64,000 bases of DNA from an uncultured bacterium. Lineage in GTDB: Bacteria; Oederibacteriota; Oederibacteriia; Oederibacteriales; Oederibacteriaceae. A program made the position numbers and the translations under genes. Of the stretch, positions 1-64,000 are shown piece by piece (the first letter of the stretch is position 1; each line of letters starts with the position of its first letter). Where the stretch lies: NCBI GenBank assembly GCA_965112635.1, contig OZ218778.1, positions 2,304,001 to 2,368,000 on the forward strand, written 5' to 3'. The notes beneath the pieces are model-generated. The model did no database searches and was not told the origin of the DNA. It worked only from the letters and a program-made list of their open reading frames with translations.

Positions 1-688
1 CAGGGGTCCCTAAAAAACTCAAGGGTTTATTTTTGTCGTCAAAATAGACCTCAGAATATGCTGCATCATGACAAACTAAAAAGTTATATTTCTTTGCCAT
101 TCTGACGACATCTTTAAAAAAAGAAGCTGGGGCCATGGCTCCCGTAGGGTTATTCGGGTAATTTAAGAACATCATGGCTGTTTTGCGAAGGATAGCTTTG
201 GGGATAGCGGCAAGATCGGGTAAAAATCCGTTGTCTTCCAAAAGCGGCATAACATAGGGAATGCCGCCGGCAAAGTAAGTGCCGGCTTTATAAACAGTGT
301 ATCCCGGATCCGGCACCAGGACATACTGGCCTGGATTTACGAATGCTAAAGGAACATGGCCAATCCCTTCTTTAGAACCGATCAACACGACCGCCTCTTT
401 TGCCGCGTCCAAATGAACACCAAACCGCTTCTGATACCAGCGGCTGATTCCTTGTCTGAGAGGCAACATCCCAACCCCTAAGGGATATTGGTGATTGGCC
501 GCATCCCAGCTTGCTTTATTTAATTCACGGATAATGGTTGGCGAGGTGGGAAGGTCGGGGTCCCCAATGCCCATATTGACGATATCAACGCCTTTTTTTT
601 GCGCCTCCGCCCTTTTTTTGTCAATTTGAATGAAAAGATAGGGAGGCAATTTTTTTAATTTTTCCGAATACTCGCAGAATTTTTTCAC
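1..688 (-). CDS. dapL: LL-diaminopimelate aminotransferase (3' part beyond window edge)
   Basis: Not in ORF track. Manual translation from GTG at 688: MKKFCEYSEKLKKLPPYLFIQIDKKKAEAQKKGVDIVNMGIGDPDLPT...VLIGSKEGIGHVP...PDPGYTVY...NYPNNPTG; class I PLP aminotransferase directly after dapB. Confidence 0.85.
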   Translation of the reverse strand, partial: MKKFCEYSEKLKKLPPYLFIQIDKKRAEAQKKGVDIVNMGIGDPDLPTSPTIIRELNKASWDAANHQYPLGVGMLPLRQGISRWYQKRFGVHLDAAKEAVVLIGSKEGIGHVPLAFVNPGQYVLVPDPGYTVYKAGTYFAGGIPYVMPLLEDNGFLPDLAAIPKAILRKTAMMFLNYPNNPTGAMAPASFFKDVVRMAKKYNFLVCHDAAYSEVYFDDKNKPLSFLGTP

Positions 689-696
689 TTTTATCC

Positions 697-1515
697 TTAA
701 TTTATCCCTAAGACTTCGTTCATGTTATAGGTTCCCCGCTTCTTGCCGTACAGAAAAATAGCCGCTTTCAATGCACCAAGCGCAAAATTATCTCTGCTGT
801 AGGCTTTGTGAGTTATCTCCAACCGTTCCCCAGGACCGGCAAAAATAACAGTGTGCTCCCCCACCACGTCACCTAACCTTACCGCATGGATGCCAATCTC
901 GCCGGGTTTACGCAGCGTCGACTGACCGTGCCTGCCATAAACAGCATTTTTTTGAATGCTCCTTCCCGTCCGCTCCGCGATGATCTGCGCGGTAGTCAAA
1001 GCCGTGCCGCTGGGAGAGTCCTTTTTCTTGTTATGATGAACTTCCACGATCTCAACTTCAAAATCTTTGAGGCCACCCGCGATCTCTCCGACCACTTTCC
1101 AAAGTAAATTGACGCCGATACTCATGTTGGAAGCGCAGAGGACAGGGATTTTTTTACCTGCCCGCTGGATCTCATTTTTTTGAGCATTGGTAAAACCAGT
1201 CGTCCCTATCACGATGGGACACTTTTTGGCCGCAGCTGTTCTCAAATCCTTCATGGAGGCCTCTGCGGCAGTAAAAGTAATGACTACCCAGCCGCGCCTC
1301 AGAATAGACGCCAAATCGTCCGTGATGATCACCCCGCGCTCCGCGGATCCAACAAGTTCCCCAGTCCATCGGCCTAGACAGGGATGTCCGGCTTTTTCCA
1401 CGGCACCAACAACCTTTAAGTTTTTATTGGCCATTGCGGACTTCAAAATAGCCTGGCCTACTCTGCCGGCTACGCCGCAAATGACGATGGGCACTTCTTT
1501 GCTTTTTTTGATCAA
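697..1515 (-). CDS. dapB: 4-hydroxy-tetrahydrodipicolinate reductase
   Basis: GVAGRVG nucleotide fold, IGTTG, EVHHNKKKDSPSGTA motif; in dap operon. Confidence 0.96.
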   Translation of the reverse strand: MIKKSKEVPIVICGVAGRVGQAILKSAMANKNLKVVGAVEKAGHPCLGRWTGELVGSAERGVIITDDLASILRRGWVVITFTAAEASMKDLRTAAAKKCPIVIGTTGFTNAQKNEIQRAGKKIPVLCASNMSIGVNLLWKVVGEIAGGLKDFEVEIVEVHHNKKKDSPSGTALTTAQIIAERTGRSIQKNAVYGRHGQSTLRKPGEIGIHAVRLGDVVGEHTVIFAGPGERLEITHKAYSRDNFALGALKAAIFLYGKKRGTYNMNEVLGIN

Positions 1516-1528
1516 TGCAGCTCCTGGT

Positions 1529-2398
1529 TTAAATTAGTTTAAAACTTTTCAAAACACTCCGTAGTTGGGCTTTATTCTCCGAAGATAACGGCGCTAAAGG
1601 CAGCCGCACCCCTTCACAACACAACCCCATCATGGCCGCAGCGGTTTTGACGGGAACCGGGTTGATTTCCAGCGTCATAGCTTTCATCAATGTTAAAAGG
1701 TGATAATGAAGGGCCCGGGCCTGCTCAACCCTGCCCTGACGGAACAAATGGACCATTTGGGACATCTGCTCCGGCACTATGTTGGCTACGACCGAAATAA
1801 TCCCTTTGCCGCCCAAAGCCATTAACGGCAGCGTCAAGCTGTCATCCCCCGATATAACATCAAATTGAGGCGGGCACAAAGAAATGATCTTGCCCATTTG
1901 GTCCAGGTTGCCGCTAGCCTCTTTGGTTCCAACTATGTTTTTGAGCTTAGTCAGAGCTAATACGGTCTCCGGTTCCATATTCACGCCGGTCCGGGAAGGA
2001 ATATTGTAGAGGATGATGGGAATGTCAACGGCCCTGGCTATTTTTTGAAAGTGCAAGTAAAGGCCTTGCTGGCTGGGCCTGTTGTAATAGGGCATCGCCA
2101 TAAGCACAGCGTCCGCTCCAACTTTTTTGGCGTGGCGGGTTAAAGCCAGGGCCTCCTCGGTGCTGTTGGAACCTGTCCCAGCTATGACGGGAATACGCCC
2201 GGCCGCGGCTTTAACAACGATCTCAATGACGCGCTCGTGCTCTTCTGGAGAAAGAGTGGGAGATTCGCCCGTGGTTCCGCAGGGCACGATCCCATCGCTT
2301 TTCCCCACATGGAACGCCACTAAATTTTTAAGCGCTTTTTCATCAATTCTTCCTTTTTTAAAAGGTGTGATAAGCGCTACCATCGACCCTTCGAACAT
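1529..2398 (-). CDS. dapA: 4-hydroxy-tetrahydrodipicolinate synthase
   Basis: GTTGESPTL, LYNIPSRTG, KEASG motifs; start moved to ATG 2398 (GGAGG RBS), track start 2413. Confidence 0.96.
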   Translation of the reverse strand: MFEGSMVALITPFKKGRIDEKALKNLVAFHVGKSDGIVPCGTTGESPTLSPEEHERVIEIVVKAAAGRIPVIAGTGSNSTEEALALTRHAKKVGADAVLMAMPYYNRPSQQGLYLHFQKIARAVDIPIILYNIPSRTGVNMEPETVLALTKLKNIVGTKEASGNLDQMGKIISLCPPQFDVISGDDSLTLPLMALGGKGIISVVANIVPEQMSQMVHLFRQGRVEQARALHYHLLTLMKAMTLEINPVPVKTAAAMMGLCCEGVRLPLAPLSSENKAQLRSVLKSFKLI

Positions 2399-2416
2399 TT
2401 CATCCTCCTGCATTAT

Positions 2417-3223
2417 TTAAATCAATATTTTACCTTCACAAATGACTCGGGCTTCTCCGGTTAATTTAACTTCCTCGAAAATATCGCCCAGCCTCCTAAA
2501 ATCCACGATCAAATCCCGGCCGCTTTGGGTCCGCACCCTGATGGCCGGCTTGAGCCCTTTCACTAAGGAAGCGATGCAGGCGCTGGCCACGGCTCCCGTC
2601 CCGCAAGCTAGGGTTTCATCTTCCACGCCTCTTTCGTAAGTTCTAATACGGATGCCGGACTTTCCCGTAGTCTTCACAAAATCAACATTCGTCCCTTTTA
2701 AACCGAATGCTTTATGAAAACGCAATATCCTGCCCAATCCCTGCACATTGATCCGCCCTACTTCTGGAACAAAAATAACCGCGTGCGGCACCCCTGAATC
2801 AATAAAATGCGCCGTGATGGTCTTGTTACCCAACCGCACCCTCATATTGAGGCGGAAGGATTCCACCGGGGGCAGGGACAATTCTACCAGGTTTTTTTTG
2901 ATCAAAGCCTGATACAAGCCGGCTTTAGTTTCAAAAACAGCCCTTTTGCCGGTCATTTTCTTGATCTCAGCGAACTTGGCCATACACCGGCCGCCGTTGC
3001 CGCACATACTTGCCTCACTGCCGTCGCTGTTAAAATACCGCATTTTAAAATCAACCTTTTTGGAACGCTCCAGCAAAAGCAGGCCGTCTGCCCCGACGGA
3101 ACGATGCCTGTCGCAGACTTTTTTAGCCAGATTGGGCCACGAACCTTTATAGACCGGCCGGCGGTTATCCATGACTATAAAGTCATTGCCGGCTCCTGCC
3201 ATTTTAACGAACGGTATCCACAT
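2417..3223 (-). CDS. dapF: diaminopimelate epimerase
   Basis: GAGNDF, MCGNGGRC and ERGVEDETLACGTGA catalytic Cys motifs. Confidence 0.96.
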   Translation of the reverse strand: MWIPFVKMAGAGNDFIVMDNRRPVYKGSWPNLAKKVCDRHRSVGADGLLLLERSKKVDFKMRYFNSDGSEASMCGNGGRCMAKFAEIKKMTGKRAVFETKAGLYQALIKKNLVELSLPPVESFRLNMRVRLGNKTITAHFIDSGVPHAVIFVPEVGRINVQGLGRILRFHKAFGLKGTNVDFVKTTGKSGIRIRTYERGVEDETLACGTGAVASACIASLVKGLKPAIRVRTQSGRDLIVDFRRLGDIFEEVKLTGEARVICEGKILI

Positions 3224-3334
3224 TTCCTCTTGCGCCCTTTCTCCAACTTAAATAGCCGTATTTTAGCACTTTTGCTTCATTAAGGTCGATTTCTGAATTT
3301 GCAGGATCGAGCAAGCGGTTCAACGCACCTGGTA

Positions 3335-4579
3335 TCAGGCCAACTTTTCACCCTTCACTAAATCCTGAAAGGCTTCTCTTTTTCTTGCCAGGATGAACCG
3401 GCGGTCTTGTACAAGAACCTCGGCGGCCCTTGGACGGGAGTTGTAATTTGAAGACATGGTAAAGCCATAGGCGCCTGCGCCCATGACAGCTAAATAATCT
3501 CCTGCGTTAACTTTGGCCAGCCGCCTGTCTTTGGCCAAAAAATCCCCTGATTCGCAAATCGGGCCGACGACATCAACGGTCTCTTGCAGAGCGCGCCGTT
3601 CTTTAAGCGGCAAAACCGCGTGATGGGCGCCATACAAACTGGGCCTGATCAGATCGTTCATGCCGGCATCCACGATCACGAATTTTTTTCCGCCATTCTC
3701 TTTGCGATAAAGGACCCGGGTCACCAGGATGCCCGCGTTCCCCACGAGATACCTGCCTGGCTCTAACAAAAGTCTCAAATGACGGCCGCGGACTTCGGCT
3801 AGGACAATTTTGGCGAATTCCCTGGCGGAAAATGCCGCTTCGTTATCGTAACCAATGCCCATTCCTCCCCCGATATTGAGGATAGACAAGGGATGGCCCA
3901 TCTGTCTGGCTTCATTAAACAAGCCCAAAACTTTCCCGATCGCTTCAGCATAAGGTTTAGGGTTCAAAATTTGAGACCCAAGATGAAAATGCAACCCGGC
4001 GACTTGAATGTATTTAGAAGCGGTCAAGTCTTTAAACAGTTTCCTGGAGTTTTTTATGGAAATGCCGAACTTGTTCCCCTTTTTTCCAGTGACGATATAA
4101 TGATGGGTATCCACGTTGACGTCAGGATTGACCCTCAGGCATATCCTGGCTTTTTGACGGCGGCGCCTAGCCGCGGTCTGTATCGCCAAAATTTCAGCCT
4201 CAGACTCAACATTGAACATCAAAATATCGGATTTCAGGGCAAAGTTGATCTCCTCAAAAGTTTTTCCAACCCCGGCATACACTATTTTTTGCGGGTCAGC
4301 GCCTACTCTAAGGACTTTGTATAGTTCCCCGCCGGAAACAATGTCAAAACCGCTGCCTATCCGGCATAAATTTTTTAATAGGGCCAGGTTGGAGTTGGCT
4401 TTCACGGAATAGCAAATAAGATGGTCTTCTGATTCAAACGCCTCGTCCAATTTCTGATAATGCTCCGCCAAAGTGCGCGAGCTATACAGATAAAGGGGCG
4501 TGCCGTATTTTTCGGCCATGGCGGCCACCCGGACATTTTCGCAATACAATTCATGGTTTTTGTAGTGAAAATAGTGCAT
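3335..4579 (-). CDS. lysA: diaminopimelate decarboxylase
   Basis: YSVKANSN PLP lysine, HLGSQ, EPGRY, GPICESGD, SNYNSRP. Confidence 0.96.
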   Translation of the reverse strand: MHYFHYKNHELYCENVRVAAMAEKYGTPLYLYSSRTLAEHYQKLDEAFESEDHLICYSVKANSNLALLKNLCRIGSGFDIVSGGELYKVLRVGADPQKIVYAGVGKTFEEINFALKSDILMFNVESEAEILAIQTAARRRRQKARICLRVNPDVNVDTHHYIVTGKKGNKFGISIKNSRKLFKDLTASKYIQVAGLHFHLGSQILNPKPYAEAIGKVLGLFNEARQMGHPLSILNIGGGMGIGYDNEAAFSAREFAKIVLAEVRGRHLRLLLEPGRYLVGNAGILVTRVLYRKENGGKKFVIVDAGMNDLIRPSLYGAHHAVLPLKERRALQETVDVVGPICESGDFLAKDRRLAKVNAGDYLAVMGAGAYGFTMSSNYNSRPRAAEVLVQDRRFILARKREAFQDLVKGEKLA

Positions 4580-4695
4580 CCCTCAACTCCCCTAAAAATC
4601 CAAGTTCTATATGGATTTGCAGGAAATATTAACACACTGATATTGAAAAAAACAGCGTGATGGTGCATAAAGGGAGGGCAACTAAATGATGGCCT

Positions 4696-5856
4696 ATGGA
4701 TCCAAAGGCCGGATGGAACCCGTTGATGCCAATTGGCAAACAAAACATATTGATGGTGGCGAGCTCAGAACAGGACGCCCTGTTGTATTATGCCACAGGT
4801 TTTATGGCGCCTGACCCCTTTGTCTTTTTAGAAACTGCGGGAGTTAAAAAGATATTTGTCAGCGAATTGGAATTTGGCCGCGCCAAAAGGCAGGCCAAAG
4901 TGGAAAAAGTGCTCCCTATATCCCAATATGAAAAAAGAGCAGCGCAAAAAAACGGCTCCTCAACGCTTCCAGCAACGATCCTCGAAATAATGCTGGAAGC
5001 CGGCATCCGGAAAATAACGGTGCCGGCGTCTTTTCCTGTCGGCTTGGCGGACAAGCTCAGGGAAAAAGGCCTGACCATTATTCCAGACAACGACCTGTTC
5101 CTGGAGGAACGATCCCAAAAAAACGCGGATGAGCTTCACGCCATTGTCCAGGTCCAACGAACCCTGGAAAAGGTCATGAAAGAGGTGGTGGAAATTCTCC
5201 GCCGCTCCAGGATACGGGGGCAAACCATTGTGTTCGAAAAGACCCCCCTGTCCTCCGAGTGGTTCCAAAAATTCATTTCAGTCCGCCTCCTGGAGCAAGG
5301 CTGCTCCGGCGCCCATACCATCGTTGCCGGAGGCGACCAATCCTGCGACCCTCACGAAGAAGGCCATGGCCTTTTGCGTCCCTGCCAGCCTATTGTTTTT
5401 GATGTTTTCCCCCGTTCCTTGACGACTTTTTATTACGCCGACATGTCCCGCACCTTCGTCAAAGGCCGTCCATCCCCGGCCCTGACAAAGCTTTTTAAGT
5501 CGGTCCTGCAAGCACAGGAATTAGCCTTGAACCTTATTAAACCCGGAATAAAAGGCTCACAGGTTCACAGGGCGGTCCATCAATTTTTTGAAAAGAGCGG
5601 ATATACGACCGGCCAGCAGGATAACAAGATGCAGGGCTTTTTTCACGGGACAGGCCACGGCGTCGGCTTGTCCATCCATGAAAATCCCCGGCTGGGGGCT
5701 TCCAACAATATCCTTAGGACCGGAGAGGTCATTACGGTGGAGCCTGGGCTATATTATCCTTTTCTCGGAGGGATCAGGTTGGAAGATATGGTCGTTGTTA
5801 CTCCCCAGGGCAGCAAAAATCTCACCCATTTCCCAAAATTTTTTGAAATACCTTGA
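4696..5856 (+). CDS. M24-family Xaa-Pro peptidase
   Basis: DMSRT, HGTGHGVGLSIHENP, TVEPGLY, GIRLED metal-binding motifs. Confidence 0.9.
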   Translation: MDPKAGWNPLMPIGKQNILMVASSEQDALLYYATGFMAPDPFVFLETAGVKKIFVSELEFGRAKRQAKVEKVLPISQYEKRAAQKNGSSTLPATILEIMLEAGIRKITVPASFPVGLADKLREKGLTIIPDNDLFLEERSQKNADELHAIVQVQRTLEKVMKEVVEILRRSRIRGQTIVFEKTPLSSEWFQKFISVRLLEQGCSGAHTIVAGGDQSCDPHEEGHGLLRPCQPIVFDVFPRSLTTFYYADMSRTFVKGRPSPALTKLFKSVLQAQELALNLIKPGIKGSQVHRAVHQFFEKSGYTTGQQDNKMQGFFHGTGHGVGLSIHENPRLGASNNILRTGEVITVEPGLYYPFLGGIRLEDMVVVTPQGSKNLTHFPKFFEIP

Positions 5857-5874
5857 TAGGGAGATCCTTCACCG

Positions 5875-7041
5875 TCATCTGGGTCCACTTTTTTGGGGAG
5901 ACACGGCGTCAATAAAATCATCAAGAAGCTTCTTCTCTTTATCGTCCAAATACATGAACTCAACGCCTATTAAATAACGCCCCTCTTTCTTCTGAAGATG
6001 GACGGATTTGGCAAAGACATCTTTTATGCTGGTTCCGTTGGGCAGGAAAATACTGGGGATATGTAAACTGTCCCCTTCATTGACCGGCACCTTGGTCACT
6101 AATAGCGCCCCGCCAGAGCTGAGATTGAGAACATGGGCTTCACCTAGCTGGGTAGACTCTTCAAAAAAAGAGATGGCCTCTATTTTGATATCAACCTCGA
6201 CTCTTCTAAATTTTCTGCGTTCTCGGCCCTTCCCCTCATCATCCGACATCGATAACTGCTCCATCAACTGCGCCACCGCTTTGGTCAACGCGTCGGTTCG
6301 GGACGAAGCATCCTGGTGGTCCTCCAGGACGGCTCCCTCGTCCTGCACTTTTAGGAGTTCTTTTATCTTCTGTTGTCCTAAATTCCGCAAGCTATCATTC
6401 TCAGCTTCCCCTGTTTTCTTCTCCATTTCGGGCTGCTGCGGGGAGGCGGGCGCAGTTGGTTCTTCGGGCATGGCGGTTTTCGATGAACTGAAGTCTGAAG
6501 GCATATTATTGTGAGTGACCAGGCTGGGACCTTGCTTTTGAGTTTCTTGGGCTGGCTCACCCTGGCTTGGATTCTCTGCAATAGTTTCTTTTTTCACCGG
6601 GGGCAAAAGCATATCGCCGGTCGACAATGTACCCGGTGTTGATGTTTCCATGCTTTCTGTTTGATTATCTTTAGTCTGCCTCTTTATCACTTGAACGGGT
6701 AATTTAAGCGCCCCTTTGCTTTCCGCGGTATTAATAAAAGCCAGGCATTCTTTAATGGTCTTGGAATAAAGGGTATTTTTGCCGTATTTGGCTTCAAATT
6801 TGTCGTATTCCTGGTGTGCCTTTACGAAATCCTTGTTAACCGCAAGCATCTTGATGCTGGTAAGGTCCTGCCGAAACCTTTGCTCTGGACTCATGCCCCA
6901 TTGCTTGCCATAAACGCGCCAAAGGATATACGCTATCCACCCTAAAACGGTGGCTGCCAATCCATAGCGGGCTGGCGGATAAATGTAGACTAAAGGCAAA
7001 AAGAACAAGAGCAGAAAGATCAGCAAACCCTGGATAAACAT
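5875..7041 (-). CDS. membrane-anchored protein with C-terminal PilZ domain
   Basis: Two N-terminal hydrophobic segments, low-complexity P/Q/E/S linker, C-terminal RRKFRR...NLSSGG PilZ signature. Confidence 0.8.
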   Translation of the reverse strand: MFIQGLLIFLLLFFLPLVYIYPPARYGLAATVLGWIAYILWRVYGKQWGMSPEQRFRQDLTSIKMLAVNKDFVKAHQEYDKFEAKYGKNTLYSKTIKECLAFINTAESKGALKLPVQVIKRQTKDNQTESMETSTPGTLSTGDMLLPPVKKETIAENPSQGEPAQETQKQGPSLVTHNNMPSDFSSSKTAMPEEPTAPASPQQPEMEKKTGEAENDSLRNLGQQKIKELLKVQDEGAVLEDHQDASSRTDALTKAVAQLMEQLSMSDDEGKGRERRKFRRVEVDIKIEAISFFEESTQLGEAHVLNLSSGGALLVTKVPVNEGDSLHIPSIFLPNGTSIKDVFAKSVHLQKKEGRYLIGVEFMYLDDKEKKLLDDFIDAVSPQKSGPR

Positions 7042-7131
7042 CTAAACTCCTTTAAAAATGAGTAAATTGAACAGCAAGTATATCACGCCCTTAAAAAAAG
7101 ATAGTTGGGCTCACATAAAAACACTGTGTCC

Positions 7132-9588
7132 TTAAATTTTCAGGTTACGCAGCCTAAGGGAATTGCCCACCACGGTCAGACTGCTTAAGCTCATAGCCGC
7201 GCTGGCGATTATGGGACTCAACAACAACCCCCAAAAGGGATATAGAATTCCAGCCGCCAAAGGCAAACATAAGGCATTGTAAAAAAAGGCCAGGAAAAGA
7301 TTTTGGCGTATGTTACGCATGGTCATCCTGCTTAAACGGACCGCCTTGGCCACTCCCCCCAGGTCGCCTTTTACTAATATTATAGATGAACTTTGGACCG
7401 CGATATCCGTTCCCCGGGCAAGTGCTATTCCCACCTGCGCTTGGGAAAGGGCCGGCGCGTCGTTGATACCGTCTCCGGCCATGGCTATGACCCGGCCTTG
7501 TCGCTGCATGCTTTCGATCAATTTAAATTTTTCCTGGGGAATTAATCCGGCATGGACTTCGGTTATCCCCAATTCTTTGGCGACCTGTTCAGCGCTGGCC
7601 TTTTGGTCGCCGGTAGCCATGATGATCTTCAACTCCCAAGCTTTAAGTTCATCAATGGCCGTTTTGGTCATCGGCTTAATGGGGTCTTCCACGATGAAGA
7701 TAGCCTGCGCTTTTCCTTGATAACCAAAACAAAACCAGGTCCGGCTTATCAAATTCATTTCGCTAACTTTTTTCTCCGCGGCCTGGGTCGCCATCTTGTT
7801 TTCTTTTAAAAAACCCAGATTGCCAATAATAACCTCTTTCTGCCCGACCAGCCCCAACACGCCTTTTCCCGGTTCGGCATGAAAAGACTCTGCTTTTCTT
7901 AAAATGACATTCTTCTCTTTGGCATATTGGACCACGGCCTGGGCATAGGGATGCTCACTCAAATTTTCCACGCCGGCGGTCAGCTCCAAAATATCTTTCT
8001 CAGCCAAATCTCCCACAGGCACTATCGCGGTCAATTTTGGCCTGCCTTCAGTCAGGGTGCCTGTTTTGTCTATGACCAAAGTGTCTGCTTTTTCCAGCCA
8101 CTGCAAAGCCGCGGCGTTCTTGACCAGGATGCCCATGCCTGCGCCTCTGCCTATGCCCACGGTCACCGCAACAGGGGTGGCCAATCCCAAAGCACAAGGG
8201 CAGGCTATTATCAGAACGGCAATGGCGTTCAATAACGCATAGGCATATCTTGGTTCAGGTCCTATCCAGGCCCAGAGTAAAAAAGTCGCGACACTGATAA
8301 CCATGACAGCCGGAACAAAAATAGCTGAAATACGGTCAGCCAGGTTTTCAATAGGCGCCTTGCTTCGCTGGGCCGCCCTGACCAGGTCCGCCATATGCGA
8401 CAGAAAAGTATCCGAGCCGATTTTTTGCACCTTGACCAGCAAGGTGCCGTTCGTGTTCTGGGTCCCGCCCACGACCTCGTCTCCCGCCTTCTTCATGATG
8501 GGTTTGGGCTCGCCGGTGACCATGGATTCGTCCACATAACTTTCACCGGAAAGAACCAAGCCGTCCAAAGATATCCTTTCGCCCGGCCTGACCCGCAGGC
8601 TTTCCCCTACTTGGATTTTCTCGATCTCTTTTTCTTGTTCTGTCCCGTTTTCCAACACGACAAATCCTGTTTTTTCCGTCAGGCCAAGCAGCCCCCGGAT
8701 GGCGCTTCCTGTCCTATGGATGGCCTTGAGTTCTAATATCTGGCCTAAAAGAATTAGGGAGATGATCACCGCCGCGGACTCAAAATAAACCGGGGGCAAG
8801 CCGTTTTGCCCGCAAAAAGAAGCTGGGAAAATCCGCGGCACCAGCGTGGCCAGGACACTGTCCAGGTAGGCCACACCCGTCCCTAAACTTATCAAAGTGA
8901 ACATATTGAACCTGGCTTTGAGTATCCCCCTCCATCCCTTAAGAAAAAATGGCCAACCTCCCCACAAAACAACCGGGGTCGCCAGAGCCAGTTGGATCTG
9001 GCCGGAACTAGTGGAGCGCAGCAGGGCAGCCCCCAACATGGACATGGCCATTAAGATCAAAGTCAGCCCTAAACATATCCAAAATCTCCTGGTCATGCTT
9101 AAAAGTTCCGGGTTGATGTCTTCCTGGCCGCCATAGGCCATAGGCTCCAAAGACATTCCGCATAACGGGCAATCGCCAAACTGGCTTTGTTCAATTTCCG
9201 GGTGCATGGGGCAGGTAAACGGCCCTGCAATGCCCTGTTTTTCGCTCTCAAATGGGCTGTTTTGAGTGTATTTCCCTGGTTCAGCCCGAAACCTGTTCAA
9301 ACAGTGTTTTGAGCAGAAATAATAGGTTTTATTGAGGTAAATGGTGCTGGCCCTGGCTAAAGCAGGCGCGACATCCATGCCGCAAACAGGGTCTTTGGCC
9401 AACAGCGTATTCTCGCTATTTTTATCAACGAGAAATTGTTCGGGATGTTCTTCAAATTCCACAAGGCAGTGTTTACTGCAAAAGTAATAGGTCTTCCCCT
9501 GGTAGACAAAACTTCCGGCGGCCAGAGCCGGCGCGACATCCATGCCGCAAACAGGGTCTTTGACTGTTATTTGTTTTTTGGGGTCCAT
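7132..9588 (-). CDS. copA: P1B-type Cu(I)/Ag(I)-translocating ATPase with two YHS domains
   Basis: 2x [40 protein letters not shown] and MSLSS transmembrane motifs. Confidence 0.9.
9365..9562. repeat. 33-nt perfect direct repeat in tandem YHS domains (9365-9397 and 9530-9562)
   Basis: ggcgcgacatccatgccgcaaacagggtctttg occurs twice, 165 nt apart (in frame). Confidence 0.9.
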
Positions 9589-9686
9589 AGTCTTATTTTA
9601 CAACATTATGGCAACACAACCAGAATATTAAGCGACAAATTACTGGATTTCGTGGATGGATGAACGGAAGGAACTTGCCTGGAATT

Positions 9687-11447
9687 TTACAGCTTTGGAG
9701 CTCCGTACTTTTTTTTCATCAGTTCCATGATGTTATCTCGCTCGGCAATTAATTTCCCCGTTTCTCGTTTGACCTCTGGAAAATCAAAACCTGTTCCAAG
9801 TAACTTTTCAAAATAGACCAGGGATAAAGCATGATTCCTGTGTGCCTTGGCGGTGAGTCCTAGCCTTTCCCACAAACAGGCTTTTAAAAATGGGTCAGGC
9901 ACCACTTCAGCCAGGCGCAAATATTTTTCTGTGGCCCCCTGAGTCTGGAAACACCGGAGTTGCGCATCCGCCTCCTTGATGGCCAGAGTATCTTGGACAA
10001 GGGATCGACCTCCATGTAATGGGATCATCCCGATAACAATCGGACTTGAACCAGAGTTATTGGGAAATGAACAAAACTCAACACCCTTTATCTTCCGGCG
10101 TAGCACTTCTGTCCGGCTCGGAATATTTAGATTGAATAAAAGGATGTTGGGTTTCTGTGTCTGGAATTCCCTTCTCCAATCTTCGGCAATGAATTCAACA
10201 GGCACTGAGGAAAACGGCTCAAACCCGGCGAAATAGACAGCCCTTCCCCTGTCCAGCAATCCTCCCGCCATTTTTCCTGCCTCATACTCGCTCAAATGGG
10301 TGGATTTAAAAAATTCATTTTGCAGAATGGACATATTGGACACAGCCATAAATACAACCAACCCTAGCCCAAGCAAAACCCTGGCCTTCCCCGCGCGGTC
10401 CATAACATAAATGAGGCCTAGCCCCGCAAGCATAAATAGAAAAGGCAATGAACCGTTCATTCTGCCCACAAACTCGCTTGCATCCGAACTGAGTAAGCCA
10501 GGCAGGCTAAAACAAACTAACCCTAAGAGAAGAACAGCATATTTAAATTCCCTGATTTTTATAAAGCAAAATATAATTCCCAAGAGAAAAAGGACAGCAG
10601 TGGCTTCATCAAAATAGGCCGCCTGATCTCCCCTGGGCCATAAATTCGCAAATAGCTTGAATAAATTTTGTCCCAGCAAACGGCCCCATTGCGGCTGGTT
10701 GAACAAACCAACATCCCTGAGCCTGTAGAAAAAATAACCCTGGTTATTGATAGCGTAAAGGATAAGCGGGACCAAAAGTATGGCCATAAGAACAAAAGCC
10801 GCTATGATCTTGGGCCAATGCTGGCCGGCCCAGGTTCGGTCATAGAAAAGACTGCCAACAGCAAATAAAAATACAAAAACCGGGAATACCCAAAATGCGG
10901 AGTAATTGTAACAACCCAGGCCCATGCCCAGACCCAAAAGAATGAAATGGAGCCAGCCAGGTTTTTGAAAAGATTTCCACAAAAAATATAAAGCCAGGGT
11001 TACCCAAAAAAAGTTGGCCCAGGCGAATTCCCCTGTCCTCTGCAGAAATACCGGCCACCATCCCACGGATAACAAAAAAGCGGTTGCTAAAGAAATATCC
11101 CGGCCAAATAGATTTTTCGAAAGAACAATCATGAATAAAAAGGTAACGCCTCCCATTAAAAGCGCGAAAACACGGAGGCTCTGGGGTTCGCAGGGAAACA
11201 CAAGGAACCACAATCCACAGAGGTAGTTGGTCACAGGCAATCGTCCGCCCCAGGGTAAAAAAACAGGCAGCCAATGACCCTGGCGTATCTGCCAGGCATC
11301 CATGGCCTGGGAGCCCTCATCTCCTACCGTGAAATGCAGGAAAAGATTCCATTGCCATAGCCGGAAAATGAGGAAAAAAAATATAATAAGAGGCCAAACC
11401 CAGTATCGGATTAAACTTTTATTATCTTTTAAAAATGTTTTCAGCAC
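9687..11447 (-). CDS. GT-C fold (GT39/ArnT-like) membrane glycosyltransferase, paralog 1
   Basis: Multi-TM, GDE motif in first loop, helical TPR-like tail; clear similarity to 17153-19075; start uncertain. Confidence 0.75.
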   Translation of the reverse strand: MLKTFLKDNKSLIRYWVWPLIIFFFLIFRLWQWNLFLHFTVGDEGSQAMDAWQIRQGHWLPVFLPWGGRLPVTNYLCGLWFLVFPCEPQSLRVFALLMGGVTFLFMIVLSKNLFGRDISLATAFLLSVGWWPVFLQRTGEFAWANFFWVTLALYFLWKSFQKPGWLHFILLGLGMGLGCYNYSAFWVFPVFVFLFAVGSLFYDRTWAGQHWPKIIAAFVLMAILLVPLILYAINNQGYFFYRLRDVGLFNQPQWGRLLGQNLFKLFANLWPRGDQAAYFDEATAVLFLLGIIFCFIKIREFKYAVLLLGLVCFSLPGLLSSDASEFVGRMNGSLPFLFMLAGLGLIYVMDRAGKARVLLGLGLVVFMAVSNMSILQNEFFKSTHLSEYEAGKMAGGLLDRGRAVYFAGFEPFSSVPVEFIAEDWRREFQTQKPNILLFNLNIPSRTEVLRRKIKGVEFCSFPNNSGSSPIVIGMIPLHGGRSLVQDTLAIKEADAQLRCFQTQGATEKYLRLAEVVPDPFLKACLWERLGLTAKAHRNHALSLVYFEKLLGTGFDFPEVKRETGKLIAERDNIMELMKKKYGAPKL

Positions 11448-12502
11448 CTGACCAGCTCATAGGACCTGGTTCCCAGGCCTATCCTCTCGCCGTGCTTGGT
11501 CTGAACCCGCGGGTCGATGGATTCATAGGCCAGCTGGTCCATCGGTTTGCCGCCGCGTTCCTCTATCATGGTGATAACAGCCTCGTCCACGGCAACGGGA
11601 TCGCTGGAAGCGAAAAGCCCCAGGTCCGTGACGATATTTTTCTTGGCCTGGGGCATGCAGTCGCAGTCTTTGGTGAAGTTCAGGCTGTAATTGATGAAAA
11701 AGCATTGCTTGTCCTTGACCACGCCCAAGGCATGCTCGGCCACGGACTCCTGGATAGTGATGGTGTCCATTTCCCAGTCGAAAAGGATGGCGTCAAAACC
11801 GCATTCCACCAGACATTCACCGCAGCCCAAACAGAGTTTTTCGTCGATATGGGCTTTTTTATCTTTCAAAGTGATGGCATCAGCCGGGCACCATTTATGG
11901 CAATGGCCGCACCCTTTGCATTTGGCCTGGTCGACCTGGGGTCTTAGACTGGAATGCTGGGCCAATTTGCCCTTGCGGGACGAAAGGCCCATTCCAAGAT
12001 TTTTAAGAGTCCCCCCGAAACCCAGGGCTATATGGCCCGTGGGATGGGAAACGGCCACAATGGCGTTGATACGCTTCAGCAGGCCGGCCACGGCCACCTT
12101 GAGCTTATCTGTAATTTTAACCTCGTGTTCGTAATCACCCTTGAGCCCGTCGGCCATGATGATGGGCATGCCCGTGGCCTCCAAGGTATAGCCGTGATCC
12201 TGGGCCAGAGTAATATGGCTGACAGCATCAGAACGACCACCTTTGTACAAGGTGCTGGTTTCCGTGAAAAAAGGCACGGCCCCGGCTTTTTTGATACGGC
12301 CGGATAAATATTTAAAAAAATAAGGAGGCACTACCTTTTCCCTGCTATGGCCCTCGCCAAAATGGGTCTTGACCGCCACATAATCTTTTTCCGGGATAAA
12401 TTTTTCAAAGTTAGCCGCGTCCAACAGGTCCTTGAGTCTACGCTCAATCTTATCGGGAGCGGCCTTTTCCTCCAAAGGCGCAAAAAATACTTTCGAAGCC
12501 AT
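11441..12502 (-). CDS. DUF362-domain Fe-S protein with 2x[4Fe-4S] ferredoxin insert
   Basis: VAVKTHFGE, LYKGGR, IMADGL, GGTLKNLGMG, CKGCGHCHKWCP, CLGCGECLVEC, DCDC, SSDPVAVD. Confidence 0.88.
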   Translation of the reverse strand: MASKVFFAPLEEKAAPDKIERRLKDLLDAANFEKFIPEKDYVAVKTHFGEGHSREKVVPPYFFKYLSGRIKKAGAVPFFTETSTLYKGGRSDAVSHITLAQDHGYTLEATGMPIIMADGLKGDYEHEVKITDKLKVAVAGLLKRINAIVAVSHPTGHIALGFGGTLKNLGMGLSSRKGKLAQHSSLRPQVDQAKCKGCGHCHKWCPADAITLKDKKAHIDEKLCLGCGECLVECGFDAILFDWEMDTITIQESVAEHALGVVKDKQCFFINYSLNFTKDCDCMPQAKKNIVTDLGLFASSDPVAVDEAVITMIEERGGKPMDQLAYESIDPRVQTKHGERIGLGTRSYELVRC

Positions 12503-12514
12503 ATTTTCTCCTTT

Positions 12515-13792
12515 CTAACTATTTTCTTTCAGGGTCCAGGCCAGCGCTGTGGCCACGCACAGGGTCAATGCCAGGACCAGTAAACCGCTGGTAAAGCTAT
12601 GTGTAAGTTCTTTGACCAATCCAATGATATTGGGGCCTACAAACCCGCCCACATTGCCCACGGAATTTATCAGGGCTATGCCGCCAGCCGCCGCGGCGCC
12701 GGTCAGGAACACCGTGGGTTCATACCAGAACGGGCCCATCGTGCCCCAGATGCCCGTCGCAGTCACGCAAAGGCTGGCGAAAGCGAGCCAGGGATGATTG
12801 GCCATGGCCCAGGCGCCCACGACCAAACCCAAAGCAGCCGCGGAAGTGCAAACCACCAAATGCAAGCGCCTTTCACCTGTCCGGTCCGAATGCCGGCCGA
12901 TAAGCACCATGCCGATGGACGCCGCCAAAAAAGGGACCGCCGCCAGGATATTCACCCAGGTGGTGGTAAACCCGGAGAAACTCTTGATGATCTGCGGCAG
13001 CCAGAACGAAACCCCGTAAAAACTTATGATAATGGCAAAGTACAAAAAGCACAACTGCCATACTTTGGGATGGGTCAGGGCCTGCCAAAGGCTGTAATGG
13101 TGTTCCCTGGCCACGGCCTGATGTTCTTTATCCAATCTTGCTTCCAGCCAGCGTCCCTCCTGGGGAGTCAGCCATTTGGCCTGGGTGGGCCGGTCTTTAA
13201 GGTATATTAGCGTCATGATTCCCAAAATCACGGAGGGAATGCCTTCGGTCAGAAAAAGCCATTGCCATCCCCGTATACCCCCAAAGCCATCCATCTTGAG
13301 AATTGCCGCCGATAAAGGGCCTCCTATGACGCCTGCCAAAGAAGTGGAAGTCAAAAAGGTGGCGAACACCCTGGCCCTTTCTTTGGGAGGAATCCAAAAG
13401 GTCAGGTAGTAAAGCATGCCCGGGAAAAAACCGGCCTCGGCCACGCCCAGGATAAATCGCAGCAGATAAAAGCTAAAGGGTGTTTTGACGAAAAGCATGC
13501 AGGTGGAGATGATGCCCCAGGTCAGCATGATCCTGGCCATCCATAACCTGGCCCCGACTTTTTGCAGGATAAGGTTGCTGGGTATTTCGAACATCACATA
13601 GCCCACGAAGAACATGCTTGCCCCAAACCCGTAGACCGCGTCCCCAAAGCCCAGGTCCAACCGCATGTCCATGGCCGCGAAACTGATGTTGAACCGGTCC
13701 AGGTAATTAAAGATGTAACAAAGGAATAAATAAGGGACCAGGCGGCTGCTGACTTTGGCTATGATCTTTTGTTCATTCAATGTGTGAGCCAT
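12515..13792 (-). CDS. MFS transporter, anion:cation symporter (TtuB-like) family
   Basis: YLDRFNISFA, FEIPSN, LGVAEAGFFPG, GWQWLF.EGIP, SDRTGERR, INSVGNVGGF. Confidence 0.9.
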   Translation of the reverse strand: MAHTLNEQKIIAKVSSRLVPYLFLCYIFNYLDRFNISFAAMDMRLDLGFGDAVYGFGASMFFVGYVMFEIPSNLILQKVGARLWMARIMLTWGIISTCMLFVKTPFSFYLLRFILGVAEAGFFPGMLYYLTFWIPPKERARVFATFLTSTSLAGVIGGPLSAAILKMDGFGGIRGWQWLFLTEGIPSVILGIMTLIYLKDRPTQAKWLTPQEGRWLEARLDKEHQAVAREHHYSLWQALTHPKVWQLCFLYFAIIISFYGVSFWLPQIIKSFSGFTTTWVNILAAVPFLAASIGMVLIGRHSDRTGERRLHLVVCTSAAALGLVVGAWAMANHPWLAFASLCVTATGIWGTMGPFWYEPTVFLTGAAAAGGIALINSVGNVGGFVGPNIIGLVKELTHSFTSGLLVLALTLCVATALAWTLKENS

Positions 13793-13794
13793 AA

Positions 13795-14106
13795 CTATAC
13801 CTCTTGGTCAAAATGATGCTCGCCATCAGGGGACTTGGGGACCTGGTGAGCAGGATGGATGGAGTAAAGGTCGCTCCGTGCTTTCTTCTGTTTTATCAAA
13901 ATACCCTTTTCCTCTAGTTTTTTCAGGTCGGCCAGAACCTCGGCTAAGGGCGCTTTGACCTCAGCGGCGATATCCTCTGCTGTCACTTTCTTTCGTCTGT
14001 GGATCAAGGGAACAAAGGGGTGGCGCAGGTTGGGCTCAATGCTCCGAAAAGACCTGCCGCTTGAAGGACTTACCGGAGCTATGTCGTCTAATTCATTGTC
14101 TGGCAT
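13795..14106 (-). CDS. small winged-helix DNA-binding-like protein
   Basis: TAEDIAAEVKAPLAEVLADLKKLEEKGIL...YSI wHTH pattern; start set at ATG 14106 (AGGA upstream), track start 14184. Confidence 0.55.
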   Translation of the reverse strand: MPDNELDDIAPVSPSSGRSFRSIEPNLRHPFVPLIHRRKKVTAEDIAAEVKAPLAEVLADLKKLEEKGILIKQKKARSDLYSIHPAHQVPKSPDGEHHFDQEV

Positions 14107-14143
14107 GAATTCCTGCCTTTGTTCAATTTTTTTTTGCAGGGTT

Positions 14144-14797
14144 TTAAAAACTTCCGCTGTGGGGCTGTTCGCAAGCGTTAGCATTCCAGGTGCCGCTGAT
14201 AAAATAAGAGATGGGGGTCAGGGTCCCGGAAAAGCTGTACTGCAGGCCCCCGGTCATTTCGCAGCTGTCGTTATACTTGCCCCCCTCGCAGGAATAGCTG
14301 CCCCGCAAGCCCCAGCTCCAGTTGCCCGAGGTGGAAACATTGATGGCGGTCCCGTTGAAATTTTGCGCTCCATTGCCGCTAAGATGCAGATTACCGCTGG
14401 CCGTGTAATCCATTCCCTTGTAATTGATGCGCAGGTTGGAAATAAGGATATCTATTTCCGCCGCCAGGATGCGGTATTTGTCCGACGCCCCGGCCGCGTA
14501 TTGCCCCCTGATGCTGGCGTTCCCTCCCGCGGGGAAATTGTAGGAGTAGTTCGCGGTAGGCTGGCTGGAACCCATTCCAGAATTTTGCAGGACATCCTGT
14601 CCCCAGCCGGTCAAAGCCAGGGCGACCTGGTCCATGAAAGGCCCGGCCAGTTCGGACTTGGCCAGCGGAGCGGACAAGTCCGGAGTTGCGGAAGATTTTA
14701 TCCCGCTGTTGGCAACTGTCCCGCATCCAAAGGTATTACCAAGGACAAACCCGGCCATTAAGGAAACGGTGAACAATTTAACAATACGAACAGCCAT
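14144..14797 (-). CDS. hypothetical lipoprotein, G/S/N/Y-rich
   Basis: GGAGG RBS before ATG 14797; signal peptide ending in lipobox-like TFGC; no family recognised. Confidence 0.6.
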   Translation of the reverse strand: MAVRIVKLFTVSLMAGFVLGNTFGCGTVANSGIKSSATPDLSAPLAKSELAGPFMDQVALALTGWGQDVLQNSGMGSSQPTANYSYNFPAGGNASIRGQYAAGASDKYRILAAEIDILISNLRINYKGMDYTASGNLHLSGNGAQNFNGTAINVSTSGNWSWGLRGSYSCEGGKYNDSCEMTGGLQYSFSGTLTPISYFISGTWNANACEQPHSGSF

Positions 14798-14880
14798 GAG
14801 ACTCCTCCACAAAAAACATATTTAGCGAGATGATAATTTAACATTATCCATAATAGGAACAAAAAAGCTAGAATATCCCC

Positions 14881-16002
14881 ATGACTACCAAACCAAGTGT
14901 TTTTCAACCTTCTTTCAGACCCTGGTCTATACCAAAACCGGATAAAGCCGTGGCGGTCCTCATGAGCGGCGGGGTGGACAGCAGTGTTACGGCCCTGGAC
15001 TTGATGGAACAGGGCTGGGATGTGGCCGGATTTACCATGAAAATCCCAATGTCCGACAACTGCAATCCTTTCCGGCATTGCTGCGGGGACGAAGCGGCCC
15101 AAGTCTGCCGGCATCTGGGCATTCCGCATTACCAGGTGGACACCCTGGCCTTGTTCCAAAAAAAAGTCATCGACCCTTTCCGGCGTTCTTACCTGCAGGG
15201 CGCCACGGCCAGTCCCTGCGTGGACTGCAATACGCAGCTAAAATTTAAAACTGTCTGGGATTTGATCGAGCAAGAGTTCCATGTCCAGCATCTGGCCACC
15301 GGCCACTATGCCACCGTGCTGGTCCATCAAGGGAATTACTTTCTTGGCCAGGCCAAAGATAAGACCCGCGACCAAAGTTATTTCCTGTACGGCATACCCC
15401 GCCAGCGTCTGAAGCAGGTTTTCTTCCCTCTGGGAGACCTGTCCAAAACCAAAGTGCGCGAAGTCGCCCGCAAGTACAACCTGCACGTGGCGGAAAAACC
15501 CGACAGCCAGGACTTGTGTTTTGTCGCCGAGGAGGATTACCAAAAAGTTTTCGCGGGCAGGGACAAGCCCGGGCCAGGACCTATCTTTAACCTGCAGGGC
15601 CAGCAAATGGGCATCCACAAAGGCATCCACCACTACACCCTGGGACAGCGCAGCGGCCTGGGCATTTCTTCCAAGGTACCGGTCTATGTGTTGAAGATCG
15701 ACCCCATCAAAAATACGGTCTTGGTGGGGACACGGGAACAGGCCTACACGGACTTCGTTGAAGTTAAAAAAATCAATGTGCTCATACCGGACCAGTTCAC
15801 CGCAGGCGCCCGTCTATGGGCAAAAATCCGTTCTCAAGGCCAGCCCCAGGCTTGCGCGATCACCTCTAGCTCCCCTGCTACTTTTAAGGTCAGTTTTGAC
15901 CAGCCTGTTTTCGCGCCCACACCCGGTCAGCATCTAGTCCTTTATAACGAGGACGGATATATAGTCGGAGGTGGTTGTATCAAAAAGGGACTGGTAATTT
16001 AG
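14881..16002 (+). CDS. mnmA: tRNA 2-thiouridine(34) synthase
   Basis: MSGGVDS, PCVDCN, ATGHY, DQSYFL, DSQDLCF, TLGQR, PGQ motifs. Confidence 0.92.
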   Translation: MTTKPSVFQPSFRPWSIPKPDKAVAVLMSGGVDSSVTALDLMEQGWDVAGFTMKIPMSDNCNPFRHCCGDEAAQVCRHLGIPHYQVDTLALFQKKVIDPFRRSYLQGATASPCVDCNTQLKFKTVWDLIEQEFHVQHLATGHYATVLVHQGNYFLGQAKDKTRDQSYFLYGIPRQRLKQVFFPLGDLSKTKVREVARKYNLHVAEKPDSQDLCFVAEEDYQKVFAGRDKPGPGPIFNLQGQQMGIHKGIHHYTLGQRSGLGISSKVPVYVLKIDPIKNTVLVGTREQAYTDFVEVKKINVLIPDQFTAGARLWAKIRSQGQPQACAITSSSPATFKVSFDQPVFAPTPGQHLVLYNEDGYIVGGGCIKKGLVI

Positions 16003-17156
16003 AAAGCAGGATCGAAAATACTGGTTTTCTTCGCTTTAAATCCAAAATACTTCATCACCCCTGCGGCGATCCGCTCGCTGGCCCTGCCATCCCCATAGGG
16101 ATTTACGGCCTGGGCCATTTTAAGATAAACGCGGTAGTTGACCAAAAGCGTCTTGGCTGATCTGTAGATCTTTTCCTCCTGGGTGCCCACCAGCTTGACT
16201 GTTCCGGCTTTGACCGCCTCCGGTCTTTCCGTGACCTCTCGCAGCACCAAAACGGGCTTGGCCAGGCTGGGCGCCTCCTCCTGGATGCCTCCCGAATCGG
16301 TCAGAAGCAGGCAAGACCTGTCCATCAGCGTCACGAACTCCAGGTAGGACAAAGGCTTCAACAAAAGGACATTGGACAGACCGCCCAATGATTGGTTGAT
16401 GGATCTTTGCACCTGCGGGTTCAAATGCACGGGCAGGACGATCAAAACTTTGGGGAACTCCCGTGCGAGCTTTTTAATAGCGCGGCAAATAGACCGCAAG
16501 GGAGCGCCCCAATTTTCCCTGCGATGGGCGGTGACGGTGACCACCTTGCCCCAATGGCTGTAGACACGCTGTAAAGAACTGAACCTTTGCCGTCTGGCCA
16601 GGGCAACGGCCTGTTGAAGGGCGTCGATGACCGTATTGCCTGTCACAAAAACTTTTTCCTTGGCTACTCCCTCTTGGAGCAGGTTCGCGCGGGAGAGTTT
16701 GGTCGGCGCGAAATGAAGATCCGCGATGAGTGTGGTGATGCGGCGGTTGATCTCCTCCGGATAGGGCTGGTATTTATCGCTGGTCCGCAAGCCCGCTTCG
16801 ACATGGCCTACGGGGATGCGCTGGTAAAAAGCCGCCAAACTTCCGGCCATGGTGGTGGTCGTATCCCCCTGGACAAGGACCAATTGGGGCTTTTCTTTGC
16901 GGAAAACCGCTTCCAAGGAGGACAAGAGCCTACTGTTCAACTGAGCCAAAGTTTGAGCAGGCCTCATCAGGTTAAGGTCATAGTCGGTTTTGATCTTGAA
17001 CACACCCAAAACCTGGTCCAGCATTTCCCGGTGCTGGGCGGTCACCACGACCTTTACTTGGAGCTTGGCGCGGTATTTTTCCAATTCTTTGATGACCGGG
17101 GCCATTTTGATGGCCTCGGGCCTGGTGCCGAACAAGACGATTATTTTCCGCTTCAC
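15999..17156 (-). CDS. wecB: UDP-N-acetylglucosamine 2-epimerase (non-hydrolysing)
   Basis: GTRPEAIK, QGDT, HVEAGLR, HRREN, TDSGGIQEE, NPYGDG; start at GTG 17156 overlapping upstream TGA. Confidence 0.95.
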   Translation of the reverse strand: MKRKIIVLFGTRPEAIKMAPVIKELEKYRAKLQVKVVVTAQHREMLDQVLGVFKIKTDYDLNLMRPAQTLAQLNSRLLSSLEAVFRKEKPQLVLVQGDTTTTMAGSLAAFYQRIPVGHVEAGLRTSDKYQPYPEEINRRITTLIADLHFAPTKLSRANLLQEGVAKEKVFVTGNTVIDALQQAVALARRQRFSSLQRVYSHWGKVVTVTAHRRENWGAPLRSICRAIKKLAREFPKVLIVLPVHLNPQVQRSINQSLGGLSNVLLLKPLSYLEFVTLMDRSCLLLTDSGGIQEEAPSLAKPVLVLREVTERPEAVKAGTVKLVGTQEEKIYRSAKTLLVNYRVYLKMAQAVNPYGDGRASERIAAGVMKYFGFKAKKTSIFDPAF

Positions 17157-19075
17157 CGGGATCTCTCCTGTTCTGACAGGTCCGGAAAGATCTTGCTGTC
17201 CCATATCGCTTTCAAAAGATAGCCTCTCATCTGAACATCAGGAAAGTCAAAACCCATTTTCAAGATTCTTCCGTAATATTCCATGGCCGACTTGGTTTTG
17301 TGTTCGCTGACCGCCATCTGCGCCAGCCGCTCCAAGACGCTGGCTTCCAGCAACGGGCACAAACGCATTTGTAATAATCCTTCATAATAAGAACGGGCCT
17401 TGCCGCGGTCAAAATTTAAAAGGAACGCGTCGGCCTCGTTGAGCTCTTTTAACCTTGGCGCCAAAATACCATTCTTTTCAGCCGGCAACCAGGCCAGCAT
17501 CACCGTTGATTGCTGATTTGATGCCGGGAAACGGACAAATTTTATCCCAGATAGCTTCTGACGCAAAACCGCCTCGCGTGAAGCAAAGGACACTCTAAAT
17601 ATTACATCCCTGGCGGCTTCCTTGGAGGCCCCGGGCGAACTTGTTGAAGAGGAAACAATATAGTTTTCCCAGACTGAATCAAATGGGTCAAAGCCGTTAA
17701 AATAGGCAGCCCTCCCCTTCTGGCCCAGCCGGGAGATGAACTCCCCTGCCTGTTGGGCTGGTCTGGCGTCAAGAAAACCCGTTGAAGCCGGGTCTGTGAC
17801 CGCCATGTCCAAATAACCAAGATTGGACAGGACCACTAAAACTGCTAATAAGATCATTAAGGCCGGGAATTTGACCTTGGAAAAGAACCAGGTAAATCCC
17901 AATCCCGCCGTGATAAAAACCAAAGGCATCATTCCATCCAAACGGAATATGGAGGTGCTGTTGGTGCTCAACAACCCTGGCAGGCAAAAAACAACCAACC
18001 CCAGGAGCAAGGTCGCATACGACAGCTTCTTTATATTCTTCAGGCAAAGAACGATGCCCATCAGGAAGAATATGGAGGTGACCTGGTCCAGGAAACTAAG
18101 GGTTATCCAGTCTGAAAAGAAAGAAGCCGCCAGCCTGAATAAATTACCCGCCAAATAAAGCGGGATATTTTTAGCGCTGGACAGGGACGAGTCGTTAAGC
18201 CTTAGAAAGAAAAAATGGGGCTCCCTGATGGCATAGAAAATCAGAGGGCTGATGAGAACAAGGGATAATAAAATACTGAAAGAAAGTTTAATGAAATGAT
18301 CGGGCCAAAATCTCTTGTCCAAATATTGAGCCCAGAAAAAATACAAAACGATGAAGATAAAGATGGCCCAAAATGCGGTGTAACTGTAAAAACCCAGGCC
18401 CAGGCTTATCCCCAGCAGGACAAATTGGGACCAATGATGTTTGGTGAATGCTTTGGCCAGAAAATAGAGGCTGATGGTCACGAACAAAGGGCAGCAAACC
18501 GAGTAAATGGCAATGGTGCTGAATAGCGCCGGCCACCATCCGCAGGCCATAAAAAAAGCCGTTCCCAAAGCAACCGGCCAGCCGAACAACTGCTTGGCCA
18601 GGAACAGGCAGGTTACAAAAAACAAAAAACCGAATTTCATGGAGGTAAATCTGAGGATGGCAAAGTCGGGGGAAGTTATTCTTTCATAAAAAGCGGCCAG
18701 ATAATGATACAAAGGCACCCGGCCGCCCCAGGGCAAGAACACAGGCAGATAGCCGTGGTTGCGGCTGATCTCCAGAGAATCCCACCCTTCCATACTTTCA
18801 TCGCCGTAAGGAAAGGACAGGTAATATTTAAACCGGTATAGCCGAACCAGGAAAAATATGGCCAATACCGCGAACCACATCCAGCCTTGGCGCGGCCATG
18901 AGGGATTGAGGCCTTCTGATGGGCCGGCAGAACGCCAAACAAGCCAAACACCCAGCCCAAAAGAGATCAAAGCCGCGCTGACCCAGGCGCTTTGGCCAAA
19001 ACTTTGGGCTAGACAAACAAAGGCCTGTCCTAAAACAAGGAATAAAAGGGCGGACAATACACGGGTGCGGCTCAA
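17153..19075 (-). CDS. GT-C fold (GT39/ArnT-like) membrane glycosyltransferase, paralog 2
   Basis: Multi-TM, GDE loop motif, LPVFLPWGGR and GWWP shared with 9687-11447, TPR-like tail. Confidence 0.75.
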   Translation of the reverse strand: MSRTRVLSALLFLVLGQAFVCLAQSFGQSAWVSAALISFGLGVWLVWRSAGPSEGLNPSWPRQGWMWFAVLAIFFLVRLYRFKYYLSFPYGDESMEGWDSLEISRNHGYLPVFLPWGGRVPLYHYLAAFYERITSPDFAILRFTSMKFGFLFFVTCLFLAKQLFGWPVALGTAFFMACGWWPALFSTIAIYSVCCPLFVTISLYFLAKAFTKHHWSQFVLLGISLGLGFYSYTAFWAIFIFIVLYFFWAQYLDKRFWPDHFIKLSFSILLSLVLISPLIFYAIREPHFFFLRLNDSSLSSAKNIPLYLAGNLFRLAASFFSDWITLSFLDQVTSIFFLMGIVLCLKNIKKLSYATLLLGLVVFCLPGLLSTNSTSIFRLDGMMPLVFITAGLGFTWFFSKVKFPALMILLAVLVVLSNLGYLDMAVTDPASTGFLDARPAQQAGEFISRLGQKGRAAYFNGFDPFDSVWENYIVSSSTSSPGASKEAARDVIFRVSFASREAVLRQKLSGIKFVRFPASNQQSTVMLAWLPAEKNGILAPRLKELNEADAFLLNFDRGKARSYYEGLLQMRLCPLLEASVLERLAQMAVSEHKTKSAMEYYGRILKMGFDFPDVQMRGYLLKAIWDSKIFPDLSEQERSR

Positions 19076-19365
19076 GATATAATGGTCCCCTTTTTACCTT
19101 CCTCAACATAGTTCATTTCAAGTTCAAAAATGGCTTTATTGATAAAATCGCTTTCTCTCTCCGAAAGGTTCCCCGAGCTTTTTCCCCTGAGCATCCGGAC
19201 CATATCGATGGTCAAGCGCGCTTGCTCCAAGTCCCGCTGGACCTCCCCGGTGAGGGGATTGGGAACCTTGCCCAATTGCATATACGCGGCGCTCTGCAAA
19301 GAAACCACCAGGCTTAAAAACATCTCCTTAAAGTGTTCTTTTTCATCTTTTGTCTCTTCTAGCAT
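19072..19365 (-). CDS. DUF1844-family protein
   Basis: LG..PNPLTG....DLEQAR.TID...L..K..GNLS..E pattern. Confidence 0.85.
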   Translation of the reverse strand: MLEETKDEKEHFKEMFLSLVVSLQSAAYMQLGKVPNPLTGEVQRDLEQARLTIDMVRMLRGKSSGNLSERESDFINKAIFELEMNYVEEGKKGTIIS

Positions 19366-19389
19366 AGATACCCTCCTTGACAGGAAAAA

Positions 19390-20411
19390 TCACTTAAACC
19401 ACGCTAGTAGTATAGCAATCAAAGCGAAAAAACTGCAGGCAATATAGACCCGGCCGACAGCTTGCCGGGGCGTCAATCCCCTGGAAAGCAGGCGGTGGTG
19501 GATATGCGTTTTGTCCGGTTTGGATAAAGGATTGCCTTTTAAAAGCCTGTTTAAAATAACCCAAAAAGCGTCCAGGATCGGGATAGCCAACACTAAAAAC
19601 GGGATGAACACCGACACGGTGGCCGTGGTCTTGAAAGCGCCCAGCAAAGCGATGGCGCTCAGGATATATCCCAAGAACAGGGAGCCTCCGTCACCCATGA
19701 AAATGGTAGCCGGGGAAAAATTAAATTTTAAAAAACCCAGGCTGGCTCCAGCCAGGCCGCAGGATAAAAGCGCGGTAAAGGTCAAATGGCCCAAGTTTTC
19801 TGGTGAGGCATGGGTTTTCAAAATAAGGGACACCGCGAAAAAAGTCACCCCCCCGATAAAAGCAACGCCGGCCGCCAAACCGTCCAGGCCGTCGATGAAG
19901 TTAAAGGCGTTCAAAAGGGCCACGACCCAGAACAAGGTCAGGACGGTCGTTCCAAAACTGTTCAACACGATATCGTGCCCGGTAAAGGGGTTGGTAAAGC
20001 CGCTGATCTTTATTCCGAACGACATGAGCAGGACCACCGCCAGGATCTGCACCAAAAGTTTCAACTTCGGCGGGAGGGGCCTGAAGTCGTCGTAAAGGCC
20101 CAGGGCCATGATGACCAAGCTTCCCAAAAAAATACCCGTGAACTCAAACGCCAATTGGCAGTCGTCGTAGCTGACCAACCGCCTGAATTTGGCAGATAAG
20201 CCGAGCCACAACCCAAAGGTAAGGAAAAATGACAGAAAAAGGGCCATCCCTCCCCAGCGGCTGACGACTTTCTGGTGGACCTTTCTCCTGTCCGGCCTGT
20301 CAATGACTCCGAGTCTTTTGGCCAGACGCCTGACGCCGGGGGTGAGGAGAAACGACAAAAAAAGGGACGCTAGAAAAGTGGCGAAATACAGGAATAGGTA
20401 TTGATGCCCGG

Positions 20412-20439
<28 letters not shown>
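19390..20439 (-). CDS. WecA/TagO-type undecaprenyl-phosphate GlcNAc-1-phosphate transferase
   Basis: [37 protein letters not shown]. Confidence 0.92.
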
Positions 20440-21647
<1,208 letters not shown>

Positions 21648-21648
21648 G

Positions 21649-22119
21649 TTACTTGGCTCCTCTCTCTTTCAATATTTTCTTCTCGATCTCCCCTATTTTC
21701 TTCAGCCGCCTCACATGGCGCTCTTCATTGGAAAACGGCGTCTTCACCCAGATACCGGCTATCTGCTTGGCCTCTTCCACGTTAAGGATCCTGCCGGCAA
21801 GCACGAGAATATTAGCGTCGTTATGGCTGCGGCTCATTTGAGCCATAAAGGGGTTTAAACATAAAGCAGCGCGTATCCCCGGGACTTTATTGGCCACAAT
21901 GTCCTGTCCGATACCGGTGCCACAGAACAAAATACCGGCATCATACTTTTTTTCCGCCACGGCCACGGCAACCTCATAAGCTTTATCGGGATAATCACAG
22001 GGATTATCATTAAAAACCCCAAAATCCTTGATCTCAAACCCCATCTCGGCCAACAACTTTTTTATGGCTTCTTTCAAAGAATAACCCGCATGGTCCGCGC
22101 CCAGCGCGATAGATTTCAT
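21649..22119 (-). CDS. rpiB: ribose-5-phosphate isomerase B
   Basis: [27 protein letters not shown]. Confidence 0.95.
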
Positions 22120-22787
22120 TTTGTTCCGGCTCCTGATTTAATTTTTTTTATCTGCCTTTGTGTGACGACCCCTGCCCTTAAAATTCCCTCAAAAGACGGG
22201 GTCCACTGGTACACCGTGGAAACACGGCCATATCTGACTCGCCCGCCGTCCAGGACCAAAGGAACATATCTTCCCAACTGGCTGACAACCTCTCCTGCTG
22301 TTCGGGCTTCTTGTCGGCCGCTTTTGTTGGCGCTGGTCAATATTAGCGGTTTTTTGAACATCCTAGAGATACACAAAGCCAAGATGTTTGCCGGATACCG
22401 TAATCCCACCGTCTTTCCCGGATCCTTGCGATCCGGCAAAACCAGCGTCAAGGGACCCGGCCAAAAACACTCCATCATTTTTTTAATGAACAAAGGAACG
22501 GGACCGCATAATTCTAGAGCCTGCTTCCGGCTATGGACCAACAAAGCAGAAGGTTTATTTTTTGCTCTGCCTTTAGCGTTATAAAGTTTCCTTTGGGCGC
22601 GAGGCAAACCAAAGGCCGCTGCCACACCGTAAACGGTTTCAGTGGGGAACGCTACAATTTCCCCTTTTTTTAGCAAGGCCACGCATTGCTTAATGACGAA
22701 TCTCGGAGGATTCGCCGGATCAACCTTAACGACTTGGGGAAAAACGCTATTTTTTGTATTTGAACTTTTGCTCAATATATTTGGCAT
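22116..22787 (-). CDS. tsaC: L-threonylcarbamoyladenylate synthase (Sua5/TsaC)
   Basis: FPTETVYG, KGR...KP, FWPGPLT, TSANKSG; start uncertain. Confidence 0.92.
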   Translation of the reverse strand: MPNILSKSSNTKNSVFPQVVKVDPANPPRFVIKQCVALLKKGEIVAFPTETVYGVAAAFGLPRAQRKLYNAKGRAKNKPSALLVHSRKQALELCGPVPLFIKKMMECFWPGPLTLVLPDRKDPGKTVGLRYPANILALCISRMFKKPLILTSANKSGRQEARTAGEVVSQLGRYVPLVLDGGRVRYGRVSTVYQWTPSFEGILRAGVVTQRQIKKIKSGAGTK

Positions 22788-23289
22788 ACCCCAACTTATT
22801 CAGCTCTTCCCCTTTTTGCATGGTCTTTTGGGCGAGTTTCTTTTTGTAACTTTCCAAGGAAGTTTTAAGGGAGGACTGTTTTTTACTTAACATCTGCACC
22901 GCTAAAACCCCGGCATTCACGGCTCCGCTGATGCCAAGTCCTGTAACGGCCACTGGGACCCCCGCGGGCATTTGCACCATGGACAACAGGGAGTCCAAAC
23001 CACCCATGACAGGGGTCATCATGGCTACGCCAATGACAGGCAAAACGGTCTCAGCCGCGATAACTCCGGCCAAATGGGCTGCCCCGCCTGCCCCGGCGAT
23101 AATAATTTCTACCCCGCTCTTTTCGGCCTCTTGGATGATTTGGCGTGTGGCCTGGGGAGAACGGTGCGCGGAAGTGATGGTCATGATATAAGGGATCTTG
23201 AACTCTTCCAACACCAAGACAGCTTCCTGCATCACCGGCAGATCAGAGTCGCTGCCCATCACGATTAATACTAATGGTTTTTCTGCCAT
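22747..23289 (-). CDS. purE: PurE (AIR carboxylase / N5-CAIR mutase)
   Basis: MGSDSD, SAHRSP, AGGAAHL, QMPAGVPVA. Confidence 0.96.
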   Translation of the reverse strand: MAEKPLVLIVMGSDSDLPVMQEAVLVLEEFKIPYIMTITSAHRSPQATRQIIQEAEKSGVEIIIAGAGGAAHLAGVIAAETVLPVIGVAMMTPVMGGLDSLLSMVQMPAGVPVAVTGLGISGAVNAGVLAVQMLSKKQSSLKTSLESYKKKLAQKTMQKGEELNKLGYAKYIEQKFKYKK

Positions 23290-23322
23290 AAACCTCCCCC
23301 CTGAACAGATTTGCTTTTGGCT

Positions 23323-24597
23323 TTACCGCTGGAGATTTAATCTATGGGCGATATCTTTTCGGAAATGCATCCCTTCAAACGAGATCCCTTTTACGGCCTG
23401 ATAGGCTTGGTTCAAAGCTTCACGATGGCTTTCTCCCCAGGCACTGACCGTCAACACCCTTCCTCCAGCAGTAAGAATTTTACCATCTTTAGCGACAGTG
23501 CCGGCATGAAAAACTGCGGTTTGGGGGATATTTTTCACGGTTTCAAGACCAAATATTTCTTTGCCCACTTCATACAGTCCGGGGTATCCATGGGAGGCTA
23601 GCACGACGCAAACGCATGCCTCAAAAGCCGTTTCCAAAGTAACCTCTGCAAGACGGCCTTCAACGGTATCCAGCATCAGGCCGGCTAGATCGTTTTTAAG
23701 AAGCGGGAGAACGGCCTGGGCTTCCGGATCGCCAAAGCGGACATTGAACTCGATGACTTTGGGTCCTTGAGGCGTGATCATCAAACCCACATACAACAGG
23801 CCTTGGTAAGGGATGCCTTCTTTGGCCATCCCTTCCACCAAAGGCTTAATGATCTTTTGTTCAACGATTTTGGCGACAGCGGGGGTCACCACGGGCGCGG
23901 GGCTGTAGGCGCCCATGCCGCCCGTGTTGGGTCCTTGGTCCCCGTCCAACGCCCGCTTGTGGTCTTGGGCGGATGGCAAAACCTTGAAATCCTTGCCGTC
24001 CACCAGGGCGAGCACCGTAGCCTCTTCCCCTTCCAAATACTCCTCCACCAGCACCGTATCGCCTGCCGAGCTGAAAACTTTTTCGGTCATGGCCTGATCC
24101 AGGGCCTGGTGGGCCTGTTCACGGGTCTGGCACACGGTCACCCCTTTGCCCTGGGCCAGCCCGTCGGCCTTGATCACCATGGGTAAAGGATGATGCGCGG
24201 CGTAACTTTTCGCCTGCTTCACGTCCGTGAAAGTCTCGCAGAAACCGGTCGGAATTTTGTATTTTTTCATGATCTCTTTGGCGAACAGCTTGCTGGATTC
24301 CAGTTTGGAAGCGGCTTGGGACGGGCCGAAGACCAGTTGGCCGTTTTTCCTGATGGCATCGGACAGGCCCAGGGCCAAAGGCGCTTCGGGACCGACGATG
24401 GTCAGGTCTATTTTCTCTGCTTTGACCCAGTCAGCCATCTTTTGTATTTGTTCGGTCTTGATGGGAATGCACTGGGCCAGCTCGGCTATGCCCGGGTTGC
24501 CCGGAGCCGCATAAAGGTTTTTAACTTTTACGCTCTGCGACAGCTTCCAGGCCAGCACATGTTCTCTGGCCCCGCCGCCGACCACCAGAACCTTCAT
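23323..24597 (-). CDS. purD: phosphoribosylamine--glycine ligase
   Basis: GGGAREH, VGPEAPL, KADGLAQGKGV, QDHKR, GPNTGGMG, RFGDPE. Confidence 0.97.
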   Translation of the reverse strand: MKVLVVGGGAREHVLAWKLSQSVKVKNLYAAPGNPGIAELAQCIPIKTEQIQKMADWVKAEKIDLTIVGPEAPLALGLSDAIRKNGQLVFGPSQAASKLESSKLFAKEIMKKYKIPTGFCETFTDVKQAKSYAAHHPLPMVIKADGLAQGKGVTVCQTREQAHQALDQAMTEKVFSSAGDTVLVEEYLEGEEATVLALVDGKDFKVLPSAQDHKRALDGDQGPNTGGMGAYSPAPVVTPAVAKIVEQKIIKPLVEGMAKEGIPYQGLLYVGLMITPQGPKVIEFNVRFGDPEAQAVLPLLKNDLAGLMLDTVEGRLAEVTLETAFEACVCVVLASHGYPGLYEVGKEIFGLETVKNIPQTAVFHAGTVAKDGKILTAGGRVLTVSAWGESHREALNQAYQAVKGISFEGMHFRKDIAHRLNLQR

Positions 24598-24752
24598 GAC
24601 CTTCCCTCTTCCTGTTTGCTTTTCACAAAAGGCTTTCTGCCCTGCGATGGCTTAACATTTTTTGACTTCAGGGAAAACTGGATTGTTTCCCGGTGCAGCA
24701 CAGGCTTCCCTCTTTGCCTTAGATTAATATTTCTAAAAACCTGATTTTTCAT
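24594..24752 (-). CDS. putative 52-aa basic small protein
   Basis: Below track cut-off. MKNQVFRNINLRQRGKPVLHRETIQFSLKSKNVKPSQGRKPFVKSKQEEGRS*; fills the purH-purD gap, its TGA overlaps the purD ATG; no clear RBS. Confidence 0.35.
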   Translation of the reverse strand: MKNQVFRNINLRQRGKPVLHRETIQFSLKSKNVKPSQGRKPFVKSKQEEGRS

Positions 24753-24766
24753 GAAGTACAGCCCGT

Positions 24767-26332
24767 CTAATGCCGGAAATGCCTGATGCCGGTAAAGACC
24801 ATAGCCAGGCCGTGTTCGTCAGCGGCTTTGATGGACTCCGCGTCCCGCATTGACCCCCCCGGCTGGATGATGGCTTTGATGCCTGCCTTGGCGGCTGCGT
24901 CCACATTGTCGCGGAACGGGAAAAAAGCGTCGGAAGCCAATACCGCGCCTTGCGCTTTAGCCCCCGCTTGCCTGGAGGCGATCTCCACGGAACCCACCCG
25001 GTTCATCTGCCCAGCCCCCACTCCCACGGTGGCCCGGCCTTTGGCAAAGACAATGGCGTTGGACTTGACGTATTTGGCGACCTTCCAGGCAAAAATAAGG
25101 TCCTTCATTTGCTCATCGGTCGGGGCAACCTTGGTCACCACTTTAAGCGAGGTTTTATCTAAGGTCAGCGAATCGTTATCCTGCAATAAAAGCCCGCCTG
25201 ATATTTTTTTGAAGGCAAGGCTTGCGGGGTCCACGGGCCGATGAAGATCGCCTATGCTCAAAACACGCAAGTCCTTTTTGGCGCGGAAAATATCAAGGGC
25301 CGCTGGGTCAAAAGAGGGGGCAATGATAGCTTCGAAAAAACCAATGGTCTTGACCATATTGTCGGCCAGGCGGCCATCCACATTGCGGTTAACGCTGAGG
25401 ATACCCCCAAAAGCGGAGGTGGGGTCGCAGACATAGGCCTTTTGAAAAGCATCGACAAGGTCGTCGGAACTGGCTACGCCGCAGGGGTTATTATGTTTGA
25501 TAATGACCACGGCAGGCTCCTCAAATTCCTTGATAATATCCAGAGCGCTTTCTAAATCAACGATATTATTATAGGAAAGCTCTTTGCCGTGCAGTTGGAC
25601 TGCATTGGTTAAACTAGGCCCTTTGACTCCAAATTCAGAGTAAAAGGCGGCTTTTTGATGTGGGTTTTCTCCATACCGCAAATCTTGTTTTTTTTGGAAA
25701 GTTAAATGAAGCACCTGCGGTAACGGGTCGGCCTTACCCGTGAGTTGTGAGGCAAGATAATTGTGGACCGCGGTATCATACTCGGAGGTTAACTTAAAGG
25801 TCTCGACAGCCAATCTTTTGCGAAGCCCTTCCCCAATGGACCCATGATTTTCCTGAAGCTCCTTGATGACCTCCTGGTAAAACTTGGGGTGCGGAACTAC
25901 TACGACGCTTTGGAAATTTTTTGAGGCTGACCTGAGCATGGCCGGGCCGCCGATATCAATATTTTCAATGGCCTCCTCCAAAGTAACCCCCGGCTTTTTC
26001 ACGGTTTCCTGAAAAGGGTACAAGTTGACCACGACCATATCGATCGGAAGGATATTATTATCTTTCATCGCTTTCTCATGGTCGGGTTTGCCGCGTATGG
26101 CCAACAGCCCCCCATGAATGACCGGATGGAGCGTTTTGACCCGGCCGTCCATCATTTCAGGATATCCTGTGACTTGGGATACGTCCGTGACCGCCAGCCC
26201 CGCTTTTTTTATAAAATTGGCGGTACCACCAGTGGAAATAATGGTGGCGCGAAAGCGGACCAATTCTTTCAGTAGGTCGCCGAGCCCGTCCTTATTAAAA
26301 ACACTGACTAATGCACGCTGGATTTTGACCAT
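24767..26332 (-). CDS. purH: bifunctional AICAR formyltransferase / IMP cyclohydrolase
   Basis: [44 protein letters not shown]. Confidence 0.98.
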
Positions 26333-26950
26333 TTAAGCTCCCTTAATCCCAATAATAACTTTTTTGCCGCTGATCTTTATCCTGTTTTCAGAGAAATAAG
26401 AAATAGCTTCCGAATAAATTTTATGTTCTTGTTCCAGTATCCGGTCGGACAAAGTCTCTTCTGAATCATTATCTTTAACTTCAACGGCCCTCTGGATAAT
26501 AATAGGGCCCGCGTCTAATTCCACATTAACAACATGGACAGTGCATCCGCTGACCTTAACGCCCGACTCCAACGCTTGCCGCTGGGCGTGTAGCCCCTTG
26601 AATGAAGGAAGCAAAGCAGGATGGATGTTCAATATTTTATTGGGGAAACCCTGGACCAATACCTTAGTGACGATTTTCATATATCCGGCTAAGCAGACCA
26701 GCTCAACCTTTTCCTTCTGAAGCACTGACAAGATTTGCCGGTCATAATCCTCGCGGATTTGGCTGGCTTGAGGAACGATAAAAACGCTTTTTATTCCATG
26801 ATCAGCGGCCTTTTTTAATAATGGGGCGTCTTTTTTGTCGCTGATCACAACAGCGATACGGGCATCCAGAGACTTTTTATCTATATTTTGCAGGATGGCA
26901 TCAAAATTGGAACCCCTGCCTGACCCTAAAACACCCAATGTGATCGGCAT
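26333..26950 (-). CDS. purN: phosphoribosylglycinamide formyltransferase
   Basis: SGRGSN, LAGYM, NIHPALLP, GCTVH, DAGPII. Confidence 0.97.
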   Translation of the reverse strand: MPITLGVLGSGRGSNFDAILQNIDKKSLDARIAVVISDKKDAPLLKKAADHGIKSVFIVPQASQIREDYDRQILSVLQKEKVELVCLAGYMKIVTKVLVQGFPNKILNIHPALLPSFKGLHAQRQALESGVKVSGCTVHVVNVELDAGPIIIQRAVEVKDNDSEETLSDRILEQEHKIYSEAISYFSENRIKISGKKVIIGIKGA

Positions 26951-27043
26951 ATTCTTGCTTATCCATCTTTGGAAGGATGCGGAAATTTAAACAGTGAATA
27001 TTATATTGAGGTTTTGGAAATTTGCCAGTCTGCGGGAAAGAAA

Positions 27044-28249
27044 TTATCCCTTTTTGAAAACGGTTTTCCCGCCGACTATGGTGCGGATCACGTTGAACTG
27101 CTTGTCCAGGACCACCAAGTCGGCGTCATGGCCAGGGAGGATCTGGCCTTTATGGTCATGGATACCCATAATACGCGCCGGGACAAAAGAGGCCATACGT
27201 AAGGCGTCCGCAGGTGGAGTGCCAATCTGTTTTACCAAGGTCTGGACGGTTTGATTCATGCGGATCACGCTGCTGGCGTAGCCTGTGCCTTCGGGAACTA
27301 CAGCCATACCGTTTTTAACGATAACTTTTTTCCCGTCCTTTGGTCCGAAAGCATAAACACCTGGAGGCATACCAGCTCCCCTCATGGCATCCGTAATGGT
27401 GCAAACCTTGTCCCATCCCTTGGCTTTGATGGCCAGACTCATGAAATAAGGATGAACATGGAGCCCATCAGCAATAATTTCTGCAGTTATATCCGGCCTG
27501 ACCAGGATGGTCTCCAAAACCCCCGGGATGCGGCTTGGACCTTTTTTTACCGCCCTGGACATTGCATTGAAAAGATGTGTGGAATGGGTCATCCCGGCCT
27601 TGATCCCTTTATCCACAACCTTGTAATCTGCGCCAGAATGTCCGACAGCCACTACGGCGCCGTGCTTCCTAAATAACCGGGTTGTTTCTAAAGCATACGG
27701 GATCTCAGGAGAAAGCGAAACCCTGCTGATGATATCGGCGTATCTCAACATGGCCCGTACTTCTCGGGGCGACGGATTCCTGACATATTCGGGAAGATGA
27801 CAACCCTTATACTCCATGTTAAAAAAAGGTCCCTCCAGATGGACCCCGAGTACCTGAGCGCCATAACCTGATTTTTTCTTTAAAATACGGGCTGTAGCTA
27901 ATACCTTGAGGATCTTATCCAATGGGGCCGCGGCCGTAGTGGCCAAGAGGCTTGTCGTTCCTCCGGCAGCGTGATATCGGCAAATATTGATAAAACTGTG
28001 TTGGTCGCCATCCATAAAATCGCTGCCAAGCCCTCCATGTATATGTAAATCAATAAAACCAGGAGTGACGATAGCGTCCTCGAATTGCATGGTGTCGCGG
28101 CGGCCCTTTCCTCGCGAAAACAATTCAGCTCTGTCTGAAAAATCAAGGTTTTCGATAATGCCGCCATTAATAGTAATCATACCTGCCCTAAAAGCACCCT
28201 CTGGTTGAAGGATATTTTTACTGAATATCCTAAAAGTTTTTTTTCCCAT
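27044..28249 (-). CDS. nagA: N-acetylglucosamine-6-phosphate deacetylase
   Basis: PGFIDLHIHG, HLEGPF, HLFNAM, IADGLH, TDAM, DADLV. Confidence 0.9.
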   Translation of the reverse strand: MGKKTFRIFSKNILQPEGAFRAGMITINGGIIENLDFSDRAELFSRGKGRRDTMQFEDAIVTPGFIDLHIHGGLGSDFMDGDQHSFINICRYHAAGGTTSLLATTAAAPLDKILKVLATARILKKKSGYGAQVLGVHLEGPFFNMEYKGCHLPEYVRNPSPREVRAMLRYADIISRVSLSPEIPYALETTRLFRKHGAVVAVGHSGADYKVVDKGIKAGMTHSTHLFNAMSRAVKKGPSRIPGVLETILVRPDITAEIIADGLHVHPYFMSLAIKAKGWDKVCTITDAMRGAGMPPGVYAFGPKDGKKVIVKNGMAVVPEGTGYASSVIRMNQTVQTLVKQIGTPPADALRMASFVPARIMGIHDHKGQILPGHDADLVVLDKQFNVIRTIVGGKTVFKKG

Positions 28250-28295
28250 TTTTTACCAACCTCCCGAATGTATTAACACAGAAAACAATTTCTCC

Positions 28296-30449
28296 TTATT
28301 GTTTATCAACAACAATTTTGGAAAAATCAGCTAAATTCTGCAAGTACTCTTTTATCTGTTGCATAAGGGCCAAATGATTTTCACGTCGCACAGGGTCATC
28401 ACACATCACCATCACTTTATCAAAATATTTGTTGATTAAAGGACAGAAATTCTCCAAATGATTTTTGTAGTTAGTAAAATCGCGGGTTTTAATAAATGGC
28501 AAAGTATTTATTGTTTCGCGCATTAAAAGCTCATACAGGTCCTTTTCAATCTTATCGCTACTGATCTCCGGGTTGAACCTTGCTGAAACTACTTTATCTT
28601 TGGGAAGGATATTTAACACGCGGATGAGAGTTACTACCAAAGTGGCAAAGTCACTTTGTTTTTGCCATTCCGAGAGAGCAAGGGCTCGATTGATCACCCC
28701 GTCCAAATAGGTCAACTCCCCAGCCAAAACAGCCTCTCTCAGATCATACCTTACCCCTTTCTCGTCTAAGACCGCTTCTAATCTTGGCTTAAAAAGGGAT
28801 TCGATCTTTGACCTAACCGCTGTTATGGGCTGGGTCAATTGGCTACCAAACAACTCATAAGCTTTTTGGATTAAATCGGCCATCTTGATTTGTAGGGGCC
28901 TGTCCAATAATAATAAAACGACCCCGCTTGCTGCCCTTCTTAAACCAAAAGGGTCCTGGGAACCGCTGACCTCAATGCCTGCGCCCAAAAATCCAACCAG
29001 CTGATCTATTTTATCGGCAAGAGCCAAACTTGATCCTGCCAGGGTCACGGGTAGCTTATCCCCGGCATAGCGGGGCAAATAATGCTCTTCGATCGCCTTC
29101 GCTTGAGATACTTGCTGCAGTTCCGCATAAATACGTCCCATAACTCCTTGTAATTTAGGAAATTCCCTTACCATATTGGACATCAAATCGATCTTGCACA
29201 GATGGGCTACCTTCTCGATTTCCTTAGTGTCTTCAAGACCAGCACCCCATCCCTGCGCGATATAAGAAGCAAGAATCTCCAGGCGCATGCTCTTCTCTGC
29301 CATGGAACCTAGCTTGATATGCCAAGTAACCCGGCTTAAACCAACCCATTTTTGTTCTAAATTATTCTTCAAGTCCTCATCATAAAAAAACTGTGCGTCT
29401 TTTAATCTCGCCTCAAGAACAGCATTATTCCCGACCCTGATTCCGCCTGCGCTCTTTCTCGGGCCGTCCAGAACATTTATAAAATTGGCCATCAATTGAC
29501 CGGTTGCCTTTTCCCTGACAGGGAAATACCTCTGGTGCTCTTCCATGACGCTTATTAAAATTGGTTCAGGAAGGGCCCTGTATTTTTCGTCAAAATCTCC
29601 TTTTAAAACTCCTGGAAATTCAATGAGGTTATTCACTAATTCTAATAGTTCCGGGGACATAACTGGATCACCCTTAATACTCAATGCAACCTTATTAATA
29701 TTTTCAATGACCATCCCCTTCCGAATTTCTGGATCAATAATGACTGCGTTCTTCTTCATTACTGATAGATAATGGGCCACATTTAAAACTTTAATAGGTT
29801 TGTTAGAAATAACCCGATGCCCAAAAGTAAAATTGGAGGATTGTACCCCAGCAACGGAAAAATTAATGACTGTGTCCTTGAATATAGCCAGAATCCATCT
29901 TATAGGTCGTCCAAATTTAAAATTGTCTGCCGACCAGCGCATGGCTTTAGAAAATTCGATTGAGCCTACTACCTCCGGCAACAACCTGGGGAGCACAAGG
30001 CTAGTTTCTTCTCCACGATCAAATCGATTTGCAAAAACGTATTCCCCTTTATTTGTGGTTTTGATAAATAGTTCACCTACAGAAACCCCTTGAGACTTAG
30101 CAAAACCAATCACTGGCGCTAGGGGCGTATTATTGGGGTCAAAAGACACATTTTTAGACGGACCTTGAACTTCCCATTGCCTTTCCTGCTGCTTGGCCGC
30201 TACTCCCTCGACCAATAGGATTAAACGCCGTGGTGTGCCAAAAACCTGGAGACTTTTATAGGCGATTCGTTGTGAGGCAAGCTTTTCCGCTGCAATCTTC
30301 TCAAGACGATTAATGGCTCCAGTAAGAGAGGAAAAAGGAAGTTCCTCGCAACCTATTTCCAATATCAAACTTGAGGGTTGTTTGAGGTTGGCAACCTTAC
30401 GCCTTTTAATAGTTTTCGCTGGTACTCTTTTTCTATTCGCCTTTTTCAT
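28296..30449 (-). CDS. glyS: glycine--tRNA ligase beta subunit
   Basis: [41 protein letters not shown]. Confidence 0.96.
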
Positions 30450-31323
30450 GTTTATCGCCTTTTAAAAGAGGGAAACCCTTAAGTTGCCTTAGCTCTAAGT
30501 ACCCTTTAGCTACTTTACGGGCTAAAGCCCTCACTCGTGCAATCAAACCGACTCTTTCGCTTACACTGACAGCGCCGCGGGCATCCATAAGATTAAAAAG
30601 ATGGGACGTCTTGAGCATGCAGTCATAGGCGGGCAACACCAGCTTGGCGGCTAAAAGCCTATTAGCCTCTTTTTCATATCCTTCAAAAGTTCGCAGAAGA
30701 AACTCTGGGTCTGCCAACTCAAAATTATATTTTGAGAACTGAAATTCATTATCTTTATAAAGTTCTCCATAGGGAATTCCCTGGGCCCATTCAATGTCAT
30801 AAACACTTTGTTTGTTTTGGATATACATCGTGATGCGTTCCAAACCATATGTTATCTCCACGGGAACTACCTCTAACTCGATATCCCCTACTTGCTGGAA
30901 ATACGTGAACTGGGTAATCTCGATTCCGTCCAGCCAAACCTGCCAGCCTAACCCAAAAGCACCCAAAGTAGGAGACTCCCAATCGTCCTCAACAAATCTA
31001 ATATCATGTTGTCTTAGTTTAAAACCAAGTTCTCCTAAGCTTTCCAAATAAAGATCTTGGATATTTTTAGGGGCTGGTTTTATTAGAACTTGGTACTGGT
31101 AGTAATGCTGTAAACGGTTGGGATTTTCACCATAACGCCCATCGGCGGGTCTACGAGAAGGTTCTACATAAGCGACACTCCACGGCTCAGGACCTAACGA
31201 CCTCAGAAAGGTGTTCATATTGAAAGTGCCAGCACCCTTCTCCATATCATAGGGCTGCACAAGGAGGCAGCCCTGCTTCTTCCAAAACAGCTCTAGTTTT
31301 TTAATAACCGACTGGAAATCCAA
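30433..31323 (-). CDS. glyQ: glycine--tRNA ligase alpha subunit
   Basis: [40 protein letters not shown]; TTG start with AGGAG RBS. Confidence 0.98.
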
Positions 31324-31415
31324 GAAATGCTCCTATTTAAAATACTTTAACACACGGTCGTTCTTTAAAAAAAGGAAGATAACGATTAAATACGAAGAGC
31401 TTTATGCTCCATTGT

Positions 31416-31447
31416 AAAAAAGGAGCAGCTCATCACTGCTCCTTTTT
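31416..31447. terminator. intrinsic terminator downstream of the PorV-family gene (bidirectional-looking)
   Basis: aaaaaggagcag-ctcatca-ctgctccttttt perfect inverted repeat with A/T tails. Confidence 0.8.
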
Positions 31448-31479
31448 AGAGAAAAGCTTAAGTTCTTTTTATAAGCTGG

Positions 31480-32403
31480 TTAGAATCTCGCAATAATTGA
31501 AAAGTAATTTAATGGCATCAAATCGTAATTGACATAGGAATAATCTAACTCCAGGAAGAACGCGATAAATCCTGCCCCTAGCGTCAATTGCGGCTGTTGA
31601 ATGCTCTGTTGATTAATAAAACCAATGCGCCCCACTACCGTGTTCTTATACCACAGCTCCATTCCCCCATGTGTTCTCAAATCATATTTGGTGTCTGCAT
31701 CCAAAGCCAGGGTGACCCTGCTATCCATGGCTTTGATAAGCTGAGTGAATGCGCCTCCAATCTTTACGTTCAAGGGAATAACATCGGTCGGCTGGGAAGG
31801 GGTATTCTGCCAAGTTATTGATGTCCCTAATGCATCTTGAACATTCACGCCCAACTTAAGTTGCCGAATAGGTTTAAAAAGCACCCCGACATCCACACCA
31901 TAGCCGCTAAAAGTTGAATCTAAAATGCCGCCAAAAATATACTTAACGGTAAGCCCCACTGCAACTCCCTTGAAAACTCGCAGACCTCCGGAGAGCAAAA
32001 GAGCATTTTCTGAATCCGAAAAGTATGAGTTGATCGTTGGGCCGCTGCTGGTTGTTAGGGGGATATTATCCGAACCTAGTCTTATATAACTTATCGCATA
32101 GGTCCCAAAATCTTCAAATGTTTGGGCGTAGTTAATAAAATCATAATTCTGAAGTTCATTTGGATTTAAATGAATACCGGTCACTTCGATATTGTCGATA
32201 AACGTTAAGCCAGCTGGGTTCCAGTAAGCCGCGCTGGCATCATCCGCTACTGCAACAAAAGCACCACCCATACCTAAAGCTCTGGCCCCTACACCTATGG
32301 AAAGGAACTCCCCCGCGTAGTTTGTATTCTGAGCAGATGAAATTGAAATCGTCAGCAAAAGGATTAAATTCAATAACGCCAAAATTCTAATTACTCTTGC
32401 CAC
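31480..32403 (-). CDS. PorV/PorQ-family outer-membrane beta-barrel
   Basis: Signal peptide, GARALGMGGAFVAVADDASAAYWNPAGL plug motif, amphipathic beta strands, terminal Phe. Confidence 0.85.
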   Translation of the reverse strand: MARVIRILALLNLILLLTISISSAQNTNYAGEFLSIGVGARALGMGGAFVAVADDASAAYWNPAGLTFIDNIEVTGIHLNPNELQNYDFINYAQTFEDFGTYAISYIRLGSDNIPLTTSSGPTINSYFSDSENALLLSGGLRVFKGVAVGLTVKYIFGGILDSTFSGYGVDVGVLFKPIRQLKLGVNVQDALGTSITWQNTPSQPTDVIPLNVKIGGAFTQLIKAMDSRVTLALDADTKYDLRTHGGMELWYKNTVVGRIGFINQQSIQQPQLTLGAGFIAFFLELDYSYVNYDLMPLNYFSIIARF

Positions 32404-32487
32404 CGTGCCTCCTTATCATAAATGTATATAAAACATATCCCGCACAGATTTCTTTAGCTTGAAATTTCTTTATAATATTTAGGGCTA

Positions 32488-32516
32488 ATTCTAGCTTGCA
32501 AATTTGATATTTACAA
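32488..32516 (-). promoter_or_regulatory. putative sigma70 promoter of PorV-family gene
   Basis: TTGTAA-N17-TAGAAT on minus strand; AAGGAGG RBS downstream. Confidence 0.5.
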
Positions 32517-32603
32517 TAGCTGGAGAAAAAAATGTTGTTCTTTTAACTAACCCTGCCCTTCGGCAAAAATTGAGCTTACTTGACACAAAGCCTAGGTTTC
32601 TAC

Positions 32604-33647
32604 TTATGAAATCTTAACTTTATTTTCTCCTTTAATTATCTCGCCAATGACATAACAACGCTCGGTTACATTGAGAGACCTCAGAACCATCTTGACATCT
32701 TTTGGGTGCACAATAAGCACCAGTCCAATACCCATATTTAATGTTCTATAAGCTTCTTTATCTGACAACTTCCCCTTCTCCTGAATGAGTTCAAATATCT
32801 TGGGTATCTGCCAAGAACCCTTGCGAACATAAGCCTGGCAACCATCCGCCAGAATTCGTGGAATATTCTCCAGCAAACCGCCCCCAGTAATATGTGCCAT
32901 TCCATTTATCTGAAAGCGGTCCAACAACGGCAGCACCGATTGGCTGTAGCAGCGATGTGCGGCGAGCAATTCTTCTCCAATGGTCTTGCCCAAACCGCGA
33001 ACAAAGGAATTCGGTTTTAATTTCATCTTGTTGAAGAATATATTCCTGGCCAGCGAGTATCCATTTGTATGGAGCCCTGAAGAAGCCAGGCCAATTAAAA
33101 CATCCCCGGGCTTTATTTTTTTGCCATCAATGATCTTCTTTTTGTCCACTAATCCAACAATAAAACCGGCGAGATCATATTCCTCCTTTTTATATACATC
33201 GGGCATTTCAGCGGTTTCACCACCAATCAAAGCGCACCCGGCCCGACGGCATGCACTTGCCATTCCTTTCACGACTTCTTCAACAATACGAGGCGAGAGT
33301 TTACCTGCTGCAAAATAATCCAAAAAAAACAAGGGCCTGGCACCCTGCACTAAAATGTCATTGATGCAATGATTCACAAGATCTATTCCAATAGTATCGT
33401 GTTGCCTCATGGCAATGGCAACCTTCAACTTTGTCCCAACGCCATCAGCGGACGCAACAAGTACGGGTTCAGAAGATTTAACGCGGCTAATATCAAAAAG
33501 TCCTCCAAATAGCCCTATGTCCGCCAGAACTTCCGGCCCAAAAGTAGTTTGCACATGGGCCCTGATCCTTTTAACCGATTCATTTCCTGCATCAATATTT
33601 ACCCCTGATTGCTTGTATGTAATTTTCTCAGAAATTAATTTTTTCAT
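32604..33647 (-). CDS. purM: phosphoribosylformylglycinamidine cyclo-ligase
   Basis: YKQSGVNID, DGVGTK, GGETAEMP, SSGLHTNGYSL, HITGGG. Confidence 0.97.
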   Translation of the reverse strand: MKKLISEKITYKQSGVNIDAGNESVKRIRAHVQTTFGPEVLADIGLFGGLFDISRVKSSEPVLVASADGVGTKLKVAIAMRQHDTIGIDLVNHCINDILVQGARPLFFLDYFAAGKLSPRIVEEVVKGMASACRRAGCALIGGETAEMPDVYKKEEYDLAGFIVGLVDKKKIIDGKKIKPGDVLIGLASSGLHTNGYSLARNIFFNKMKLKPNSFVRGLGKTIGEELLAAHRCYSQSVLPLLDRFQINGMAHITGGGLLENIPRILADGCQAYVRKGSWQIPKIFELIQEKGKLSDKEAYRTLNMGIGLVLIVHPKDVKMVLRSLNVTERCYVIGEIIKGENKVKIS

Positions 33648-35039
33648 TCAGCACTTCCTCTCCAATTTCTCCTTAGAAGGCTCTTCAGTAAAATGCACTG
33701 GATAGACACCATCAAAGCAGGCCTTACAAAAACTTGAAGAGGCCTTTGCGGAGGCCATCATCATTCCTTCTATGCTCAAATAACCTATACTATCAACACG
33801 CAGATATCTGGCAATTTCATCCAGAGTATGAGTGGCGGCTATTAATTCTTTGCGTGTCGGGAAATCCATGCCATAGAAGCATGGATACATGATGGGAGGT
33901 GAACTCAGCCTCAAATGTATTTCTTTGGCCCCTGATTCCCTGAGCATCTTCGTGATCTTTCTCTGGGTTGTGCCTCTCACTACAGAATCGTCAACCACTA
34001 TAACCCTTTTCCCTTTTAGTAAAGACCTCACCGGATTATATTTAACCTTGGCCCCGAAATCCCGAATGCTCTGGCTTGGTTCTATAAACGTACGCCCCAC
34101 ATAATGGTTCCGGATGAGAGCTATTTCATAGGGGATCTTCGATTCTTCGGCATACCCTAGGGCAGCAGTATTGGAGGAGTCAGGGACTGGCACCACCAAA
34201 TCTGCAGAGATAGGGTGTTCTCTGGCCAGCATCCTGCCCAATTGTTTTCGGATACTTTCCACGTCATGGTTATAAATAATACTGTCCGGCCTGGAAAAAT
34301 AAATGAACTCAAAAATGCATGGGGTAGGGACTGTTTGAGCAAAAGGTTTGATGGATTTTAAACCGCGCTCGTTAATGATAACAATCTCGCCAGGCTCAAT
34401 ATCCCGGATATAGGTCGCATCCACAATATCAAAAGCACAACTTTCCGAAGCAACTACATAAGCATCTCCCAGCCGCCCTAGGCACAGAGGTCTGAAACCG
34501 TTCGGATCTCTGACCGCAATCAACTCTTTTTGCGTCATGACAAGTAAGGAATAGGCGCCTTTGACCTTTTTCAATGCGTCGATAACGGTATCAAGGAAAG
34601 AAATTTCCCCAGAACGAACGATCAAATGAACTATCACTTCGCTATCGCAAGACGATTGAAAGATGGAGCCATAGGCTTCCAGCTCATCTTTGATCAAGGC
34701 GGCATTAACCAAGTTGCCGTTATGGGCCACAGCTAAAGAGCCCCGGCCATATTCCACATGAATAGGCTGCGCGTTCTTCAACTCAGAAGAACCCGTGGTA
34801 GAGTACCGCACGTGTCCTATGGCCAAATGACCGGGCAGGCTGTCTAATATCCTTTCATTAAACACATCAGCGACCACGCCCATTTGCTTATAAGTAAGCA
34901 AATTGGAGCCATCCGCCGCACTAATCCCTGCGCTTTCTGCCCCGCGATGCTGTAAGGCATAAAGACCCAAATAAGTTATTTTCGCAGCTTCTGGATGATT
35001 ATAGACACCAAATACACCGCAATATTCTTTTAAGTCCAC
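33648..35039 (-). CDS. purF: amidophosphoribosyltransferase
   Basis: Short propeptide then CGVFG, QHRG, GHVRYST, HNGN, VDDSVVRGTT, Fe-S Cys (PCFYG, CKAC). Confidence 0.97.
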   Translation of the reverse strand: MDLKEYCGVFGVYNHPEAAKITYLGLYALQHRGAESAGISAADGSNLLTYKQMGVVADVFNERILDSLPGHLAIGHVRYSTTGSSELKNAQPIHVEYGRGSLAVAHNGNLVNAALIKDELEAYGSIFQSSCDSEVIVHLIVRSGEISFLDTVIDALKKVKGAYSLLVMTQKELIAVRDPNGFRPLCLGRLGDAYVVASESCAFDIVDATYIRDIEPGEIVIINERGLKSIKPFAQTVPTPCIFEFIYFSRPDSIIYNHDVESIRKQLGRMLAREHPISADLVVPVPDSSNTAALGYAEESKIPYEIALIRNHYVGRTFIEPSQSIRDFGAKVKYNPVRSLLKGKRVIVVDDSVVRGTTQRKITKMLRESGAKEIHLRLSSPPIMYPCFYGMDFPTRKELIAATHTLDEIARYLRVDSIGYLSIEGMMMASAKASSSFCKACFDGVYPVHFTEEPSKEKLERKC

Positions 35040-35064
35040 CGATTATCCTCCCCTTTTATGCTAA

Positions 35065-35874
35065 TCATCCGTTTTTTAGTTTTTTGGAAGCATACGCAAT
35101 AGCTGCCCGGAAAAAAGATAAACCTTGTCCTTCTGAACCGCCCGTTTTGTCCATTCTGGTCCATCGCGGGTGATTATAAAAGCTCCAAAAACGTTCGGGG
35201 TGTGGCATCATACCCATGACATTGCCCTTGGCATTGCAAATAGCTGCGATATGACCAACAGAACCGTTTGGATTCCAGGGGTAAGAACCGAATTGGCCAT
35301 TTTCTTTAATATATTGGAAAACAACCTGTTTGTTACTGATAATTTTGTCCAAAGTTTTCTTTCCATCCACCATGAATTTTCCCTCGCCATGGGCGATAGG
35401 TAGATAAAAACGTTCGGGCAGATTTTCTACAAAAACACAACAGGAATAGAGGTTTGTTTTAAGGTAGATCCATCGGTCATCAAACCTGCCAGAATTGTTA
35501 AAAGTCAGAGTTGCCACCTGTCTTTCATCAGACAGGCTAAACCCAGGCAAAAATCCAGACTTAATAAGAACTTGAAAACCATTACAAATTCCTATAACTA
35601 AACGGCCTTGTCCAATATATCGCTCGAGTTCTGCCTTCAATTTATATTTCAATTCATTGGCAAATATTTTGCCAGCTCCAATATCATCGCCATAGGAAAA
35701 TCCACCTGGTATGACAACTAAAGAATAGGGATCCAGAATATCTTTGTTTTTTACGAGGGTATTTACAGCTAACAAACTAGGTTCAGCGCCTGTCAGCTCG
35801 AGCGCATGCACTGTTTCTTTGTCGCAATTAATCCCAGCTACTCTGAGCACCGCTGCTTTAATTTTTTTCGACAT
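35065..35874 (-). CDS. purQ: FGAM synthase glutaminase subunit
   Basis: PGGFSYGD, GICNGFQ, AHGEG, NPNGS, MMPHPER. Confidence 0.96.
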   Translation of the reverse strand: MSKKIKAAVLRVAGINCDKETVHALELTGAEPSLLAVNTLVKNKDILDPYSLVVIPGGFSYGDDIGAGKIFANELKYKLKAELERYIGQGRLVIGICNGFQVLIKSGFLPGFSLSDERQVATLTFNNSGRFDDRWIYLKTNLYSCCVFVENLPERFYLPIAHGEGKFMVDGKKTLDKIISNKQVVFQYIKENGQFGSYPWNPNGSVGHIAAICNAKGNVMGMMPHPERFWSFYNHPRWTRMDKTGGSEGQGLSFFRAAIAYASKKLKNG

Positions 35875-35907
35875 TACTCTTTTTTCCTTCCGAATACAAC
35901 AAACTCA

Positions 35908-38262
35908 CTAAAAGTTTAGCGTCTTTTTCCAGGCAGTTTTTAAATTAGCTATATTCTCTCTGATAATCACTTTTTTATTGAATCCCCGAACAACAAATAA
36001 ATCACTTTTATTCACTTTACCAATCAGACTGAACGGCACTTTCTTGAAAAATTGATTGAATTTCTTTTGCATCCGAGGCTCTATTTCAACGAGAAAACGG
36101 CTGTTGCTCTCGGAAAATAAAATATAATCATCACGCAATTCACCACTATATGGCACTTTCCTCAAGTCTATTTCAATCCCCGCCCCCCCTGCAAAGGCCA
36201 TTTCTGCAGCAGCAATTCCTAATCCGCCTTCGGAACAGTCATGGCAGGCTACTATTAGACCGCTCTTGATGGCTGAGTGGATCGCTTTAAATTCTTCCTT
36301 CGCCATGTTCGGGTCAACAAAGGGAACCCTGGGACTTGATGCTTTTAATAAATCAAAGTAACAAGATCCGCCCAATTCATTTCTGGTCATTCCAATAAGG
36401 TAAATAAAATCGCCCGGATTTTTTAGATCCATAGAAACGACCTTCCTTCGATCCGGGATGACCGAAATTGAAGAAATTAATAATATTGGCGGGATAGCCC
36501 CAGCTTGACTTTCATTATTTAGGCTGTCCTTTCCCGAAATAAAAGGGGTTTCAAGCACTTTTGCCATATCATAACAAGCTTGGGCGGCTAGAACGAGGCC
36601 ACCTAGTTGGTCCTTTTTATCCGGATTACCCCAGCAAAAATTATCGAGCAATGCCGTTCTTTGGGGGTCCCCTCCGACGCATACCACATTGCGCATGGCT
36701 TCATCAATGGCTGAAGAGGCCATGGCATAAGGGTCGATCTTTCCAAACTTACAGTTGATGCCACAACCTACCACAATCGCTTTAGATGAATTTAAAACAG
36801 GCTGAACAACACAAGCATCACCAGGTCCGTCATTGTTGACTCCCACTAAAGGTTTCAGGATACTCCCTCCTTGAACCTCATGGTCGTACTGTCTAACAAT
36901 CCACTCCTTGCTCGCAATATTATGGTCTTGCAAAAGCCTTATCAAAATCTTTCCTAAGTTAGCGGGCTCATCGGGATTTGATTCCGGGATGAATGGTTCT
37001 ACCCAATTGGTCGTTTTGGTTTGGCGAGGGCAGCCATCGTGTAAAAAGTCCATAGAAAGGTCACCGATTTTTGCGCCTGAATAATAAAGGCGGAGGCGTC
37101 GAGATCTGGTAAATACCCCAATCGCTGTTGCTTCAACATTTTCAAAATCAAATATTTCTTTCAGTCGGGCAAATTTTTGAGGGGGGACTGCCAGGACCAT
37201 TCTTTCTTGGGCTTCCGAGACCCAGATTTCCCACGGCAATAGTCCCTTATATTTAAGTGGGGCTTTTTCCAAATGAACCTCAGCTCCAGTCAGAGCACCC
37301 ATCTCACCGACAGCGGAAGAAAGACCTCCGGCCCCGCAATCGGTGACAGCATTAAATAAATTAAGGTCTCTGGCCAGGATTAAGGCGTCTAAAACTTTTT
37401 TTTCTTCAATAGCATTACCAATCTGCACCACGCTTCCTTCTGTCTTCTCTTTCAATCCTATTGAGGAAAAAGTAGCCCCATGAATGCCGTCTCTGCCTGT
37501 CCTGCCTCCCACAACGACCACGAGATCATTCGTCTTTGCCCTTTTAAAGGCTTTGCCTTTGGGGATCACGCCGACGGTCCCACAGAAAACTAGAGGATTC
37601 CCTAAAAAGCCATCGTCAAAACAGACCGCCCCATTAACGGTCGGAATCCCCATTCTATTTCCGTAATCACGAACCCCACTTACAACTCCCTTCATAATAC
37701 GTAAGGGATGAAGAATGTTTTTTGGGATCGACGAAGAAGGAAAATCGGGCCTGGCAAAACAGAATACATCGGTATTCATGACAGGTTTTGCGCCAAGACC
37801 AACTCCCAAAATATCCCGGATCACGCCCCCCAGACCTGTATTGGCCCCTCCATAAGGCTCAATGGCCGACGGATGGTTATGCGTCTCAACCTTAAAAGCA
37901 ACATGATGGCTCTTATCTAAAGTGATAATTCCTGCATTGTCCTTAAATACAGAAATACACCACGGCTTGTTGAGTTCCCTGGTAACCCGCGCGATAGTTT
38001 TTTTAAACATATTGTCGATGACTGTATGCCCAAATCGAATATACCCTTTAAAAGTTTTATGAATACAGTGCTCTGACCAAGTCTGGGCTAATGTTTCAAG
38101 TTCTATATCGTTGGGCTCTCTCTTTTCTCTGGAAAAATATTTTTGGATTTCCCGCATTTCAGATAAATTGAGGGAAAGGCTTCCTTTGTCGCTTAATTTC
38201 AAAAGTCCCTCAGAACTTAATGGTCTTAAGAGGACCTTCTTGCAACGCACACGGTTTGCCAT
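35908..38262 (-). CDS. purL: FGAM synthase synthetase subunit
   Basis: QTWSEHC.HK, KVETHNHPS, GRDGIHGA, DCGAGG, SEAQERM, QYDHEV, GKDSL. Confidence 0.96.
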   Translation of the reverse strand: MANRVRCKKVLLRPLSSEGLLKLSDKGSLSLNLSEMREIQKYFSREKREPNDIELETLAQTWSEHCIHKTFKGYIRFGHTVIDNMFKKTIARVTRELNKPWCISVFKDNAGIITLDKSHHVAFKVETHNHPSAIEPYGGANTGLGGVIRDILGVGLGAKPVMNTDVFCFARPDFPSSSIPKNILHPLRIMKGVVSGVRDYGNRMGIPTVNGAVCFDDGFLGNPLVFCGTVGVIPKGKAFKRAKTNDLVVVVGGRTGRDGIHGATFSSIGLKEKTEGSVVQIGNAIEEKKVLDALILARDLNLFNAVTDCGAGGLSSAVGEMGALTGAEVHLEKAPLKYKGLLPWEIWVSEAQERMVLAVPPQKFARLKEIFDFENVEATAIGVFTRSRRLRLYYSGAKIGDLSMDFLHDGCPRQTKTTNWVEPFIPESNPDEPANLGKILIRLLQDHNIASKEWIVRQYDHEVQGGSILKPLVGVNNDGPGDACVVQPVLNSSKAIVVGCGINCKFGKIDPYAMASSAIDEAMRNVVCVGGDPQRTALLDNFCWGNPDKKDQLGGLVLAAQACYDMAKVLETPFISGKDSLNNESQAGAIPPILLISSISVIPDRRKVVSMDLKNPGDFIYLIGMTRNELGGSCYFDLLKASSPRVPFVDPNMAKEEFKAIHSAIKSGLIVACHDCSEGGLGIAAAEMAFAGGAGIEIDLRKVPYSGELRDDYILFSESNSRFLVEIEPRMQKKFNQFFKKVPFSLIGKVNKSDLFVVRGFNKKVIIRENIANLKTAWKKTLNF

Positions 38263-38270
38263 AGGACTTC

Positions 38271-38732
38271 TTAATGATCTCCTTTTATGATTTTTACGGA
38301 ATGAATCAAACTGTTAGACAACAACTCGTGCGCTATAATTTTTGTGGTTATAAGGCTTGAGATTCCTTCGAGAATATACTTACTTCCGGTTCTTACCTCT
38401 GAAAGAGTAAAGATGCCCATATCTCGAGCTGCTTTTAAGACGCTCTCGCCTACTACATCGGTCACCCCTGGCTTGAACCAAACTTCTACGGCAGAAGAAC
38501 CCCGGGGCACAGGAACATGATGGTCGGAGTAATTTTGATTAACTCGGTCTGTTAACAAATCTTCACAGAATAGCTTCAGATGGGATGGACTCAAATTGCC
38601 TTTTATTTGATATAGCTGTACGAATCTAACGTGATGGACTGTAGTCCCCATCTCATGAATGCTCTTCTTAATTCCATCTCCTAATGGATCCCTTACTTTG
38701 TGATTATACGCAACCTCGATAGTCTTTATCAA
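38271..38732 (-). CDS. purS: PurS-like protein with two tandem PurS domains
   Basis: IEVAYNHKVRDPLG and VEVWFKPGVTDVVG repeats; between purB and purL; TTG start at 38732 after AAGGA (track start 38768). Confidence 0.78.
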   Translation of the reverse strand: MIKTIEVAYNHKVRDPLGDGIKKSIHEMGTTVHHVRFVQLYQIKGNLSPSHLKLFCEDLLTDRVNQNYSDHHVPVPRGSSAVEVWFKPGVTDVVGESVLKAARDMGIFTLSEVRTGSKYILEGISSLITTKIIAHELLSNSLIHSVKIIKGDH

Positions 38733-38745
38733 AATTCGTCCTTTG

Positions 38746-40047
38746 TTATTTTTTTTCAATAGCTGCACGCTTAAATATTTTAGGTAAATTCTTCAAATAA
38801 GCATTGGCATCGAAACAACCTTCGATATTGGCCTTTTCAAGATATTGGCAAATCATTGGGTCATTTTCGGCCAAAATCTTTAGGGGCCGCTTTTTTTCCC
38901 AAGCCTCCATAGCAAGAGATTGGGCAAGGCGGTAAGCCTTCTCTTTGTGCATCCCTGCTTTAGTCAACGCCAGCATCAACCGCTGGGCGAAAATCGCCCC
39001 GTAAGTTTTCTCGATATTCTCGGCCATATGGTCAGGATATATGGTCAATTTATCGAACATGCGAGTAAATGTATTCAGCATATAATCACATAGGATCAAA
39101 CTGTCCGGGATTACAATCCTTTCCACGGATGAATTGGTCAGGTCTCTTTCGTGCCAAAGGGAAATGTTCTCAAGGGACGTCAGGGCGTACCCTCTCATAA
39201 CCCGCGCCAGGCCTGATATTTGTTCGCTGATGATAGGATTACGCTTGTGGGGCATAGCGGAAGAACCTTTTTGGGATGCAGAAAAATACTCTTCAAGCTC
39301 TAGAATTTCGGTGCGCTGCAAATTGCGTATTTCAGTGGAAAACTTCTCCAATGAGCTAGCGATAAGAGCAAGAGTTACAACAAGCTGTGCGTGTCTATCT
39401 CTTTGCAATATTTGGGTAGAAACCACAGCGGGCTTTAACCCCAAAGCCGAGCATACCTTACTTTCTATTGCCGGTGAAATGTTCGCAAAAGTACCAACTG
39501 CCCCAGAAAGTTTTCCCACAGCAATCATTTCTCTAGCCTGCTTGATTCGCTGAAGGTTACGCTTAATTTCCTCATGCCAAACAAGAAATTTAAATCCAAG
39601 GGTGATCGGCTCTGCGTGAACGCCATGGGTCCGGCCAATCATGATTGTATTTTTGTAATTTTTAATCTTAGTCTTTACAGCACCAAGCAATCTTTTGAGA
39701 TCATCGGTGATAATATCGCAAGCTTTGACCAAGCGCCACGAAAGAGCTGTATCCTCAACATCATAAGATGTTAACCCCCGATGCAGGTACCGCGCCTCTG
39801 GCCCAACGGATTCGCCCACAGCCTCCAGAAAAGCATTTAGGTCGTGTTTAACAAGTTTTTCAAGTTCCTCAATACGGCTGACAGAATACTTTGCTTTTGA
39901 CTTGATCTTATTAAATGCTTGTTTAGGTACTTCCCCACGCCTGGCTTGTTCTTCACATACCAATAATTCAACTTTTAACCAAGAGTCGAATTTTGCTTCT
40001 TCCGAAAAAAGTGCGGCCATCTCTGGTAAAGAATAACGTCGTATCAT
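38746..40047 (-). CDS. purB: adenylosuccinate lyase
   Basis: MIRRYS, GRTHGVHAEP, QKGSSAMPHKRNP, WHERD; alternative start 40053. Confidence 0.97.
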   Translation of the reverse strand: MIRRYSLPEMAALFSEEAKFDSWLKVELLVCEEQARRGEVPKQAFNKIKSKAKYSVSRIEELEKLVKHDLNAFLEAVGESVGPEARYLHRGLTSYDVEDTALSWRLVKACDIITDDLKRLLGAVKTKIKNYKNTIMIGRTHGVHAEPITLGFKFLVWHEEIKRNLQRIKQAREMIAVGKLSGAVGTFANISPAIESKVCSALGLKPAVVSTQILQRDRHAQLVVTLALIASSLEKFSTEIRNLQRTEILELEEYFSASQKGSSAMPHKRNPIISEQISGLARVMRGYALTSLENISLWHERDLTNSSVERIVIPDSLILCDYMLNTFTRMFDKLTIYPDHMAENIEKTYGAIFAQRLMLALTKAGMHKEKAYRLAQSLAMEAWEKKRPLKILAENDPMICQYLEKANIEGCFDANAYLKNLPKIFKRAAIEKK

Positions 40048-40114
40048 AGGCATCCCCTTTCTATAGATCTAAAACAGCCATCACATATTCCACAAACAAT
40101 TTTTCACGGACTTT

Positions 40115-40915
40115 TCATCGTGGCCACGGCTCCCTTTTTTTGTATTCTTCCAAAATTTCCTTTAATTGTGGCATGGCCGCCACGGCAGCTTGCTCTCCCG
40201 CCTCAATAAGAACCTTTGCCTTCTTGAAATTATAAGGTTCAGCGTCCGTTATTTTGGGGCATATCATAATATCAGCGCTCTCCGCTATTGATTTGGACCC
40301 TTGGATCAAAAATAGATGAAGGGTCTGAATAATCAGATCGGGAATAGTATCCAGTTTTTGCGTTTTCTGCACGCAACCTAGAACATTAACCCCCACCACG
40401 ATATCGGCGCCTTTCTCTTGCAATGTCCGTGCGGGAACATTTTCAACAATCCCGCCGTCAGCCAAGATCATCCCTTCATAATGTATCGGTGGAAATATAC
40501 CAGGTATTGACGAACTGGCCAAAACGACCTTGCCCAAAGGCCCTTTCTCTAACACAACCTTGCTGCCTGACTGCAAATCGGTAGCAACGACGTAAAAAGG
40601 AATTTTCATCTCGCTGATATCGCTCTTGCCTGTTGTACTTTCAACAAATCTTGATAAAGGGATTGCATTAAAAAAACCATTATTGGCAATAGAAATATGC
40701 ATCAAGTCTCTAAATTTAATTTTCTTCGTTATTTCCTCAAGCTGAGAAGCCTTGAGCCCGGATGCGTACAACGACCCAATAATAGCACCAGCGCTTGTTC
40801 CTGCCAGCATTGAGATCGGGATTTCTTCTTTTTCGAGGACTTTGATCACTCCCACATGAGCCAAACCGTAAGCTCCACCCCCGCCTAAGGCCAAACCAAT
40901 CTTCGGACGCCGCAT
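40115..40915 (-). CDS. patatin-like phospholipase (RssA-like)
   Basis: GGGAYG, GTSAG, DGG catalytic motifs. Confidence 0.92.
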   Translation of the reverse strand: MRRPKIGLALGGGGAYGLAHVGVIKVLEKEEIPISMLAGTSAGAIIGSLYASGLKASQLEEITKKIKFRDLMHISIANNGFFNAIPLSRFVESTTGKSDISEMKIPFYVVATDLQSGSKVVLEKGPLGKVVLASSSIPGIFPPIHYEGMILADGGIVENVPARTLQEKGADIVVGVNVLGCVQKTQKLDTIPDLIIQTLHLFLIQGSKSIAESADIMICPKITDAEPYNFKKAKVLIEAGEQAAVAAMPQLKEILEEYKKREPWPR

Positions 40916-41003
40916 GACTCAACACCTCATGAACAAACGAGAAATATAATCAATGATTGCTTCTGGAGGGTTTGCTTTATCTTTGTCTCTAATTGCAGAA
41001 ACA

Positions 41004-41825
41004 TTACTTCTTTAAATCAAGGCCCAAATCCGTCACAACCTGCTCCACGATAGTCGAAGAAATGACCTCTTTTTTGATTAAATAACCTTCTAGCAAGCAA
41101 TTGTCACACAGCGTATTGATCAGCCGAGGAATTCCCTTGCTAAACTGATAAATAGTTAGAGCTGCGTCAGGAAGAAAAATTTCCCTAGTGCACCCAACGA
41201 TGGAAAGTCTATGCTTAATATAATTGCCGGTTGAGACAGGGTCCAAAGATTTTAGGGTAAATTTTACGGCGATACGCTGCATAAGGGGGGGGTCCAAAGC
41301 TAGATATTTGTCTAAATCAGGAAGCCCCATCAGGACGACGGAAATAAGCTTGCGTCCAGGGACTTCTAGATTGAGAAGGCCCCTAAACTCTTCAAAGATC
41401 TCTCGGGTCTGCAGCATATTGGCTTCATCGATAATGACCACCGCTTTTTTCCCTTGTTCATAGATCTCCATAAGGCGGTTATAGAGTTGGGTCAATATCG
41501 CACTCTTAGTTTCAGCTGGCTCAGCTACACCAAGTTGCAGCGCTATCTTCCTCAAAAGCCATTCAGCCGATATTTCAGTGTGAACAATAACCAGCAAGGC
41601 TGCCTCATACTCATCCGTCTGTAAACGATCCAGCAGTTTCCGGGCCAATAAAGTCTTGCCTGCGCCCATCTCCCCGACCATCACAACGAGACCCTTCATC
41701 GTCTTAACGCCGTGAAGGATCCTCACAATTGCTTCAGAATGCTGGTCGCTTTCGTAGAAAAAACGACTATCCGCCGCGTTAGAAAAAGGCTGTTCTGTGA
41801 AGCCGTAAAACTTTTCGTAACTCAA
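41004..41825 (-). CDS. ExeA/GspA-family AAA ATPase
   Basis: YGF.EQPFS..DSRFFY, Walker A GEMGAGKT, Walker B IIDEA, QRI, YIKHRL, GIPRLIN. Confidence 0.9.
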   Translation of the reverse strand: MSYEKFYGFTEQPFSNAADSRFFYESDQHSEAIVRILHGVKTMKGLVVMVGEMGAGKTLLARKLLDRLQTDEYEAALLVIVHTEISAEWLLRKIALQLGVAEPAETKSAILTQLYNRLMEIYEQGKKAVVIIDEANMLQTREIFEEFRGLLNLEVPGRKLISVVLMGLPDLDKYLALDPPLMQRIAVKFTLKSLDPVSTGNYIKHRLSIVGCTREIFLPDAALTIYQFSKGIPRLINTLCDNCLLEGYLIKKEVISSTIVEQVVTDLGLDLKK

Positions 41826-41872
41826 AGAGAACCCTCCAACTCTACCGGCCTAATGCACGACACGGTTGATTA

Positions 41873-43939
41873 TTAGACATAAGAGACACGGCCTTTTTTG
41901 GGAATTTTTGCCGAGGCCGCGGTTACACCCGCATCTTTGGATGCGCTTGACATTGACTGCATGGCAAGCTTGTTGTTTATATCATTGATCTTGGCTTTTA
42001 AATCGGCATTATCAGGGTCTTTTTCCAACAATTTTTTATAAATTTTAAGGGATTCTTTGATCAAGCCTCTTTTGAGATATATTTCCGCCACGGTCGTGGT
42101 CATTAATTCCTGGGGGATCTCTTCACTTTTACTGCCATCCGGCAAATCGTCAATCTGTTTTTCGAGGTGCTCTCTTTCTTTGCGTTGCTGAACAGATGCA
42201 AAAAGTCTCTCTTCTTCAGCTTGTTTCGGAGGCGTAACGCCACTGCTTCCGCTATGAACAACGGCTTCGCTCTTCCTGCCGACTACATCCACTTGAGGTG
42301 GCATCACTTGTTTTGTAGCGGAATCTACAATTGATCCTTTTTTACTGCGAATCTCTTCGACTTTTCTTACTATTTCTGGATGATTTGGAACCAGCGCCAA
42401 GATAGATTGATAATGTTCAAGGGCCTCATCAAACAAACCCTTCCCTGCAAAGACATCTCCAATCTTTGCGTGCATATCTACTTCCATTTTGAGGGCGGGA
42501 TCTAAAGGCGCAGGCTCTCCCGGAACAGCAACATTGGGAACGGGCTGTTTTGCGGAGGCAACGGTCTCCTGAACAGCAGGCCCCTTAGTCGACCTAGTCG
42601 TCAGTTGAGAAAAAGGTTCAATAGGCATACTGGCATCTGGTATTTTCCCAACCTGCGGTGCACTTTCGACTTTTGCTTTGAGATCACTGCTTTGCGGGTC
42701 GCATTCCAAAGCAGATGCAAAGGCCTGCTTGGCTTTTTCAGGATCATTTTTAGCCTGGTAATAATTCCCCAACCATAAAAACTCGACAGCAGCCTCTTTT
42801 TTCATATCCCTTTGCACCAATATCTCGCTTACCTGTTTATGGGCCTCTAGGCTGTCTGGGGAAATAGCAATGGCTTTTTGACAAACCTCTTGGGCTTTGT
42901 CGAATAAATTAGCTTTGACATAACATTCAGCGGCTGCTAGATAATGTACAGCTGCATCTTTTAGGACGTTCTTCTTGGCGTAAACATCTGCCATTTCCAA
43001 ATGAATATTGGCATTATCAGGTTCTAATTTAAGTGCTTTCCCATAGGTGGCAAGAGAATCATCCATCTTCCCTTGCTTAGCAAAAACTCTGGCTAAATGG
43101 AGAAGGGCTCCTTTGTGGTTGACCTTGTACTTTAATATGGTTTCTAGTTGGGTTTTCGCTTCATCGAACATTCCTTTCATGAAATAAACAACGCCCAGCA
43201 AATAATAAGCCTCTATGCTTTTCAGCTGAACAGATTTTTGGCTATAGGTTAATGCCTTATCGAGCTGCCCTTCTTCGATACAGATCTCCGCCACACTGAG
43301 GAACTCCTTCTTCGCCTCGCTTTCCATTCCTTCTTTTGCGTAAATTTCACCCAACCCCGCATGGGCGTTGCTGTTGTTAGGCTCAAGCACTAAGACCTTT
43401 TGAAAAACAGCCATAGCTTTTTTATGCAACCGATTGCTGAAAAAAGCCTCAGCAATGGACATGTATTCCATGATTGCTTCCTTAACCCTGCCAGATTGCT
43501 CACAAAGTTCGGCTAACTTCTGGCGTGAAAAGAAATCCTCGGGATCGTTTTTTACTATTTCCTTATAGGCATCAATAGCCTTATCCGGCTGACCTTGCTC
43601 TAATGCGGTTTCGGCGGCAACTTTTTGTTTGATGACCCCCTGTTTAGCCTTTGCTGATTCGTCTAGATTGGCAGGGTCAAACTTCGCCATTTTCCTATAA
43701 ACCACATTGGCTTTATCCATTAACCCTTGCTGGGAATACGCCTCAGCTACAAAAGAGTATTCTTTATAGGCTTCCTTTAATTCGCCTTTTTTCACATAAG
43801 CATCGCCTAACATGTTGTGCGCATTCAAATCGCTGGAATCCATCGTAAGCAATTTCTTATACTCGGCGATCGCTTTATCCCAGCGGCCTTCCTGAAAATA
43901 CACGAAGGCCATCTTTACGATAGTTTTCTTGTCTTCCAT
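41873..43939 (-). CDS. large cytoplasmic TPR protein (SgmX-like architecture)
   Basis: Many TPRs, Pro-rich linkers, late TTTVAEIY..G TPR, terminal KKGRVSYV; start set at ATG 43939 because track start 44011 lies next to the predicted -10 box. Confidence 0.8.
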   Translation of the reverse strand: MEDKKTIVKMAFVYFQEGRWDKAIAEYKKLLTMDSSDLNAHNMLGDAYVKKGELKEAYKEYSFVAEAYSQQGLMDKANVVYRKMAKFDPANLDESAKAKQGVIKQKVAAETALEQGQPDKAIDAYKEIVKNDPEDFFSRQKLAELCEQSGRVKEAIMEYMSIAEAFFSNRLHKKAMAVFQKVLVLEPNNSNAHAGLGEIYAKEGMESEAKKEFLSVAEICIEEGQLDKALTYSQKSVQLKSIEAYYLLGVVYFMKGMFDEAKTQLETILKYKVNHKGALLHLARVFAKQGKMDDSLATYGKALKLEPDNANIHLEMADVYAKKNVLKDAAVHYLAAAECYVKANLFDKAQEVCQKAIAISPDSLEAHKQVSEILVQRDMKKEAAVEFLWLGNYYQAKNDPEKAKQAFASALECDPQSSDLKAKVESAPQVGKIPDASMPIEPFSQLTTRSTKGPAVQETVASAKQPVPNVAVPGEPAPLDPALKMEVDMHAKIGDVFAGKGLFDEALEHYQSILALVPNHPEIVRKVEEIRSKKGSIVDSATKQVMPPQVDVVGRKSEAVVHSGSSGVTPPKQAEEERLFASVQQRKEREHLEKQIDDLPDGSKSEEIPQELMTTTVAEIYLKRGLIKESLKIYKKLLEKDPDNADLKAKINDINNKLAMQSMSSASKDAGVTAASAKIPKKGRVSYV

Positions 43940-44016
43940 AAAAAATCCTTTTCTCTCTCTTCTGCTAACTCCTTTAGAAAGAAGAAAATTTATATTTAGA
44001 TTTTTACCCAATATTA

Positions 44017-44045
44017 AATTTAGCAGTAAAAAAGAAGGGTGTCAA
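44017..44045 (-). promoter_or_regulatory. sigma70 promoter of the TPR-ExeA unit
   Basis: TTGACA-N17-TAAATT with extended TGn. Confidence 0.65.
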
Positions 44046-44137
44046 GAAAAGTCTCAGTAAATAAAGGAAATTGGTCAATTTTATTATTCGGCAAAATCAT
44101 TCTATAAATCTTTACGCAGAACTAATCGCCATTTTAA

Positions 44138-44920
44138 TTAAGGGTGGAAGAACTTTTGAATCCGCTCGATTCTTTTCGCTTTGCCAGTCAACACATCTAT
44201 TTCAATAAATGCGCCGCAAAGCTTAATATCCTCGTTGGCCACCTCTAATTTCGTTGGCAACTGGGTCAAGAATCGCTTTAGGATAATATCCTTTTTCACA
44301 CCAATGACAGAATCATGCGGACCGGTCATTCCTAGATCGGTAATATAGGCAGTCCCCTTGGGCAAAATGGCTTCGTCCGCTGTTTGAATATGGGTGTGTG
44401 TGCCAAACACCGCGCTAACTTTTCCGTCAAGATACCATCCTATTGCCCGCTTTTCTGAAGTTACCTCGGCATGCATGTCTACAAGTATGACTTTAGTTTT
44501 GCTCAACAATTTTTCGACTTCAGCTAACCCGACAGTAAAAGGGCTTTCAAAATCTTTCATATACACTCTGCCTATGAGGTTAATGACGCCCACCAGCAAG
44601 CCATTAACTTGAAAGAGACAGGTGCCTCTGCCGGGTACTGCTGGAGGGTAATTAGCTGGTCTTAATAAATTGGGGTCAGAATCGATAATATTTAGGACCT
44701 CTTCTTTATCCCAAATATGGTTTCCAGAAGTTAAAACGTCAACTCCAGACTCGTAGATTTCCTGGGCTACCGAGGGGGTGATGCCAAAACCAGCAGCGGC
44801 ATTCTCAATATTGGCAACAACAAAATCGATCTTTTTTTCTTTCTTCAAAATAGGTAATAATCCCTTAACGGCCAACCTGCCAGGCTTCCCAAAAATATCG
44901 CCTATACAAAGAACATTCAT
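44138..44920 (-). CDS. ymdB: YmdB/TIGR00282 metallophosphoesterase
   Basis: GDIFGKPG, ENAAAG, SGNHIWD, DMHAEVTSEK, GTHTHIQTAD, DLGMTGP; follows rny. Confidence 0.93.
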   Translation of the reverse strand: MNVLCIGDIFGKPGRLAVKGLLPILKKEKKIDFVVANIENAAAGFGITPSVAQEIYESGVDVLTSGNHIWDKEEVLNIIDSDPNLLRPANYPPAVPGRGTCLFQVNGLLVGVINLIGRVYMKDFESPFTVGLAEVEKLLSKTKVILVDMHAEVTSEKRAIGWYLDGKVSAVFGTHTHIQTADEAILPKGTAYITDLGMTGPHDSVIGVKKDIILKRFLTQLPTKLEVANEDIKLCGAFIEIDVLTGKAKRIERIQKFFHP

Positions 44921-44958
44921 CAAGCAGCCTCTCTTAGAAAATGGCGGTTGTTTAATAG

Positions 44959-46503
44959 CTACCGGGCATATTCAACAGCCCTTGTCTCGCGTATAACGAT
45001 CACCTTGATTTGACCCGGATATTCTAATTCTTTTTCAACTTTTTTGGCAATATCTCTCGCTAATTGGCTGGCCCCTATATCATCCACTTCCGCATGATCA
45101 ACAATGATTCGTATCTCCCTCCCCGCCTGAATAGCAAAAGCTCGCTCGACGCCCGAGAAAGAATCAGCGATTTTTTCGAGGTTCTCCAAACGTTTAATAT
45201 AACTTTCTAGCATTTCCCTGCGTGCGCCGGGCCTGGAAGCGGATACCGCATCGGCTACTTGAACCAACACGGCTTCAAGACACTGAAAGGGAGTCTCAAA
45301 ATGATGCGCCTGAATGGTATTGAGAACTTTGGGAGATTCGTTGAATTTGCGCGCCATATCAGCGCCAATCTGAGCATGAGAACCTTCTACCTCATGGGAA
45401 ACCGCTTTGCCAATATCATGCAGCAAGCCTCCGCGCTTGGCTACAGCCACATCGGCACCCAATTCCGCAGCCATTATTCCTGCAAGATAACACACTTCAA
45501 GTGAATGCATGAGAGTATTCTGGCCATAGCTTGTCCTATACTTCAGCCGCCCCAACAACTTGATCGCCTCGGGATGTAATCCAGGAATTCCTGCGTCTAC
45601 AGAGGCCTTTTCCCCTATCTCGCTGAGCTTAGTCTCCATCTCTTCTCTCACTTTGGCAACGACTTCCTCAATCCTGGCTGGATGGATACGTCCATCCACA
45701 ATTAAACGCTCAAGGGTTATACGGGCAATCTCCCTCCTAACCACATCGAATCCAGAAAGGATAACAGCCTCAGGAGTGTCGTCTACAACCACGTCGACAC
45801 CAGTGGCCATTTCCAAAGCACGAATATTTCGCCCCTCTTTGCCAATGATCCTGCCTTTCATATCTTCGTTGGGCAGAGTAACAACTGAAACCGTGGACTC
45901 CACGGTATGCTCTGTGGCAATCCGCTGAATGGCTGTGCTAACTATTTCCCTGGCTTTTCTCTCGGCAGTTTCCTTAGTCTCTTCTTCTATTTGCCTGATG
46001 AGGACTGCGCCGTCCAAACGGATCTGCTCCTCTAGCTGTTGTAACAAAGATTTTTTGGCCGCCTCTGCTGTCATCCCCGAAATCCTCTCCAAACGCTGGG
46101 TTACTTCTTCGATAAGCGCAGAGCACTTCTGCTCTTTCTCGAGAACACCCTTTTCCTTGAGGACAGACTCTTTTTCTCTTCCTATTAAATCCCGCTCCCT
46201 TTTCTCCAGGGTTTCTGATTTATTCTCCATGTTTTCTTCGCGTTGATTCAATCTTTTTTCGAGGTTTTGCATCTCATTCCGGCGGCTCTTGACCTCCTCG
46301 TCAAACTTGGCCCTTTCTTGGTAAAAAAAATCCTTCATTTCGACCGAAGTTTCCTTTTTTGCGTTATCGATCTGTTTTTTAGCGTCATCTAATATTGCTA
46401 ATGCCTGATCTTTTTTTGAACCCACGTAAGAGCCAACCAAATAGGTGCTGACCGCATAACCTAAACCAATTCCTGCTAAGCCAATAATAATAGGCAAAAA
46501 CAT
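44959..46503 (-). CDS. rny: ribonuclease Y
   Basis: N-terminal TM, coiled coil, KH ([13 protein letters not shown]), HD (LLHDIGK), [10 protein letters not shown]; ATG 46503 with AAGGAGG RBS. Confidence 0.97.
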
Positions 46504-46865
46504 AATGTGCGCCTCCTTAGGCAAAATATGAAATGGAAACAACTGTTTGATGAATATTTTTGGCTAAAAAAGGAATAAAAAGGGTGGCCCATGAAAAACT
46601 AGCTGAAAATGTCGGAAGAAAAAAGCAGCATCAATAGACCACAAAACTTATTAAACAATTGGCTGTTCCAAACACCATTAAGTTTTTACCAATCACATAA
46701 CAAGTCTATCTTCTACTGCCTGAACAGGCTAAAAACCCCGAGCAATCATTCTTCGTGTTCTTTAGCAATTTTTGTTAAAGCCTGATACAAAGGAAATCTC
46801 CCAAACAAATTCTTAAGCGCCAAAAGCCTTTTATCCAGTTTGTTAGCTCATACTTTACTAAATAT

Positions 46866-46895
46866 ATCATAATACATTCGTGTTCTGAATGACAA
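46866..46895 (-). promoter_or_regulatory. putative sigma70 promoter about 360 nt upstream of rny
   Basis: TTGTCA-N18-TATGAT on minus strand. Confidence 0.4.
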
Positions 46896-46910
46896 TAACA
46901 AAACGAATAA

Positions 46911-47465
46911 CTAGGACTTTCCCGAGCTTCTAGATTTTTTTAGCAAACCAAAGACCCTCATCCTATTTCCACCAAACCGAACCAACAAAACCGAAAGAAA
47001 TAAGAGAGAAAAATCCCTAATTAAGACGCCTGCTCCTATCTTTTCCCCCCAACCTAACAAATCAAAACAACCGCAGTCCAGATTGAAACCCCGTAAAAGA
47101 CTTATGGTAATGACCGCTATAAAAACCGATAGTAACACTGAAACGATCAAGGCTGCGCTCTGGACAAAAACATCGAACAAAACAAAAACCCCGCAGGTGA
47201 ATTCCAGCCAAGACATGATGGGCGAAAAAATAGGAACAAACACTTTAGGCAGCAGATCGTACAAATAAACTGTCTTTAGAAATTTATCCGGATAAACTAT
47301 TTTGCCTAGCCCGGAAATAATGAATAAAAGGCCGATAGTTAATTTGGCAATCAAAAATATGAGTGGCAAAAACCAGGGAACATGGCTTTTATTGCGGCGC
47401 CTTAACTCTATCCTTTGACTTGGCCTGAATTTTGAAAATAAGGCACTCTTATTTTTTCTTGACAT
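46911..47465 (-). CDS. MauE/DoxX-family membrane protein
   Basis: SGLGKI..P..F, WLE...G, LDCGCF, RD motif; start set at ATG 47465 overlapping rhodanese stop (track start 47621). Confidence 0.85.
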   Translation of the reverse strand: MSRKNKSALFSKFRPSQRIELRRRNKSHVPWFLPLIFLIAKLTIGLLFIISGLGKIVYPDKFLKTVYLYDLLPKVFVPIFSPIMSWLEFTCGVFVLFDVFVQSAALIVSVLLSVFIAVITISLLRGFNLDCGCFDLLGWGEKIGAGVLIRDFSLLFLSVLLVRFGGNRMRVFGLLKKSRSSGKS

Positions 47466-48054
47466 ACTTTTCCTCGTCACCCTGTTCGATGGGATAGCGG
47501 GCTTCTTTCCACATATCCCAACCCCCAAAAAAAACACAAACTTTCTTGTAACCAAAATCCCACAGCACCTCAGCAGCTTCCTTGGATAGATTGCACTCTG
47601 TCCCATGACAATAAGTGACAATGAGCTTGTTTTTGTTTTTCTTCAAAAGCTTAAAAACTCCGCCCGGGTCTTTAGAGATTACGGGCGAAGGGATAGCTCC
47701 TCGAATGTGTCCGGTTAAATACTCCTCATAGGACCTTGCATCTATAAATATAGTCTTTTTGCTCTTGAATAAAATCAAAGCCGTAGCAAGATTAATGGTT
47801 TTAATCTGCTGTTTAGATGAAGCGGGCTGTAATAAATTTTGATTAACAAAAATTATTTCCCTTTTATCATTTGGAATACGCTTTGATGTGACATGTCTAC
47901 CCTGATCCACAACAGGACCAGATTGAGGTTCTGTTAAATAATATACGCGCACCTGATTAATCACTGCCAATATTATAGAGATGAACAAAATGAGCAAGGA
48001 CTGCAGTATTATATCTTTAACTTTTTGATCTAGCAAAATAACTCTAATTTGCAT
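47449..48054 (-). CDS. membrane-anchored rhodanese-domain protein
   Basis: N-terminal TM, IDARSYEEYLTGHIRGA, YCHGTECNLS, GGWDMW. Confidence 0.88.
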   Translation of the reverse strand: MQIRVILLDQKVKDIILQSLLILFISIILAVINQVRVYYLTEPQSGPVVDQGRHVTSKRIPNDKREIIFVNQNLLQPASSKQQIKTINLATALILFKSKKTIFIDARSYEEYLTGHIRGAIPSPVISKDPGGVFKLLKKNKNKLIVTYCHGTECNLSKEAAEVLWDFGYKKVCVFFGGWDMWKEARYPIEQGDEEKYVKKK

Positions 48055-49192
48055 GGCCCCTTCTTTTTATATTGAACCGGTCGATACCGAACGGCTTGAT
48101 AATGTCCGAAGTTCGGCCTGATAATATTAACGCTGATATCTCCTGCGCTGTAATAGGAGTCAAAAGTATTCCTTTCCTAAAATGACCTGTTGCTAAAATG
48201 TACCCCTGAATAGGTGTTAAACCCAAAATGGGCCACCGGTCGGGCGCGGCTGGTCGCAACCCGCTTTCTACGCTTTCCATTCTGTAATTTTTTATTCCAG
48301 GATAGGTCTGAAGTGCCATCTTTAGCAAGCGATACACACCTTCGGGCGTAGAGGTTTTGTCAAAACCGACATCTTCTTCTATGGAGCCTAAGATCAAAGT
48401 ACCGTCTTTACGAGGAACTAAATAGCATCCCTTGGAAAAAACAACATTTTTTAGGTGGGAACGGTGCGCTGTATTGCTTATCCGCAAATTAACCCGCTGC
48501 CCCCTGATAGGGATGATGGGAACTTTTAAAGAAGGAACGCACAAAGAGGGCTTCCCAGCCCATGACCCTGCTGCGTTAATGACCCAGGCAGCTTTGAAAC
48601 TACCACACTTGGTTTTCACGCCCTCAACAACCGTCTGCTCTTCTAGTAGACCGACGACCTCTTGCTTCTCTTGAATATTGACATTGAATAACTTGCAGGC
48701 AGACAACAACGCCATCGTCAGTTTCCGGTTATCCACCTGATGGTCATTGTGTACATAAAAACCTCCTAAAAAAGAACTAGACACCCCAGGCCAATGGGCC
48801 AACATATCCTTTTTAGACATCCTGTCATAAACAAGCCCTCTTTTGTTTTGCCACATAAACTGGGATACAAGTTTTTTCTCTTCGGTTTGTTTATACACAG
48901 GATACAAGACGCCCGTCGGGATGTAATCGGCAGTTAACCCGGTAAAGTTTTCAAGCTCTCGTATAAAGGCAGGGTATAAAAGGCTACTTGCTTGATTTAA
49001 TAGGAAAAAATCGTCATTTTCAAAGGATTCGCCATAAGGCAACAACATTCCTGCAGCGGCAAAGGAAGCCTCCCTACCTATTAGTCCCCGTTCCAGGATG
49101 GTTATTTTTAGTTTTTTCTGGGACAACCGCCAGGCTATTGCCAAACCTATGATACCACCACCAATAATGATAACATCCGACTGGTTTTTCAT
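48044..49192 (-). CDS. thiO: glycine oxidase ThiO-like FAD oxidase
   Basis: IIGGGIIG, ASFAAAGML, QVDNR, YLVPR, GLRP, GHFRKGILLTP. Confidence 0.8.
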   Translation of the reverse strand: MKNQSDVIIIGGGIIGLAIAWRLSQKKLKITILERGLIGREASFAAAGMLLPYGESFENDDFFLLNQASSLLYPAFIRELENFTGLTADYIPTGVLYPVYKQTEEKKLVSQFMWQNKRGLVYDRMSKKDMLAHWPGVSSSFLGGFYVHNDHQVDNRKLTMALLSACKLFNVNIQEKQEVVGLLEEQTVVEGVKTKCGSFKAAWVINAAGSWAGKPSLCVPSLKVPIIPIRGQRVNLRISNTAHRSHLKNVVFSKGCYLVPRKDGTLILGSIEEDVGFDKTSTPEGVYRLLKMALQTYPGIKNYRMESVESGLRPAAPDRWPILGLTPIQGYILATGHFRKGILLTPITAQEISALILSGRTSDIIKPFGIDRFNIKRRGHAN

Positions 49193-49209
49193 TTCCGAAC
49201 CTCTCTAAA

Positions 49210-49812
49210 TTACCCGATCTGTCCGAACTCCCTGACCCGGAATTCAGCGCCAAGTTCGCGTGCTATTGTTTCGCATGCCTTGATATCTATAGTTGGTAAT
49301 CCCACCACAGTGACCACTACCCTTGGTATATATTTTGTGCACTCACCAATAAAATCCAAGACCCCCTGGAAAGCTGCCTCCCCGAATTCTGGCCTGCATA
49401 AGGCAACATATTTTTCTTTGTTTTCAGCGTTGAGGCTTATGGAAACAGCTCCCAGAAATCTGGCCAGGCCCGGAACAATATTGGTTTTATGAATCAGATT
49501 TCCATGCCCATTAGTGTTTAGCCTGATATTTCCGCCCGATTTTTTCAAAGCCATCCCCACTTGATTCAGGCAATCTAATCGCAGAGTCGGCTCACCAAAA
49601 CCGCAAAAAACAACCTCTTTATATTGTTTAGTATCCCCCACTGCCCTTATAATTTCTTCGGCTGATGGTTCCTTGGCTAAGCTCAGGTCAAATCCCTGGA
49701 CAATCGGTTTTTTTTTACGATCACAAAAAAGACACTCTGAAGTACACCGATTAGTAATATTGAGATATAGAGACTCTCTGATTTTATAGACAAAAATGGG
49801 ACGTTCAGTCAT
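49210..49812 (-). CDS. radical SAM protein of the TatD-associated family
   Basis: YLNITNRCTSECLFC, EVVFCGFGEP, RLNTNGHG, SISLNA; start set at ATG 49812 (track start 49860). Confidence 0.85.
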   Translation of the reverse strand: MTERPIFVYKIRESLYLNITNRCTSECLFCDRKKKPIVQGFDLSLAKEPSAEEIIRAVGDTKQYKEVVFCGFGEPTLRLDCLNQVGMALKKSGGNIRLNTNGHGNLIHKTNIVPGLARFLGAVSISLNAENKEKYVALCRPEFGEAAFQGVLDFIGECTKYIPRVVVTVVGLPTIDIKACETIARELGAEFRVREFGQIG

Positions 49813-49835
49813 CTGCACAACCCTTTGCTCAATAG

Positions 49836-50906
49836 TTAATAGCTCTTGGGGTAGTAACAATTTTCGTAAGCGGTCTTGTACATAGCCAAAATATTCTCTA
49901 GAGGCGCGTCTGGTTGAATGTAAGTATGGGAGGGACCTAGGATAAACCCCCCGCCATTTCCCAAAAGTCTGAATTTATTTAAGACCTCATTTCTTACGTC
50001 CCCAGGATTGCCCTTCCGTAGAATATTTAAAATATCTACGGAACCATAAAAAGTAATATCTTTTCCAAAATCTCTTTTTAGCCCTTCTGGTTCCATGCCC
50101 ACAGCCGTAGTTTGTATCGGCTCAAGGATGTCCACCCCTGCCTCAATGAGTTCCGGCATCAATTTCCTGACACTACCACACACATGGAGCAGAAATTTTT
50201 TTTGGTGTTTATGCAAAATATCAGAGATTGTCTGTAGGTATGGCTTAACATATTCCCGGAACATGGGGACTGAAATCATCGGCCCCTGAGCAGTACAAAA
50301 ATCATCAGCCATATAATAAATATCGAAAAATGGGCCAGCCTCAGAACACAGCCGTTCGACCGCCGGAAACATATAATGGGTTATCTTTCCTAAAATGGCT
50401 TTGGCTAGAGCCGGATTCTCAGCCATATCCATCAAAAAATTTGTCAGTCCCCTCATAAAAGTGGCGTTAAAAAAACATCCATGGGTGATATCCGCAATGA
50501 CCGCAACATCGGGATATCTCTGTCGGGCGGTCTTGATATTTTCATATGTAGTTTCATCAACGGTCGGCCAGGGATAGGCTTCAATCTCCTCGACCGTGTT
50601 TAAATTCCCCAGGGGATGATAAGCAATCTCGTATAAATAGCCGAAATCGTACTTCACTTTTCGTGTCCCATACCCCCAGAAACAAGTACTAATTCCTCCC
50701 GGCCTCTCACCGATATTTTTGAAATGATGGGTAACTTGTACTTCGCGGGTATCAGCGTGCACGGCTTTCCACAACTCATCATCTGTCTTGATTTTAAAAT
50801 GCTCTTTGAGTATAACCTTGACTTCCGCTTCGCAATCAAAAGTAATGGGCACCCTGTCCGGTTCTTTGTGACCCACTGCAGTCAAAACTCTGGCTCTTCC
50901 ATCCAT
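49836..50906 (-). CDS. uroporphyrinogen decarboxylase / MtaA-like TIM-barrel protein
   Basis: HKEPDRVP, MRG...L.D, ADD...Q.GPMIS, HVCG, PIQ, GGGFILGPSH, PLENI. Confidence 0.85.
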   Translation of the reverse strand: MDGRARVLTAVGHKEPDRVPITFDCEAEVKVILKEHFKIKTDDELWKAVHADTREVQVTHHFKNIGERPGGISTCFWGYGTRKVKYDFGYLYEIAYHPLGNLNTVEEIEAYPWPTVDETTYENIKTARQRYPDVAVIADITHGCFFNATFMRGLTNFLMDMAENPALAKAILGKITHYMFPAVERLCSEAGPFFDIYYMADDFCTAQGPMISVPMFREYVKPYLQTISDILHKHQKKFLLHVCGSVRKLMPELIEAGVDILEPIQTTAVGMEPEGLKRDFGKDITFYGSVDILNILRKGNPGDVRNEVLNKFRLLGNGGGFILGPSHTYIQPDAPLENILAMYKTAYENCYYPKSY

Positions 50907-50934
50907 AATACTAGCCTAACCTTTCGTTTCGTTC

Positions 50935-52245
50935 TTACTTGGTCAGATCGTATGTCCCGCTCTTCTCACCGAACACGCCCCATTTATCCAAAGCTTTTTT
51001 TAGCTCTCGGTTGGATTCGGCCGCAACCCTGAGCGGAGTATGGCTTAAAGTAGCTTTGATGGCCTGGTAAAAAGCTTTCACCCCGGCCACTACCCCGTCC
51101 GGATGCGCGTGTATCCCCCCACCAGCACCAATAAGAAAATCGTTCCCAAAATACTCCATCATTTCAGTAACCATGCCAGGATAATTCCCGGCCGCTGGCC
51201 CAGGCAGAACCTTTTTCAGGTTATACATGGGATAAGTCAATTCATGTGCCACCCGTACGGCTTTTTCTTTCACTAATGGTACCTTGCCAAAGGGTCCGGG
51301 GTAAATTAGCATGTCGGCCCCGCTCAACCTCAAAAATTTTCCAAAAATAAGATTGGAGGTAAGGCCATAAAGAGGCGACTCAAACTGGCTTCCTGCGTAG
51401 GCTGGATGGGCCAAGATCGGCAGTTCTATCTGTTTATTTTCAGCCAATTCTTGTAAAGCGCCATATCCAACGGCATAGGCGTTGACCATAAGAGCATTAC
51501 CTCCCATCTTTTGGACCTTTAATGCTTTTTTGACCATAAGTGATGGGGTATCGGTCACATTGATGGTATAAAGCGTCTTCTTGCCGGTCTGCTTACAAGC
51601 CTTTTGGATGCCCTTCATGCATTCGCTTAATCTCGCTTCCACGGAACAAAATTCTGGATCGGCTAACAACTCGTCGTCCTTGATAATATCAATCCCTCCC
51701 ATAGCCATCTCATAGACCAACTTTCCCGCAGTCTTCGCAGAGATTCCCACACAAGGCTTGATCATTCCACATAAGAGGGGGCGTCCATGAACATCCAAAA
51801 GCTTCCGGATACCCGCGATGCCAAATTTTGGTCCTTGAAAATGGCTGACAAAAGATTTGGGAAGAAAAACATCTAGCAATTTAAGCCGGCTGAGCATGGA
51901 AATATTGCCGTATAGCGTCGTAATCAATTCTGGTATTTGATAATTGATATTAATGATCGGGAACGCAACAATAATAATGAATTTACGGGTCTTCACTTCA
52001 GGCGGAACCATATCTTCGTAACTAGGTACTTCATGGACCCCGATGACCCGTCCGCCGCTAACTTTCTTGACCGTATCTGTATCTTCTGGGACCGGTTGCC
52101 ACGTTCCGGTTGTTTGCTCAACGGCCAAAGCAGCCGACCGCATTAAGAGATCCGATGTTTCAGCTTCAGAATAATAAATGGCCAGGATATATTTTTCTTT
52201 GTCCAAACCTTCAAAAATATCAAAGGTAAAAGGATCATATCTCAT
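50935..52245 (-). CDS. RuBisCO-like protein (form IV)
   Basis: EQTTGTW, GPKFG, MIKPCVG, DIIKDDE, HPAYAG, PGPFGK, GAGGGIHAHPDG; lacks several carboxylase residues. Confidence 0.92.
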   Translation of the reverse strand: MRYDPFTFDIFEGLDKEKYILAIYYSEAETSDLLMRSAALAVEQTTGTWQPVPEDTDTVKKVSGGRVIGVHEVPSYEDMVPPEVKTRKFIIIVAFPIININYQIPELITTLYGNISMLSRLKLLDVFLPKSFVSHFQGPKFGIAGIRKLLDVHGRPLLCGMIKPCVGISAKTAGKLVYEMAMGGIDIIKDDELLADPEFCSVEARLSECMKGIQKACKQTGKKTLYTINVTDTPSLMVKKALKVQKMGGNALMVNAYAVGYGALQELAENKQIELPILAHPAYAGSQFESPLYGLTSNLIFGKFLRLSGADMLIYPGPFGKVPLVKEKAVRVAHELTYPMYNLKKVLPGPAAGNYPGMVTEMMEYFGNDFLIGAGGGIHAHPDGVVAGVKAFYQAIKATLSHTPLRVAAESNRELKKALDKWGVFGEKSGTYDLTK

Positions 52246-52436
52246 GGATTTGTCCTCCTTACAAAAAATATAAGCATCTATTTTCCCAATTATTCACATT
52301 TAATAGATATATGCAACCCTTGATTAAAAAATAACAGATGTTTTCAGTCGGATGTTTTCCATTCAAATTTTCGCTTCTCATGGTAAACTTGCTTTGAATA
52401 AACCCTAAAAACCTACGGGTTGCAATAGGAGTTATC

Positions 52437-52895
52437 ATGGAAAAGAACACAGGGTGGCTTGAGAAAAGAAAGCACGAGCGGGTGGATGTCGTAATAAAGA
52501 TAAAATTTACCCCGCTTAATGAGAAAGAAATATCCAGCCTTAATATTAAAGAAAATTATCAGTCAGTGGACAGCACAGTGTTGTCCGAATTTTCTAAACA
52601 AGAAAAGACCCTCGAAGCCATAACCCAGGATATTGGATCGGGGGGCATCATGATAGTCAGCAATACGCCACTATTTTTTGGTCAAAAGCTTCTAATAGAA
52701 ATGGTTTTGCCCAATGCAAGAAGGACATTGAGGGCACTGGTGAGAGTGGTCCGCGTTCAGGAAGACAGAGGCAAAGCTGCACCGGCTTATCGAGCAGCCA
52801 TCCAGATCATCTCGATCAATCAGGCAGACCTCGAGGATCTAGAGCGTTTTGTACAGAATCAGATCATGAAAGACATCTTAAAAAAGATGACGTAG
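52437..52895 (+). CDS. stand-alone PilZ-domain protein
   Basis: EKRKHERV and DIGSGG motifs, VRVVRV; AGGAG RBS; TGGTAAACT extended -10 at 52381-52389. Confidence 0.82.
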   Translation: MEKNTGWLEKRKHERVDVVIKIKFTPLNEKEISSLNIKENYQSVDSTVLSEFSKQEKTLEAITQDIGSGGIMIVSNTPLFFGQKLLIEMVLPNARRTLRALVRVVRVQEDRGKAAPAYRAAIQIISINQADLEDLERFVQNQIMKDILKKMT

Positions 52896-52912
52896 GTTCC
52901 ATTAGAGAACCT

Positions 52913-55642
<2,730 letters not shown>

Positions 55643-55663
55643 CTTCCCTCCTTATTGCATTAT

Positions 55664-55718
55664 ACCATATACCTTGTGTGAGGATTGAGTATATACCACT
55701 ACCTGTTGTGCTTGTCAA
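55664..55718 (-). promoter_or_regulatory. tandem NrdR boxes overlapping the nrdJ promoter
   Basis: accatataccttgtgt (55664-55679) and ccactacctgttgtgc (55696-55711) resemble acaCwAtATaTwGtgt, 32 nt apart; TTGACA -35 at 55713-55718. Confidence 0.72.
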
Positions 55719-55838
55719 TGAAACCTCAAAATATTCCAGTAAGTTTATACTACTTTTAAAAGATTGATTTAAAAATTGCCTAAGGAGGGTTAAAAGGGAT
55801 AATATGAAGTGCGTTCTCTCTAAACTTTTACTGGTTAC

Positions 55839-57149
55839 TTACCCTTCTTCTGCGCTTATTAATCCTTCCTCGGTCCAAACAAATTCTTCATCCTCAATCA
55901 TGACCACGTCGCCAACTTTAACATGGAGCTCTTTTAGGTTGTCGATTAATCCGATTTTCTGCATGATCGTCTGGAATCTAGTTGCCGCCTCAAAATTTCC
56001 AAAATCGGTCATCTTTGACCATTTCACGGGCTCCTTGCCAGTAACAATAATATCCCTGCCCTCCTGTTTGATGCTGAACCTAGCTTCCGCTTTATAAACT
56101 TTTGAGGCAATCTCCATATCCGGAACAGGAGCCAGGCTTTTGACCAAAAAGGCCAGCCTGTTAAGTAGTTCTGGGATGCCTTGGCCTGTAAAAGCGGATA
56201 TGGGGAAACATTCTATCTTTTTCCTTTTGAGTGACCTGGCCAGCTTTGAATATTCCGCGGTGGATTTAAAAAGGTCCATCTTGTTGGCTACAACGACCTG
56301 GGGTCTTTTGGCTAAGTTAGCGCTGTATTCTGCTAACTCCTTGTTGATAATTTTAAAATCTTCCAAAGGTCCTCTTTTCTTTTTTTTCATCTCATCATCT
56401 AGCAAAGAGGACATATCAATAAGGTGCACTAACAACTTCGTTCTTTCCACATGTCTCAAAAACTGGATTCCCAATCCCGTGCCACGATGCGCGCCTTCGA
56501 TCAGACCAGGTATATCTGCTACAGTATAGCTATCCCCCAAATCGTTTTTAACTACCCCCAAATTGGGCGTCAAAGTCGTAAATTCATAATCCGCTATTTT
56601 GGGATGTGCGTGAGAGATACGTGAAAGCAATGTAGATTTACCCGCATTAGGAAAACCTATAAGCCCAACGTCCGCAAGTAACTTTAATTCTAACAAAAGT
56701 ATCTTATCCTCTCCTGGCTCCCCCTTTTCAAATAAGGTAGGCGCTTGATGCGTGGAAGATTTAAAGCTGGCATTTCCCCTGCCGCCACGCCCTCCATTAG
56801 CAGCTAAATATTTTGATCCGGGATTTTTTAGATCAGCCAATATCTCGCCATTTTCTGAATCTTTTACAATGGTGCCCACAGGCACTTTCAAAATAAGAGC
56901 GGGTGCCCCCCTGCCCGTGCAGTCATCACCTTCGCCGTTTTCGCCGTCCAGAGCTTTGTAGTGGGGATGATAGCGGAAATCCTGCAAAGTGGTCAACCTG
57001 GGATCTGCCTCTAGAAAAACATCTCCGCCGTTCCCGCCATTGCCTCCGCTAGGACCGCCCAAAGGTCTGCGAGTTTCCCTTTGGAATGCCATACAACCAT
57101 TACCGCCGTCACCTGCTTTAAGGACGATTTTGGCTTCATCAATAAACAT
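55839..57149 (-). CDS. obgE: GTPase ObgE/CgtA with C-terminal extension domain
   Basis: Gly-rich Obg domain, GFPNAGKST, FTTL, DIPG, NKMD, SAFTG. Confidence 0.97.
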   Translation of the reverse strand: MFIDEAKIVLKAGDGGNGCMAFQRETRRPLGGPSGGNGGNGGDVFLEADPRLTTLQDFRYHPHYKALDGENGEGDDCTGRGAPALILKVPVGTIVKDSENGEILADLKNPGSKYLAANGGRGGRGNASFKSSTHQAPTLFEKGEPGEDKILLLELKLLADVGLIGFPNAGKSTLLSRISHAHPKIADYEFTTLTPNLGVVKNDLGDSYTVADIPGLIEGAHRGTGLGIQFLRHVERTKLLVHLIDMSSLLDDEMKKKKRGPLEDFKIINKELAEYSANLAKRPQVVVANKMDLFKSTAEYSKLARSLKRKKIECFPISAFTGQGIPELLNRLAFLVKSLAPVPDMEIASKVYKAEARFSIKQEGRDIIVTGKEPVKWSKMTDFGNFEAATRFQTIMQKIGLIDNLKELHVKVGDVVMIEDEEFVWTEEGLISAEEG

Positions 57150-57274
57150 CTATTCTATTGCCTCCAAAGTGATTTGAATGGAAACCAAGATATCTCAAAA
57201 CCATTATAAGTCTGGTGAAATTAAAAAAACTAAGGTGTTTTTGGGCAAAAAGGTTGAATTATTGGAAAGATGGA

Positions 57275-57544
57275 CTACTTTTTTGAAGGAACAGCGTCGA
57301 TAATGCTTACTTTTTTCTGGCCTTCACGGACCGTGGAAAACTGCACAAAACCTTTCTTTAGTGCAAACAAAGTATCGTCCTTGCCAATGCCCACCCCAAA
57401 CCCAGGCTTGATTTTAGTACCTCTTTGACGGACCAGGATTTGTCCGGTCAAAACAGATTCGCCCCCGAACTTCTTTATACCTAGTCTTTGCCCTGGACTG
57501 TTCCTTCCGTTTGTTGTACTACCGCCGCTTTTACTTGTTGCCAT
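57275..57544 (-). CDS. rpmA: 50S ribosomal protein bL27
   Basis: [31 protein letters not shown]. Confidence 0.97.
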
Positions 57545-57556
57545 GGACTGACTCCT

Positions 57557-57868
57557 TTACAACAATATCTCGTCTATTTTTAGGCGCGTGTAATTTTGAC
57601 GGTGCCCCCTGATCCGCGCGTAGCTTTTTGTGCTTTTATACTTGAATACGATGATTTTTTTGCCTCTGCCTTGGCCCAGGATGGTTCCGACCACCTTGGC
57701 GTTAGGAACATAAGGATTTCCGACCGTCACCTTTTGCTCGTCAGCAACAAGTAAAACATGGCTTAATTCAGCCTTTTGGTTAATTGCTCCCGGCAAAGTC
57801 TCCATATCCAGGACATCCCCGGGTTTGACTTTAAATTGTTTGCTTCCGCTTTCTACGATTGCGTACAC
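57557..57868 (-). CDS. rplU: 50S ribosomal protein bL21
   Basis: MYAIVESGSKQFKV, GHRQNYT; GTG start, AGGAG RBS, TTGACA at 57923-57928. Confidence 0.97.
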   Translation of the reverse strand: MYAIVESGSKQFKVKPGDVLDMETLPGAINQKAELSHVLLVADEQKVTVGNPYVPNAKVVGTILGQGRGKKIIVFKYKSTKSYARIRGHRQNYTRLKIDEILL

Positions 57869-57939
57869 TTAGAACTCCTATACCGAAAAAGTTACAACAT
57901 ATTAATTGGTCAATTATAGTAATGTCAAGTAAAATTTGG

Positions 57940-60900
57940 TCATTCCCAGCCATCTTGGGGCACATACCCTTGAAAATAACTCACCACAGTAAAATCGACC
58001 CGCCACTCATTGTAGTAGTAATTCAAATCCTTATAATAGCTGAGCTTCCTTCCTTCCCTTAGAGTGTATTCCACCCCGATCTTATGACCAATGACCTCAT
58101 TGATGGAAGAGCCCAGAACATTGAGAGGAGTGGGGGTACCAGACCCCCCCACCGTCGTGACCACGGAAGGATCCTGGTCCAACAGAACGAGCTTGTAGTT
58201 CACATACAGGTTGGATGTGAAATTCTTGCCCAGCTCGAACTCCACGTTCTTGAGAAGACTGGCAACATTAGTCTGGTTCGCCTGGGGAATCGCGGTCTGG
58301 GTGACTGCCTGGGGAGATACTGTAGCGGTAGTATTCGTATCCTCTTGGGCCTTTTCACTAGTCTGCCGAACCGCCACCACGTCGGCCAGCCACGATAGGT
58401 AGCCCGAAACACTTCTAAAAAACCAGCCGAAAAAATACCTGAAAGAGGTATCGGTCAGGGCGTCGATGCTTTGTTGCTGAAAGTTCTGACCCTGCATTCC
58501 CGAAAAGCTCTTGCCCAGGGTCAGGTAGGTGGCGATATCGCCATTAGAGATTGCTGGGCTGGACGAAAACTCCACCACAAAAGGCAACTCTTCAGCGCCC
58601 ATGCTGCCTTTTTCCCTCATCTCATCGGGATTGGGCGGCCTCAGGGCAATATAAAAAGTGACGCTGTCCAGGTCTTTGGGGCTTGGAGTGTTGACGGTGG
58701 CGGGGTCTTTGATGCCTGAGTTTTTGATAGCATTGGTCTTGCCGTAGATAAAAAGATACAACTTGTTCTTTTTTTCTGTCTCGCTGTAGATCAATTCCAG
58801 ACGGCTGCGGTTCTTTTCACCCGCGCCGATCTCTGAACTCGCCTGGTACACGTTATTGTTGGCAGCCGAAGTCTGCCCTAAATTCCCTCCGGTCGTGGAA
58901 GCGGATCCTGACGCAGGGTTATTGGCATTGATCGAGGTGTCCACTGAGGAGGACTGCTTGTCCTGCACAGAGAACTGGGTGTTGATATAGGTAAACTGGC
59001 CTTTATCTTTGATGAAATAGATGAATCCGTTTGTCTTGATCACCGGGCCCCTGCCTCCGAGCAGAATAAAATTACGGGCAGGGTCCGTGTCCATATCAAC
59101 CGCGATGTTCGTGATGAGCTTGACGTCCACGCCCTTGAGCCCGAAAGCGCCCTGGGCCAGTCTGCCGATGCCGTCTTGGTTGACGTATTGCAGCCTTTTT
59201 CTGAAACCGACCTTGATGTTCCACTCCGTGTCGTCCAGGAAAGACCGGCCCCCGGCCTGGGATGCCAGAGCGCTGGCCTGGGGGCTGTAGGTAAGCGCGG
59301 TATCCACCAGGTTCAGATTTCCCCAAACCTCCTGGTGGGGCGCGCTGTCCTTTTCCTCGACCCAGCCGTCCTTCCCCAGCCTGTGCCTAGTCATGCCCTT
59401 TTGAAAAGTGATGTCAGCATCGACATATCCACGCATGATCTCCGGCAAATAATTAAAAGTAACCCCCTGGTCGTGGTCCGTGACCAATCGCACCTTGTAG
59501 GAATCGGGCAGCCACTGCGTGGCCCAAAGATAACCAGTGATGTTAAAAGTGCGGTCTACCCTGCCTTCTCCCCGCTTAAACTCAAAATAGTTCTTGTTTT
59601 GACCGTCCACAGGGTCTGTTTTTTGGCTGGTTTGCACTTCAATATTGATATCTTCGATAGGGTGCCCTCTCTCATGAATCCCTTTCTTTACCAAATAAAT
59701 ATTTTCTGGAATAATACGCCCGCCACGAATAAATAAAGTACCCGTGATGATGGGATTGGCATAAGTGCCCCGGATTCCCAAATCTATCTGGATCTGGCCG
59801 TTGGCTTCAGCAACTCCTGGCAAAGCGGCCAATAACCCAAGGTCCCCTTCTGGGCTCATGACCCTAAGGGACATTTCGCGCCCCTGAATGGCTTCTTGTC
59901 CCTTTTTACTCCAAACTAAAGGGAGAGCGCCTGAAATCGTCATCACCTTTTTACCGCTAGCCTGCACAACAACAGATTTGGAGGCGTCATCCTTGGATGA
60001 AAGCTGGAACACGCCCCCTTGATAGTCGACGGGAATATCAATGAAGTCGTAATTAAACCGATTGAGCATGCCGTTGCGGAGGGCTAGTTCCCCGCTCATG
60101 GTGGGCAGGTCTTGATTTCCATCGACCAGAAGGGACAGGGAAAGTGATCCACTAACATTATCTAGGCTGACCCATGGTCTTATGAGGGGGGCCAACTCGC
60201 TGACTTGTACCTTTGTTAGATCGCTTCTAAGTTTATCAAAAACAAGTCTTCCCTTGTCGAACCTCAAAGCACCCCCGATTTTCCACCGGCCGTCCGCTGT
60301 AGCTACGTTACATTTTGCACTGTCGGAACCACCCGACATTTCCGCGGTCAAAGCAGAGTATTGTTTGCCAAACACGGAGAACGGCCCAAGGGTATTGGCA
60401 TGACCTTCCCAGTGCAATTTTGTTGGATTGCCAGAAATCTCCACGCTTGCGTCGACTTTGCCAGCCAAATCGTATTGGTTAAAGAAAACGGCTTTTACAG
60501 TTGCCAAATCAATGCCGTCCGCATTGAATTTCAGGGCCAATTCAGGATTGTTGCCATATTTAAAGTTGATCTTCCCTGAACCGGATAGTGACCCACCAAG
60601 ACAATCTGCCTTGAAATCCTTTAAAGCGAAAAGGCCGCCGTTGAAAGACCCTGTCAGAGAGGTGCGGACAAAATCCAGGTTGTTGATTTTTGCTTGTTGA
60701 ATAATTAAACCAAAATCCACACGCGGGGCGTTCAGGGGACCGTTAACGCTTCCAACAATATCCACTTCGCCCGTACAAGTGAGATTTTTCAACGGAATAT
60801 AATCCTTAAAAATATCTAGGGGAATTTGTTTTGAGGTGATATCCATGTGAATAATTGGATTTTTGAAATCCATAATCTTTCCCGAAACAGCGCAGGAACT

Positions 60901-61899
60901 TCCGGCAATGCTAGCTATTAAGCTGTCGATTTGGACAAAATCCTTAGTTATGGACATCTCAAGATTGACATCTTTAAAATCATCTTTAAGGGGCGGCATC
61001 AATACTTGCGCTCCTGTAACTTGAATCTTACCTGCCGGGATTAATCGGTCAAGCAATGTCTCTAAAGTTCCCTGGCCCGATTCCAAGTTTAACTCAGCCG
61101 TTAAATATCCTTTTTTGAGTTCTACTGGTAGAAACGTCAAAAAATCACTGTAGGATGAAAGGTCAATGGTGTTGACCTTTACTCTGCCTGAAGTCTCGCC
61201 CGTCTTAAGGTTAAAATCCCCCCTCAAAAAAATGTCAGCCTGGGAATGGTCATTGGATACCGCGGTAAATTTAAAACGACCCTGATTAAAATCAAGGTTG
61301 CCTTGGATGTCGTCGACCTTAGCCACTATTCTCTTGGAAAGGTCGGTCAAAATTAGCTTACCACTGTCGATGATCAACTTGCCCTTAAGACCGGCAAACA
61401 TGTCGGGCTGGTTGCCAGCTTTGCTCGGTGTTTTTTGCATTGATGGGCTTTGGGGTTTTCGCTGAATAGCGGGCTTGGCCATGATTTCCTGTCTTGTTTC
61501 TGAGCCCTCGTTGGAAAAACTCCATTGCCCGCTCTTTTCTTTGTTCAAATAAAAAGTGGGCCTTACGATTGTAATGCTGTCCACAATCTCAAACAAACTC
61601 GCTTTTTCTGAGAACATCTTTAGTGGCTTATATTTCAACACGATCTTGTCCAGCTTAAATAGACTGCCCGAGGAGGGATCTTCGCTGTTGGCTATGGAAA
61701 TTCCCTGGGCGGTTAGTTCGCTCAAGGGGTTCCCGTAAAGATCTTTGATAATCACAGCCCTGCCGATCTGTTTGGACAGGGAGTTTTCTATAAAACTTTT
61801 TACAGGCGCTAAAATAGTGGAATTAAGGCCAGCTTGCCCGGGATCGCTAGCGGCAAGGATAAATAAAATAAAAATTAGGCCAATTCGTTGGAATCTCAC
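57940..61899 (-). CDS. AsmA/TamB-like large envelope protein
   Basis: N-terminal signal/TM, long run of amphipathic beta strands with recurring G...P motifs, TamB-like C-terminus (SSPAIS..DI..YL..G, ELGKNFTSNLYVNY). Confidence 0.72.
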   Translation of the reverse strand: MRFQRIGLIFILFILAASDPGQAGLNSTILAPVKSFIENSLSKQIGRAVIIKDLYGNPLSELTAQGISIANSEDPSSGSLFKLDKIVLKYKPLKMFSEKASLFEIVDSITIVRPTFYLNKEKSGQWSFSNEGSETRQEIMAKPAIQRKPQSPSMQKTPSKAGNQPDMFAGLKGKLIIDSGKLILTDLSKRIVAKVDDIQGNLDFNQGRFKFTAVSNDHSQADIFLRGDFNLKTGETSGRVKVNTIDLSSYSDFLTFLPVELKKGYLTAELNLESGQGTLETLLDRLIPAGKIQVTGAQVLMPPLKDDFKDVNLEMSITKDFVQIDSLIASIAGSSCAVSGKIMDFKNPIIHMDITSKQIPLDIFKDYIPLKNLTCTGEVDIVGSVNGPLNAPRVDFGLIIQQAKINNLDFVRTSLTGSFNGGLFALKDFKADCLGGSLSGSGKINFKYGNNPELALKFNADGIDLATVKAVFFNQYDLAGKVDASVEISGNPTKLHWEGHANTLGPFSVFGKQYSALTAEMSGGSDSAKCNVATADGRWKIGGALRFDKGRLVFDKLRSDLTKVQVSELAPLIRPWVSLDNVSGSLSLSLLVDGNQDLPTMSGELALRNGMLNRFNYDFIDIPVDYQGGVFQLSSKDDASKSVVVQASGKKVMTISGALPLVWSKKGQEAIQGREMSLRVMSPEGDLGLLAALPGVAEANGQIQIDLGIRGTYANPIITGTLFIRGGRIIPENIYLVKKGIHERGHPIEDINIEVQTSQKTDPVDGQNKNYFEFKRGEGRVDRTFNITGYLWATQWLPDSYKVRLVTDHDQGVTFNYLPEIMRGYVDADITFQKGMTRHRLGKDGWVEEKDSAPHQEVWGNLNLVDTALTYSPQASALASQAGGRSFLDDTEWNIKVGFRKRLQYVNQDGIGRLAQGAFGLKGVDVKLITNIAVDMDTDPARNFILLGGRGPVIKTNGFIYFIKDKGQFTYINTQFSVQDKQSSSVDTSINANNPASGSASTTGGNLGQTSAANNNVYQASSEIGAGEKNRSRLELIYSETEKKNKLYLFIYGKTNAIKNSGIKDPATVNTPSPKDLDSVTFYIALRPPNPDEMREKGSMGAEELPFVVEFSSSPAISNGDIATYLTLGKSFSGMQGQNFQQQSIDALTDTSFRYFFGWFFRSVSGYLSWLADVVAVRQTSEKAQEDTNTTATVSPQAVTQTAIPQANQTNVASLLKNVEFELGKNFTSNLYVNYKLVLLDQDPSVVTTVGGSGTPTPLNVLGSSINEVIGHKIGVEYTLREGRKLSYYKDLNYYYNEWRVDFTVVSYFQGYVPQDGWE

Positions 61900-61909
61900 G
61901 TCTCATCCC

Positions 61910-63265
61910 TCAAAGAACCTGTAATTCGGAGATGAATTTTCCTCTTAAACTCCACGCAAAAACTTGTGAAACCTGCACAAGGGCTGTCTTTGAAATCAGG
62001 TGGACAGGCCCCTCAAAAATGAGTTCTTTGAAGGTCCGGGTGCGCCCAACAAGAGGGCTCCGTAAGGGATCTGGGGTCCCGCGGTGATTTGCCACGACCC
62101 TCTCGACCAGCACCTCTTCCTTTGTCCCTAATAACTTTTTATTCTTGGCGACAAGAATTTTTTCTAAAGTCTCGTTCACAACCCTTAATCTGCGTTTTTT
62201 TGTTTCATTGTTCACGTCGTCCGGAAGTGTCGCAGCCGACGCTTGGGGTCTGGCCGAATATTTGAATGTATAAGCATTATCAAATCGCACTTTCTCTATG
62301 AGCATGACTGTATCGGAAAAATCTTTCTCGGTTTCACCAGGGAAACCAACAATGATATCTGTCGTTACCGAGGCGCGGGGTATAATCGTTCTCAGAGAGG
62401 CTATTTTGTCCAGATAGGCTTCCCTAGTATATCCCCGGTTCATAGCCTTTAATATTTTATTGCTTCCTGATTGCACAGGCAGATGAAAATGTTCACAGAC
62501 TTTATCAAGGGTTTTGACTTTTTCAAAAAATTCCTTGGACGCAAATACTGGATTAGGACTGCTGAATCTTATTCTTAGCAGACCCTTAATGCCTTGCAAT
62601 GCTTCCAAAAGGTCAATAAAACGTACAGGGGGGCTCAAATCCAACCCATAGGCATTAACGGTCTGTCCCAATAAGGTGATTTCTTTATATCCACGCAGCG
62701 CCAGGTCAGTGACTTCCTGAATGATATTGGACAAAGAGCGGCTTCTTTGTGCCCCGCGGGTAAAAGGCACTACGCAATAGGAACAGGACAGGTTGCAACC
62801 CTCCATAATGGTCACAAGGGCCTTAAAATTATGGGCCCTAAATTGGGAGTTATAAATAACCCTACTAACACCCGGCTCGATTTCCACGAGATGCTTCTTG
62901 CCGGTTCTGATGCGTCCCAACACCTCAGGAAAACGCCCAAAAGCCTGACTACCCACTAAAAAATCAATTTGGGGTGCGCCTGCAAACATCTTTTCCCTGT
63001 ATAGCTGAGGCATACAACCACAAACCCCGATTTGCCTCCCTTTCTTTTTTTTCTTCCAGTCTTTAAGTCTCCCCAAGAGGCTGGATACGCGGTGTTCGGC
63101 ATGATGACGGATACTGCAGGTATTGATGACGACTATATCCGCCTCGGGAAGATTTTCCGTGATGTCGTACCCGTCTTTCAGTAAACCGTCGACAATAATT
63201 TCAGAATCACGAAAATTCATTTGGCAACCAAAAGTGATTACTTTGGCAGCTCTCTGCTGCATCAT
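61910..63265 (-). CDS. miaB: tRNA-i6A37 methylthiotransferase
   Basis: TFGCQMN, NTCSIR, GCNLSCSYCVVP, HLPVQSGS, DIIVGFPGET, TRAM domain; start set at ATG 63265 (track start 63337). Confidence 0.95.
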   Translation of the reverse strand: MMQQRAAKVITFGCQMNFRDSEIIVDGLLKDGYDITENLPEADIVVINTCSIRHHAEHRVSSLLGRLKDWKKKKKGRQIGVCGCMPQLYREKMFAGAPQIDFLVGSQAFGRFPEVLGRIRTGKKHLVEIEPGVSRVIYNSQFRAHNFKALVTIMEGCNLSCSYCVVPFTRGAQRSRSLSNIIQEVTDLALRGYKEITLLGQTVNAYGLDLSPPVRFIDLLEALQGIKGLLRIRFSSPNPVFASKEFFEKVKTLDKVCEHFHLPVQSGSNKILKAMNRGYTREAYLDKIASLRTIIPRASVTTDIIVGFPGETEKDFSDTVMLIEKVRFDNAYTFKYSARPQASAATLPDDVNNETKKRRLRVVNETLEKILVAKNKKLLGTKEEVLVERVVANHRGTPDPLRSPLVGRTRTFKELIFEGPVHLISKTALVQVSQVFAWSLRGKFISELQVL

Positions 63266-63275
63266 GGTCACGATA

Positions 63276-63902
63276 TTATTTTCCCCCGGCCTGCAGATCT
63301 TGAAGGATCTTTTGGGCCCCCTCATTGAGCGGGTCAATGGCTAAAGCCCGCTGAACAGATTTTAAGGACAGTTCTTTCTTGCCCCTGGCAAAGAATATCA
63401 AGGCTGCCTCTGAATAATATTTCCGGGCCTCCTCATTTCTACCAATATTCTCTAGAAACTCGGCAAATCGCCATATAAACTCTGCCGACTGGGGAGATAG
63501 TTCCAACCCCTCCCTAAAATACTTTTCGGCTTTTTCGTTTTCTTGAGCCTCGATCGCCTCAAGGGCAAGGGCAATTTTTGTAATAGCTTCCTGTCTTTTT
63601 TTCAATTCGCGGTCCGCGCCAGTCAAGTCTAATCGGGAGGCTTTTTTGTAGAGATTACCGGATTTCATTGCGTTTCCTTGTTCTTCATAACCCATAGCTG
63701 CTGCAATAAATTGAACAAAGGCCTCAATAAAAAGACCCCTTTTTGCGTACATTTCACCCAAAGCATTGATGGCATTATAATCATGGGGATCCAGTTTAAC
63801 TATTTTTTCATAGGCCTCCATGGCTTTGACCCATTTACCCTCTTGACTGTAAAGAAAGGCACTTTTTACCAAGTCTCTTTTATCTTCTTGAAAATCCAGC
63901 AT
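63276..63902 (-). CDS. short TPR protein, paralog of the N-terminus of 41873-43939
   Basis: EDKRDLVKSAFLYSQEGKWVKAMEAYEKIV aligns without gaps to EDKKTIVKMAFVYFQEGRWDKAIAEYKKLL. Confidence 0.82.
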   Translation of the reverse strand: MLDFQEDKRDLVKSAFLYSQEGKWVKAMEAYEKIVKLDPHDYNAINALGEMYAKRGLFIEAFVQFIAAAMGYEEQGNAMKSGNLYKKASRLDLTGADRELKKRQEAITKIALALEAIEAQENEKAEKYFREGLELSPQSAEFIWRFAEFLENIGRNEEARKYYSEAALIFFARGKKELSLKSVQRALAIDPLNEGAQKILQDLQAGGK

Positions 63903-64000
63903 TATTTTCCCTTGTAAAATAAGAATGACTGCAATTGCTGTTTCTCCGCAAATATTATACTCTATATCAATATTTTAAGGAAAAGGTGATTAGCGTTATG

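Follow-up and report, generated by a model that had tools for sequence, protein, structure and literature searches.

Six genes lie one behind another on the minus strand at positions 46911..52245 of the window, by which we mean the whole 64,000-nt stretch of DNA that was analyzed. From the ORF listing and from Pfam and NCBIfam scans, they encode a RuBisCO-like protein (RLP), a UroD-like protein, a radical SAM protein, ThiO, a rhodanese, and MauE; the scans upheld every family call of an earlier sequence-only reading of this DNA. The array and its flanks, in order of position, are as follows.

44959-46542: RNase Y, beyond the 368-nt stretch
46543..46910, no strand: intergenic stretch of 368 nt from the end of the MauE gene to RNase Y, marking the end of the array
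46911-47465, minus: predicted MauE/DoxX-family integral membrane protein (MauE, 71.3 bits)
47449-48054, minus: single-domain rhodanese (Rhodanese, 56.4 bits) with a hydrophobic N terminus
48044-49192, minus: ThiO-type glycine oxidase (FAD, DAO family; TIGR02352, 299.2 against 250.8)
49210-49812, minus: small stand-alone radical SAM protein of 200 aa, TIGR04038 "TatD-associated"
49836-50906, minus: UroD/MT2-like barrel protein of 356 aa (URO-D, 88.6 bits)
50935-52245, minus: RLP of form IV, 436 aa (RuBisCO_large, 168 bits)
52246..52436, no strand: divergent intergenic region of 191 nt between the RLP gene (minus) and a PilZ gene (plus), from the ORF listing
52437-52895, plus: PilZ gene, across the divergent region from the RLP gene

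The six genes share a loose sulfur/SAM/thiamine theme. Gaps of 28 nt (RLP to UroD-like), 23 nt (UroD-like to radical SAM), and 17 nt (radical SAM to ThiO) separate the first four, after which the ThiO stop and rhodanese start overlap by 11 nt and the rhodanese stop and MauE start by 17 nt. The ORF listing therefore bears out the earlier description of co-oriented genes with gaps of 28, about 23, and 17 nt and two overlaps, and the 191-nt and 368-nt intergenic regions bear out the boundaries that it drew. A strong Shine-Dalgarno sequence, AAGGAGG, sits 7 nt 5′ of the RLP ATG, and 52246..52436 is likely, as predicted from its sequence, to be the promoter region of the array. A consensus scan of 46543..46910 found promoter-like hexamers at 46895-46866, which probably serve RNase Y, and no terminator-like site. 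Inside the six-gene unit, the scan showed no excess of promoter-like sites (9 against 14.1 expected) and none of terminator-like sites (4 against 7.5 expected). Because the scan revealed no internal promoter or terminator, the six genes may well be coexpressed, and their cotranscription is possible.

Co-orientation and short gaps are, at the same time, the normal style of this genome, so the array is less special than it appears. The minus strand carries 44 of the 49 called ORFs of the window. Same-strand neighbors stand no more than 30 nt apart in 19 of 40 pairs in the window and in 159 of 340 over the genome's first 600 kb, figures that come from longest-ORF calling and so somewhat underestimate the gaps. 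With a short gap at about 47% of junctions, a run of five has a chance of about 2% if junctions are independent, and a similar run lies at 19.4-24.6 kb in the window.

The RLP (PF00016, 168.2 bits; PF02788, 27.3 bits) has the N and C domains and the K-D-D-E motif of the family and falls below the carboxylase models (TIGR03326, 236 against 497; NF003252, 239 against 438), which places it in form IV, the noncarboxylating class. Residues K189-D190-D191-E192 are invariant in the clade alignment, and the KPC, KDDE, H280, and GKVP motifs are conserved across the 18-row version of it. The best solved relative is the MtnW structure 2OEK (311 bits, residues 21-425 aligned), but the RLP missed both MtnW equivalog cutoffs (NF007095, 387.9 against 409; TIGR03332, 336.6 against 513.6), and it scored only 208.7 against a cutoff of 700 with the OiaX model. 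Its Asn114 aligns with Lys98 of MtnW (Geobacillus kaustophilus numbering), the residue reportedly proposed by Imker et al. in 2007 as the general base of MtnW, and Asn is nearly invariant at this position in the 18-row clade alignment. Judged from its sequence, the RLP is a member of a clade that clusters with MtnW/YkrW and lacks characterized enzymes. As the earlier reading held, no mtn gene, DUF1537 kinase, or transporter adjoins it.

We compared neighborhoods within 7 kb of the best 80 of 376 RLP relatives in species-representative genomes and used 18 loci from related genomes as a second set. Not one of the UroD-like, TIGR04038 radical SAM, ThiO, rhodanese, and MauE genes lay near the RLP at any of the best 80 loci. 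The first four were likewise absent from all 18 loci of the second set, where MauE occurred once, 1.5 kb from the RLP (L029). Apart from this one MauE, orthologous RLPs never co-occurred with these genes, which speaks against the proposal of the sequence-only reading that the six make up one RLP pathway context and is an outcome that this reading had itself named as refuting it. Its own caution, that the RLP may merely sit upstream of unrelated genes, holds.

What recurs beside members of the RLP clade is instead an HMGL-like gene or an FGGY kinase; no mtn gene was named among the Pfam-scanned neighbors of 18 + 24 RLP loci. The gene immediately downstream of the RLP is HMGL-like at 14 of the best 80 of 376 loci (in one of the 14, only 33 aa of it are visible before the contig ends) and at 7 of the 18 loci from related genomes. 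Across 98 other genomes of the phylum, which are relatives and hence give nonindependent counts, 17 have both the RLP and the HMGL-like gene and 77 have neither; the RLP occurs without the HMGL-like gene in 3, and the HMGL-like gene without the RLP in 1. The two are adjacent in 8 phylum genomes, and in 1 more across a contig break; in 6 others the pair is unlinked. A quick tree placed the window RLP inside a 23-row clade (SH-aLRT 100) that contains all 14 HMGL-linked rows, on the longest terminal branch of the tree (0.5). In this genome, the LeuA/HMGL-like gene is not adjacent but sits at 1,100,055, 1.25 Mb from the RLP, and its product is 65% identical to the counterpart at locus L015. Around it are genes for an aldo-keto reductase, glycosyltransferases, an epimerase, UDP-glucose dehydrogenase, a GHMP kinase, and a nucleotidyltransferase, a sugar-nucleotide/glycan cluster. 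The long RLP branch could reflect a functional shift after separation from the HMGL-like gene.

The RLP/HMGL-like pairing is present in Firestonebacteria, Elusimicrobiota, Nitrospirota, and Desantisbacteria, and in Asgard archaea, Chloroflexota, and others the genes linked to a sister RLP branch encode FGGY kinases. We regard the chances as even that the RLP belongs to a functionally undescribed branch that works with a LeuA/HMGL-like enzyme that forms or cleaves C-C bonds. If so, its reaction would be none of the four RLP chemistries now known and possibly makes or breaks a branched or extended sugar acid. The interest that remains in the locus lies in this pairing, which is not yet characterized.

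The UroD-like gene belongs to a set of about 18 paralogues, with 17 further loci scattered over the genome in a tblastn search; MAGs of Planctomycetota, Verrucomicrobiota, and Latescibacterota also commonly carry this paralogue family. Its URO-D match spans only profile positions 100-344, H241-x-C243 and H327 are conserved, and the MtaA/CmuA models score about 64 bits, below their cutoffs of 235-244. The HemE model was absent from its NCBIfam matches, a HemE role is argued against because of the roughly 18 paralogues, and no solved relative was found by sequence. Radical SAM, ThiO, rhodanese, and MauE genes were near none of 80 UroD-like loci.

It seems unlikely that in this lineage the RLP was newly recruited to act with the UroD/MT2-like barrel, their substrate being a sugar phosphate or a methylated or methylthio sugar and the four downstream genes being unrelated passengers. 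The short RLP/UroD-like gap (28 nt), with the UroD-like gene having its own ribosome-binding site, would suit such a pair, as would the separation of the RLP from its usual HMGL-like partner and its long terminal branch, and at an unrelated MAG locus (L189) a UroD-like gene does occur together with a distant RLP, a class II aldolase, and a mannitol-1-phosphate dehydrogenase-like gene. L189, however, is the only one of the 80 UroD-like loci with a RuBisCO-family gene, which lies two genes upstream, is 25.6% identical, and belongs to a different clade. Conversely, a UroD-like gene is found at 0 of the best 80 of 376 RLP-clade loci, and all 34 UroD-like matches in related genomes are on contigs other than that of the RLP. 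The earlier suggestion of an RLP plus UroD-like catabolic pair is not supported. With about 18 scattered paralogues, chance adjacency is likely, and the retained HMGL-like orthologue suggests that the old RLP partnership persists.

We give little credence to salvage of a SAM by-product or methylthio-sugar, in which the RLP would act, like MtnW or the Rhodospirillum rubrum RLP, on methylthioribulose-1-phosphate or 5-deoxyribulose-1-phosphate supplied by PNP-MtnA, with the MT2-like protein handling the methylthio group and the radical SAM protein serving as the source of 5′-deoxyadenosine. Among solved and curated relatives, the RLP is indeed closest to MtnW enzymes, the UroD-like protein weakly resembles MtaA/CmuA and carries the H-x-C motif, and the genome encodes a true MtnA (TIGR00512, 438.9 bits against a cutoff of 279) next to a purine nucleoside phosphorylase. 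The Asn at the MtnW Lys98 position and the two missed cutoffs count against this route, as do the HMGL-like and FGGY kinase genes that take the place of mtn genes beside the RLP clade. A check of the genome for mtnA and mtnK, proposed in the earlier reading, found MtnA, although 446 kb from the RLP, but not MtnK. MtnA is near-universal in the phylum (92 of 98 other genomes, against 20 of 98 for the RLP), and therefore its distribution does not follow that of the RLP. A route of the DHAP-shunt type could be closed without any RLP by the class II aldolase encoded 7 kb from MtnA, and the only corrinoid protein gene of the genome, a single B12-binding_2 gene, is distant, at 2,594,642.

The radical SAM protein passes TIGR04038 (261.8 bits against a cutoff of 129.7; the searches used 49210-49809, one codon short of the ATG) and has the CxxxCxxC motif as C-TSE-C-LF-C. 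Its homologues sit in frames of 430 to 560 aa in 30 of 31 other genomes, and all three relatives examined have a fusion of TatD (N-terminal) and radical SAM (C-terminal) downstream of metG. The TatD of this genome is separate, a stand-alone protein of 273 aa at 1,091,096, and the radical SAM gene is best read as the detached C-terminal half of the TatD-radical SAM fusion known in relatives. In none of the 13 genomes having both was the radical SAM match on the RLP contig.

Elsewhere in the genome are thiS-thiG-thiE and thiC (ThiG scores 381.7 bits and lies beside ThiS and ThiE). The check for thiG, thiS, and thi4 called for earlier thus returned ThiS and ThiG; neither ThiH nor Thi4 was found in the genome, and because of this the thi set elsewhere needs ThiO. 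The window ThiO passes the equivalog score, ThiS and ThiG are present to use its product, and the closest relatives found are 29 to 38% identical. It is probably a scattered thiamine gene. Among the matches listed, none of 45 ThiO genes is within 5 kb of a rhodanese or MauE gene, and at none of 23 loci of ThiO relatives does a rhodanese, a MauE, the TIGR04038 radical SAM, or an RLP lie nearby. Across the phylum, ThiO and this radical SAM occur in almost complementary sets of families.

The rhodanese is predicted from its hydrophobic N terminus to be membrane anchored. A same-strand rhodanese gene lies within 300 nt upstream of at least 81 of 92 MauE matches, in at least 73 of 82 genomes, counts that are lower bounds since 47 further rhodanese matches lie beyond those compared. 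Such conservation marks rhodanese-MauE as a two-gene module, independent of the other four genes.

A sulfur/thiazole pathway over all six genes, in which ThiO would supply dehydroglycine, the rhodanese a persulfide, and the RLP an enolized sugar phosphate en route to a thiazole-like product, has plausible chemistry, physical contiguity, and the 11-nt ThiO/rhodanese overlap in its favor but is highly improbable, and the neighborhood data already bring it close to refutation: the ThiS/ThiG/ThiE/ThiC set that needs ThiO is complete elsewhere, the rhodanese has a hydrophobic N terminus and travels with MauE and not ThiO (at least 81 of 92 against 0 of 45 among the matches listed), ThiO and this radical SAM are held by almost complementary families, no ThiO-relative locus of the 23 has the other genes, and ThiO and rhodanese never stand near RLP orthologues (0 of the best 80 of 376 and 0 of 18).

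We put at roughly 70% the probability that the six genes are a lineage-specific, probably cotranscribed array in which four or five modules function independently, and not one pathway; the comparisons suggest that their adjacency is a chance neighborhood of unrelated genes. These comparisons are all at phylum distance, with RLP identity of at most 61%, because no other genome searched belongs to the same family, and a pathway that arose recently in this lineage would not show up at such a distance. In the modular reading, the RLP would be an enolizing or isomerizing enzyme that makes or consumes a phosphorylated keto-sugar or keto-acid, and its real partner would be the LeuA/HMGL-like synthase, moved 1.25 Mb into the sugar-nucleotide/glycan cluster, which would condense or cleave that compound. 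The UroD-like gene would be a scattered paralogue and an independent module, and the radical SAM gene a domain released from the TatD fusion. ThiO would give ThiG dehydroglycine for thiamine thiazole synthesis, the remaining thi genes being scattered, and the rhodanese and MauE/DoxX proteins would form a membrane thiol/sulfane-sulfur redox pair.

MtnW/YkrW (G. kaustophilus 2OEK; Bacillus subtilis 2ZVI), the 2,3-diketo-5-methylthiopentyl-1-phosphate (DK-MTP-1-P) enolase, shares the two-domain RuBisCO fold families with the window RLP, in which the metal/carbamate motif K-D-D-E, the lysine of "IKP", and the histidine of "AHPA" are retained. Specific to the clade of the window RLP, in contrast, are the motifs "KPC" and "GKVP"; this clade has an HMGL-like synthase as its recurrent partner and no mtn neighbors. 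Characterized RLPs of other chemistries that appear in PMC10176493 and PMC6302742 include the R. rubrum MTRu-1-P 1,3-isomerase, the apiose-pathway decarboxylase and transcarboxylase OiaX/OiaC, and a hamamelose-pathway oxygenase. The window RLP shares form IV membership with these and presumably enediolate chemistry on a phosphorylated keto-sugar, but neither a DUF1537 kinase nor a cupin adjoins it.

The UroD-like protein has the URO-D fold family and H-x-C motif in common with the MtaA/CmuA (MT2) methylcobamide:thiol methyltransferases and uroporphyrinogen decarboxylase; unlike MT2, it scores far below the cutoffs, and a corrinoid protein gene is absent beside it. TIGR04038 fusions have C-terminal halves 39 to 55% identical to the window radical SAM protein, which is neither fused to nor near TatD or metG. 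The window ThiO matches the ThiO of ThiG-type thiazole synthesis in scoring above the equivalog cutoff in a genome with ThiS, ThiG, ThiE, and ThiC, but it is clustered with no thi gene. In PMC6930017, Mycobacterium tuberculosis DoxX-SseA(-SodA) is described as a membrane-associated oxidoreductase complex, with SseA a rhodanese-like sulfurtransferase (PMC12375888). The predicted pair here would likewise combine a DoxX/MauE-type integral membrane protein with a rhodanese-type sulfurtransferase; it differs from DoxX-SseA-SodA in that SodA is not linked to it, the two genes are adjacent and translationally overlapping, and the rhodanese has a hydrophobic N terminus.

The six minus-strand genes that the sequence-only reading had grouped into a unit headed by a RuBisCO-like protein (RLP) are real by ORF listing, and searches with Pfam and NCBIfam models bore out every family that it had named.

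Genes of the array (window positions)
50935-52245, minus strand: RLP (ORF listing, Pfam/NCBIfam)
49836-50906, minus strand: UroD-like protein (ORF listing, Pfam/NCBIfam)
49210-49812, minus strand: small radical SAM protein (ORF listing, ATG read directly, TIGR04038)
48044-49192, minus strand: ThiO (ORF listing, equivalog score)
47449-48054, minus strand: rhodanese (ORF listing, Pfam/NCBIfam)
46911-47465, minus strand: MauE/DoxX protein (ORF listing, Pfam/NCBIfam)

The radical SAM searches used 49210-49809, one codon short of the ATG. In gene order, the first three junctions are gaps of 28, 23, and 17 nt, and the last two are overlaps of 11 and 17 nt. A divergent region of 191 nt separates the RLP gene from a PilZ gene, and 368 nt lie between the MauE and RNase Y genes. 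Same-strand housekeeping genes flank the array (purM/F/Q/L/S/B, YmdB, RNase Y, class II ribonucleotide reductase, Obg, L21, and a MiaB-like protein), and the minus strand carries 44 of the 49 ORFs called in the window. GC skew is negative across 43 to 56 kb, and the pur cluster lies at 32.6 to 40.1 kb. The strand bias and GC skew would fit a long leading-strand run of codirectional housekeeping genes. The B12-dependent class II ribonucleotide reductase (52913-55642) ends in a tail with two CxxC pairs that resembles a zinc ribbon.

The arrangement exceeds chance less than it looks. Same-strand neighbors lie no more than 30 nt apart in 19 of 40 pairs in the window and in 159 of 340 pairs across the genome's first 600 kb. 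Five successive short junctions are still somewhat unusual: were junctions independent, the chance would be about 2%. A similar run of short gaps occupies 19.4 to 24.6 kb of the window. Cotranscription of the six genes is plausible. Internal promoters, which the sequence-only reading had said would split the unit, did not exceed shuffled expectation, nor did terminators, and the consensus scan was uninformative, returning fewer sites than in the shuffles. None of the sequencing runs searched was an RNA data set containing this stretch; two DNA runs contained 0.26 and 0.09 of its sampled words.

The window's genome is a single contig of 2.88 Mb, and its relatives in the genome collection are all at the phylum level only. 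We searched the surroundings of 18 RLP orthologs (44 to 61% identical) with ten window proteins and found the other five array genes at none of these loci, except for one MauE gene 1.5 kb from the RLP gene (locus L029). Scanning one genome per species with a profile detected 376 RLP relatives, and in the best 80 of these, homologs of the UroD-like, radical SAM, ThiO, rhodanese, and MauE proteins were absent within 7 kb (0/80). The sequence-only reading, which had proposed this neighborhood test, had offered a sulfur/thiazole pathway and an RLP plus UroD-like pair; neither survives it, RLP orthologs having no ThiO or rhodanese gene and no UroD-like gene nearby in either the 18 loci or the best 80 of the 376 relatives. 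A radical SAM gene beside one RLP ortholog (locus L024) was considered as a relative of the window gene and rejected, as it is bioB. A scan of metagenome contigs with the single RLP sequence gave 36 pattern matches, none of them a relative of the RLP.

What recurs beside the RLP is a LeuA/HMGL-like synthase (HMGL-like) of about 460 aa with a post-HMGL (HCS_D2) domain, which a Pfam search of 86 ORFs from the 18 loci placed directly downstream of the RLP gene in 7 of them; xylose-isomerase-like TIM barrels and GFO/IDH/MocA oxidoreductases are also frequent at these loci. Among the best 80 of the 376 relatives, an HMGL-like gene adjoins the RLP gene in 14 (one represented by a 33-aa fragment where a contig ends), an FGGY kinase gene lies within 7 kb in 40, and neither is present in 27, many of which are short contigs. 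Further recurrent neighbors at the FGGY-linked loci are saccharopine-dehydrogenase-like genes (19 loci), class III aminotransferases (11 loci), and PEP_hydrolase plus UPF0261 genes (4 loci). In a quick maximum-likelihood tree of 78 rows, the window RLP falls inside a 23-row clade (SH-aLRT 100) that contains all 14 HMGL-linked rows, with Elusimicrobiota sequences nearest to it and with the longest terminal branch in the tree (0.5). All 39 FGGY-linked rows lie on the other side of a fully supported branch. This sister clade is 42 to 50% identical to the window RLP (loci L083 to L139, e.g., L088:5332-6921 and L105:8356-9981), and its hosts are Chloroflexota, Asgard archaea (Thor-, Jord-, and Promethearchaeota), Thermoplasmatota, Thermodesulfobacteriota, and Bacillota.

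The window's own genome also encodes an HMGL-like ortholog, 65% identical to its counterpart at locus L015; this gene (1,100,055-1,101,422) and the RLP gene lie 1.25 Mb apart. Across 98 other genomes of the phylum, with HMGL-like orthologs taken at an E value of 1e-90 or better, 17 have both proteins, 3 the RLP without the HMGL-like protein, 1 the reverse, and 77 neither; because of the relatedness among these genomes, the counts look more independent than they are. Of the 17 genomes with both, 8 have the genes side by side, 1 has them across a contig break, and 6 have them unlinked; in the other 2, the genes lie at contig ends, leaving adjacency undecidable. The pair recurs in Nitrospirota and Desantisbacteria MAGs. 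In relatives of one family (f4; loci L020:9367-9984, L017, and L019), a histidine phosphatase gene (branch 1, CobC-like) takes the HMGL-like position downstream of the RLP gene, L020 has a PhyH-family dioxygenase gene downstream as well, and the HMGL-like ortholog is on a different contig from the RLP gene.

In the window's genome, the HMGL-like gene is part of a long sugar-nucleotide/glycan cluster (1,092,001-1,110,000). Its neighbors encode an aldo-keto reductase, two GT2 glycosyltransferases, methyltransferases, an NDP-sugar epimerase/dehydratase, UDP-glucose dehydrogenase, an SDR, a GFO-family dehydrogenase, a GHMP kinase, a nucleotidyltransferase, and DegT-type aminotransferases. This setting hints that RLP/HMGL-like chemistry may feed a glycan. 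Our literature search found no paper linking an RLP to an HMGL/LeuA-like enzyme or an FGGY kinase and none joining an RLP with Firestonebacteria; in the text available, a co-mention of an RLP and isopropylmalate synthase was apparently incidental.

The radical SAM protein has a different history. It scores 261.8 against a cutoff of 129.7 on TIGR04038, the "TatD-associated" family, and has homologs in 31 of the 98 other genomes, 30 of them in open frames of 430 to 560 aa and the remaining one cut by a contig end. The three homologs examined (L142:3184-4554, L143:3220-4677, and L144:3375-4769) are all single proteins of 456 to 485 aa, with TatD at the N terminus and radical SAM at the C terminus, encoded directly after metG. 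In the window's genome, TatD is a separate 273-aa gene (1,091,096-1,091,860) without metG directly upstream, 1.26 Mb from the radical SAM half. Because the two are fused in relatives and TatD is separate here, the window radical SAM protein is a detached, relocated domain of the TatD fusion. A PDB sequence search with it gave no matches, and a literature search found no paper using the term TIGR04038.

The rhodanese and MauE genes form a pair of their own. A same-strand rhodanese gene lies within 300 nt of at least 81 of 92 MauE matches, in at least 73 of 82 genomes, always upstream; a further 47 rhodanese matches fall outside those listed. In the portion of the report available (PMC6930017), a DoxX protein of Mycobacterium tuberculosis forms a membrane oxidoreductase complex with the rhodanese-type SseA, which provides a functional precedent for the pair. 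Several relatives' rhodanese genes upstream of MauE contain a single in-frame TGA (e.g., G012:C20:11348-11707, G060:C4:749215-749583, and G061:C33:18266-18667) and may be selenocysteine forms. The window rhodanese has no in-frame stop and matches NCBIfam rhodanese-related selenoprotein models below their cutoffs.

ThiO scores 299.2, above its equivalog cutoff of 250.8. The suggested look through the genome for thiG, thiS, and thi4 turned up thiS-thiG-thiE at 1.837 Mb, with thiC at 2.258 Mb, but not Thi4. ThiH was likewise not found in this genome, so ThiO appears to be its only visible source of dehydroglycine. ThiO homologs occur in 40 of the 98 other genomes; the families with ThiO and those with the radical SAM protein form nearly complementary sets. 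Among the matches listed, no rhodanese or MauE match lies within 5 kb of any of 45 ThiO matches. Scanning species genomes gave relatives only 29 to 38% identical, and rhodanese, MauE, window-type radical SAM, and RLP genes were near none of 23 such loci. At one marginal locus (L256; ThiO E value, 2e-4), a UroD-like match lies beside the ThiO relative.

The UroD-like protein belongs to an expanded UroD/MT2-like family, with 17 further tblastn loci in the genome (e.g., 273083, 579620, 1738501, 1894770, and 2417531) and 6 to 40 first-look candidates per related genome with matches. Its best matches in the phylum are only 40 to 43% identical; none of the 34 in relatives is on the RLP contig of the same genome, and their neighbors include amidohydrolases, a GH2 glycosidase, an MFS transporter, and an amine oxidase. 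A species-wide scan gave 576 relatives, mostly in Planctomycetota, Verrucomicrobiota, Latescibacterota, and Chloroflexota. At the 80 of these loci examined, no radical SAM, ThiO, rhodanese, or MauE gene was nearby. At one locus, in an unrelated MAG, a distant, OiaX-like member of the RuBisCO family is encoded two genes upstream, the sole RLP/UroD-like co-occurrence seen (L189:430-6032; consecutive class II aldolase-like, OiaX-like, mannitol-1-phosphate-dehydrogenase-like, and UroD-like genes). Conserved H241-x-C243 and H327 suggest a metal site. The protein scores far below the MT2 model cutoffs and has no match in a PDB sequence search; the sole MtaC-like corrinoid protein gene of the genome (2,594,642) is away from the array.

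In our best reading, the array is a set of independent modules that came to lie side by side in a compact, strand-biased genome with evident rearrangement. Of its six genes, two are demonstrably separated from their usual partners, the RLP from the HMGL-like protein and the radical SAM protein from TatD. A young, lineage-specific recruitment could nevertheless have joined the genes, since all comparisons were with phylum-level relatives rather than a close one. Horizontal acquisition of the six as one island was rejected, their best relatives lying in different lineages and their GC content (0.39 to 0.49) being unremarkable. The locus illustrates how genes in a compact, strongly strand-biased genome can look like an operon from their close, co-oriented spacing alone, and it documents fission of the TatD-radical SAM fusion. 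A six-gene "RLP pathway" is a poor guide to the RLP substrate, and tests of ThiO/rhodanese chemistry would probably be wasted effort. What merits following up is the coupling between an uncharacterized RLP clade and a LeuA/HMGL-like enzyme, together with the FGGY-linked sister clade in Asgard archaea and Chloroflexota; this concrete gene pair, with 376 RLP relatives detected, is a useful lead to a new function in the RuBisCO superfamily.

According to the sections available of one review (PMC10176493), no more than a handful of RLPs have been characterized so far, and the sections available of two reviews list only proton abstraction, isomerization, decarboxylation/transcarboxylation, and oxygenation as RLP reactions (PMC10176493, PMC6302742). 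The best NCBIfam model for the window RLP is MtnW, the methionine-salvage enolase, at 387.9 against a cutoff of 409, which it fails to reach. Methionine salvage is an unlikely role. The suggested check for mtn genes recovered MtnA but not MtnK, and the true MtnA gene is 446 kb from the RLP gene, with a purine nucleoside phosphorylase gene directly upstream (2,800,808-2,802,589). A class II aldolase gene 7 kb from MtnA (2,808,823-2,809,353) would permit a DHAP-shunt-type route, and of the 98 other phylum genomes, 92 have MtnA and 20 have the RLP; all four points argue against the role. The phosphorylase, MtnA, and aldolase genes (loci L039 and L231) look like a DHAP-shunt-type route for disposing of MTA or 5'-deoxyadenosine that would operate without MtnK. 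In the RLP clade alignment, K189-D190-D191-E192 (the metal/carbamate motif), K163, H280, and a clade-specific Cys165 ("KPC") are invariant, and Lys321 ("GKVP") is nearly so. The nearest solved structure is the MtnW enolase of G. kaustophilus (2OEK, 311 bits); MtnW has Lys98, which we take to be the general base of that enolase, whereas the window RLP has Asn114 at the aligned position.
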